From positions 1 to 41,825 of the forward strand of contig JBNAVT010000020.1 in NCBI GenBank assembly GCA_049700215.1: DNA of 41,825 nt, in the 5' to 3' direction. This DNA comes from Thermoproteota archaeon. GTDB taxonomy: Archaea > Thermoproteota > EX4484-205 > JAAOZP01. The position numbers and the translations under genes were made by a program. Position 1 is the first letter of the stretch. Every line of letters starts with the position of its first letter. A model generated the notes under the pieces. It ran no database searches. It was not told the DNA's origin and saw only the letters and a list, made by a program, of their open reading frames with translations. Shown here piece after piece: positions 1-41,825 of the stretch.

Positions 1-1094
1 AGCACTGTTATGATGTAGGTTACTGTTTTCTCACCGTTCCAGAAAACGACATCCAAGTTCTTTGGTTCAACGACGGCGAAGTATACTGTGACGGTGTATA
101 CTCCGGGCTTCTTAGCTCTAAGGTATAGATATGATGCTGGGCATCCTGATCCATATGAGAAGCCAATCGGAGGTGAAGCCCATGCTTCGAAAGCATCCTT
201 GTTGGAGAAGCTTGCTCCGAGCAGGATCCTGAAGCCTTTAGCCTCCTGAGGATTCCTTATCTGTGCACTTATCGTTATTACGTCCCCTACTTTAACCTTA
301 GTTGGGGAGATCGAGGTGTCGACCACAAGAGGATCGTAGGCTGGAAGCAGGACTCTAAACTCTCTCACCTGAGACTCCACCGCTTCACGCCTCTCCTCGA
401 AGTACCCAGGCACAGCGATGGTGAAGCTTTCGAAGCCGAAGTGGCTTTGGCTCAAGTTTGAGAAGAGCCCGATGTTTACTCTAGCGGTCTTGTTGAATAT
501 TTTCCCGGTCTTCAGGTCTAGGAACGTGAAAGTATAAGCGTCAGGGTCGATGGCCCTAACTAAATATGTTCTCCTCTTAGGATACCTGCGGAGGACGTAG
601 AAGAGGTTTGTCCCATTGCTCTCGTATTTTATTGAGCTTGCGTCAACATCTTTCTCCTGATTATCGACCACCCTGTAGGGAATCTCTACCGACACACTTC
701 CATCGTTACTTCGAACCGTTTGAACCTCGTCATACTCCAGGATTATCGTGTAGTTTTTAAGCTCGTAGCTTATTCGCGTTGGTAGCTTCAAGGTATAGTT
801 AGCGTTTTTTATGGCTTGGCTTATCTCGTTGCTTGAGCAACCAGTTGAAATCAATTGACTTATGAATAACCAGAGCTTCTTAGCAAGCTCAGCAGGAAAG
901 CCTTCGGGTATGATGAAGTTTGCCTCGGTTATCGAGCCGCTCGGTATTTTTCCCTTCTCGAGCTCTTCCTCTATAATCTTTAGAGCAGTTAATGCGTCTA
1001 CCTCTTCCGCATATACTCTAAGCGTTAGCACAGTGCCGAAGTGTGAGGTTAAGATGAGGGCAGCAAGGACAATGGCTAATGCCCTCCTAAACAT
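1..1094 (-). CDS. Secreted/surface protein with N-terminal signal peptide and Ig/CARDB-like beta domains (partial, runs off the left edge)
   Basis: Absent from the ORF track because it has no stop in the window. ATG at 1094 follows AAGGAGGTGAG. Reads MFRRALAIVLAALILTSHFG...VVDTSISPTKVKVGDVITISAQIRNP... and stays open to position 3. Confidence 0.8.
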   Translation of the reverse strand, partial: MFRRALAIVLAALILTSHFGTVLTLRVYAEEVDALTALKIIEEELEKGKIPSGSITEANFIIPEGFPAELAKKLWLFISQLISTGCSSNEISQAIKNANYTLKLPTRISYELKNYTIILEYDEVQTVRSNDGSVSVEIPYRVVDNQEKDVDASSIKYESNGTNLFYVLRRYPKRRTYLVRAIDPDAYTFTFLDLKTGKIFNKTARVNIGLFSNLSQSHFGFESFTIAVPGYFEERREAVESQVREFRVLLPAYDPLVVDTSISPTKVKVGDVITISAQIRNPQEAKGFRILLGASFSNKDAFEAWASPPIGFSYGSGCPASYLYLRAKKPGVYTVTVYFAVVEPKNLDVVFWNGEKTVTYIITV

Positions 1095-2281
1095 CGTTGC
1101 TCACCTCCTTTACTAGCACGACCAGATGTTAAGCCGATAAGAGGTCTCTTTCTTAACATCATGATGAGCAAGGAGAAAGTTGAAATAACAAGTAGGGCAG
1201 TTAGGAGCCTTAGGGTGTTAAGCTCCTCACTTAGCCTCTCGTTCTTCTTAGCCTCATCCAACCACTTTTTCTCATACATATCCAGTAAAGACCTCAATGC
1301 AACTATGTCAGCCTCTTCATTCGCTAGCTTATGTTTCAAAGCCTCCTGTTCCGGTTTAGAGCTATTGAGCATAGCCATCAAAAGTGTATTCTCATCCCTC
1401 AACTGAAAATACGTTGAGAGAAGGTTTTCATCCAGTTTTACAGTTAGGGACGCCATCGTTTCCGAAACCTTGGCACTCAGTGTAAGCCTCGCTGGCTCCT
1501 TAAGACCAAAGAGCTTTGACCAATCGATTATCACTTCATACAATCCATCTTTACATATTACTGAGCAATCCTCCATCAGAGCCTCGGTTTGTAGCATTGC
1601 CTTAACCTCCGTGACATTGCTCGGGGCGACTACTCTGAAAAGTAGCCTTAGGGCCTCCTCAATGAAAATGGAGTGGGGAATTATCTTAATAAAATCAATT
1701 GCTTCTTCTCCCTCGACCCTTATCATCACATTCCCTCCATAGTACTTTCTCGTCTCTTGTCTGTAGCAATCGGCCAAGAAACTCCTATTCGAGACTGTAT
1801 CGTTATCAATAGCTAACCACAGTTGAGTCTCATTCGGCTCTAACATGGGGTAGACACAGATGTAGAAATCACCCTTCACAATAATGCTTGGTAGCGAAAT
1901 CCTGCTCCAATTGAGAGTATTGTTCTTGAAATATCCGGAAGAGTAATAAGCCCGGAATACAAAGTTGAAATCACTATCTCTTACCTCAATGAGGAAGGGT
2001 TTCTCACCCCTATCTATTATGAAGCCATAGATTAGGATCGAGGTTATTTTCCATTTAGAGGCAGGAGGGGTGAACATAACCGCTATACCGTTGGGATAGT
2101 AGTCGCTCCAGAAGGATTCAGCGCCTCCATCATCGTATTGCAACGTTAAGCTTGGTTCAGCATGAACCCAAGATGTTTGAGCCGTTACCAATAAGACTAG
2201 AAATATGGCCTTTCCTAATGTTTGAACCCTGCGTTTCGCGTCCTCCCCGACTCTTGGTTCATTAACCTCGTTCCCTATCAT
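1076..2281 (-). CDS. Exported membrane-anchored protein (signal peptide, beta-rich domain, coiled coil, C-terminal TM helix)
   Basis: 401-aa ORF. Hydrophobic AIFLVLLVTA, LQYDDGGAESFW beta domain, heptad-rich region, LLTALLVISTFSLLIMML-RKR anchor. Overlaps the start of the next gene by 19 nt. Confidence 0.75.
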   Translation of the reverse strand: MIGNEVNEPRVGEDAKRRVQTLGKAIFLVLLVTAQTSWVHAEPSLTLQYDDGGAESFWSDYYPNGIAVMFTPPASKWKITSILIYGFIIDRGEKPFLIEVRDSDFNFVFRAYYSSGYFKNNTLNWSRISLPSIIVKGDFYICVYPMLEPNETQLWLAIDNDTVSNRSFLADCYRQETRKYYGGNVMIRVEGEEAIDFIKIIPHSIFIEEALRLLFRVVAPSNVTEVKAMLQTEALMEDCSVICKDGLYEVIIDWSKLFGLKEPARLTLSAKVSETMASLTVKLDENLLSTYFQLRDENTLLMAMLNSSKPEQEALKHKLANEEADIVALRSLLDMYEKKWLDEAKKNERLSEELNTLRLLTALLVISTFSLLIMMLRKRPLIGLTSGRASKGGEQRCLGGH

Positions 2282-2318
2282 TTCATTAAAGGGAGCTTCA
2301 GGATATTTTTATAACATG

Positions 2319-2344
2319 AGGTAAGCGAAAATTTTCGCTTACCT
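2319..2344. promoter_or_regulatory. Perfect 26-bp palindrome, probable operator or 5'-UTR hairpin
   Basis: AGGTAAGCGAAAATTTTCGCTTACCT is its own reverse complement. It lies between a TATA-like tract (about 2370-2380) and the 2281 start. Confidence 0.6.
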
Positions 2345-2959
2345 TTGGTCAAAAATTTACCAACAGAAGATTTATATATTGATTCCATGTGCCCTCGACG
2401 CCGGACTATTTCTTGCCCGTCAAATATAGGAGTGCTCTGCTATCTCCTCCATTATCCTTTGAGATAACAACTCGATGAAAGCAAGTTTTGACTGGAACGC
2501 TATCCACATGTACATAGAGAATGAAAAACTATACGATAATCCCATAACTGGTAATGATTATGGGAAAGTGGGTTAACATCTTAACAATCCGTGTGAAGCC
2601 AGCGGAGCGACGCTGTATTTTTATGGATTGTATTAGTAAAACTGTATCGTTGTCAACAGCGATCCATAGCTGCATTCCATTGGGATTCAAGCACCGGTTA
2701 AATACAGACAGAGAACTCCCTCCTCATGATAACACCTAGCAGCGAAACCCTAGCACAGCTGAGAGTTGCATTCTTAAAGTGCTTGGAAACTTGAACAGGA
2801 ACCTAAAGACCATGTTAAAACCGTCATCCTCACCTCAATGATGAAGAAAATTTTCATTCTTGACTATCGCGAAGCTATAGATAAGAATGGTAGTTATCCT
2901 CCACTTGAGATAAGGAGGGATCGTGCTTTTAACCCTATTAATGAAGGTATTGGTTTCTG

Positions 2960-3253
2960 TTATTCTCTGTTAATCCGTTCATTAATACCCTTCTCGTCAA
3001 TGTGATTCCTAATATAGACCCGCACCCTCTCGCCCTTAGAAGCGGCATTGGCAGCATCTTTAACCATTAGGGCCAAGACCTCGCCCAATGGACACAGCGG
3101 CGTTGTCGCGACGAATTCCACGACTATGCTGCCGTTCTCTCTTCTAACGTCTTTAATAAGGTTGAGTTCTCCAAGGCTTAGCCCTATCTCAGGGTCGACA
3201 ACACTGGAAACAGCCTTCTTAACCTCTGAAAGCACGTCAGACTCCTTGCTCAT
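2960..3253 (-). CDS. Metal-sulfur cluster assembly factor (DUF59/SufT/MIP18 family)
   Basis: VVDPEIGLSLGELNLI and TTPLCPL motifs typical of DUF59. Confidence 0.85.
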   Translation of the reverse strand: MSKESDVLSEVKKAVSSVVDPEIGLSLGELNLIKDVRRENGSIVVEFVATTPLCPLGEVLALMVKDAANAASKGERVRVYIRNHIDEKGINERINRE

Positions 3254-3950
3254 GCTTCTTCCTCCTAGCCTCGTACTCCTCTCTAGTAATATATATTCTT
3301 GCCGGTACGCCTAGGACAACCGTGTTTGGAGGAACATTCCTCGTCACAACGGAGCCCGCTGCCACTACAGAATTATCGCCAATGCTTACTCCAGATATGA
3401 GTGTCGAGTTCGCCCCTATCACGCAGCCGTTGCCTATTACAACAGGGGTCAGCCTGCCTGAAACAGGGTAGCGATCATTAGTGACGCACGCGTAGGGTCC
3501 TATGAAAACGTTTTCGCCGACAACAGTGCCGTGTGGGAGATACACGCCTGACTGTATTCTAACGTTGTTGCCTATTGAAACACTTCCGTCGAGCATGGAG
3601 CCAGTGCCTATCAGACAGTTCTCCCCGATTCTGCTCCCTTCCCTTATTAGAATATTGTGGCCGGTTACAAGACGCTTGCCGATAACCACGTCTTCGTAAA
3701 CCACGCTTCCAGACCTTATCAGGCATGTGGAGCCTATTTTCGCGCCGCTTGACAATTCGTCGAGAACGCTTAGGTCTTCCGGCATGGCTGTTACACTTGA
3801 AAAGCTCCTCTTAGAAGGATATCCTATTATCGTGTTGAACCCGATGTAGGTTCCCTCCTCTATCTCGCTTCCCCCCAGAACCAGGTTGTTCCCTTCAAAC
3901 CTGACTGTCCTATGAATAGTCGCCTTCTTCGATACGTAGTTTTGAAGCAT
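3237..3950 (-). CDS. Hexapeptide-repeat (left-handed beta-helix) acyltransferase, sugar N-acetyltransferase-like
   Basis: Repeated [IV]G-x-x-x-x units, VTNDRYP, VAAGSVVTRNVP...VLGVPAR. Confidence 0.85.
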   Translation of the reverse strand: MLQNYVSKKATIHRTVRFEGNNLVLGGSEIEEGTYIGFNTIIGYPSKRSFSSVTAMPEDLSVLDELSSGAKIGSTCLIRSGSVVYEDVVIGKRLVTGHNILIREGSRIGENCLIGTGSMLDGSVSIGNNVRIQSGVYLPHGTVVGENVFIGPYACVTNDRYPVSGRLTPVVIGNGCVIGANSTLISGVSIGDNSVVAAGSVVTRNVPPNTVVLGVPARIYITREEYEARRKKHEQGV

Positions 3951-4012
3951 CGTTTAAGCTCAGCCGGGCTTTAAAATAAAGATTTTTAACCCTCGTGTAA
4001 ATACGGCTAGCG

Positions 4013-5761
4013 ATGCAACCGCGTGGAAAAACCGGGTGTACGCTCGCCTCTACACTGGTTCTAATACTGGTTTCCAGCCTTCTCCTTAGCGTAAATACTT
4101 CAGGCCAGCTTTTCGAACTGTCAGACCTCTACGTGTATGTGAAGGCTAGCATGAATGAGGATGCGATAGCTTTTTTCAACGTGAACCTGACGATGGGCCC
4201 GAAGACGATAAGAGTACTAGGCGAAGCCAACTGGACTTTCAAGATACAGCTTCCTAAATGGGCGGCACCAAACCTTGTTTCATCATTAGACATGCCTAAG
4301 CTATTCCTCGAGAATGGTGAGAAGATAGCTCTGAGGCTTGAGGAGGCTGAGGATTACGATTATCTTGTTGCGGAGCTGCCTCCTATTCAAGGCGAGCGGC
4401 TTAACGCTACAGTCAGGTTCGGCTTGGTTCAGCGCGACGAAGTAGCTGAGGACTACGTCGGGTTTAAGCTACCGGTTTTAACAGGCTTCAGCATTATGCC
4501 TGAATATGTTAACTTCACCTTTCTGACCACGGGCGCGATTAAAGGGTATTCGCTACAGTACTTCAACCCTATTTTCCTGAATGACACTGTAATAGGATTA
4601 TGGAACCATTATTTCCGAACGACGACCGTTGGCAACGTGACTGGTAGAATAGTGTTCTCGAAACAGTTCGACAGGTGTGTGATAAAAAGCCTAGCTAGGG
4701 AGATAACCGTGACGGAGCAGCTCCAGGTTCATGTGAAAGACCTGTTGAAGCTGAGATACGTTGGCAATTCCTACAGGAGCGAAATACTGAGGATAAACAT
4801 CCCCGCCAGTCTTAACCAATCGGTTAAGGCGAAGGACGCTCTGGGGACGCTTCAAACATACACCAGCGCATCATCAGTAGCAAACATGAGTGTTATAACG
4901 GTTTACTCAAGGTACTCCTTGAGACCCGGCCAAGAGTATGAAGCAGTGGTCGAATATAGCGTTCCGGTTAAAAGCGTGCTCATGAACTCAAGCGGGGGCT
5001 TAACCACTATCCGGCTTACAGGCCTGCCCAACTATACAGATATTGTTAACACGTATTCTTTAAACGTTAGAGTAGAGGGGAAGAAAGGCTGGAAGATAGC
5101 GACGGGATCAACCGTTGAAAGCATTGAAAACGGTGGGGCTTTCTCCCTAGCTGTGAGTAACGCTATGCCGGACATACTGACCCAGTCGTTTCAGATCAGT
5201 TTCGCTTCAGCACAGCTAGAAGCCGGTAAAAGCCTCTCAATACTCCTCGGCCTATTGACGCTACTCGTATTGATGGTGACCGAGATTTTCAGAGAGGAGG
5301 CTACAAAGCCTGCTGAGCCTAAAGCGGGTAAAGAGATTGAGAGCCTTGTAAACGACCTCGTGGAGGCTCTTCGCGATAAAATCGATTGCGAAACCCTTCT
5401 TGAGGAGATTAAGGTTAAGAACGCTGTCGGAAAGATTTCTTCTAAAGAGTATAGGGAGAGAGTTGGAGAATACGAGCGGAGAACTTCTAGGGCTGAGAAA
5501 AAGATTTTGAAAACCATTGAAGAGATCACCCGGAGAAGCTCCAGGGTCGCCGAGGAGGTTGAGAGGCGCTACAGGGTCTTCGAGGAAATAAACAGCGACT
5601 CTAGAAACATGATTAACAGCACCATCGAAAGGTTTAGGGGAGGACGCATTACGAGAAGCGTTTTCGAAAACCTGACTGGAAAATACTTGAAGGAGAATAA
5701 AAAGAGGAGGGAGACGGCTGCGAGCGACGTGTATTCCGCCCTGGAAGAACTACTGTCGTAA
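4013..5761 (+). CDS. Ribophorin-I (RPN1/Ost1)-like type I membrane glycoprotein
   Basis: Signal peptide, large beta-rich luminal part with IKSLAREITV...KAKDALGTLQT...SRYSLRPGQEYEAVVEYSVP resembling RPN1 motifs, one TM helix, charged helical C-terminal tail, many N-x-S/T sequons. Confidence 0.6.
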   Translation: MQPRGKTGCTLASTLVLILVSSLLLSVNTSGQLFELSDLYVYVKASMNEDAIAFFNVNLTMGPKTIRVLGEANWTFKIQLPKWAAPNLVSSLDMPKLFLENGEKIALRLEEAEDYDYLVAELPPIQGERLNATVRFGLVQRDEVAEDYVGFKLPVLTGFSIMPEYVNFTFLTTGAIKGYSLQYFNPIFLNDTVIGLWNHYFRTTTVGNVTGRIVFSKQFDRCVIKSLAREITVTEQLQVHVKDLLKLRYVGNSYRSEILRINIPASLNQSVKAKDALGTLQTYTSASSVANMSVITVYSRYSLRPGQEYEAVVEYSVPVKSVLMNSSGGLTTIRLTGLPNYTDIVNTYSLNVRVEGKKGWKIATGSTVESIENGGAFSLAVSNAMPDILTQSFQISFASAQLEAGKSLSILLGLLTLLVLMVTEIFREEATKPAEPKAGKEIESLVNDLVEALRDKIDCETLLEEIKVKNAVGKISSKEYRERVGEYERRTSRAEKKILKTIEEITRRSSRVAEEVERRYRVFEEINSDSRNMINSTIERFRGGRITRSVFENLTGKYLKENKKRRETAASDVYSALEELLS

Positions 5762-5887
5762 ACGCTTAGCTTACAATTCTAATCGAGTATTCAATACGAG
5801 TCCTGAAGCCGCAAGTGCTCGCTGCGATTTTCGAAGCGAGCGCGCGTAACCATGAGCAGCTTCAAAAAACCGTTTTAACCATGCTAG

Positions 5888-6004
5888 TAGCCCGGGAGAG
5901 ACTCGAACTCTCATCAAGGGGTTTCTCCGCAAGCGCGCGCTAAATTGCACCAAAGCCCCTCATGTTTGCCATTACAATCAGCGCCTTTTCGGCTCCACCG
6001 GGCT
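5888..6004 (-). tRNA. tRNA-Gln(TTG) with two introns (10/11 at 5994-5977, 18 nt; 37/38 at 5949-5923, 27 nt)
   Basis: Spliced 72 nt: AGCCCGG TG GTGT AATGGCAA ACAT G AGGGG CT TTG GA CCCCT TGAT GAGAG TTCGAGT CTCTC CCGGGCT A. Archaeal A1-U72 pair; both introns fold into BHB-type motifs; CCA not encoded. Confidence 0.9.
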
Positions 6005-6168
6005 TCCCGGGCCTGTTGAAAACCTGCTTGAAGGGATTTAATAACTTTTAGTCCTAGTAGCTTTATAGCTCAACCCTCTTTTTCGAGCCGTCGGGCTCAA
6101 GCAGGTGTGCGCGTGTTCTTTTAACTTCTGCGTAAAGAACACACCACTTAGGCTAACTGTGCTAATTC

Positions 6169-7341
6169 CTATGGATAGGGCTTCCATACGGAGAAAGATT
6201 TTCTGAAGCCGTGCTCTCGTCCATAGGTGTAAACCTTGTATCCGGATGTCCATGTGCCGGTCCTGATCCAAAGCGTCGCATACGGGATGCTGCTTCTGCT
6301 CACGCCCAATCCTACGGATACCGAGGGCCAGCCCCCGCCTAGGTTGAAGCTTAGACCCACGCTGAAAGTCCATGCTAAATCGGATCTTTGAGTTAGGGGG
6401 ATGCTTCTCCAGGGGTGGTTTTGGTCGGTGATGTATGGGTCGGATCCTGAGGCTTGGCCGTTCCAGGATGAACTGGAATAGCCTGCATATATCGGATCCA
6501 TGGAAGTATCTGCCGCGTAAACTTTCTCCCTGTAGACTCTGGTGTTGGGGATGGAAATGTGGCATAGTATGTATTTGAATCTAAATATTACTGCGCCTTT
6601 CAGTTTACCTGTGCACTGTGGAGTTCCAACACCACTATCAAGCGTTACCACCGTGCTCCCGGGAGAACTCCAGTCTGTTACATACATGTTTAGATACGAG
6701 TCCCATGTTCTCTCCTTTGTCTCCACATCCACCTTCGCACCAATGGGCCATTCTGAATATGCCCAGATCTGGTCCCACACGGCATACTCTACAACTATCG
6801 TATCCTTCCACGTTTCACTGTCAGGGGGTACGCTTAAGACGCTGGCTGGCGATGGTGCCTCGCGCTCCAGAGGCTCGTCTAGAACAACCTCGGCGGAGAA
6901 GGCGTCTATCGGCCAATTCATGAAGGTAGGGTCGAGAGCCGTAGTTAGGCTTCCCAAGAAGCCGGTTTTATCATCGTATGCAAGTATCCAGATGTTAGTC
7001 GCGGGATACACATCCGTCTCCCTGCCCAGGCTTGGCAGGTAAAGCCTGTTCATTTTCACCCTTGGAATCGTAAACCAAAAAGCGTAGATACCATTTTGCC
7101 CGCCTGAGCCCTTTGCTATGAGACTCGGCCCTCGGTCAGTCAGGTGGAATACTTGGATAATAGGATAGGGTGCTTCCGCACCGTTCCTCGTCTTCACTCT
7201 AACGAGTATGTTGACGTGTTGGGCATTCGGGTCTGTTAAAGGCTTTACACCCACATATATTAAAGGTAGTACTAGAACGAGGATGAGGAAAAGCATGATT
7301 ACCATGGAAACCCTGTCGGGTTTAGGTTTGCTCGCAGCCAT
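6169..7341 (-). CDS. Hypothetical membrane-anchored/secreted beta-rich protein
   Basis: 390 aa. N-terminal TM (MVIMLFLILVLVLPLIYV), Pro-rich linker, Trp/Tyr/Ser/Thr-rich C-terminal domain. TATA-like tract at about 7366-7375. Confidence 0.75.
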   Translation of the reverse strand: MAASKPKPDRVSMVIMLFLILVLVLPLIYVGVKPLTDPNAQHVNILVRVKTRNGAEAPYPIIQVFHLTDRGPSLIAKGSGGQNGIYAFWFTIPRVKMNRLYLPSLGRETDVYPATNIWILAYDDKTGFLGSLTTALDPTFMNWPIDAFSAEVVLDEPLEREAPSPASVLSVPPDSETWKDTIVVEYAVWDQIWAYSEWPIGAKVDVETKERTWDSYLNMYVTDWSSPGSTVVTLDSGVGTPQCTGKLKGAVIFRFKYILCHISIPNTRVYREKVYAADTSMDPIYAGYSSSSWNGQASGSDPYITDQNHPWRSIPLTQRSDLAWTFSVGLSFNLGGGWPSVSVGLGVSRSSIPYATLWIRTGTWTSGYKVYTYGREHGFRKSFSVWKPYP

Positions 7342-7565
7342 CGCTACTTAGATAAGCATCGGGGGTATATATATTGTTCAGAAGAGTGTAGTTTTTGACC
7401 ATAAAGATATTCTTATGGGCATTAGTAACTTATTATTAATAATTTTGAATACGTATAGACAAGGCTCTGCGCCAGGTTTTCCTGACATCGTCTCCTCCTT
7501 AAACATGTCCGTAATCATATTTAATACGCGTTACAGCCGCTTTAAACATGCTGAATACGCGTACT

Positions 7566-7612
7566 AGAGTATTGCTTGATGCTAAAAGTGGAACTGAAAC
7601 AAGCAATACTCT
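7566..7612. repeat. 13-bp perfect inverted repeat (stem-loop), possible terminator or operator
   Basis: AGAGTATTGCTTG-N21-CAAGCAATACTCT, about 30 nt past the stop of the minus-strand dehydrogenase. Confidence 0.5.
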
Positions 7613-7642
7613 TCAACCGTCAGAACATGCTTTCTTTCAACC

Positions 7643-9058
7643 TTATATTTCTACACGCTTTTTGCAACCGTCCGGTTCTATCAGGAACGCGGGTCTTCCC
7701 ACTCCCGCGTAGAGAACACGATGCTTGGGCTTACCGTTTAGGCTGCTGACGACGTTTTTCCCATCGAGTATCGCAGTTTCTTTCCCGGCTAAGCTGGATG
7801 CCTCCTCTATCTCTATCTGGTAGAACTCCTTATGGTCGCTAGCTATCACGATTACATCAGCACCCTGCACTGCCTTCCTCCATTCCCTAAGTATCTCGAT
7901 GTCTTTACCCTCGACTTTTTCAACAAGCGGGTCGCAGATCTTAACCTTCGCCCCGGTTTTTTCGATGAACTCGAGTATTCTCAGGGCTGGGGAAAGCCTA
8001 GTGTCTGAAGTTCCTCCTCGGAAGGATAATCCGAGAAGCGTGAAGCTGCATTCAGACGGTTCCATTTTTAGAAACCGGAGTGCCCTAATAATCCTGTCTA
8101 TGAATAGTTCTGTTGCCTTTTCATTAATGCTTCTCGCCGACTGCGTGATTTGAAGCCGTATTCCTTGGTTGAGCGCTGTCTCAATTATGAAGTAAGGGTA
8201 TACCGGTATGCAAGCACCCCCTACGCCAATCCCCGGCTTATGTAGGTGTGAGAATGGCTGGGAGTTGGCTGCTGCCCTCACTTCATCGTATGCCACGCCA
8301 ATCTTCTCGCAGAGCAGGGCAAGCTCATTGGCTAACGCTATGTTGACGTCGCGATAGACTCCTTCGAATAGTTTCTCAGTTTCAGCTGCAATAGTGCTGG
8401 ACATCGTTATAATTCCTCTCTTAACGATCGCTGAATACAGTTTCGCAACCAGCTTCAGGCTTCTCACGGAATCGCAGCCAATTATCTTCGGGTACTTCTC
8501 TAAATAGTCTGCTAAAACTGTTCCGGCAGAGATTCTTTCAGGACTATAGGCGAGGGCGAAATCCTCATCCGCCTTTAAGCCACTGGCCTCCTCTAGAATA
8601 GGCTTAACCACGTTTCGCGTCGTCCCCGGCGGTATAGACGTCTCTATGATTACCACATCCCCCTTCGCTAGGCTCACGCCTATTTCCTTCGAGACTCTAA
8701 TAATCGGAGTTAAGTCGGGCTTCTTTTCGCTTGAAAGGTATACTGGGACCGCGATTATTTTTATGTCTGTCTCACGAGCCCCGTAAGAGTAATCGTCCGT
8801 AACCTCCAGCAACCCTCTGCTTCTCAAAGTCTTTATGTGCTCGGATAAGTAGGCTTCCTCGGGGAAAGGGGATAATCCTGCTTCCAACAGTCTTATCGCC
8901 TCCTTGTCAAGCGTCATCCCTATTATCTTCGCACCCACCAGCCCCCATCCGACCCCAATGGTTAAGCCTACATGTCCGAAGCCGAATACTCCAACCTTAT
9001 ACGCGCTTTTCCTAAGGTTTTCAACGGCCTCTTCAGGCGTGACTAGGAACGGCTTCAT
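7643..9058 (-). CDS. Nucleotide-sugar dehydrogenase (UDP-ManNAc/UDP-GlcNAc 6-dehydrogenase, WecC/WbpA family)
   Basis: GFGHVG Rossmann motif, IETSIPPGTT, AYSPER, RDVNIALANE, catalytic GVGGACIP, LGLSFRGG...DTRLSP. Confidence 0.9.
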   Translation of the reverse strand: MKPFLVTPEEAVENLRKSAYKVGVFGFGHVGLTIGVGWGLVGAKIIGMTLDKEAIRLLEAGLSPFPEEAYLSEHIKTLRSRGLLEVTDDYSYGARETDIKIIAVPVYLSSEKKPDLTPIIRVSKEIGVSLAKGDVVIIETSIPPGTTRNVVKPILEEASGLKADEDFALAYSPERISAGTVLADYLEKYPKIIGCDSVRSLKLVAKLYSAIVKRGIITMSSTIAAETEKLFEGVYRDVNIALANELALLCEKIGVAYDEVRAAANSQPFSHLHKPGIGVGGACIPVYPYFIIETALNQGIRLQITQSARSINEKATELFIDRIIRALRFLKMEPSECSFTLLGLSFRGGTSDTRLSPALRILEFIEKTGAKVKICDPLVEKVEGKDIEILREWRKAVQGADVIVIASDHKEFYQIEIEEASSLAGKETAILDGKNVVSSLNGKPKHRVLYAGVGRPAFLIEPDGCKKRVEI

Positions 9059-9149
9059 CCGAATAGTTCAACAAGCCTGTTTTTTAAAGATTAACTGAGC
9101 CCCGGGTTTAAAGAATTAATAGCGCCTGCAACAGTAGTGAACCGACACG

Positions 9150-10208
9150 TTGCCCGAGAAAACGATCATGATAGATGTGCTTACGCCTAAGCAGGCTCTC
9201 CTATTCGGTAAGGTTAAGGAGAAGCTTGAGGAGAAAGGTTGCAGAGTACTCGTTACTTCGCGCAAGTATGTTGAGTTAATCAACATTTTCAAACTGTCAC
9301 ATATCAAACCAGTTGTTATAGGTAGGCATGGGGGCGGAGAACCCTATGGGAAACTCGCCTCATCTCTCGACAGGATGCTCAGTCTTTTAAGACTCGTGAG
9401 GAAGACTAATCCAGACATTGTTTTAAGCTTCAGCTCACCGGAGGCCGCGAGGGTTGCGTTTGGACTAGGCATTCCCCACGTCTCTGTTAACGATTCCCCT
9501 CATTCAACGTATGTCGCGAGGCTGGCGATTCCTCTCAGCCGTAAGCTTTTAACCCCCATGGTTGTGGGGAAAAACGTCTGGCTGAAATACGGCATAGGCA
9601 GGAAGGATATAGTTACATATAGATCTCTAGACCCCGTCGCATGGCTGAGAGACTTTAACCCTGCGAAAAGCATCCTTAGGAAATATGGCTTGGCTGAAGG
9701 CGAATACATCGTCTACCGGCCTGAGGAATATAGGGCGTCCTATTTAAGCGTGAGACAGCTGACGCTTGAAACCGTTTCAAAGGTTTTCAAAAAAGATAGG
9801 TGTCTAGCAGGGTTAAAAATCGTTATCGTGCCCAGATATGAGGAGGAGACATATAGAATGTTTTTCAGAAAACAGGACTTGGTAATACTTGAACACGGCG
9901 AAGATACTCGCTCAATACTATTCTATTCAAAAGGGTTCATCGGAGCAGGAGGCACGATGAGTGCTGAAGCTGTGCTCATGGGGATACCGGCAGTATCAAT
10001 CTATCCTTCCTCCACGATTGTTGAAGAGTTCCTTATTAGGAAAGGGCTACTCGTTAAACCGGCTGGGGAAAAAGACTTGCGCAACTGGTTAAGGAAAACT
10101 GTTTCTCGAGAGTTCGAGGAGCGTGAAAGGCTTTCGTCTCTGAGGAGACTTAGAAGAATGGAGGATCCTGCTGAAAAGATTTCTGAAACCTGTTTAAACC
10201 TGCTTTAA
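9150..10208 (+). CDS. DUF354 family protein (GT-B/UDP-GlcNAc 2-epimerase-like fold)
   Basis: IDVLTPKQ, IGRHGGG, SFSSPEAARVAFGLGIP..NDSPH, GAGGTMSAEA motifs; TTG start. Confidence 0.8.
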   Translation: MPEKTIMIDVLTPKQALLFGKVKEKLEEKGCRVLVTSRKYVELINIFKLSHIKPVVIGRHGGGEPYGKLASSLDRMLSLLRLVRKTNPDIVLSFSSPEAARVAFGLGIPHVSVNDSPHSTYVARLAIPLSRKLLTPMVVGKNVWLKYGIGRKDIVTYRSLDPVAWLRDFNPAKSILRKYGLAEGEYIVYRPEEYRASYLSVRQLTLETVSKVFKKDRCLAGLKIVIVPRYEEETYRMFFRKQDLVILEHGEDTRSILFYSKGFIGAGGTMSAEAVLMGIPAVSIYPSSTIVEEFLIRKGLLVKPAGEKDLRNWLRKTVSREFEERERLSSLRRLRRMEDPAEKISETCLNLL

Positions 10209-10463
10209 GGACTCTGCTTCTCCGCGTCTTATCTCTCTCAAAAATAGGTGCTTGTATAGGTAAAGCCAGACGAATATCCACAGCAGTATGAGCAGTAGTC
10301 CAACGACTGTTTGAACAAATCCTACCAAGAGCCTTGGCAAAGGCCTCAGAATCCTCTCTATGTTCACCTGAATAGTGTAAAAAACATGCGAGCCGAATAT
10401 TATTACAACATAGTTAAACAGAATTAGGAGAACCAGGGGTTTAAGGCTGGGAAGCTTACTCAT
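10194..10463 (-). CDS. Small two-TM membrane protein
   Basis: 89 aa with two long hydrophobic segments; starts 4 nt after the GPT stop, consistent with an operon. Confidence 0.7.
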   Translation of the reverse strand: MSKLPSLKPLVLLILFNYVVIIFGSHVFYTIQVNIERILRPLPRLLVGFVQTVVGLLLILLWIFVWLYLYKHLFLREIRRGEAESLKQV

Positions 10464-10467
10464 ATTC

Positions 10468-11550
10468 TCACCACAACCCTAGTGCGACTGTTAAAATAGT
10501 CAGCCCGTTTGACAGGGCGCATAGGGTCATGATTGCTTTTATAATCTCCTTCTCGCTCCTAAAGCCCAGTGCAGCGACGAATCTCGTCAGAGTTATGGGT
10601 GCTTTCAAATCCCTGTTAGCATAAATAGTGCCGTTCTCTGAAACCACTATGGGTCTCTCTTTCAACTCGGATCTTTCGAAAAGCCTTCCGACGCTCGAAA
10701 GGTTGAAGAAACCGTTCGTTAAATGAGGCAGTAGACTTATTATCAAGGGTATTTCGCAGCCTTGGACGACTGAGAAAGCTAGAAGCGCACCGCCTATTGA
10801 GAGGGTGCCGGTATCTCCTACGAAAACCCTGGCCGGATACTTGTTGTACGTGAACAATGCCAGCATAGGTGGGAAAACAATGCTGAAAAGCAGGCTTGTC
10901 AAAAACATGTCGAAGCCTCCTCCCGTAAAGTGTTTCAAAGCCACAGTAAGGGTCAGGGTCGTTAAAACCATTAGGGAGGAGCCTGTCGCAGTCCCGTTCA
11001 TAGTGTCGAACATGTTAACCGAGTTGGACACTACCGCGAGCAACCCTGGAATAACCACCGTGTATATTAAAGGTATGCGGAAGATTATTCCTAAGGGTAA
11101 AACTAGGCTTCCGGAGTAGGGGTGTAACAGGATTAAGGGTAATCCGGCTGCAGCTGTTAGAAGAGGCTTCTCCACCGCACCAAGCTTCTTCAAGTCATCT
11201 ATTACTCCTACAAGCCCGGTTGCAAGCACCGTAAACATTACTCCCAGTACTTCAGAGACATAGAGGCTTAGCAGAACCGCTGGAATCGAGGCTGCTGCAA
11301 CCCCTATGATGAAAGCTAAGCCGCCCATCTCCGGGATCCTTGGCTTCCCGGGCTTATGGTAGTCAACCCCGGAAATGCCGAGTTTAATGAAATTCCTAGC
11401 TATGTACTTAAGGGTTAGCATGGATGTGGCGAGGCCTATTGCCCCTGAAGCGGCTGCGACGAGCACAGGGTTTTCCAGCATATTCTTCCCAAACGGTGCT
11501 AATGTATTTAATAAGTTTTCCAAGCGTGAGGGCGATAGTTTAATAAGCAT
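10468..11550 (-). CDS. aglH: UDP-GlcNAc:dolichyl-phosphate GlcNAc-1-phosphotransferase (AglH/DPAGT1, MraY-like GT4)
   Basis: GVDYHKPGKPRIPEMGG, GVIDDL, NSVNMFDTMNG, YNKYPARVFVGDTG; multi-pass membrane protein. Confidence 0.8.
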   Translation of the reverse strand: MLIKLSPSRLENLLNTLAPFGKNMLENPVLVAAASGAIGLATSMLTLKYIARNFIKLGISGVDYHKPGKPRIPEMGGLAFIIGVAAASIPAVLLSLYVSEVLGVMFTVLATGLVGVIDDLKKLGAVEKPLLTAAAGLPLILLHPYSGSLVLPLGIIFRIPLIYTVVIPGLLAVVSNSVNMFDTMNGTATGSSLMVLTTLTLTVALKHFTGGGFDMFLTSLLFSIVFPPMLALFTYNKYPARVFVGDTGTLSIGGALLAFSVVQGCEIPLIISLLPHLTNGFFNLSSVGRLFERSELKERPIVVSENGTIYANRDLKAPITLTRFVAALGFRSEKEIIKAIMTLCALSNGLTILTVALGLW

Positions 11551-11573
11551 ATTTTCATGGTTAGCGGTGTCCT

Positions 11574-12065
11574 TTGAGCTGGAACGGAGGCAGTGGGAGG
11601 GGCGTCTTTTTCCAGAGAATCGTTTTGCTGATGAGCCTCTCTCTTATTCTTCTCTACATAGCCTACGAGCTTCTAGAAGCACCGTCGAAAGACTTTCTAG
11701 CGTTGAAAATAGTTGATTTCAGGGAGGAGAACAACGAGTTTTCCATGGTTCTTTTCTTAAGCAATAATTCAAGCGAGAAGCGCGAGGGACATCTAATATT
11801 CTTAATCGGGTATGAGGGCAGCAGGGTCTCAGAGAATGCTACCTACTACTGTTTTACGAATTTCAAAACTTTTAACTTTAGCGTTGTTAAGCTTAATCCC
11901 GGCGAGGCGAAAAAGCTCTATGCGGAGCTGCCTCCGGACCCTGAGGCTGAGAGGATCATAATAGTCTATTGCTATGATTCAAACAATATTGTTAGAGCAG
12001 AGTATCGTAGTCCAGTGTTGCTGAGGAGGGATAGGACAGTATGGGTTCAAACATGGATAGGTTGA
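11574..12065 (+). CDS. Hypothetical protein with N-terminal membrane anchor and Ig-like domain
   Basis: 163 aa; TM IVLLMSLSLILLYIAY, LNPGEAKKL; overlaps the next gene. Confidence 0.65.
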   Translation: MSWNGGSGRGVFFQRIVLLMSLSLILLYIAYELLEAPSKDFLALKIVDFREENNEFSMVLFLSNNSSEKREGHLIFLIGYEGSRVSENATYYCFTNFKTFNFSVVKLNPGEAKKLYAELPPDPEAERIIIVYCYDSNNIVRAEYRSPVLLRRDRTVWVQTWIG

Positions 12066-13786
12066 AACAGCGGCGAGACTGGCGCTTGATCGCAGTATTT
12101 TCAATCGCATTACTGTTAAGGATCGTGCCGTCGGTTAAGTACGGTTTGCCATACGGATTCGACGTTTACGAGTTTGTTTCAAGAGTGCTTGTGCTCAACG
12201 AGGGGAGGGCCGTGTCCCTGCCCCACGGTCCACTCTTCTATTATCTTCAACTGGCGATTCTCAAGACTGTGGGCTACGACATGTTTATGAAAATCCTCAC
12301 TTTCATTGAACCACTCGTCTTCGCTTTTTTCATCCTACCGCCCTACTTTGTTTCAAAACAGTTTAAAACTGGTGACAACAAGCCTGTCTACACGCTTCTA
12401 TACCTTTCTGTGATCAACCTGCTTGTGCATCAGATAGGGGGCGTAATAATACCAGAGGGACTTGGAATACTGTTCTACGGGCTATCCGTGCTGTTCACGA
12501 TGAGGGCTTTAACCGTTGATTGGAGATGGATGTTCCCTGCGATGCTCTCCGGGTTTTTAACCGTCATGAGCCACCACCTCTCTGCTTTTCAACTCATACT
12601 GTTCTTCTCCTCGCTTTTCCACTCCTACCTTTACTACTATTTGAGGCATGAGGAGACCGGCAGTCTATTCCGGCTGCTAGTTTTAATGCTAGCAACCACG
12701 ATTCTCCTGCTTGCCTCGTCAGCATCCGTTTGGAGCCTAGCCGCCGAGGAGGAAAACATGCTGAAACTAGTCCTAAACATGGTTTTTGAAAACCCTGTTC
12801 TCCTGCTCCCGATAGCAGCCGCGATTATTCTCCTTCCGGTCGTCACGGTTGGAATAGTAGGGTTCGTGAAAAAATACCGGAAATTCACTTTCACAAAGAC
12901 TTTCACATCGATATTGCTGGTCAGCGTAATAGTTCCCATCGTCTTAACAGTCGTGTTCCACCCTGAGGCTTTACCAACCATCCTGTGGTTCACCATACCT
13001 CTTTCACTGGGCTTCCTGCCTTTCACAATCCACGGCTTAATACAATACTGTAAGAAAAGCCCGCTCTACGACGCGTTGTTCTTTATGGCTCCCTTAATGG
13101 TTTTCATGGTTGAAGCCTCTTTCCTACTCTCGTTAGCGGAGTATCGCGTGCTTATCCACAGGATCCCCACGTTCATCATATATTTTGCAACCCCGTTAGC
13201 CGGCTACGGTCTAAGCTGCTTCAGCAGCGAGTTGAGAAGCATGGAGAAAGAGTATCTGGCGGGAATGATTATAGCCTACTTCCTGCTTTCACTCGCTTCC
13301 ACATCCTACCCTAAGCCGGAATTCACGTATAGCATTAAGGAGTCGATCAGCCATTCTGAGCTTAAGCTTGCTGAGGAAGCTTACAGCTACTCCGTGCTTT
13401 TCAACTCTAAAATCGATACTGACACTAGGCTCGGCGCTCTTCTAATGTTCGTATCCTGCAGAAACGCTTTCTGGACGGGCAACCTGACATCATGGTTCCT
13501 ACCGTCGAACTCCTGGCTTGTAAACGTGTCAATCACTGGAAAGCCATACTCTGTTGAAAAAGGTGTTTTAATAGTCACCTCTGATGCCATGAGGGAGACG
13601 TACGGCGGCAGGGTTGTCAACCTGATAACCAAACCCTCTGGACCGCTTGGGGAGGAAGCCATCAATTATCTTAACAACTCTCCGGGCATAGATAGGCTTG
13701 AAGACGTTCAGAATGGTGCAATCTACATGCTTTCACCCTGGAAAGAGTTAAATCGTAGTGGTAATGAGACCCATGGCGATGGTTAA
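12041..13786 (+). CDS. Multi-pass membrane protein, probable GT-C-fold glycosyltransferase
   Basis: About 13 TM segments. First external loop GLPYGFDVYE has an acidic residue; also PEGLG and HHLS motifs and a soluble C-terminal domain. Confidence 0.6.
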   Translation: MGSNMDRLKQRRDWRLIAVFSIALLLRIVPSVKYGLPYGFDVYEFVSRVLVLNEGRAVSLPHGPLFYYLQLAILKTVGYDMFMKILTFIEPLVFAFFILPPYFVSKQFKTGDNKPVYTLLYLSVINLLVHQIGGVIIPEGLGILFYGLSVLFTMRALTVDWRWMFPAMLSGFLTVMSHHLSAFQLILFFSSLFHSYLYYYLRHEETGSLFRLLVLMLATTILLLASSASVWSLAAEEENMLKLVLNMVFENPVLLLPIAAAIILLPVVTVGIVGFVKKYRKFTFTKTFTSILLVSVIVPIVLTVVFHPEALPTILWFTIPLSLGFLPFTIHGLIQYCKKSPLYDALFFMAPLMVFMVEASFLLSLAEYRVLIHRIPTFIIYFATPLAGYGLSCFSSELRSMEKEYLAGMIIAYFLLSLASTSYPKPEFTYSIKESISHSELKLAEEAYSYSVLFNSKIDTDTRLGALLMFVSCRNAFWTGNLTSWFLPSNSWLVNVSITGKPYSVEKGVLIVTSDAMRETYGGRVVNLITKPSGPLGEEAINYLNNSPGIDRLEDVQNGAIYMLSPWKELNRSGNETHGDG

Positions 13787-14018
13787 AGCCGTGGTATTAA
13801 TAAGGTGTAGGGCTGGAACCTACAAGGATGTTGTCAGAAGGCTTAGGGAACTGGAGAATATTAAGCTGGTTTTTTCAAGCCTAGGTGCGTACGACGTTGT
13901 CTCCAAGATTGAAGCAGGCAGCTTGGCTGAGATAGCTAGGGTGGTTCGCACAATAAGGTCTTTTAAAAACGTCAGCGCCACTGAAACCCTTGTCGAAGTC
14001 GAGGAGGCTCGTAAATGA
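13773..14018 (+). CDS. Stand-alone Lrp/AsnC ligand-binding (RAM) domain protein
   Basis: KAVVLI...LGAYDVV...IRSFKNVSATETLV; no HTH. ATG at 13773 preferred over GTG at 13758. Confidence 0.8.
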   Translation: MAMVKAVVLIRCRAGTYKDVVRRLRELENIKLVFSSLGAYDVVSKIEAGSLAEIARVVRTIRSFKNVSATETLVEVEEARK

Positions 14019-14239
14019 CTTACAGCTGCGTCCTTATCAGCGTTGACGATGGGAAAATGACGCAGGTTCTTGAAAAAATCAGAAAGATCGACGGCGTAAT
14101 CGATGCTTTCGAATGCTTCGGAAGATTCGACATAGTCGCTATTCTTCAGGCGAACGATGTTTCGGAGCTTGCTCTGCTAACTGCAGAGATAAACTCGATT
14201 GAGGGCGTTGAGAAGACCGAGACGCTGGTTGCAAGCTGA
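14015..14239 (+). CDS. Stand-alone Lrp/AsnC ligand-binding (RAM) domain protein
   Basis: IDGVIDAFECFGRFDIVA...IEGVEKTETLV; overlaps the previous stop. Confidence 0.85.
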   Translation: MTYSCVLISVDDGKMTQVLEKIRKIDGVIDAFECFGRFDIVAILQANDVSELALLTAEINSIEGVEKTETLVAS

Positions 14240-14246
14240 AGACAGG

Positions 14247-15218
14247 CTATTTTAAGTGTTCCCAGCCTCTTCTTAAGACTCGAACCGTCTTACCATCCTC
14301 CCTGCGGTACCAAACCCCCTTGCGACCTATGAGCCTCCCAACAGGTGTCAAAGACCCTCCTACATGCTCAACCCTTCTAACAGCCATTCCCCATTTCTCC
14401 CTCGGAATGACTGCTACAAGCTCAAACTCCTCGCCCCCGTGGAAAACCATTTGAGAAAAAGACACTCCAAGCATTCTAGAGGCTTCCTCCAGGCCTTTGC
14501 TGACCGGTAGGTTCTCAACGAGAATCCCGTTCCCAGTCCCCCGTATAAGATTGTATAGAGATACTGCAAGGCCGTCACTAGAATCGGTGCATGCCGTTGC
14601 AACACCGTTAAGAGCCATGCCCTCCCTGAGCCGCGCGACGGGTCTGCATATTTTCCTCAATACTCTTTTCCTCAGGGATCCAGGCAGCTTGTCAAGACTC
14701 CTCATCAGCTTGAAGCCCACGTATGTTTCCCCGAAGGTTCCGGTTACGGCAACAATATCCCCCGGCTTCCCACCTGTTCTAGGAATCGGCAGCCTGTTTG
14801 AAAGAGATAACGTGGTCACGCTAATAGTAACGCAGGGAGACTCATTCGTATCCCCGCCCATAAGTGTTCCCCCGTAAAGATCAACCGCGTCCCTCCACCC
14901 CTTTACAAGCTCCTTGAACCTTCTCCACCCGAATCCTCGCGGAAGCCCGATGATCAGATAGTAGTAGGTTGGAGCCACCCCTTTAGAAGCAATGTCGCTC
15001 ACACTTATCGTGAAACTTTTAAAAGCCATTTGCCTAATCGTCATGAAAGGCGGAACATCTGTTGTTTCAACAAGCATGTCCCCCGCGAAGACGAGATGCT
15101 TCTTGTTAAGCACACAGCCCCAAGCATCATCATAAGGCGAAAGAATGTTTCCAGACTGTGGGAAAACCTTTTTCATGAAATCTATCGCCGAATACTCGCC
15201 GAACGCTTTTCGCACCAT
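14247..15218 (-). CDS. thiL: Thiamine-phosphate kinase
   Basis: GE..AI, DDA, DMLVETTD, SDIASKG, GGDTNE, VTGTFG, DSSDGL, GGEEFELV, GWEH motifs. Confidence 0.9.
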   Translation of the reverse strand: MVRKAFGEYSAIDFMKKVFPQSGNILSPYDDAWGCVLNKKHLVFAGDMLVETTDVPPFMTIRQMAFKSFTISVSDIASKGVAPTYYYLIIGLPRGFGWRRFKELVKGWRDAVDLYGGTLMGGDTNESPCVTISVTTLSLSNRLPIPRTGGKPGDIVAVTGTFGETYVGFKLMRSLDKLPGSLRKRVLRKICRPVARLREGMALNGVATACTDSSDGLAVSLYNLIRGTGNGILVENLPVSKGLEEASRMLGVSFSQMVFHGGEEFELVAVIPREKWGMAVRRVEHVGGSLTPVGRLIGRKGVWYRREDGKTVRVLRRGWEHLK

Positions 15219-15312
15219 CCAGTTCTAAGACCAGTCTAAGCTAGTTTAACCTTTTAACCTTGGTTTTAAAAAGAGAAAACGTTTTAAGCCCCTTTTTCAA
15301 AGATGCTGGTGA

Positions 15313-15402
15313 GCCTCGGTAACTCAGCCTGGTAGAGTGGCAGCCTCGTAAGCAGAAAGCCGGGGAAGCTGTTAGCCGAGGGTTCAAATCCCTCCCGAGG
15401 CT
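15313..15402 (+). tRNA. tRNA-Thr(CGT) with 16-nt canonical 37/38 intron (15351-15366)
   Basis: GCCTCGG TA ACTC AGCCTGGTA GAGT G GCAGC CT CGT A [AGCAGAAAGCCGGGGA] A GCTGT TAGCC GAGGG TTCAAAT CCCTC CCGAGGC T; BHB helix CTCG/CGGG. Confidence 0.93.
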
Positions 15403-15502
15403 TTATTGAAAGGCTATTTCCAGAGTTTTGTTAGTGGAGCATCGGAGGCTATGCTTAAAAGCTAGGGTCTTGCTTAGGGTTTGTCCAGCGTCTGGTTGAA
15501 AA

Positions 15503-16834
15503 ATGCTGCTCAACATAGGTATAGATGATACGGACTCTGAGGTGTTTGGCTGTACTACGCACGTAGCCGCTAAAATAGTGTCCCGGCTGGACGGCATGAG
15601 TGGGGTCGTGTTTATAGATTATCCGCTTCTCGTAAGGCTTAACCCAAATATTCCCTGGAAAACAAGGGGTAATGGGGCGGTAAGCATAAGGGTGGGAGTA
15701 GAGGGTCCGGAGGTTTACGCGGAGGTTGTGCGCTCCGTCGTAAGCGTCGTGGAAAAGTTTTCTGATTTAAACAGTCCCAGGTCGGAGCCCGCGATCGTCT
15801 TCAGCAACAGGCTCCCTGAGAAGGAGGATGTGCTCTACCAGTTCTACCTCAGGGTTTTAAGAAGCATGGTTTCACCGGTTGAGGCGTTGAAGATTGCTGA
15901 GGAAGCAGGCGCGTGCTGCAGGTTCCTGAAGAGTTCTAAGGTTGGGGTTGTGGGAGCGCTTGCAGCGGTTGGAGCGGTTTTTGAAGATTATACTTATGAG
16001 CTTCTTTCATACAGGGTGAGGGAAAACTATGGGAAGCCTCGTAGAATAGACCAGGACAGCGTCATCCTCATGGATAGGATTGCTTCTGAAAACACTTTTA
16101 ATAATGTTGACCCGGAGACGAAGCGTATCCTGATAACTCCTCACGGCAGAGACCCGGTGCTCTTCGGAATAAGGGGGGAGACGCCTGAAGCAGTCTACAA
16201 TGCTTTCAGGCTTGTGAAGGCTGAGGAGGAGATTGAAGGCTGGTGCATTTTCAAGACTAACCAGGGTACTGACGCGCATTTTCCAGACCAGCCTGTTGCA
16301 ATCAATCGTATTAGGAAGTATGATTCAACATGTGTTGAGGGGAGTGTGGTTGACAAGAAGATTATTCGGGGCGGGCATGTTATAGTGAGTATTGAAGGCG
16401 GGGGGAGGATTTCCTGCGCGTTCTACTCTCCCACTGGGGGCTTGAAGAAAGCCGCCTCAATGCTTGAGCCCGGCGACTACGTAAGAGTATATGGCGGTGT
16501 TAAAGAACATTTGGGAAGACTTGTCGTTAACGTTGAGAAAATGGAGGTTTTAAAACTATCCGAGAACACTAGGAAAACACCCCCGGCGTGCCCAAAATGC
16601 GGTAGGAAGTGTAAGAGCCTCGGGCTTCGCCAGGGCTTCGCTTGCGAGAAGTGTGGCGAGATAGTCGCAGAGCCTCAGATAATAGCGGTAGAACGAGGAC
16701 TGAAGGTGAATCAACAATATCTCCCACCTGAAAGGTCCCATAGACATTTAACCAAGCCGTTGAAAAGATATGGTTTAGAGAAGAATAGGCTCGGAGAGGC
16801 CTACGGCTTCATAAGCCCGTGGCACTACCCATAG
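15503..16834 (+). CDS. tiaS: tRNA(Ile2) 2-agmatinylcytidine synthetase
   Basis: IGIDDTDS...GCTTH, LVRLNPNIPWKTRGNGA, PHGRDPVLFGIRG, TNQGTDAH, OB fold, CPKCG...CEKC zinc ribbon, RHLTKP. Confidence 0.95.
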   Translation: MLLNIGIDDTDSEVFGCTTHVAAKIVSRLDGMSGVVFIDYPLLVRLNPNIPWKTRGNGAVSIRVGVEGPEVYAEVVRSVVSVVEKFSDLNSPRSEPAIVFSNRLPEKEDVLYQFYLRVLRSMVSPVEALKIAEEAGACCRFLKSSKVGVVGALAAVGAVFEDYTYELLSYRVRENYGKPRRIDQDSVILMDRIASENTFNNVDPETKRILITPHGRDPVLFGIRGETPEAVYNAFRLVKAEEEIEGWCIFKTNQGTDAHFPDQPVAINRIRKYDSTCVEGSVVDKKIIRGGHVIVSIEGGGRISCAFYSPTGGLKKAASMLEPGDYVRVYGGVKEHLGRLVVNVEKMEVLKLSENTRKTPPACPKCGRKCKSLGLRQGFACEKCGEIVAEPQIIAVERGLKVNQQYLPPERSHRHLTKPLKRYGLEKNRLGEAYGFISPWHYP

Positions 16835-17496
16835 GGTGCTTCAGTCTTCCCCAGGCTCGCTATGAAGGCCAGCGCGTCGTTAATAATGCTGACCAGGCTT
16901 TGAAAACCGTGCTGAACCCTGCTTTCAGTAAGCTCTCTAATCGGAAGAACTATCTGTAGAGCAGGAATCTTTTGAAACCTAGCCATCGCGACCGCAAGCG
17001 TCAGGGAGCTTCTCAAGCGTCTACCCTTAACAAGAATATACTCCTCCCTGTCTTTAAACCTCTCAGCAAGCTTTGGAGAATTGACTATGAGATAAGCCTT
17101 CCTATTCTTGCCTGAAACATTCACACAGTCAATGGTTAGAAGGAAGCTTGACCCGACTAGTTTCATAGTGTAGAGGAGCGAGGAGAAAAACATGTTGCGC
17201 TCCCTGTTCCCGAGAGAGTCAATATACTGTTGCCTAACCATCGTCGTGAAAACGCTTATGTTGAAGCCCCCTGTTCTAGCGTGGTAAATGTCTACAGTAG
17301 GAATCTTCCCAACACCCATAGAGTCCACTATCAAGTTGTCTGGGAAACCGTAGAAAACGATCTCGCCAACTGGCTTCATGTTGAAGAGCCTCACAAGGTT
17401 ACCCGCTTGAATAACACCCATACCGCTGGAACCCTCTAAGCCGAGGAACGTTAACCCCCTGCCGCCTATCTCCTCCCTAAGCAGTATCTCTATCAG
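16825..17496 (-). CDS. Divergent PAC2-family proteasome assembly chaperone-like protein (probable CTG start at 17496; first ATG at 17421)
   Basis: Frame is open 25 codons upstream of the ATG, giving FLGLEGSSGMGVIQAGNLV...VGEI...FP...GVGKIP, which parallels the PAC2 N-terminus (LIEGLPGxGLVG...). C-terminal MARFQKIPAL also fits. Confidence 0.55.
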   Translation of the reverse strand: MIEILLREEIGGRGLTFLGLEGSSGMGVIQAGNLVRLFNMKPVGEIVFYGFPDNLIVDSMGVGKIPTVDIYHARTGGFNISVFTTMVRQQYIDSLGNRERNMFFSSLLYTMKLVGSSFLLTIDCVNVSGKNRKAYLIVNSPKLAERFKDREEYILVKGRRLRSSLTLAVAMARFQKIPALQIVLPIRELTESRVQHGFQSLVSIINDALAFIASLGKTEAPYG

Positions 17497-17761
17497 CCTT
17501 CTTCACATCCCTGTTAAACTGGATAAGGAGGGACACAACCCTACTATTAAGATTTAACGCTACAATCTTATTGGCTGAAAGCCTCTCAGTCCTAATAAGG
17601 CCGAGCCTCATAAGATTTCTAAGAGCCCTGTCAACGCTTGAAGAGGAGCAGCCAGCCCTCCTAGCCAGCTCAACCTGAGTAAAAATAGTATGGGGAGAGT
17701 TTAAAAGCTCCTCTAAAACCCTAGCCTGAACCCTACTAGCGAAAACCTCACTCAGCCTCAT
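17477..17761 (-). CDS. Winged helix-turn-helix transcriptional regulator
   Basis: MRLSEVFASRVQARVLEELL...TQVELARRAGCSSSSVDRALRNLMRLGLI. Start moved to ATG 17761 because the longer ORF overlaps tRNA-Leu. Confidence 0.8.
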   Translation of the reverse strand: MRLSEVFASRVQARVLEELLNSPHTIFTQVELARRAGCSSSSVDRALRNLMRLGLIRTERLSANKIVALNLNSRVVSLLIQFNRDVKKADRDTA

Positions 17762-17815
17762 CCTAAAACTTAAAAACAATCCAAAATAATATGTCTTACT
17801 GCAGGAAAGAAGCGC

Positions 17816-17900
17816 GCGGGGGTCGCCAAGCCAGGCCAAAGGCGGGAGGCTCAAGACCTCTTCCCGCAGGGGTTCGTGGGTTCAAATCCCACCCCCCGCA
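17816..17900 (+). tRNA. tRNA-Leu(CAA), intronless
   Basis: GCGGGGG TC GCC AAGCCAGGCCAAA GGC G GGAGG CT CAA GA CCTCT [long variable arm] GTGGG TTCAAAT CCCAC CCCCCGC A. Confidence 0.95.
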
Positions 17901-17934
17901 CTCACATTTAAGTCAGTAGTATAGTTATTTCTAT

Positions 17935-19001
17935 CTAAATCAAAAATACGATGACCTCGTTTCCGCGTGCGATAAGGTCAATTATCTCTTGGGGCATTAA
18001 TCCTTTACAAACATCGCAACTACACTCTTCAAACCTGATTTCAGGGTCTCTAAGGTCATAAGACCAGCCATCCTTAAAGTAGCATCCATGCTTAGCCTCT
18101 AGAAACCAGGAGAGATTACTGTAGCCATTTACACCCTTATGCTTAAGCCTGCGGCCAACACCGTAAATCAACAGCTCAAGACCCCTTCTTGTTTTCCTAG
18201 AAACCCACTTCAGGCTCATTAGGGCACTGGGCAAAAGGTCGCCGAGAACATTATCCTCCAAGAGCTCCCTCGCAGGCATCGCGAAGGAAACATAACCCAT
18301 CTCAACCTGTTTCCTAATGACCCAGTCGACTTGAAGAGGGTTAGCACCTTAACTAGGCCGATTAACGGAATGTTAAGCCTGAGGAAGTCGTTGGCGAGGG
18401 AAACGAGCTTTACTGTCTGGGACCAAGATAGAAACAAAGGGTCGTCGACATATGTGTAGTTATCAGGCATCATCGTAGAGTCAGGCCTAAGATCATTAAT
18501 CAGCTTGAAATAATCTTCGAGTCTCAACTTATCAAGCAGCTCGTCGGGCATAACCGTGGACAGGAAAATCCTTCCGTTAAACCCCAAGAAGTCGTGCAGG
18601 CCTTTTGAAGAAGCTTTCCTCATAACTTCATCGTCAACCAGCATCTGCCAGAGGGAGACGAAGATCTCCGGTAGCTCAACACCATCCCTCCAGAACCATG
18701 ATCTGCTGTCAGCATTATCTATCTCAGGCACAAAACTCTTGAAACCAACCTTAACCATTAACTTCCTGTTTAAAGACAGGATTCGAACTGGATTCATCTC
18801 CTTGCTTTTAATCGGGCAGTATGGCCTGAGCCTGCAGAAGGCCCTTGGAGAGGTTATCCCGGTGTATTGGAAGCCCCTTTGGCATTGGGCTACGAGGCAC
18901 ATTTTGAAAGAACAACCGCGGCAAAGCCTTGAAACGAAATAGTAACAATCCCTGCAGCCGTCAAACCCACACCATCCCCTCCTCAAAGGTGTAATCGCCA
19001 T
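17935..19001 (-). pseudogene. Frameshifted tRNA-guanine transglycosylase (TGT/DpdA)-like gene with Cys-rich N-terminus
   Basis: ORFs 18219-19001 and 17935-18300 join with one added G near 18346: LIGLVK|GANPLQVDWVIRKQVEMGYVSF. Carries the C-terminal CSCDVC zinc motif and MPD. Confidence 0.6.
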
Positions 19002-19221
19002 TATTTACCCTGTTCAAATTTAAAAGCTTCTACAACTACTTCCCACTCAGTTAAAAATGAGTGTTTACATGCATAATCCACAGCATGCGGATTGCAATAG
19101 GCGCCTATGGAGACTTAGTGTTTTCTCGCGGTTTGGGGCAGAGGGGGGTTTGCGTTCTAAAGGGTTTTTAAGCAACCTGCTTGCGAGCTCCTCAATGTGT
19201 AACGTTTAGGAGAGTGAAACG

Positions 19222-20277
19222 GTGCCGGCGAAAAAAGTCTTGCTGCTGTCCATCCTCATCGTGGTTGCATTAATAGTTGTCTCAATGTTCAGTCGCCTGA
19301 ACCATTCTAAGGAGGAAGTAGTGACTCCAGCCGATTCCCCCGAGAATCCTGTTCGAGGCTTCTTCATGGGGGTTCTCCCCGTTCCTGGAGATGGCCAGTC
19401 CTTTGAAGAAGCCTATTTTCAAGCGGCTCAATACTCAGAATTCTCGCCTGTTTGGGGAAGGCCAACGCCGTTCTACAGTCTTGCCGGAGAACTGTCTGGA
19501 AGCTGGGGGCGAGAATTTTTAGATAAGAATATACGTGGGAATGGAATGTTCCCGTTGATCCATGTCTCCTTCATCGGGCCTAACGTTACGCTCGTAACTC
19601 CGCCGGGCATGGAAAACGCTTCTCTAAGCAGCAGTGCTTGGAGGGAAGCCTATAAGCAAGCAGTCCTTAACGTGGTGAAGTCTGCAAGACCCCTGTATCT
19701 TTCTATTGGTAACGAGGTTAATCGATGGTATGAGAAATACGGTAGGGATGAGACTAATCCTAACGGGTTTCAGCATTTCGTCAGTCTTTATGAGGAGATA
19801 TATGATGCGGTGAAGAAGCTCTCTCCTGAAACCAGGGTTTTCTGCACGTTTGCTCGTGAAATAGTGTCTGAGAACCGGGAGGCGGATCTTAGTGTTCTAT
19901 CAATGTTTAACCCGGGGAAACTGGATCTCCTCGTCTTCACAAGCTATCCTTACGCTGTTAAAGGAGTAAGCAGGCCCTCCGATATTCCTGACGACTATTA
20001 CTCTGAAGCATTAGGCTACTTGCCTGGTAAACCATTCGGCTTTAGCGAACTAGGCTGGCCCTCAATGGATGCTTTCGGCGGTGAACAAGCACAAGCCGAC
20101 TTCATAATGCAAGTAGTGGGGCGGCTCACTAGAGAGCAGGGAATAAACCTGCACCTGCTCGGTTGGGCGTGGCTGCACGATTTGAACGAGAACGACAGCA
20201 TCGGCCTCATAAGGAGAAACGGGGAGGAGAAGCCTGCCTACACGGCGTGGAAAAATATTTCTGAGTCACGTAAGTAG
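19222..20277 (+). CDS. Membrane-anchored clan GH-A glycoside hydrolase (GH53-like TIM barrel)
   Basis: N-terminal anchor; acid/base IGNEVN, TSYP, nucleophile FSELGWPS, GLIRRNGEEKPAY. Confidence 0.75.
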   Translation: MPAKKVLLLSILIVVALIVVSMFSRLNHSKEEVVTPADSPENPVRGFFMGVLPVPGDGQSFEEAYFQAAQYSEFSPVWGRPTPFYSLAGELSGSWGREFLDKNIRGNGMFPLIHVSFIGPNVTLVTPPGMENASLSSSAWREAYKQAVLNVVKSARPLYLSIGNEVNRWYEKYGRDETNPNGFQHFVSLYEEIYDAVKKLSPETRVFCTFAREIVSENREADLSVLSMFNPGKLDLLVFTSYPYAVKGVSRPSDIPDDYYSEALGYLPGKPFGFSELGWPSMDAFGGEQAQADFIMQVVGRLTREQGINLHLLGWAWLHDLNENDSIGLIRRNGEEKPAYTAWKNISESRK

Positions 20278-20322
20278 CGTGAGTCAAAAATTTAAATAAA
20301 GGGTTGAGGCTCTAAACAGGGG

Positions 20323-21288
20323 ATGATTAAAACAGCTTTGTTTACAGTGACATACTGCGGTCTTTGGTATAAGGGGGATGCTTTATCCTTGAAAGAACAG
20401 ATTAGGAAGGCGAGGGAACTGGGTTTCGAAGGCATAACCATAGAGACTAAAAGACCAGTGGCACTGCCCTGCGACCTAGACGTGCCTGCGAGGAAAGAAG
20501 TAGTGGAGCTGGCGTATTCTCATGGCATTAGGATAGCTGCTGTCGAAACCATGTCGAGCTTTGTCAGCCCAATTATTGAGGAACGGGAGAACAGTCTCTG
20601 CATGGTGAAAGAATCCATAGGGCTTGCGGCAGACTTGAACACGAACATAGTGAAGGTTTTCGCAGCCTGGCCAGGCACCTCTAGGTATGAGGATCTGGGG
20701 ACTTACGATTTTGGATACAGGCTTTTCGACTTTAAGAGCATGTTTGCAACTAGAGATAAAATGTGGAGGTGGGCTGTACAGGGGATTCGGGAAGCAGCTA
20801 AATGGGCGGGTGACTATGGGATCGTGATCGCGCTGCAAAACCATCCGCCGGTGATAAGGCTCGGGTATGAGGACGCGCTTCAAATGGTTAAGGAAGCCAG
20901 CATGGATAATGTGAAACTATGTCTGGACGCTCCTCTCTTAACTAATCAGAGTGACGAGTATATTCGGGAGGCCGTGGACTCATGCAAAGAGATCGGAATA
21001 GTTCTCTCCCACTACAGCTCATCCTCGTTCGACGAATCCCCCTCCGGGGAAATCATTATGAAGCGCAGCCAACTTATTGGAGACCAGTATGTGAACTACC
21101 CCGCGTTTATAAGGGAGCTTAAAAGAATAGGCTACGACGGGTTCATTTCCTCCGAGGAATGCTCACCCGTGCTGGAGAACCATGAGTATCAAGGGATCGA
21201 CGTGGTGGATAGGCATGTTAAGGCCGCGTTGAAATACATGAGGAAACTTATAGCCGACGGTGTAGAACCGAAGATAGTTAGACGCTAA
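20323..21288 (+). CDS. Sugar-phosphate isomerase/epimerase (xylose-isomerase-like/AP endonuclease 2 TIM barrel)
   Basis: LGFEGITI, IALQNH, VKLCLD, LKRIGYDGFISSE. Confidence 0.8.
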   Translation: MIKTALFTVTYCGLWYKGDALSLKEQIRKARELGFEGITIETKRPVALPCDLDVPARKEVVELAYSHGIRIAAVETMSSFVSPIIEERENSLCMVKESIGLAADLNTNIVKVFAAWPGTSRYEDLGTYDFGYRLFDFKSMFATRDKMWRWAVQGIREAAKWAGDYGIVIALQNHPPVIRLGYEDALQMVKEASMDNVKLCLDAPLLTNQSDEYIREAVDSCKEIGIVLSHYSSSSFDESPSGEIIMKRSQLIGDQYVNYPAFIRELKRIGYDGFISSEECSPVLENHEYQGIDVVDRHVKAALKYMRKLIADGVEPKIVRR

Positions 21289-21865
21289 GAAAACCCGGCA
21301 AAACAGCGTTCAAGAGAAAAACTATTCCGAACAGTATGAAGACTACTCCGCTTCCAAGCTTAACAAGCCTCAGAGGTATGAGCCTCAGGAGTCTGCTGCC
21401 GATCAAAACGCCAAGCCCAGTTATGACTGTGAAAGCCATGGCCACCCCAGCGTAAACCAGAAGAGAAGACCCATATTCTGCTGCAAGCGCTATCACAGCC
21501 AGCTGCGTCTTGTCCCCAAGCTCCATCAAGGCAACCATGGAGAAGACGAATAGAGCGACAGACTTTGCGCCAAGCCCCTCAACCCGTTCCTCCTTGTTTC
21601 TAGCGGATAGAATAGTGTAGGCGCCGAAAGCCAGGAATAGGATTGCCGACACGATGCGCATTATGGACAGTGGGATAATCATGGTCAGCATGCATCCCAC
21701 AACCACGCCTAACCCTGAAACCAGCAGTAGAGCCAAAATCCCTCCGGTGAAGACGAGGAGAGCATTTTGATGGGCTGATAAAGCTATGACTGCAAGCTGA
21801 GTCTTGTCGCCCAGCTCTGCGGCTACCACCAGCAGGAAGGAGGCTAAGAGTGGCGTTAAATCCAT
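21278..21865 (-). CDS. TMEM165/GDT1 (UPF0016) Mn2+/Ca2+ transporter
   Basis: Two copies of ELGDKTQ. ATG at 21865 (MDLTPLL) preferred over the TTG at 21886. Confidence 0.9.
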   Translation of the reverse strand: MDLTPLLASFLLVVAAELGDKTQLAVIALSAHQNALLVFTGGILALLLVSGLGVVVGCMLTMIIPLSIMRIVSAILFLAFGAYTILSARNKEERVEGLGAKSVALFVFSMVALMELGDKTQLAVIALAAEYGSSLLVYAGVAMAFTVITGLGVLIGSRLLRLIPLRLVKLGSGVVFILFGIVFLLNAVLPGFLSV

Positions 21866-21949
21866 TAGCCGGGGAATAAATCCCAACTATATAAGTCTAA
21901 GGTTTCAGCCTTAGTGTGGAAAACGGGTTGAGAAGAGCCTCGTAAAGCC

Positions 21950-22221
21950 TTACTCAAGCCCTTTTATTATATGCCAGCCGAACCTTGTCTTCACAGGCTG
22001 GGAAACCTCGCCTTTTTTCAACGCGAAGGCGGCTGTTTCAAACTCGCGCACCATCTGTCCCCTGCCGAAAAACCCTAAGTCTCCCCCTCTTTTTCTAGAT
22101 GGGCACAGCGATTTCTCGGAGGCTAGCTTAAAGCTCGCGCCCTTCTTCAACTGTTCAAGAACCTCCTTAGCCTCCTGCTCCGTCTTAACCAAGATATGGG
22201 CGCAATGTATTGTATAGGCAT
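21950..22221 (-). pseudogene. Parvulin-type peptidyl-prolyl isomerase with frameshifted start
   Basis: HCAHILVK...SLCPS...GGDLGFF.RGQMV.EFE..AF...[10 protein letters not shown]. The natural ATG-CCT at 22221, about 25 nt below a TATA box, is one base out of frame (272 nt to stop). Confidence 0.65.
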
Positions 22222-22564
22222 GCTTCCGCCAAGCCACTGCCCTTATAAATTTTAACACGATTCGGCATGCCAACAAATTCACCTAGTGCAATTGGGGATG
22301 GAAATTCCACCGTCCAAACTCAAGTAATAAGGTAGTCTCTGCAAACAAGCTCTGTTAATTATAATCTGAGCAGTTGCCTTAATATGTCGGGTCCCTCTCG
22401 CATCAATATGCAAGGTATCTATTGACTGGGAGCCATGGCAAATCATGAAAAAGGTAAGGATGTCCCTTGAAAATCGAAGCCTCATGTCTCTCTTAGACAA
22501 CATGTTTTAAGAAATCTTTGAAATAAAACTTTTTATTCACCTCCTCTATTTACCTCTATCATCA

Positions 22565-22653
22565 GCGGCGTTCGTCTAGTCTGGCTAGGACATCAGCCTG
22601 CCATCGACATCGGCAGACCGCTGGTAACCCGGGTTCAAATCCCGGACGCCGCA
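22565..22653 (+). tRNA. tRNA-Gly(GCC) with 15-nt canonical 37/38 intron (22604-22618)
   Basis: GCGGCGT TC GTCT AGTCTGGCTA GGAC A TCAGC CT GCC A [TCGACATCGGCAGAC] C GCTGG TAAC CCGGG TTCAAAT CCCGG ACGCCGC A; BHB helix CTGC/GCAG. Confidence 0.93.
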
Positions 22654-22721
22654 TCCGTTTTTACCAGGTTTCAGATGATGATTTATGTTTCATAAATACG
22701 TTAGTAATGCTTATTAATATG

Positions 22722-22740
22722 TTACTATTAGCGATAGTAG
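22722..22740. promoter_or_regulatory. Variant BlaI-type operator upstream of htrA
   Basis: TTACTAT-TAGCG-ATAGTAG, palindromic TACTAT-N5-ATAGTA, between a TATA-like CTTATTAA and the ATG. Confidence 0.5.
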
Positions 22741-22746
22741 CTTAAA

Positions 22747-23985
22747 ATGAGACTAGTGGAAGGCTCTTCAAACCATTCAGGTGCCGGTAGATCCACCGTA
22801 GTCCCAGTATTAGTGTTTCTGATAGTAGGGGTTCTCATCGGCGGGTTGATAGGCTATGCTTTCAGCAGTCTGTTTATAGTGAGCAGGATAGACGAGCTTC
22901 AAAACAGGCTTTCAAACCTTGAAAACCGTGTTTCCGCCCTGCAGCAGGCGCAGAATTCTTCAGGCGCCGTAACGTATGTTTCCGAAGGTAACTTTTCCCT
23001 CTCGCAGCTTTATGAAAAAGCTAGGGATTCGATCGTCCTGATAACGGGCACTGTTGTTAACTATGATATTTTCTACCGTCCCTATTACAGTAGTGTTCAG
23101 GGCTCAGGCTTCGTCTACAAGTTCGGAGACCAGTTTGTGATTGTGACGAATTACCATGTCGTTTACAATGCGCGCGACATAATTGTCAGGTTTAAGAGTG
23201 GAAACGCTTATCCTGCTGTGGTCAAGGGTGCTGACCCATATGCTGACCTAGCAGTCCTTTCTGTGAATGCTTCCATCGATGAATTCAAGCCTCTTAAAAT
23301 AGTGAGTTCGTCAACTCTCAGAGTCGGAGACACCGTGGTGGCTATAGGAAATCCATACGGGTTGGCGGGCTCAATGAGCTCCGGCATAGTGAGTGCCCTT
23401 GGTAGAACGATCTCTGAAGAAATTACGGGAGGGTATTCGATAGCGAACTGCATTCAGACGACTGCGCCGATAAACCCGGGCAACTCGGGAGGGCCTCTTC
23501 TAAATCTTAGAGGCGAAGTTGTTGGAATAACCACTGCTATAGTGAGCGACTCGCAGGGACTTGGCTTCGCCATTCCCTCCAACACGATACTGCGTGAAAT
23601 AGAATCCCTGGTTACGAAGGGATCCTATGATCAGCATCCTTGGCTTGGAGTAACTGGGGTAGATATGACGTACGACATAGCTTCAGCAATGGGTGTGAAC
23701 GTGACATACGGGTGGCTTATAGTGGGGGTTACGGCAAACGGGCCTGCTGCTAAAGCAGGCTTACAGGGTGGAAGCAAGCAGGTGCTGATTAAAGGAAGCA
23801 GGATTACAGTGGGCGGAGACATTGTAATAGGGGTAAACGGTACGAGGGTTACGAGTGGAGACGACCTCTTATCCTTCCTGGAGGAGTACACGCTTCCGAA
23901 TCAAACAATTATGATAACCATAGTTAGGAACAACCAGATTATGAACATCCCCGTCACGCTTGGAGCAAGGCCTCCGTTAACCTGA
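22747..23985 (+). CDS. HtrA/DegP-like membrane-anchored serine protease with PDZ domain
   Basis: Catalytic triad motifs TNYHVV, DLAVL, INPGNSGGPL; PWLGV PDZ start; N-terminal TM plus coiled coil. Confidence 0.92.
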   Translation: MRLVEGSSNHSGAGRSTVVPVLVFLIVGVLIGGLIGYAFSSLFIVSRIDELQNRLSNLENRVSALQQAQNSSGAVTYVSEGNFSLSQLYEKARDSIVLITGTVVNYDIFYRPYYSSVQGSGFVYKFGDQFVIVTNYHVVYNARDIIVRFKSGNAYPAVVKGADPYADLAVLSVNASIDEFKPLKIVSSSTLRVGDTVVAIGNPYGLAGSMSSGIVSALGRTISEEITGGYSIANCIQTTAPINPGNSGGPLLNLRGEVVGITTAIVSDSQGLGFAIPSNTILREIESLVTKGSYDQHPWLGVTGVDMTYDIASAMGVNVTYGWLIVGVTANGPAAKAGLQGGSKQVLIKGSRITVGGDIVIGVNGTRVTSGDDLLSFLEEYTLPNQTIMITIVRNNQIMNIPVTLGARPPLT

Positions 23986-24112
23986 TTTAACAGGAGGGGA
24001 AATATTCTGAAGCAGGTCAAACAGTTTTGCATCGCCTAGGGCTCGTTAAGCCGGTTCCCGGCTTTCCGCGTCTTTTCGACTAACAGTCCTGTTTAAGCTT
24101 TAAGAACTAACA

Positions 24113-25453
24113 TTAAAACGGGCTTGAGCACAGGTGATCGCAGTATTTATCATCCATCTTAAGAACCATTATTCTGGAGCGAAGCTTGTTGAAACCATCT
24201 GGGGAAGCATTCCTGAGTTTGAAAAAGCCGGGTACAATTATTTTCTCCATGCTGTCCGTATTATGCGCTGGAATCAGTCTTTTTCCCTCTAGAGGCGTCT
24301 TAAAGAGCGTCGTTGTGAAATACTGTCTTACGAAGGAGTTTTGAATGGAGGCAAGATAATACGTGCTGACTATTCCTCCTGCAATTATCAGGATGGATAT
24401 TGCTATTGACAATAATGGGTTGGCGTGAACAGTTTCCTCCACGTTCCCCAGCCTCCTGATGTTCTCAACCCTCTGATCCAGCCTCGGATGGGTTGAAAGC
24501 AGCATGCTTCCTACAGAGATCGGGTAGGACAGGAATAATCCGGATGCTAAGCGGACTATAACGCTCTCTCTAGGGAATGCTCGAGAAGCCTCATATATCT
24601 TTACGAGCGTCTTCGCCAGAAGCCCCGGCTGCCCCAGTATTCGCACACCCTCCTCGTCGGCAAGGATTTCCCTTTCTCTTTGAGCTGTCGCAGAAGCAAA
24701 GTATGCGAACGGGTTGAAGAAGGATAGTAACGCTAGTGCAACCGATGCTGTCTTAAACAGGAAATCATTGTTTTTCACGTGGGCCAGCTCGTGGGCCGCG
24801 ACTGCAGCCAGCTCTCTTTCTTTCAGAGTCTTGAGCATGCCTAAGGAGAATGTGAGCATCGTCCTCTGCCCATACCCTATTGTGAAAGCGTTTGGTCTCA
24901 AATCCTCCACGAGGCCAATCTTGGGAGGATTAATCCCGAGCCTCCTGGACAATTCTCTAACTCTTCTCTGTAACGACTCGTACTCCCCGGGTTCAAGCTC
25001 AACTATGCGGAAAACTCTTTTAGCAATCCTGTCGTTCAAGGCTACTGTTGCAAGCAGGTAGAATGCTGACAGTGTCAACCCGGCTGCAAGAAGCATGCTT
25101 ATTACAGGCGGGTTGTCAAGCAGCTTAACATGGTTGAAAACTATCGGGGGAGGAAGCGTAGAAACATAAGGATTGAGATGTAGAGCTAGTGGAGTGTTAC
25201 GCAGACTGTAGCCTAATGCCTTAGCCTCTAACAGCAGCCTCGTCATCGACCAAGGGGAGGTGAACGGTATGAGTAAAATAGGGATTGTAAGCGGGAACAG
25301 GTAGCATAGGCTTTTCACCCTTGCCGTTAGTAGACGATTATATTTTGCGAGAGCCTTGACGCAAACGAATGAAACCACCAGTAGGGTGGTGGAATAGTAG
25401 AAGTATGGCTGGAAAAACTGCATAAGAATATAGTTAAGATCTATGGTTAGCAT
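24113..25453 (-). CDS. BlaR1-like (M56/M48) integral-membrane zinc metallopeptidase
   Basis: PNAFT, AHELAHVK, REILADE, STHP..RV; multiple TM helices; directly downstream of the BlaI-family gene. Confidence 0.85.
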   Translation of the reverse strand: MLTIDLNYILMQFFQPYFYYSTTLLVVSFVCVKALAKYNRLLTARVKSLCYLFPLTIPILLIPFTSPWSMTRLLLEAKALGYSLRNTPLALHLNPYVSTLPPPIVFNHVKLLDNPPVISMLLAAGLTLSAFYLLATVALNDRIAKRVFRIVELEPGEYESLQRRVRELSRRLGINPPKIGLVEDLRPNAFTIGYGQRTMLTFSLGMLKTLKERELAAVAAHELAHVKNNDFLFKTASVALALLSFFNPFAYFASATAQREREILADEEGVRILGQPGLLAKTLVKIYEASRAFPRESVIVRLASGLFLSYPISVGSMLLSTHPRLDQRVENIRRLGNVEETVHANPLLSIAISILIIAGGIVSTYYLASIQNSFVRQYFTTTLFKTPLEGKRLIPAHNTDSMEKIIVPGFFKLRNASPDGFNKLRSRIMVLKMDDKYCDHLCSSPF

Positions 25454-25458
25454 CCCAG

Positions 25459-25905
25459 TTAACCTCCTTTCCTCCTTAAGGCTTTCTCCAGCTTATCCTT
25501 CAAATCTTTAAACTCTTTTTCATCAGAAGAGAGTCTCTCAACCAAGTAGCTCGCAACTATGTCTCCAAAGTTTTCTATAAGACTGTTTAAAACCCCGTGG
25601 ACGGCGGATTTTTTAAAACCATGTTCTTCAAACTTTGGCCAATACACGTAGAGGATTCCACCCCTGCCTTTCTCAACCCGCCTGTCGAGCAGCCCTTTCT
25701 CATAAAGCCTATCCATCGTTGTCATAACGGTGGTGTAGGCGATTTTCTTTCTCCGCCTAAGCTTTTCGTAAACATCTCTAACCGTAAGGGGCTGCTTAGA
25801 GCTCCACATGACTCCTATTATGCTTGTCTCCAACGGACCTAGGAAGGCTTGGAGCTCTTTTCCTTCGATGTTATACTGAGATATTTTTGCAGGCCCTCGG
25901 CGCAT
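25459..25905 (-). CDS. BlaI/MecI/CopY family transcriptional repressor
   Basis: LGPLETSIIGVMW...TVRDVYEKL...IAYTTVMTTMDRLYEKGLLDR. Confidence 0.92.
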   Translation of the reverse strand: MRRGPAKISQYNIEGKELQAFLGPLETSIIGVMWSSKQPLTVRDVYEKLRRRKKIAYTTVMTTMDRLYEKGLLDRRVEKGRGGILYVYWPKFEEHGFKKSAVHGVLNSLIENFGDIVASYLVERLSSDEKEFKDLKDKLEKALRRKGG

Positions 25906-25948
25906 TTTTCTTAGTATTGTAACTTATGGCGGCTATTTAACCCTTTCA

Positions 25949-26003
25949 TTACTACATGAAGTAGTAACGTTTATAAGGAGGATGTTACGACCGGTTGTAG
26001 TAA
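25949..26003. promoter_or_regulatory. Two BlaI-type operators flanking a TATA box in the divergent promoter
   Basis: TTACTAC-ATGAA-GTAGTAA (25949-25967) and TTACGAC-CGGTT-GTAGTAA (25985-26003), with TTTATAAG between them. Confidence 0.8.
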
Positions 26004-26005
26004 CA

Positions 26006-27772
26006 ATGAACGGAATAAACACCAAGGTAACGGATGTTGCGGAGACAAGTGTTAAACGTCAAACTCAGTTCATCATTCCTATAGCGATGCTTTTGGCTTT
26101 TTATACATTAATTCCTGTTTCTGGAGAATCATACACGGTTCTCGGTTCGGTGAGAGATATCAACGGCAATCCTTTGAGCTATGTGGCCGTTACCATTTAC
26201 GACTCCTCGGGAGCGTTTATAACTAAAACATGGACTCTTATCAACGGGGATTTCGCCATCAGCCTTGACCGCGGCACCTATAGAATTCAGCTGGAGAAGA
26301 GGGGCTATGAAGTCAAGACTATAACCGTCAGCCTAAACAGGCCCTCTGTAGATCTGGGGGAGATCATCCTAGACTATTCCCTCAGGGTTTCGATATCTCA
26401 AACCTACTTGAGAGTTGAGTCTTTCTCGGAAGTCAGTATTCCCATCTCAATAGAAAACAAAGGGTCGGGAGAAGAGACGGTGACGATCCTAGTCGAGGCT
26501 CCAGAGGATTGGGATTCAGGCGTCTACTCGGGTTCGGCTGAAGTAGTGAACCTGACGCTGAGCCAAGGAAGCGCTCAAAACCTTAACCTGAAAATAAGGG
26601 TTCCATACAGTGCGCAGGGGCTCTACAGCCTGAAGATAAGGGTTTTAGGCTCAATAGTGCAGGAGAAGACTGTTTCCCTGTACGTTGAAAAGGCCAGTCT
26701 TCAAATCTTAGCCTCAACCTACCCGGTTGCTCAGGCTCAGCCCGGCTCCACCGTAGTCTTCGACCTAACTGTCAGAAACGTTTTATCTGAAAGGTTAACT
26801 GGGGCGATCTCCTTAGGCCTCCCAGCCGGCTGGACGGGCAGCATTGTTAAAAGTGACGGCAATGTTCTCTACGGTGTCTCATTAGGATCAGGCGAATCTG
26901 TTAACTTTAAGGCGAAGATAAATGTGCCTGTGGAGACTGCTTCCGGAAGTTATGAAGCCATCATCCTTTTAAAAACGAAGGATTTTGACTCAACGTTCCC
27001 CCTTACCGTAATAGTTGTTAAAGGAACTCCTAGCTTGAAACTGCGAACTGATACGCCTTACATAGATGCTTACGCTGGAGGTACTGCCAGTTATCCCATA
27101 GAGGTTGAAAACACAGGCGACTCAGATGGGGTTGCAAGCATCAACGTAACCGGGCTTCCCTCCGGCTACAACTGGGTGGTGAAGGATTCTTCTGGCAGCG
27201 TTGTGTCCAAGCTCTACGTAAAGGCCGGTGAGGTCAAGAAGCTGAACGTGATTGTAAGCATACCTCCGCTGGCTGAGCCAGATGTCTTGTCAATAGTTTT
27301 GGAGGCTAATACAGATGGGTTTGTCGACAGGCTGAAACTGGGATTGGGAATACTGGGACGGTATAGTGTCGCGTACGTGACGCAGAATTTCTACTGCGAG
27401 ACGACAGCCGGCGACACAACGGTTTTTCAAGTTGAGGTTAAGAACACCGGTTACAGCTCGCTTTCAAATCTTAAGCTCGGAGTATCTGATATACCCGACG
27501 GCTTCGACGTTAAGGTCGATCCTAGCGTCGTGCCGTTACTTAAGCCTCAGGAAAACACTGTTTTCTCGCTGACCATCACCAGCGACGCGGACATAAGTGC
27601 TGGCGACTACTATGTAACTCTAAGCCTTGGAGCGGATCAGAGTCAGGCAACTGCTCGCAGCCTCCATATCTACGTTAAGCAGAGGGGAGAAATCTTGTTA
27701 ATCGGAGCCCTCATCGCAGTGGTGATGATTGGAGTGCTGCTCGTGATCTATCGCAGGTATGGGAGGAGGTGA
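26006..27772 (+). CDS. Surface protein with carboxypeptidase-regulatory-like domain, repeated NEW3 (NPCBM-associated) Ig-like domains and C-terminal TM
   Basis: GSVRDINGNPLSYVAVTI...GTYRIQLEKRGY, repeated ENKGS/ENTGD/KNTGY...P.GW units, C-terminal IYRRYGRR. ATG 25982 overlaps the operator, so 26006 or later is preferred. Confidence 0.8.
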   Translation: MNGINTKVTDVAETSVKRQTQFIIPIAMLLAFYTLIPVSGESYTVLGSVRDINGNPLSYVAVTIYDSSGAFITKTWTLINGDFAISLDRGTYRIQLEKRGYEVKTITVSLNRPSVDLGEIILDYSLRVSISQTYLRVESFSEVSIPISIENKGSGEETVTILVEAPEDWDSGVYSGSAEVVNLTLSQGSAQNLNLKIRVPYSAQGLYSLKIRVLGSIVQEKTVSLYVEKASLQILASTYPVAQAQPGSTVVFDLTVRNVLSERLTGAISLGLPAGWTGSIVKSDGNVLYGVSLGSGESVNFKAKINVPVETASGSYEAIILLKTKDFDSTFPLTVIVVKGTPSLKLRTDTPYIDAYAGGTASYPIEVENTGDSDGVASINVTGLPSGYNWVVKDSSGSVVSKLYVKAGEVKKLNVIVSIPPLAEPDVLSIVLEANTDGFVDRLKLGLGILGRYSVAYVTQNFYCETTAGDTTVFQVEVKNTGYSSLSNLKLGVSDIPDGFDVKVDPSVVPLLKPQENTVFSLTITSDADISAGDYYVTLSLGADQSQATARSLHIYVKQRGEILLIGALIAVVMIGVLLVIYRRYGRR

Positions 27773-27776
27773 AAAA

Positions 27777-28730
27777 ATGAGTCTAGCAATAGAGACTGAG
27801 AGCCTCGTTAAAATATACGGCAGAGGAGAATCAGGCATTAAGGCTCTTAACGGCGTAAACATGAAGGTGCCTAAGTCAAGCACCTATGGTCTCTTCGGCC
27901 CAAACGGGTCTGGAAAAACAACTTTAATCTCCATCCTCATAGGACTACTGCTTCCTACGAGCGGCAGTGCTAAAGTGCTGGGTTTAGACACTGTTAAGGA
28001 CTCTGTGGAGATAAGAAAGAGGGTGAGTCTGCTTCCAGAAGGCTTCGGATTCTACGACCATATGACTGCACTTGAAAACCTAACTTTCCTCGCTACGCTT
28101 GACGGAATCCCGCCTGACCAGAGGAAGAGAAGAGCATTAGAGGCGCTTGAAACAGTTGGTTTAAAAGATAGGGCTGACGCTAAAGTTTCAACATTCTCAC
28201 GCGGGATGAAGCAGAGGCTGGGAGTAGCGCAAACCCTGCTGAAGGATCCTGAGCTACTGATATTTGATGAGCCAACAGTCGGAATAGATCCGGAGGGTGC
28301 TGCCGAATTCAGAAACCTGGTTAGAAGAATGAACAAGGAGGGCAAGACAATCCTAATGTCCACACACCTCCTGTATGAGGTGGGTATGGTGTGTACTCAC
28401 GCTGCAATGATACGTGAAGGAAGGCTTTTGGCGCAAGGAAGCATAGAGGATTTATACCGGCCTGTTAAAGAGGCTAGGGGCTACTGTTACGAGATACGTG
28501 TTAAGCTTGGGGGCGAAATCCCGTTGCAGGAAATAAGGTCTATGCCAGGGGTGAAGGAGATAACGCAGGGTGAAGACAAAGTAACAATTTCATCGAGTAA
28601 AGATATAGGGAGAGACCTTCTCTCGCTCATAACGAAGAATCCGTACAAGGAGCTTGTTGAATCACTAACACCCGTAGAACCGTCATGGGAGGAGATATAC
28701 CGGTTTTACCAGGAGGGGAATAAGAAATGA
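27777..28730 (+). CDS. ABC transporter ATP-binding subunit
   Basis: GPNGSGKTT, FSRGMKQR, LIFDEPT, H-loop STH; GGAGGTGA before ATG 27777. Confidence 0.93.
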   Translation: MSLAIETESLVKIYGRGESGIKALNGVNMKVPKSSTYGLFGPNGSGKTTLISILIGLLLPTSGSAKVLGLDTVKDSVEIRKRVSLLPEGFGFYDHMTALENLTFLATLDGIPPDQRKRRALEALETVGLKDRADAKVSTFSRGMKQRLGVAQTLLKDPELLIFDEPTVGIDPEGAAEFRNLVRRMNKEGKTILMSTHLLYEVGMVCTHAAMIREGRLLAQGSIEDLYRPVKEARGYCYEIRVKLGGEIPLQEIRSMPGVKEITQGEDKVTISSSKDIGRDLLSLITKNPYKELVESLTPVEPSWEEIYRFYQEGNKK

Positions 28731-29689
28731 TGCGTAACGCTTTCTCGATTGCGCGTAAAGAATTCACTGACGCTGTAACCAGCAGGAGGCTATGGCTGAT
28801 TGCAGGAATATTCCTACTTTTTTCAATAGCCAGCACGTATTCAACATCCTTCAGATTCATGATGGGAGCTCAACGAGCAACAAGGCAAATGCTTCAGATG
28901 GCTTCAACAATAGCTTCAACAACAGCATACATGGCTCCGTTGCTTGGCATAGCGCTAGCCTTTGACGCCGTGTCTGGGGAGAGGGAGCGTGGAACCCTTA
29001 GACTTCTGCTTTCAAGACCAATATACAGGGAGGATGTAATAAACGGAAAGATAATATCGGCGCTCGCCATAATAGGTTTAACCATAACAGTATCATCATT
29101 AGCATCAATATCAGTCTCAATACTGCTGCACAATGTTGCAGTAACGCTCGACGATATTGCGAGGGTTTGCGTCTTCATAGTTTTTTCAATAGTTCTCTCT
29201 TTCTCGTATTATGCTTTATCACTCTTCATCTCAACGTTTTCAAACAAGTCGAGCTACTCACTAATAATTAGTGTAGGCATCTGGATTTTCTTCGCGTTTA
29301 TACTGCCTATAATAAGTAGCCTTGTTGCAATCGCCGTCCTAGGTTCACCTCCGGTTAGAGCCATTGCTGTTTTCAACAGGACGCAGGGGCAATTAGGGAA
29401 CTTCACGTTCCCAAGGGAATCGGAAGAATACCTAAGCTACATAAGGAAGGAGGCGGAGATTTCGAGCACAATCCAAGCGTTTTCAATAAACTATCATTAC
29501 ACGCAGATCGTTAATTCGCTTTTTAGCTTTGCTGCAGGGCCTCTTGAACTCGGGCAGAGAGTGAGCACGATAGCCAGCATCCCTGTAGTGCTTTCAACAC
29601 GCTTGATAGACATCGTAGTGCTCATAGTTTTCCCAATAGTTTTCCTAGTGGCTTCATACATGGTCTTCACGAGGAGACAGGAAAAATAG
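28727..29689 (+). CDS. ABC-2 (NosY-like) permease
   Basis: IARKEFTD, AFDAVSGERERGTLRLLLSRPIYR...GK; multiple TM helices. Confidence 0.9.
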   Translation: MMRNAFSIARKEFTDAVTSRRLWLIAGIFLLFSIASTYSTSFRFMMGAQRATRQMLQMASTIASTTAYMAPLLGIALAFDAVSGERERGTLRLLLSRPIYREDVINGKIISALAIIGLTITVSSLASISVSILLHNVAVTLDDIARVCVFIVFSIVLSFSYYALSLFISTFSNKSSYSLIISVGIWIFFAFILPIISSLVAIAVLGSPPVRAIAVFNRTQGQLGNFTFPRESEEYLSYIRKEAEISSTIQAFSINYHYTQIVNSLFSFAAGPLELGQRVSTIASIPVVLSTRLIDIVVLIVFPIVFLVASYMVFTRRQEK

Positions 29690-29710
29690 TTTAACTTTTC
29701 TCTCTAAACA

Positions 29711-30601
29711 TTAAACAATATTAAAATTCCGTTTTTCATATTCCATCGTCAATGCTCCTATTCTCCCTTCTAAGGGTAGTCTACTGGCCACAGGGTCTCC
29801 ATCATAAGTCTTAACATGTACTTCTCCGAGCGATACCAAGTAGTTCACCATATTAACCAAGTCTGATAACCTAGGCTCCACGTAGAAGGGGTTTACTTCA
29901 ACAATGCTTCTCGACGTGTCGACGCCGCGTAGCCTCCTGGCAATATATTCGTTAAAAGCGTAAAGATGGTCTCCAATAGTTAATCCGTAAGAATTCTCGA
30001 TGACCGCTATAACACTGCCACATCTTAGAATCTTATTGCTAGTCATTAAGTCTTCGAATGCTTTTTCCGTTATTTTAACAGGGTAGTAGCCGAAGTTAAC
30101 AACCCCGTTCCTCTCCTTGAAGCCGATGCTCTTCTTCAAAGAGGCCCAGTCGGCATCATTAGTTATCCTAAGGCTTCCTGAAGCCTCATCCAGCGGGGTT
30201 GAAACAATATAGCGGCGTCCTCTATAGGTTCTTTTAAAACCTGTTTTTTCAACAAGCCTTACCGCCGTGGTATTCTTCTCCTCCACGAAGAGGTAAACAT
30301 ACCTCGTGTTCAAACTGTTTAACGCTGCATCCAGCAGCCTGCTTCCAATTCCTTTCCCCCTGAAATCTTTATGGACTAGAAGCCCCCCGATGTATCCACA
30401 GTCGTAAATGTAGCTTAGGGAGTGGATGCAGCCGACTGTCTCGCCACCAGCCTCCGCCACAAATATTTTGAACGATTCCAGTTGACTCAGCATTTTCACA
30501 AGCGGAATGTTTGTTAAGTATGTGAATGGGCTGTCCTTATGCTGCTCGAACAGCCTTACAACCTTATCTATATCCCGGCTCTCTTTAACAGCAACATTCA
30601 A
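29711..30601 (-). CDS. GNAT family N-acetyltransferase
   Basis: LLVHKDFRGKGIGSRLL motif A; N..AVRL.EKTGF. Confidence 0.85.
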   Translation of the reverse strand: MNVAVKESRDIDKVVRLFEQHKDSPFTYLTNIPLVKMLSQLESFKIFVAEAGGETVGCIHSLSYIYDCGYIGGLLVHKDFRGKGIGSRLLDAALNSLNTRYVYLFVEEKNTTAVRLVEKTGFKRTYRGRRYIVSTPLDEASGSLRITNDADWASLKKSIGFKERNGVVNFGYYPVKITEKAFEDLMTSNKILRCGSVIAVIENSYGLTIGDHLYAFNEYIARRLRGVDTSRSIVEVNPFYVEPRLSDLVNMVNYLVSLGEVHVKTYDGDPVASRLPLEGRIGALTMEYEKRNFNIV

Positions 30602-30631
30602 CGTGATGCAAACTGTTCAATAACCCGTTTA

Positions 30632-32239
30632 TTAATATTCTTGATCCAGAACCCCTTTTCTCTTCTTCTGGCCCTCGTAGAGTTCTCTAACCCTTTTTAA
30701 AGTATCCGCTTCAGACGGTGCCTTGTCACTCCTTATTCTGGTTATCCTTGCAAACCTTAGTGCGAAGCCAGACTTATACTTCGGGCTCCTCTGGATTTCA
30801 CTGTATGCCACTTCAACAACTATCTCCGGCTTAACCCAGACAGTGTTCCCCTCCTCCCTTGTCTTAAGCTCCAGCAGCCTTCTTGTCATTTCCTCAAATT
30901 CCTCGTCGGTCAAGCCTTTGAAGGTCTTGCCCACTATCCCGTAGCCCCTGGTTTCCTCATCCAGCGCCGCGAGGAAATAGTCGCTTAACCAGCCCGTTCT
31001 CCTCCCGTAGCCCCATTGCGCACCGATAATGACTAGGTCAAGGTAATCGGCTGTCTTCAGCTTAAGCCACAGCCTCCCCCTGGTGCCTGGCACGTAGGGG
31101 CTGTCGAGAGCCTTGGCGACAACCCCCTCGTGACCCTCCTCCAAAGCCTTCTTTAAAAACTCCTCGGCCTCGCTGACGCTTGAAGTCACTATCCTCGGGG
31201 CAAGGTTCACTTTCCCCCCAATCTGTTCAAGCATGCTCCATCTCTGCGAGTACGGCTCGTCTACCAGCCGCCTACCGTTCAAGTAGATCAAGTCGAAAAG
31301 ATACAGTTTAAGAGGTATTCTCCTCATCTCTTCTTCAATATTCTTAACCTTGGTGAACCTTCTCATCAAATCCTGGAAGGGCAGTGGCCTGCCGTTTAAA
31401 CCGACGGCTATAACCTCCCCGTCGAGTATCGCCTCCTCAGCATTAACCCCGTTTATAGCCTCGTCAACTATTTCAGGAATACTGACAGTAACGTCTGTCA
31501 AACGCCTGCTGAAAATCCTAACGGAGCCGTTCTTCTTATGAATCTGCACGCGAGCCCCGTCGAACTTGTATTCGAAAGCAGCCTTCTCGTGATACTTGAA
31601 GACTTCTTCCACGCTGTAGACCATCTGTGCAAGCATGGGCTTCACCGGGTTAAATAGGGTTAAGCCTATCATCCTCAAGCCGTCTTCGCCGAAGGTTAAA
31701 GCAGCCTCAGCAACCCTCCCCAGATTGCCCGAGAACATGAGGGCCCTCCTTACAAGATCCAGGCTGGTTCCAGAGGCTCTTGCAATAGCCTCCAGCATAA
31801 CTCCCTCTCCAACCCCGTGCTGCATTTCTCCAAAAATATTCTTAACAATGTATTTCGCCTCAAGCTCAGAGGCTCTCTCAAGCATGGATCTTAAGACGAG
31901 CTCCTTGTTCTCCCTCGACCTTGAGCCTGTGGCCCTCGCAATCTTTTCAAAATATTCTGCAACATTCAGGATTGTCAGAGGCTTCTTGAAGAGAGGAGCC
32001 TGAGAGGGGGATTCGAGGATCTTGCTTATCGTAGCGTACCCTATTTCAAGGGTCTTGGAAGACGCCTCTGGGAATATTTCCCCGACTATCAGTAGAACAG
32101 CCGGGCCTATCTCCTCTTTTCTCAAACCCTTCAGAAACTCTCCTATCATCCTAACCTTCTCAAGCCTCCTCGTTGTTTCAGCAAGCTTCTCGCAAAGCTT
32201 GGCGAGCTCCACGAACAATGTCTCCCCGCTTTCCCTCAT
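30632..32239 (-). CDS. lig: ATP-dependent DNA ligase
   Basis: EYKFDGARVQ, ILDGE, LFDLIY, EGVVAK, WLKLK, ALRFAR...R.DK. Confidence 0.95.
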   Translation of the reverse strand: MRESGETLFVELAKLCEKLAETTRRLEKVRMIGEFLKGLRKEEIGPAVLLIVGEIFPEASSKTLEIGYATISKILESPSQAPLFKKPLTILNVAEYFEKIARATGSRSRENKELVLRSMLERASELEAKYIVKNIFGEMQHGVGEGVMLEAIARASGTSLDLVRRALMFSGNLGRVAEAALTFGEDGLRMIGLTLFNPVKPMLAQMVYSVEEVFKYHEKAAFEYKFDGARVQIHKKNGSVRIFSRRLTDVTVSIPEIVDEAINGVNAEEAILDGEVIAVGLNGRPLPFQDLMRRFTKVKNIEEEMRRIPLKLYLFDLIYLNGRRLVDEPYSQRWSMLEQIGGKVNLAPRIVTSSVSEAEEFLKKALEEGHEGVVAKALDSPYVPGTRGRLWLKLKTADYLDLVIIGAQWGYGRRTGWLSDYFLAALDEETRGYGIVGKTFKGLTDEEFEEMTRRLLELKTREEGNTVWVKPEIVVEVAYSEIQRSPKYKSGFALRFARITRIRSDKAPSEADTLKRVRELYEGQKKRKGVLDQEY

Positions 32240-32294
32240 TTCTTCCCCGGTTTCCGTTTAAAATGCTCCCCAGGCTGATAAACCTATGCGTTTT

Positions 32295-33341
32295 TTAAAC
32301 ACGCGGGATTCTTAGCCCGAGCGCCTCACGATATTCTCTTAGCGACCCCCCATTCAACAGGGTTTTCAAAGCGGAAGCCAGTTTAAAAGCCATTTTTCTC
32401 TCCCAGTCTCTCCCGAATCTCCCTCGTAGTTTTATCGCGGCGCGTCTAAGAGTCTCCGCATTATTCCACTCTACCTCGAGAAGGCTGAAGACTTCGGCAA
32501 CATCACCGGGAATATCCAGCACGCCGGCTTCTTCACTGTAATTGTCGAGCAGAAGTGTTAAGTATTCGCCTACAGTAACCGTGCTACCCCCCCAGTATAG
32601 CTTTGCGGCAGCGCCTCTCCGCGCAGCCTCAGCCCTGGCTTCAAGATATGCTTTATGCGTCAGATCGTTGCAAGCATCCTTTCCGTTTCTCCACGCTAAA
32701 GCCAAGATCTTTAATATCGTCATGACGGCGCAAACATAAGGCGGAATATTGCTGTCGCAAACCCTGAGTTCAAGCGTTGAAGGTTTATGCTTATTCTCAG
32801 GGTTGAAATTAACCTCTCGATAATGATTCTGGTTCAACCCACCTTTAGTAATGGGGATGCAGTATTTACCGCCGCCTCGCAGCAGCCTGTTAGACGAGTA
32901 TCCTGTTACTCTTCTCCTCCAGACGGGAGAGTTGGCGGAGACCGCTATAATGAAAGGAATATGATCATGGATATAGTTTGCCAGGCTTCCTGCTTCCTCT
33001 CTGCTTAAACCCTTATCCTTAAACCCGATGTGGAAATGAGCGCCCGCAAACCTGTCGTTCCATCCTCCTACCGGCAGTGGAAGAGCATTACTGACGAGGG
33101 ATGAACCAGCATATTTCCCGAGTCCACTGGATATGGCTTGCAGGGCTTCTCCTAAGCTTTCAAAGGGCTTGGTAACATATTCTGAGCCTATGCTCTTGTC
33201 AACAGTGAACCTCTCTCCTGCTTCTGAAGGCTTTGCATTCGGGAGAATAACGCGTCTCGATATTTTCCACTCTCCAGTTAAAATAGTATAGCATTCTATT
33301 TCAACACCTATTGTAATAGGCTCCTCCTTCTCAACTAACAT
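32295..33341 (-). CDS. Glutamate-cysteine ligase family 2 (GCS2/YbdK-like carboxylate-amine ligase)
   Basis: TIGVEIE, GAHFHIG, AVSANSP, TLELRVCD. Confidence 0.8.
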   Translation of the reverse strand: MLVEKEEPITIGVEIECYTILTGEWKISRRVILPNAKPSEAGERFTVDKSIGSEYVTKPFESLGEALQAISSGLGKYAGSSLVSNALPLPVGGWNDRFAGAHFHIGFKDKGLSREEAGSLANYIHDHIPFIIAVSANSPVWRRRVTGYSSNRLLRGGGKYCIPITKGGLNQNHYREVNFNPENKHKPSTLELRVCDSNIPPYVCAVMTILKILALAWRNGKDACNDLTHKAYLEARAEAARRGAAAKLYWGGSTVTVGEYLTLLLDNYSEEAGVLDIPGDVAEVFSLLEVEWNNAETLRRAAIKLRGRFGRDWERKMAFKLASALKTLLNGGSLREYREALGLRIPRV

Positions 33342-33358
33342 GTAGCGGACGCTCTTCG

Positions 33359-33377
33359 TTTCCAGTAAGGCTGGAAA
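33359..33377. promoter_or_regulatory. Inverted repeat between the TATA box and start of the GCS2-like gene
   Basis: TTTCCAG-TAAGG-CTGGAAA. Confidence 0.4.
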
Positions 33378-33995
33378 GAGGCGAAATATAAATTTTATCC
33401 TATACTTAAATCTATTTTCCTGTTTAAAAAGAAGTCCTCTTTTCTTCTAATCGAGGTTTTGAAAAACTTTTTCTCTTTTAAACGGAATACGGATTCCTCC
33501 GGCTGCCACTCCCGTGAAAAACAATGCTAAGCCATTCCTATTTTCCATTAACCATGTTGCTTCCGGAACTGTTTGAGAAAAACCTAGTGGCTGCGCTTTT
33601 CTTTAAAGAATAAAAGCTATCTTTGAAACAGGCCGTGAATCAAGCGCTGTAAGCAATGCCTTCGTCAAGGTAGGCGTTTTTTAGAAATCGTTTTTACCAC
33701 GGAACAGTTAATTTATAAAATGCTTCCCGCGAAACTATCTATTTTTAAAGAAACTTTGCATCGTGTTTTCGAGAAACGCTGAATCTAAAATATTACTGGG
33801 TTCAACCTGATTTTAGTCAAGCGTCTTGTAAACAGGCTGTTTTTCAAAACCATGGGCGTAAATCATCGAAATATTCTTAGTCGATGAGAAAATTTTTGGG
33901 AAAACGTGGCTTCTACACGACTAATAACCCTTATTCAACCATTTGCGCCGCGTACTCTCGAGGTTCACGCTGCCCGGCTTCCTCGAAGCCGTGTT

Positions 33996-34511
33996 TCAAT
34001 GCGTTATGCCTATTTTGGTGTACAGTTCTCTCGGGCTCTTCGCCTCAACCACCAGGTTCACGAAATCAGCCCTGTTTACAAGCTCAGGGGGCACGTATCT
34101 TCCTGTTAAAACGATATCCGTTTCCTCGGGAGCCTCGTCCAACAGCTTCAAAACGTCTTCGACGGAAACTAGACCTATGAACGCGGCTAGGCCAAGCTCG
34201 TCCAACACTAGGAGGGCCGGCTTCTCCTTTAGTTTCTCCCCGGCTAGGATAAGGCCTTTTCTAGCCATCTCCCTGTCCTCCTCAGAGGGGTTTTTAAGGT
34301 CCACCCAGCCCTCTCTCCCAGCCAAATGTATCTCGTACTCGGGCTGTAAACGTTCAGCTATCAAGTATTCTCCAGTGTTCCTCCACCCCTTCATAAACTG
34401 TATTATCACGGCTTTCAAACCGTGGCCGACTGCCCTGACGGCTAAACCTATCGCGTTAGTCGTCTTTCCCGCTCCCGTTCCCGTGTAGAGAAATACTTTA
34501 CCCAAGGTCAC
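33996..34511 (-). CDS. cobO: Cob(I)yrinic acid a,c-diamide/cob(I)alamin adenosyltransferase (CobO/BtuR type)
   Basis: YTGTGAGKTTNAIG, IIQFMKG, LVLDELG, VLTGR, ADFV; GTG start after GGAGG. Confidence 0.9.
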   Translation of the reverse strand: MTLGKVFLYTGTGAGKTTNAIGLAVRAVGHGLKAVIIQFMKGWRNTGEYLIAERLQPEYEIHLAGREGWVDLKNPSEEDREMARKGLILAGEKLKEKPALLVLDELGLAAFIGLVSVEDVLKLLDEAPEETDIVLTGRYVPPELVNRADFVNLVVEAKSPRELYTKIGITH

Positions 34512-34517
34512 GCCTCC

Positions 34518-37127
34518 TTATGAAACGGGGCATATGCTCCATCCGCAGTCTATGCAGGTGAGGCACCCCCCCTCTTTGACGAGCCTTTTACTGCCGCAGC
34601 TTGGGCATTCAGCATGCGCGTCACTCTTGTTGAGGATTAGAACGGGTTTCTCTGAGGCGGGTGTTGTTTTCGAAGAAACGCTTTCAGATTCCTCTCTGAA
34701 ATCCTTTATCTCAACCCCTAGGGATCTCGCGATTTCAATGGTCGAGTTGCTCACGATCCTAGCGTACTTTCCGAGCTTCGAGGAGGGTGTGACCAAGACC
34801 TGATACGGGAGAGAACCGTCACGGTAAATAGTAACTCCCTTGACTCTCATTGCGCGTGCCAGAGTAAAAGCTTTCTGAACATCCTCTACAGTAACCCAGT
34901 TCGGCATGTTTATGGTTTTGCTGACTGCAGCGCAAATCCATTTCGTGAACTCTGCTTGAGCCCTCACGTGGTCCCACCAGGGTATATCGTAAGCAGTTAG
35001 GAACACGCGGCCCATCTCCTCTGGAAACTCTAGGCCCATGAGCGACCCGCCGTTGTCTGAAATCATTTTAAGCGTCTTCTCGTCGTAAAGCCCGTTTTCC
35101 CTTAACGTCTTCTCAAACTCAACATCCACGTAATAGAAGGTTCCTACACTAACCCTCTTCTCGTATATTAGGGCGAACTGAGGCTCAATCCCAGAGGAAA
35201 CGTCGACAAGCATGGAGATAGAGCCGGTTGGGGCAATAGTGGTCACCTCCGCGTTCCTAACTCCAAACTTCATCACCTCCTGCTGCAGGTCGCTCCAGGG
35301 AAGGGTCTGCCAATCCTTATGGTAGAAGCCTTCAACCGGCATCTCGCCGTCAGGATAGGATGAGGCAGCATAAAGCGGGAAGGCACCACGCTCCTTGGAA
35401 AGCCTGCAGGACTCTTTCATAGCGTAGAAAGTCAGATACTCCGCTATCCTGCTCATCATCCTAAAGCCCTCCTCGCTATTGTAAGGTATTCTCAGGGCGA
35501 AGAGTAAGTCAGCCAAGCCCATGACGCCTAGGCCAACCTTCCTAGTAAGCTTGGTTTCACGCTCTATCTCGCTTAAAGGAAACTTGTTCACGTCTATCAC
35601 ATTGTCCAGAAACCTCAGGGCAACTCCGATTACGCGGCTAAACTCCTCCCAGTCGAAGACTGCGCGCGCGCCGTTTCTCTTCAAGAATGCATACAGGTTT
35701 ATCGAACCCAGGTTGCAGGACTCGTAAGGATACAGTGGCTCCTCCCCGCAAGGGTTAGTAGACTTTATAAGACCCTTATGCTTCACCATTACGTTTCTCC
35801 TGTTAATGTTTTCAAGGAAGAGGACACCGGGGTCGCCTGTCCTCCAGGCCATCTCCGCCATCTTCAAGAAAACGTCTCTGGCTTGAACGGTTTTCCAAAC
35901 CTTCCCGTCCCTCGGGTTGACAAGCGGGTACGGCACGTCCTTCTCCAAGTAATCCCAAAAATCATCCTTTATTAGGACGGATATGTTGAAGTTTTCAAGC
36001 CTCCCCCTTTCAGACTTAGCGGCTATAAACGTCTCTATATCCGGGTGGTTAACCTCGAGAATCCCCATGTTCGCCCCCCTTCTCTTACCTCCCTGTTTAA
36101 CCACTTCAGTAACAGTGTCTATTATCCGCATGAAGGAAACAGGCCCGCTTGCCACCCCTGAAGTACTGGAGACAATGTCCCCAGCAGGCCTGAGCTTAGA
36201 ATAGTTTATCCCTATGCCTCCGCCGGATTTAAAGATGATCGCCGCCTGGGTTGCAGCGTTCATAATTGACTCAATATTGTCCTCAACATCCAGTACGAAG
36301 CAGGCTGAGAGCTGGCCGAGCCTCGTTCCAGCGTTAAACAGGGTCGGGGAATTCGGCATGAATTTCCTGGAAACCATGAGATCATAATAGGCTTTGAAGT
36401 TCTCATAGTAGTTTTCAAACTCGCCTGAAAGAAGCATTCCGAGAAAACCACTCCAGGAAACCTTCATCCTGCCTTGAGAATTAAGCTCGTCGTAAAGAGC
36501 CTTCATCCGTTCCAAATGATGCTCGTTCCAAACGGCAGCGTACCCGTTGCCGCTCTTCCCTAGGCCAAGCCTATTAGCGTATTGGCTGGTGTTAAACTCT
36601 TCCCTTGGAAACGCTGGCAGACCTCCCTCCTTGGAGAAAACCCTCGGGTCGTGAAGAATATCCGGTATCACAACGGTTAAAGCAACCCTTTGAAACAACT
36701 GTTTAGGAGACTCTACGAGCTTCCCATTCTCATCCTTAAGCAGGTAACGGTTCACAAGCAGCCTGATCGCGTTGACAGAAAACTCCTTATCAACCTCGTC
36801 CACAAAGCTCTTCTGCAGAAGAGCCTTCTTCTCCTCCCTTATCCTCTCCCTCTCCTTCCTGTAGAGAATATAGGCTTTAGCAACATCGTAAAGATCAAAC
36901 TTCATAAGGGCGAACTCCACCACGTCCTGAATATCCTCAACATGCGGAGTCTCGCCGCTCTCATACTTCCCGTTTAAAACGTTTAAAACATAGTTAACAA
37001 CCCTCTCCAAAGCCTTCTCATCATACTGTTTCACACTCACCATGGCCTTTGCAATAGCGTTCCTAATCCTATCCGGGTCGAAATCAACGATCCTGCCGTC
37101 CCTCTTAACAACCTTCCTTTTCTCCAT
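34518..37127 (-). CDS. nrdJ: Adenosylcobalamin-dependent (class II) ribonucleotide reductase with ATP cone and C-terminal zinc ribbon
   Basis: VVKRDG ATP cone, PNSPTLFNAG, QLSACF, TNPCGE, CNLGS, TIAPTG, SKTIN, YRDGS; no intein seen. Confidence 0.95.
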   Translation of the reverse strand: MEKRKVVKRDGRIVDFDPDRIRNAIAKAMVSVKQYDEKALERVVNYVLNVLNGKYESGETPHVEDIQDVVEFALMKFDLYDVAKAYILYRKERERIREEKKALLQKSFVDEVDKEFSVNAIRLLVNRYLLKDENGKLVESPKQLFQRVALTVVIPDILHDPRVFSKEGGLPAFPREEFNTSQYANRLGLGKSGNGYAAVWNEHHLERMKALYDELNSQGRMKVSWSGFLGMLLSGEFENYYENFKAYYDLMVSRKFMPNSPTLFNAGTRLGQLSACFVLDVEDNIESIMNAATQAAIIFKSGGGIGINYSKLRPAGDIVSSTSGVASGPVSFMRIIDTVTEVVKQGGKRRGANMGILEVNHPDIETFIAAKSERGRLENFNISVLIKDDFWDYLEKDVPYPLVNPRDGKVWKTVQARDVFLKMAEMAWRTGDPGVLFLENINRRNVMVKHKGLIKSTNPCGEEPLYPYESCNLGSINLYAFLKRNGARAVFDWEEFSRVIGVALRFLDNVIDVNKFPLSEIERETKLTRKVGLGVMGLADLLFALRIPYNSEEGFRMMSRIAEYLTFYAMKESCRLSKERGAFPLYAASSYPDGEMPVEGFYHKDWQTLPWSDLQQEVMKFGVRNAEVTTIAPTGSISMLVDVSSGIEPQFALIYEKRVSVGTFYYVDVEFEKTLRENGLYDEKTLKMISDNGGSLMGLEFPEEMGRVFLTAYDIPWWDHVRAQAEFTKWICAAVSKTINMPNWVTVEDVQKAFTLARAMRVKGVTIYRDGSLPYQVLVTPSSKLGKYARIVSNSTIEIARSLGVEIKDFREESESVSSKTTPASEKPVLILNKSDAHAECPSCGSKRLVKEGGCLTCIDCGWSICPVS

Positions 37128-37263
37128 GCGAAGCTTAAACTTGACTACGAGTATTAAAACATTAAACGATTTTCTACCCGCTTAATTAACCGGAGAAACA
37201 TGGTAAAACAATTATTCTTCAGAATTAAACACCAACCATGCCTTGTTCAAACCCGGTTGAAAA

Positions 37264-37401
37264 CGTCGGGGGCGGGATTTGAACCCGCACGGCCCTCCTG
37301 GCGGCCACATTCGTAGCGCGCACTCATGGGCCACGAGCTTAGCAGGCTCGCGGTGTATTTATTAACCCTCTCGCGCCTTACCAGGTTCGGCACACCCCGA
37401 C
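37264..37401 (-). tRNA. tRNA-Ser(GCT) with two non-canonical introns (30/31 at 37369-37347, 23 nt; variable arm at about 37327-37300, 28 nt)
   Basis: Spliced about 87 nt: GTCGGGG TGT GCC GAACCTGGTAA GGC G CGAGC CT GCT AA GCTCG T GGCCC AGGA GGGCC GT GCGGG TTCAAAT CCCGC CCCCGAC G. BHB central helices CGCG/CGCG and TGGC/GCCG. Confidence 0.85.
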
Positions 37402-37554
37402 GTCTAAGTAGGGTTAATGTAGGAGGCAAATAAAGCTTTTTACTCCCCGCTTATAAATAGCATGCGAAGAGCTGTGAGCATCCTCTTAGCGGTAAGAATG
37501 GCGGTTTAAAGAGGAATGGTGGGACACACATGACAGACTAGTGCGGAAGGATTC

Positions 37555-38304
37555 CTAACCCAACCCCCATCTTATCCGTCTGATAGCTAAAATGAACGCA
37601 ATCATTGCATAGATGATGCTTATTAGCAAATTTGTTAGAATGTTTACAAGGGTGGAGCCGGTGATCATGGCCTTCAGTAATAAAGCAAGCGGGGTCGTAG
37701 GTACTAAATAGATAAGATACTGAAAAACCGTTGGAAAGTTCTCCATGGGAAGGAAAAGAGGATTAGCAAAAGTGAATATCATGGAGAGTATTGAGGTGAA
37801 ATTGTAAATCCATTCTTTTTCCAATACGTAAACTCCGATTAAGAAACCTACAGATAGGCAAGTTAGCCAGCCGGGTAAAGATACTATGAAGAGGAAAATG
37901 AGACTGGTAATCGGGATTTCCCCAGTGAACAAAGATAGCAAATAGTAAAACGGAATTAGAATGAGTAACCCACTACTGTTAAGAATTAAACTGTTTAACG
38001 CAATTCCCAAGGCGTAGGAAAACGGATGAATCGGCAAAGTTATAAAAATCGCCAATGTTCTAGATCGCTCGTCTGAAGCCATCCCTTGACCTATTACGGT
38101 TATAGCAGAAACCGCCGTAAAAAATATCACAACAGCTGAAAAAGTATAAGTTACGTTTGCAATACGAAGAACAAATATAGCGACTAAACTTACAAGAATA
38201 GGAAAAACTATAAGAGTTAAAAAACCTCCAAAACTTCTAAAAATCCATTTGCTCTTCATCACGGCTATTATTAAACCGTCTTGAAGTATCTTACTGTATC
38301 CCAT
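37555..38304 (-). CDS. ABC-2 type exporter permease (RiPP cluster)
   Basis: Six TM helices, DERSRTLAIFITLPI, LPMENFP...YLVPTT; overlaps the ATPase stop. Confidence 0.85.
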   Translation of the reverse strand: MGYSKILQDGLIIAVMKSKWIFRSFGGFLTLIVFPILVSLVAIFVLRIANVTYTFSAVVIFFTAVSAITVIGQGMASDERSRTLAIFITLPIHPFSYALGIALNSLILNSSGLLILIPFYYLLSLFTGEIPITSLIFLFIVSLPGWLTCLSVGFLIGVYVLEKEWIYNFTSILSMIFTFANPLFLPMENFPTVFQYLIYLVPTTPLALLLKAMITGSTLVNILTNLLISIIYAMIAFILAIRRIRWGLG

Positions 38305-39232
38305 CTTTTTCTCCCTCCATCATTTCTATATAGATATCTTCTAAAGAAATATGTGAAAAGATGAATTTTAGATTGTTTTGTTTTAGAAAACGGAACAATT
38401 CAAGCATGCTTTTTTCAGAAATCTCGGAAAATCTTAACTCAATAGCATCAGCATCTCTTATAATCTTAACTTCTTCTCCTTTTGCTACAAATATGTTTTC
38501 TATCTTCATAAAATCAACACTGCTCTCATATATGATGAGCTTATGCCGATACCCGACGCCTGTAATTATTTCTTTAGGCGACTTGCATAATATGAGACGG
38601 CCGTTTCTCATTATCCCAATTCTGTCCGCTATTCTTTCAGCCTCATCAACATAATGTGTGGTAAAGAGTATCGTAGTCCCCTTTTTCTTTAATTGTTCAA
38701 GGTGTTCAAGCATATTTTTACGCGCCACGGGATCTAGCCCAGCAGTAGGCTCATCCAATATAAGGATTCTAGGTTCATGGGCCAAGGCAGAGGCTATGAG
38801 AACACGTTTCTGAAGACCATTGGAAAGCGTGCGAACAAGACTCCTCCGATATTCTTCTAATTCCTGAATTTGGATCGCTTCTTCTGTAATTTTTAATGCT
38901 TGTTCCTTCGAGAACCCCCTGAGCCTCACTAAATAAAAAACGTGCTCTTCAACTGTTAAGTCAAAAAAGGGATGGGCACCTTGTGGTACCGCTCCTACAA
39001 TCTCCTTAATTTTAATCGGGTTTTTCAAAACATCGTAGCCCATGACGAAAAGCCTGCCGGAAGTTGGTCTAAGCTCTGTTGTAATCATTCTCGCGAAAGT
39101 GGTTTTCCCTGCCCCATTAGGTCCTAGAAGTACAAAAATTTCTTCATCTTTTACTTCAACGCTTACTTTATTATTTCCGATAGTCCCGTTAGGATACACT
39201 TTTGTAAGATCATGGGCCTCTATTGCATTCAT
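38291..39232 (-). CDS. ABC exporter ATP-binding subunit (RiPP cluster)
   Basis: GPNGAGKTT, LSNGLQKR, ILDEPTAGLDP, TTHYVDEAE; ATGA overlap with the rSAM stop. Confidence 0.93.
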   Translation of the reverse strand: MNAIEAHDLTKVYPNGTIGNNKVSVEVKDEEIFVLLGPNGAGKTTFARMITTELRPTSGRLFVMGYDVLKNPIKIKEIVGAVPQGAHPFFDLTVEEHVFYLVRLRGFSKEQALKITEEAIQIQELEEYRRSLVRTLSNGLQKRVLIASALAHEPRILILDEPTAGLDPVARKNMLEHLEQLKKKGTTILFTTHYVDEAERIADRIGIMRNGRLILCKSPKEIITGVGYRHKLIIYESSVDFMKIENIFVAKGEEVKIIRDADAIELRFSEISEKSMLELFRFLKQNNLKFIFSHISLEDIYIEMMEGEKDGIQ

Positions 39233-40620
39233 TTGAAACCACGTGCCATGCCTATTATTTTATCTGCATAAAGACTTAAGGCTTCTTGTAGAGTTACCTT
39301 TATTTCCTTTTTTACTTGACACTGGTCACCAGGAGTTATCCATCCTCTTATTTTCTGATACATACAGCCTCCGCCGCATAATAACATAAATTCACAGTTA
39401 ATACATTCAGACTGCTTTGTCACGTCTTTTTCCCAAACCTTTAAGTATTCTTCATTTAGGATTAAGTCTGGAACATATCTTCCGACGATCAACTCCTTTT
39501 GGCCAATTGCAAATGTGCAACTATATACATCTCCATAGGGGTCAAAAACATATGTATGTTTAATATTTGAAGGACAAAAGGCAAATAGAGGAGGAGTAAC
39601 TTTTCTATTTAATAAATTTATGATAACTTTTAAATATGTAATACCAACTGGTATATCGTGAAGTATATTATTTTTCTTTTTTAATAAGAAGATTTCTTTT
39701 ATCATTTCCGGAACACTTACTAACTTACAATGTTCTTCTATTATACATTTTCCATAATTCTGGGTTATTCCTAGGTACCATCTAAAGTTAGGTAAATCCA
39801 GCCAACCTCTAGAGTGAAAATCTTCTGCTAGATTATGTAAATGCGGCAGGTTATATAGATCTACATTCGTCCTAACACTCGTTCTTATTCCTCTTTTTAC
39901 GCATTCCTGTAAACCATTTATAATCTTGTCAAAAGTTCCTTCTCCATTTAGATACATCCGTCGTTTGTCATGAATAGTCCGAGGTCCATCTATAGTGGTT
40001 TGTATTTCATCAATCATCTGTTTGTATGCGTCAAAGATTGGCATATACTCTGCCAAAGTAGTGCCATTAGTAAATATAGAAACTTTCCAATTTAATGCGC
40101 TAGCTTTCTCGAAAATTTTTGTTACACTTTTCCATACAAGTATGTTGTCAAGTAAAGGTTCACCTCCAAAGAGAAATATCTCTGCCTGCTTTGAATTTCT
40201 CTCAGTAATTGATGACATAGCTTCAAATGCCTTTTCTACAAGATTTGACGTAAGAATTTGTGGTAATGATTTAATAGATGATGATTCATAACAATAAATA
40301 CATGCCAAATTACATAAATACGTTGGAATTATTACAAAGGTGAAGGGATTGCTCTTTATTCTATTCAAATATGCGCGATAGGCTTTTGAAAAAACTTCTT
40401 CTAATGATGAACTACTATGGCTAATGTATTCGCGTTCTTGCAGATATTTTACTAATTCTCCATTTGTAGCATTAGGTTGCTCTTCCTCTATTAATGATTC
40501 TATTTTTTCCTTTACTTCACTAGTAACAACATCGGCTGCACCATTAAGTGTATTTAGTATGAGGTAATAGTCCTCTTTTAAGGGAAATAAGAGTACAAAT
40601 TTATTTAAAAAATACTTCAT
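39229..40620 (-). CDS. Radical SAM/SPASM peptide maturase with N-terminal RRE-like domain
   Basis: CNLACIYC, FGGEPLL, TNG, TIDGP..HDKRR; seven-Cys SPASM C-x13-G-x4-C...C-x2-C-x5-C-x3-C...C; about 90-aa N-terminal extension (YYLILNTLNGAADVV). ATG 40620 or TTG 40629. Confidence 0.92.
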   Translation of the reverse strand: MKYFLNKFVLLFPLKEDYYLILNTLNGAADVVTSEVKEKIESLIEEEQPNATNGELVKYLQEREYISHSSSSLEEVFSKAYRAYLNRIKSNPFTFVIIPTYLCNLACIYCYESSSIKSLPQILTSNLVEKAFEAMSSITERNSKQAEIFLFGGEPLLDNILVWKSVTKIFEKASALNWKVSIFTNGTTLAEYMPIFDAYKQMIDEIQTTIDGPRTIHDKRRMYLNGEGTFDKIINGLQECVKRGIRTSVRTNVDLYNLPHLHNLAEDFHSRGWLDLPNFRWYLGITQNYGKCIIEEHCKLVSVPEMIKEIFLLKKKNNILHDIPVGITYLKVIINLLNRKVTPPLFAFCPSNIKHTYVFDPYGDVYSCTFAIGQKELIVGRYVPDLILNEEYLKVWEKDVTKQSECINCEFMLLCGGGCMYQKIRGWITPGDQCQVKKEIKVTLQEALSLYADKIIGMARGFK

Positions 40621-40638
40621 CGTTCTCAAGCGCGCGCG

Positions 40639-40827
40639 CTAATACGATACAATCACACAGATGAGAGGGGAGCAAGTTCCACCACAACCACCGCCATTCA
40701 TCCCACATATTATTGGAGAACACGCACTACCGCATAAAGGTTCTATTCCAGACGAGTCTTGGTTAGTCCATAAGTCTTCAGTAGGGATGAGAGGAAACAC
40801 ACCTAATGGGAAAGTTTTCTCCTCCAT
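40639..40827 (-). CDS. Putative RiPP precursor peptide (62 aa, six-Cys core)
   Basis: MEEKTFPLGVFPLIPTEDLWTNQDSSGIEPL-CGSACSPIICGMNGGGCGGTCSPLICVIVSY. AAAGGAGG upstream of ATG 40827; ends 18 nt before the maturase ATG. Confidence 0.85.
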   Translation of the reverse strand: MEEKTFPLGVFPLIPTEDLWTNQDSSGIEPLCGSACSPIICGMNGGGCGGTCSPLICVIVSY

Positions 40828-40856
40828 CTTCTCTCCGCCTCCTTTCTCCAAAGAAT

Positions 40857-40881
40857 AATATAAAAAGCGGCTTTTTATATT
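40857..40881. promoter_or_regulatory. 12-bp perfect inverted repeat over the precursor promoter
   Basis: AATATAAAAAGC-G-GCTTTTTATATT; each arm contains a TATA-like element. Confidence 0.55.
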
Positions 40882-41204
40882 TTTTTAACATATATAAAAT
40901 ATATTTTAGGATACGCTATTATCGTTTAAACTTCTATGTCGCTTTATTGTCACACGTCTTGAAAGCCTAGTTGCTATTCAGTCTTTTTCGCGTTCACTAA
41001 ATGGTATTGTGGAAGTGAAGAAGAACACGTGCTTGCGGCTTTTCCCAATCCTAGCCTTACTGTCAACCTTCCTTTCATCACCCTTAAATACTTACGCTTC
41101 CCTTCGGACTGCTTACGATGATAGTGGAGCATCAATTGGTTTCAACTTCATAAGGCTTAAAAGAACTGGTGTTTCGCCTTCACAGAGAGGAAGTTTAAGG
41201 CCGG

Positions 41205-41534
41205 ATGGATATGATTGGGATCTTGAGTCAGATTATTGTTAGTACCATTATAGTTGCTCCAGTGCTTTGGATCGCGGGTAGATTTTCGCAGAGCGCGCGC
41301 TATTTGGATAGCTGTCCTAGGGGTGGTCTTGGGTTCAATCGTCGGCGCTTTTCTCAAAGGCTGGGTCGCGGCTCTGATCACGTTTATAATTTGGCTGGCG
41401 CTTATCAAGCACTTCTTCGACTGCAGATGGCTGAAAGCCCTTGTAATAGCAGTTGTCGCAGCAGAATCTTCGCGGTTATAACCGTGGTTCTAGCTCTCGT
41501 CGGAATCTTACCACGTTCTTTAGACGTGGGATGA
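41205..41534 (+). pseudogene. Small membrane protein gene broken by two frameshifts
   Basis: QIIVSTIIVAPVLWIAGR | AIWIAVLGVVLGSIVGAFLKGWVAALITFIIWLALIKHFFDCRWLKALVIAVVAA | IFAVITVVLALVGI. Continuous hydrophobic segments switch frame near 41278 and 41462. Confidence 0.65.
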
Positions 41535-41584
41535 ATGGCGTCGATAGGTTTAAATAGGAGATTTTCCCATATTAGCTTTAGGCG

Positions 41585-41754
41585 AGTCGCTCCGAGTCGG
41601 AGTAATAGGTAAGTGGTTAGAACATAAACAAGCGGGGCATAGGCTATACGCCTATGCCAGGGGCTGCCATGACACAGCCCAGAACCCGATAGGATGAGGC
41701 ATAAAGTGCTAACGAATCGGGAACCCCAACCCTTCAGGGGTGGGAGGATGTCAG
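41585..41754 (+). mobile_element. IS200/IS605-family (TnpB) right-end remnant, omega-RNA-like
   Basis: Terminal hairpin GAACCCCAACCCTTCAGGGGTGGGAGGATGTCAG typical of IS605/IS1341 right ends, preceded by hairpins GGCATAGGC-TATAC-GCCTATGCC and GGGCTG-N8-CAGCCC; no tnpA/tnpB ORF. Confidence 0.6.
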
Positions 41755-41825
41755 ATGACGGGTTATCTACTGTTCTTCGAAGCTTATTTCCCAGTACAAA
41801 GGGTTCTCGCCGGAAATCATTGGAA

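What the first reader, a model, noticed from the sequence alone, without database searches (positions are those of the whole stretch)
37555..40881. Candidate new archaeal radical-SAM RiPP system: six-Cys precursor, SPASM maturase and ABC exporter
Seen: four tightly coupled minus-strand genes in the order 62-aa peptide, rSAM/SPASM enzyme (CxxxCxxC, seven-Cys SPASM, N-terminal extension), ABC ATPase, permease. Established: rSAM/SPASM enzymes with an RRE next to Cys-rich peptides install Cys-to-carbon thioethers (sactipeptides such as AlbA/ThnB products; ranthipeptides such as CteB/PapB products), and few archaeal RiPP pathways are characterised. Inference: this is an exported, crosslinked peptide, possibly an archaeocin or signal. 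The core does not match the SCIFF, subtilosin, thuricin or freyrasin patterns as I recall them.
Basis: partly seen in the sequence, partly recalled or inferred. Interest (0 to 1): 0.92.

Follow-up and report, generated by a model that had tools for sequence, protein, structure and literature searches.

The report
Unnamed archaeal radical-SAM peptide gene island
A hot-spring archaeon carries a small, foreign-looking four-gene island that most likely makes, cross-links and exports (or resists) a cysteine-rich peptide of a family not yet named, and sister species have deleted the peptide and its enzyme while keeping the transporter.

Summary
On the minus strand lie a 62-aa six-Cys peptide gene (40639-40827), an RRE-radical SAM-SPASM enzyme (39229-40620), a DrrA-like ABC ATPase (38291-39232) and an ABC-2 permease (37555-38304), with 4- and 14-nt gene overlaps. 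No curated family claims either key protein. The enzyme's best NCBIfam scores are CefB 150/600 and TIGR04463 146/525; the peptide has no hit. Two metagenomic peptides (51-55% identical) share the leader motif GV[FY]PLIxTxDLxTN and five Cys in two CxxxCSP[IL] units. A complex model places that leader motif on the enzyme's N-terminal RRE strand (score 0.76, best control 0.00). The cluster is an AT-rich island (33-39% GC against 47%) beside tRNA-Ser. It was found intact in 1 of 17 genomes of the genus. Two sister species carry different deletions of core plus enzyme but keep intact, constrained transporter genes. Best reading: a new family of thioether-type (ranthi/sactipeptide-like) RiPP; the chemistry is untested. 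A possible antagonistic role is a weaker inference. This scan has noted many other archaeal Cys-peptide/radical-SAM systems on other DNA; none shares sequence with this one. A new variant of a known kind, moderately interesting.

The parts
40828..40936 (-). 5' region of the operon. It holds an AT-rich TATA-like tract, a 15-nt-arm palindrome (40854-40884) and GGAGG just before the ATG. This part is kept in the deletion alleles of sister species.
   Evidence: Sequence read; inverted repeat I4; blastn of G006 and G009 covers 40809-40936 and 40732-41035. Function as promoter or operator is inferred.
40639..40827 (-). Precursor peptide, 62 aa. Leader is about residues 1-31, with the motif GVFPLIPTEDLWTN at 9-22. 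Core is about residues 32-62, with two CxxxCSP[IL]IC units.
   Evidence: ORF; homologues P0125 and P0129, with 23 invariant positions including 5 Cys; residues 6-14, 16 and 18-22 are modelled on the RRE. No NCBIfam or Pfam hit.
40621..40638 (-). 18-nt spacer between the peptide stop and the enzyme start, containing a (GC)5 palindrome.
   Evidence: Eight letters GCGCGCGC stand at the joint of one deletion allele (table 5c). Any role is unknown.
39229..40620 (-). RRE-radical SAM-SPASM peptide maturase, 463 aa.
   Evidence: Pfam Radical_SAM 57.4 bits (cut-off 29.5) and Fer4_12. NCBIfam best hits are CefB, TIGR04463, Clo7bot and PapB, all below cut-off. AF2 model pLDDT 90.5, pTM 0.89. Foldseek: CteB E 2.5e-16, TigE, anSME, ChlB, SuiB. 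PDB sequence search: CteB 1.2e-15.
38291..39232 (-). ABC transporter ATPase, DrrA-like, 313 aa.
   Evidence: Pfam ABC_tran 95.6 bits; NCBIfam TIGR01188 drrA 226 bits (cut-off 312). Orthologues of 89-95% identity are kept in G006 and G009, dN/dS 0.17-0.32.
37555..38304 (-). ABC-2 type permease, 249 aa.
   Evidence: Pfam ABC2_membrane_3 43.9 bits (cut-off 31.6). Orthologues of 93-95% identity in G006 and G009; a fragment in G013. dN/dS 0.13-0.22.
39266..39273 (-). 8-nt direct repeat CTTTATGC, copy in the enzyme tail; one end of the 1466-nt deletion seen in G009 and in contigs of runs X2/X3.
   Evidence: joint 39265->40732, 8 letters fit both sides.
40732..40739 (-). 8-nt direct repeat CTTTATGC, copy at the leader/core boundary of the peptide gene; the other end of that deletion.
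37256..37402 (-). tRNA-Ser(GCU)-like gene that bounds the island; it carries extra inserts relative to the G006 copy.
   Evidence: T arm at 37272-37288. Sequence read. ARAGORN calls tRNA-Ser(gct) at the syntenic place of G006. Alignment. Not called in the window by ARAGORN or by Rfam at gathering score.

Best explanation
This is an accessory, horizontally acquired four-gene RiPP island of an unnamed family.

Proposed steps (step 1 is supported by modelling and conservation, not by experiment; steps 2-4 are inferred):
1. The 62-aa precursor is bound through its leader motif (GV[FY]PLIxTxDLxTN), which adds as a strand to beta-3 of the enzyme's N-terminal RiPP recognition element.
2. The core, two CxxxCSP[I/L] units with five conserved Cys, is threaded into the radical SAM active site. 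There 5'-deoxyadenosyl radical abstracts an H atom from an acceptor carbon. A Cys thiolate held on the open iron site of auxiliary cluster 1 then closes a thioether, repeatedly, up to five or six times. Whether the bond goes to the alpha carbon (sactionine) or to a beta/gamma carbon (ranthionine), and which residues accept it, cannot be read from sequence.
3. The translationally coupled DrrAB-like ABC-2 transporter moves the product out and/or protects the producer.
4. No leader peptidase is encoded in the island.

Sister species deleted core plus enzyme yet kept intact, constrained transporter genes. This fits a secreted antagonistic peptide with retained immunity, but that last point is the weakest inference.
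For: Gene order and coupling.

Enzyme class:
- CxxxCxxC plus seven conserved SPASM Cys.
- The phmmer alignment to CteB pairs five of them (C368, C406, C409, C415, C419) with CteB residues at C362, C400, C403, C409 and C413. C349 and C434 lie outside that alignment and are matched to CteB C344 and C432 only by order and spacing.
- CteB has three Cys on AC1 and four on AC2, and the substrate Se binds AC1 in PapB and Tte1186 (PMC10177961, passages read).
- The nearest curated families all act on Cys-rich precursors: CefB 150 bits, TIGR04463 146, Clo7bot 123, PapB 115.
- A TIGR04463 member, CrpC, installs ranthionine (PMC13692751, abstract and sections 5 and 8 read).
- Fold: CteB E 2.5e-16, TMq 0.57-0.60.
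- The N-terminal three strands plus three helices are RRE-like.

Leader binding:
- Complex model score 0.76 against a best control of 0.00. That mark was reached by 58 of 80 solved complexes and 2 of 110 mismatched pairs.
- The runs agree in at least 35% of contacts; partner pLDDT is 46-48.
- The interface is enzyme 26-33, 35-36, 55-63 and 79-83 with peptide 6-14, 16 and 18-22.
- These are the peptide positions invariant in P0125 and P0129.
- Solved CteB, SuiB and ChlB leader complexes exist, so the pass may partly reflect likeness to them.

Co-occurrence:
- P0129 (55% identical peptide) and P0003 (60% identical enzyme) are both JGI proteins on a single contig of 3232 nt.
- Five of 6 RRE-bearing archaeal relatives have a short Cys ORF directly upstream, and 5 of 6 have an adjacent ABC ATPase.

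Island status:
- GC is 0.33-0.39 for the three large genes against 0.47 for the contig.
- No orthologue in 60 relatives or in 400 genomes of the phylum.
- The site is empty or holds other cargo in the 6 further genus members examined.

Transporter retention: G006 and G009 keep both genes at 89-95% identity with dN/dS 0.13-0.32.
Against: - No chemistry has been measured.
- The core lacks the acceptor motifs of characterised ranthipeptides. There is no CX3D, no C-X-X-Q/D, and no Asp, Glu or Gln after the first Cys.
- The best structural TM-score is to TigE (0.63), a cyclopropylglycine synthase, and the core is rich in Ile, Leu and Val.
- Pfam SPASM and PqqD models gave no hit at E <= 0.1, so the SPASM and RRE calls rest on motif, fold and modelling.
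- C298 is conserved among the three orthologues and could be a fourth ligand to AC1. I could not measure distances in the model.
- The transporter's persistence without the peptide could equally mean it has an unrelated job.
- One deletion allele (G009) is out of frame and ends 35 nt before the ATPase start, so there is no general signal that translational coupling is preserved.
- dN/dS of the transporter is higher than that of the flanking RNR gene (0.085-0.098).
Confidence: 0.6

Rival explanations
1. The island is a RiPP system, but the enzyme installs something other than thioethers. Candidates include carbon-carbon cross-links or cyclopropylglycine on the Ile/Leu/Val residues, epimerisation, or modification of the invariant Ser-Pro-Ile/Leu. 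The cysteines would then serve as disulfides or metal ligands.
For: TigE has the highest TM-score (0.63). Known ranthipeptide acceptor residues are absent from the core (sequence). S37-P38-I39 and S53-P54-L55 are as invariant as the Cys. DynA, YhhB and FxsB (non-thioether cross-linkers) also appear among the NCBIfam hits.
Against: The four best NCBIfam hits are maturases of Cys-rich peptides. The one feature shared by the cores of this peptide and of the five relatives' upstream ORFs is Cys, mostly in CxxxC spacing. The seven-Cys SPASM pattern matches the CteB scheme, directly for five Cys and by order and spacing for the other two.
Confidence: 0.2
2. The peptide is modified as proposed but is not an antagonist. 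It would be a signal, a metal-binding or redox peptide, or a cell-envelope component. The ABC-2 transporter would have its own housekeeping or drug-efflux role and merely share the operon.
For: The transporter genes stay intact and constrained in G006 and G009 without peptide or enzyme. No immunity protein, peptidase or regulator is present in the island. Other notes of this scan tie some archaeal Cys-peptide systems to metal uptake (unchecked notes).
Against: The same order (peptide, enzyme, ABC ATPase, ABC-2 permease) recurs in a 33%-identical paralogous cluster of G006. The first three genes recur in another family (G366). This argues that the transporter belongs to the system. The patchy pattern of intact, deleted and empty sites among close species is the pattern expected of conflict genes.
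Confidence: 0.15
3. The small ORF is not the substrate. The enzyme would be an anaerobic sulfatase-type or other protein maturase acting elsewhere.
For: anSME is among the fold and sequence matches, and sulfatase_rSAM scores 75.9 bits.
Against: That score is far below the cut-off of 349. anSME matches from residue 92 on and lacks the N-terminal domain. The peptide co-varies with the enzyme and is modelled on its RRE. Both deletion types remove core and enzyme together.
Confidence: 0.03

Closest known systems
CteB / CteA (SCIFF ranthipeptide system; PDB 5WGG, 5WHY; NCBIfam TIGR03974)
   Same: RRE + radical SAM + SPASM architecture. It is the best solved-structure match by sequence (E 1.2e-15) and by Foldseek E-value (2.5e-16). 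Five of the seven SPASM Cys align directly with CteB's; the other two match by order and spacing (3 on AC1, 4 on AC2; alignment, PMC10177961 passages). The precursor is short, with six Cys.
   Different: The enzyme scores 85 bits against a cut-off of 425. The peptide has no hit to any NCBIfam model. Identity is 17-19% in the structural alignment. As I recall, SCIFF loci usually lack a transporter; this was not tested here.
CrpC / CrpA of Methanococcus voltae (TIGR04463; ranthionine on a protein; PMC13692751)
   Same: Archaeal. RRE + radical SAM + SPASM with three clusters. Cys-rich repeat substrate with an N-terminal leader-like part. Second-best NCBIfam hit, 146.5 bits over residues 14-440.
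   Different: Below the cut-off of 525. CrpA is a large protein with a 17-residue motif repeated 10 times and C-X-X-Q/D motifs (section 8 of the paper). Here the substrate is a 62-aa peptide with two CxxxCSP[IL] units and no Gln or Asp in the core. No ABC transporter is described in the three-gene Crp cluster.
CefB, Cys-every-fifth maturase (NCBIfam NF038107)
   Same: Best NCBIfam hit, 150.4 bits, aligned over residues 4-423 including the N-terminal domain.
   Different: The cut-off is 600. Cys spacing here is 4, 5, 7, 4, 5 rather than a regular five. I know of no characterisation of CefB (recalled; not searched by name).
PapB / PapA (freyrasin, ranthipeptide; NCBIfam NF047865)
   Same: Thioether-forming SPASM enzyme with six cross-links on a six-Cys precursor. 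Hit of 115 bits. Substrate chalcogen binds AC1 (PMC10177961 passages).
   Different: The cut-off is 340. PapA uses CX3D motifs with Asp as acceptor; this core has no Asp.
Sactipeptide systems with ABC-2 type export/immunity genes (subtilosin Alb cluster; SkfB, PDB 6EFN)
   Same: A radical SAM/SPASM or twitch enzyme next to a Cys-bearing precursor and an ABC transporter in one operon. SkfB is a weak PDB hit (E 1.9e-4).
   Different: No family-level match (RumMC-type model 56 bits against 720). The role of Alb transporters in immunity is recalled, not checked here.

Membership tests
Radical SAM / SPASM superfamily | CxxxCxxC motif and Pfam Radical_SAM above gathering score | tested here: met
   C103/C107/C110 are invariant in 68 sequences. 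PF04055 scores 57.4 bits against 29.5.
Radical SAM / SPASM superfamily | C-terminal SPASM cysteines (CX2CX5CX3C plus flanking Cys) for two auxiliary clusters | tested here: met
   C349, C368, C406, C409, C415, C419 and C434 are conserved. C368-C419 align with the CteB SPASM region. Note that the Pfam SPASM model gave no hit at E <= 0.1.
RRE-dependent RiPP maturases | N-terminal PqqD-like winged-helix domain that binds the leader as an added strand | tested here: inconclusive
   The AF2 model has strands 9-13, 18-23 and 28-33, then helices 34-45, 54-62 and 70-90. The complex model puts leader 6-22 on residues 26-33 and nearby helices: score 0.76, best control 0.00; the mark was reached by 58 of 80 solved complexes and 2 of 110 mismatched pairs; at least 35% of contacts shared between runs; partner pLDDT 46-48. 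There is no Pfam PqqD hit, RRE-Finder was not available, and binding has not been measured.
SCIFF / CteB (TIGR03974) | Enzyme above the curated cut-off; precursor matches the SCIFF model | tested here: not met
   85 bits against 425; peptide has 0 NCBIfam families.
PapB family ranthipeptide maturase (NF047865) | Enzyme above cut-off; CX3D motifs in the precursor | tested here: not met
   115.4 bits against 340; no Asp in the core.
TIGR04463 (CrpC-type) | Enzyme above cut-off; large Cys-rich protein substrate with C-X-X-Q/D repeats | tested here: not met
   146.5 bits against 525. The substrate here is 62 aa without Gln or Asp in the core. The motif is as described in PMC13692751, section 8.
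CefB, Cys-every-fifth (NF038107) | Enzyme above cut-off; Cys at every fifth residue | tested here: not met
   150.4 bits against 600. Spacing is 4, 5, 7, 4, 5. The spacing rule is taken from the family's name only.
Anaerobic sulfatase maturase (TIGR03942) | Enzyme above cut-off; no leader-binding domain; sulfatase substrate | tested here: not met
   75.9 bits against 349.45. An N-terminal domain is present, and the adjacent gene is a peptide, not a sulfatase.
Sactipeptides / ranthipeptides (RiPP classes) | Cys sulfur linked to an alpha carbon (sacti) or to a beta/gamma carbon (ranthi) of a partner residue | not testable with these tools
   Needs mass spectrometry and NMR or desulfurisation labelling of the modified peptide.

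The most novel reading that the evidence does not exclude
This would be a new class-level variant of archaeal thioether peptide, with CxxxCSP[I/L] units and acceptor residues unlike any characterised ranthi- or sactipeptide. It would act as an archaeocin in hot-spring Brockarchaeota. The intact, deleted and empty alleles at one tRNA-Ser hotspot would then record a producer / immune non-producer / sensitive polymorphism. That would be the first RiPP-based antagonism system seen in this archaeal lineage.
Probability: 0.25. Interest if true: 0.75.

Novelty: new variant of a known kind. Interest (0 to 1): 0.5.

Why it matters
Few archaeal RiPP pathways have been characterised. The first archaeal SPASM thioether enzyme was reported in 2026 and acts on a protein, not a peptide (PMC13692751).

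This locus offers a compact, testable archaeal peptide system:
- a defined leader motif;
- a two-unit core with five conserved Cys and no known acceptor motif, so it could reveal a new cross-link regiochemistry;
- natural deletion alleles that separate the transporter from production.

If the product is antagonistic, it would give a handle on microbial conflict in an uncultured hot-spring lineage. If not, it is one more unnamed family among the many radical SAM/SPASM peptide systems.

Tried and rejected

Collection scans.
- Genome contigs with the enzyme found only a 25%-identical Vallitaleaceae locus, which I did not examine.
- Metagenome contigs with the three-orthologue alignment found nothing.
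- Metagenome contigs with P0003 found only two 27% hits, not examined.

Expression. No RNA holder was listed for the stretch, so nothing can be said about expression.

Read laying. Parts without cover in X2, X3, X5 and X6 are not used as evidence. Only the joints and the bridging pieces are. X2 and X3 give identical figures and are counted as one. G009 and these runs may not be independent of each other.

ESM Atlas look-up of the peptide. All scores were 0.83 or lower, so they are leads only, and none was used.

Other phmmer hits to the peptide (P0123, P0124, P0126-P0128). These are long repeat proteins. I fetched P0123 and P0126. P0123 repeats a CSPL-containing unit and P0126 matches through repeats carrying a single Cys. 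I treated all five as unrelated; P0124, P0127 and P0128 were not fetched.

Idea that the deletions preserve the reading frame into the ATPase start. Rejected as a rule: G006 and the X5/P0122 allele are in frame, but G009 is not.

Idea that the tRNA-like stretch is a half-tRNA attachment-site remnant. Rejected: both acceptor halves are present, and G006 has a full tRNA-Ser there.

Sigma-70 and terminator scan. It gave no more sites than shuffles and does not apply to archaea.

15-nt inverted match 40692-40706 / 41526-41540. No second peptide gene was found there; probably chance.

Not run. RRE-Finder, RadicalSAM.org networks, antiSMASH, and a rooted tree of the enzyme clade to name a donor.

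Papers. Supplements were closed. Supplemental Data set 1 and Figures S3-S4 of PMC13692751 may list relatives of this enzyme or peptide, and I could not see them. Searches for prior description: 'Brockarchaeota' + 'RiPP' gave 2 papers, seen in the listing only and neither about this. Searches listed no paper on such a cluster in this lineage.

Full report
WHAT IS THERE. The window is a whole contig (G000:C20) of a 2.09-Mb, 94.6%-complete archaeal genome. The nearest named homologue of the enzyme is from a Candidatus Brockarchaeota MAG (P0002, 86% identity). Four genes lie on the minus strand:
- a 62-aa peptide, 40639-40827;
- a 463-aa radical SAM enzyme, 39229-40620;
- a 313-aa ABC ATPase, 38291-39232;
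- a 249-aa ABC-2 permease, 37555-38304.

The last three overlap by 4 and 14 nt. The peptide gene is preceded by GGAGG and an AT-rich TATA-like tract with a 15-nt-arm palindrome. An 18-nt spacer with a (GC)5 palindrome separates it from the enzyme gene. The peptide has Cys at residues 32, 36, 41, 48, 52 and 57, arranged as two units C-G-x-x-C-S-P-[I/L]-I-C.

THE ENZYME. Pfam finds Radical_SAM (57.4 bits) and Fer4_12 only. NCBIfam gives 75 hits, all far below their curated cut-offs. The best are CefB at 150/600, TIGR04463 at 146/525, Clo7bot at 123/600, PapB at 115/340 and SCIFF maturase at 85/425. The anaerobic sulfatase maturase model scores 76/349.

In an alignment of 68 homologues the CxxxCxxC cysteines are conserved, as are seven C-terminal cysteines: C349, C368, C406, C409, C415, C419 and C434. 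The phmmer alignment to CteB pairs five of them (C368, C406, C409, C415, C419) with CteB residues at C362, C400, C403, C409 and C413. C349 and C434 lie outside that alignment and are matched to CteB C344 and C432 only by order and spacing. In CteB, three Cys hold auxiliary cluster 1 and four hold cluster 2. In PapB and Tte1186 the substrate's (seleno)cysteine binds cluster 1 (PMC10177961, passages read).

The AlphaFold2 model is confident (pLDDT 90.5, pTM 0.89). Its first 90 residues form three strands and three helices, the layout of a RiPP recognition element. Foldseek ranks CteB first (E 2.5e-16, TMq 0.57-0.60). TigE follows (TMq 0.63), then anSME, ChlB and SuiB.

THE PEPTIDE IS REAL AND HAS RELATIVES. 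No NCBIfam or Pfam model matches it. A full HMMER pass over 1.84 billion representatives found one true short relative, P0125 (65 aa, ENA, 774-nt contig). BLASTP gives 24 of 47 identical residues, E 2e-14. A profile of the two sequences then found P0129 (68 aa, JGI).

P0129 sits on a single contig of 3232 nt. So does P0003, the 60%-identical enzyme from the same source. They are therefore very probably neighbours, though I could not read the contig.

The three peptides share G9, V10, P12, L13, I14, T16, D18, L19, T21 and N22 in the leader. They also share P30-L31 before the first Cys, then C32, C36-S37-P38-I39, C41, C48 and C52-S53-P54-L55. C57 is private to this copy. The genome holds only one copy of the peptide gene.

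LEADER-RRE CONTACT. The complex model scored 0.76 (runs 0.76, 0.73, 0.76) against a best control of 0.00. That mark was reached by 58 of 80 solved complexes and by 2 of 110 mismatched pairs. The runs share at least 35% of contacts, and partner pLDDT is 46-48. The confident interface is enzyme 26-33 (the third strand), 35-36, 55-63 and 79-83 with peptide residues 6-14, 16 and 18-22. These are the positions that are invariant among the three peptides.

Leader complexes of CteB, SuiB and ChlB have been solved, so the pass shows likeness to them at least. It does not show binding.

WIDER FAMILY. After the three orthologues, identity drops to 33%. I examined six relatives from the same phylum that keep the N-terminal domain: G008, G006, G012, G366, G258 and G186.
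- Five have a 32-60-aa Cys-bearing ORF ending from 3 nt inside to 68 nt upstream of the enzyme gene. G186 had none of 20 aa or more within 350 nt.
- Five have an ABC ATPase next to the enzyme by tblastn with the window's ATPase. In G012 it lies upstream on the opposite strand. None was found in the 10 kb of G258.
- G006:C96 repeats the full order of peptide, enzyme, ATPase, ABC-2 permease.

Their leaders begin with K-[FVI]-[VI]-[PIV]-L, like K4-T-F-P-L here. None of these peptides matches an NCBIfam model.

AN ACCESSORY ISLAND. GC is 0.377 for the permease, 0.389 for the ATPase and 0.328 for the enzyme. The flanking ribonucleotide reductase gene has 0.497 and the contig 0.467 (dip also).

No orthologue of the enzyme was found in the other 60 genomes (16 of the same genus). 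None was found in the 400 other genomes of the phylum, where 18 of 401 matched at E <= 1e-18. None of those exceeded 34% identity, apart from G000 itself and a 47-residue remnant in G006.

The island lies between a tRNA-Ser(GCU)-like gene and a small membrane-protein gene. Twelve further genus members have the RNR gene, and I examined six of them:
- G007 and G008 have the tRNA directly beside the small-protein or glycosidase-like gene (gaps of about 350 and 200 nt).
- G010 has 946 nt without an ORF of 70 aa.
- G013, G011 and G002 hold other ORFs.

The place is therefore a variable hotspot.

DELETION ALLELES. G009 and G006 keep RNR, tRNA, permease and ATPase in the same order, with permease identity of 95% and 93%. 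Both lack the core and nearly the whole enzyme.
- In G009 the window's 39274-40731 is missing, with 8 nt shared at the joint. The window has the 8-mer CTTTATGC as a direct repeat at 39266-39273 and 40732-40739, 1466 nt apart. An 18-kb contig of runs X2/X3 shows the same 1466-nt skip. The fused ORF is out of frame and stops early.
- A 1852-nt contig of run X5, which encodes P0122, has the same skip plus GCGCGCGC at the joint. This puts leader residues 1-29 in frame with the enzyme's last residues. Whether it derives from the first allele cannot be told.
- In G006 a different stretch, 39370-40808, is missing. The first residues of the leader are fused in frame to the last 46 residues of the enzyme.

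Neither main type can be derived from the other, so there were at least two independent losses. G013 keeps only a permease fragment with a stop, on another contig. An intact junction between the peptide end and the enzyme start is bridged at 100% identity by a small contig in run X6, from a different study than the probable source run.

TRANSPORTER CONSTRAINT. Pairwise dN/dS among G000, G006 and G009 is 0.13-0.22 for the permease and 0.17-0.32 for the ATPase. This includes the G006-G009 pair, in which both genomes lack the enzyme. The RNR gene gives 0.085-0.098. dS of the transporter genes (0.08-0.28) is lower than that of RNR (0.34-0.59). That hints at more recent exchange of the island between species, but it could also reflect composition.

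READING. The island is a RiPP cluster whose enzyme recognises the leader through an RRE. By its nearest relatives, its Cys scheme and the conserved Cys of its substrates, the enzyme most likely forms thioethers. Regiochemistry and acceptors are open: the core has none of the Asp, Glu or Gln acceptors of PapA or CrpA.

Loss of production with retention of a constrained transporter, at a hotspot that is empty in other species, fits an antagonistic peptide with transporter-based immunity. An independent role of the transporter is not excluded.

COMPARISON AND NOVELTY. The kind is well known: an RRE-radical SAM-SPASM enzyme beside a Cys-rich precursor. An archaeal member of TIGR04463 was characterised in 2026 (PMC13692751). 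This scan has noted many other archaeal Cys-peptide/radical-SAM systems (220 notes hold the search words). None shares sequence with this one. A parallel first-reader note on the same stretch (e1-6361553) calls it an AT-rich island beside tRNA-Ser, which my tests confirm.

Both proteins fall outside every curated family and the core motif is new, so I class the finding as a new variant of a known kind. Searches for Brockarchaeota with RiPP, and for archaeal ranthipeptides and SPASM genome mining, listed no description of this cluster. Supplements were closed.

Noticed in passing
window 37256-37402 (-): A tRNA-Ser(GCU)-like gene is missed by ARAGORN and by Rfam at gathering score. Acceptor stem, D arm, anticodon arm (loop CUGCUAA) and T arm are readable. 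It has about 22 extra nt between the D arm and the anticodon stem, and a longer variable region than the G006 copy, which ARAGORN does call. These are probably non-canonical introns.
   Followed up: partly
window 41205-41534 (+): The small membrane-protein gene that flanks the island is one clean 114-aa ORF in G007, G010 and G013. Here it is split over two frames (109-aa and 75-aa ORFs). Contigs of other runs show small insertions at 41281-41291. It is likely a frameshifted pseudogene in this genome.
   Followed up: partly
L052 1549-6879 (G013:C162); L056 4307-6694 (G002:C38); L054 about 2788-6648 (G011:C16): The same tRNA-Ser hotspot holds unrelated cargo in other species of the genus. One example is a 997-aa ORF that looks like a P-type cation ATPase in G013, and there are several ORFs of unknown function.
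   Followed up: no
L015 4539-6116 (G008:C1): A paralogous peptide/enzyme/ABC cluster is also decayed. The enzyme ORF ends at 300 aa and runs into a 206-aa ORF that matches only the C-terminal two-thirds of an ABC ATPase. The 40-aa four-Cys peptide gene and the permease remain.
   Followed up: partly
L048 5022-6709 (G012:C9): Another radical SAM/SPASM gene (502 aa) is preceded by a 60-aa ORF. The ORF has six Cys, mostly at every fourth residue, near its N-terminus and a hydrophobic Ala/Gly-rich tail. This is a different candidate precursor type in the same genus.
   Followed up: no
window 40854-40884: A near-perfect palindrome (15-nt arms, 1 nt between them) lies between the TATA-like tract and the ribosome-binding site of the peptide gene. 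It could be an operator.
   Followed up: no
window 40692-40706 and 41526-41540: A perfect 15-nt inverted match links the core-coding part of the peptide gene and a stretch 820 nt upstream. No second peptide ORF was seen there; it may be chance.
   Followed up: partly
RNR gene, window 34518-37127, and its orthologues: The open frame around the class II-like ribonucleotide reductase is about 870-887 aa here and in several species. It is about 1267-1274 aa in G008, G002, G004, G003, G015 and G012, which suggests an intein or another insertion in those copies.
   Followed up: no
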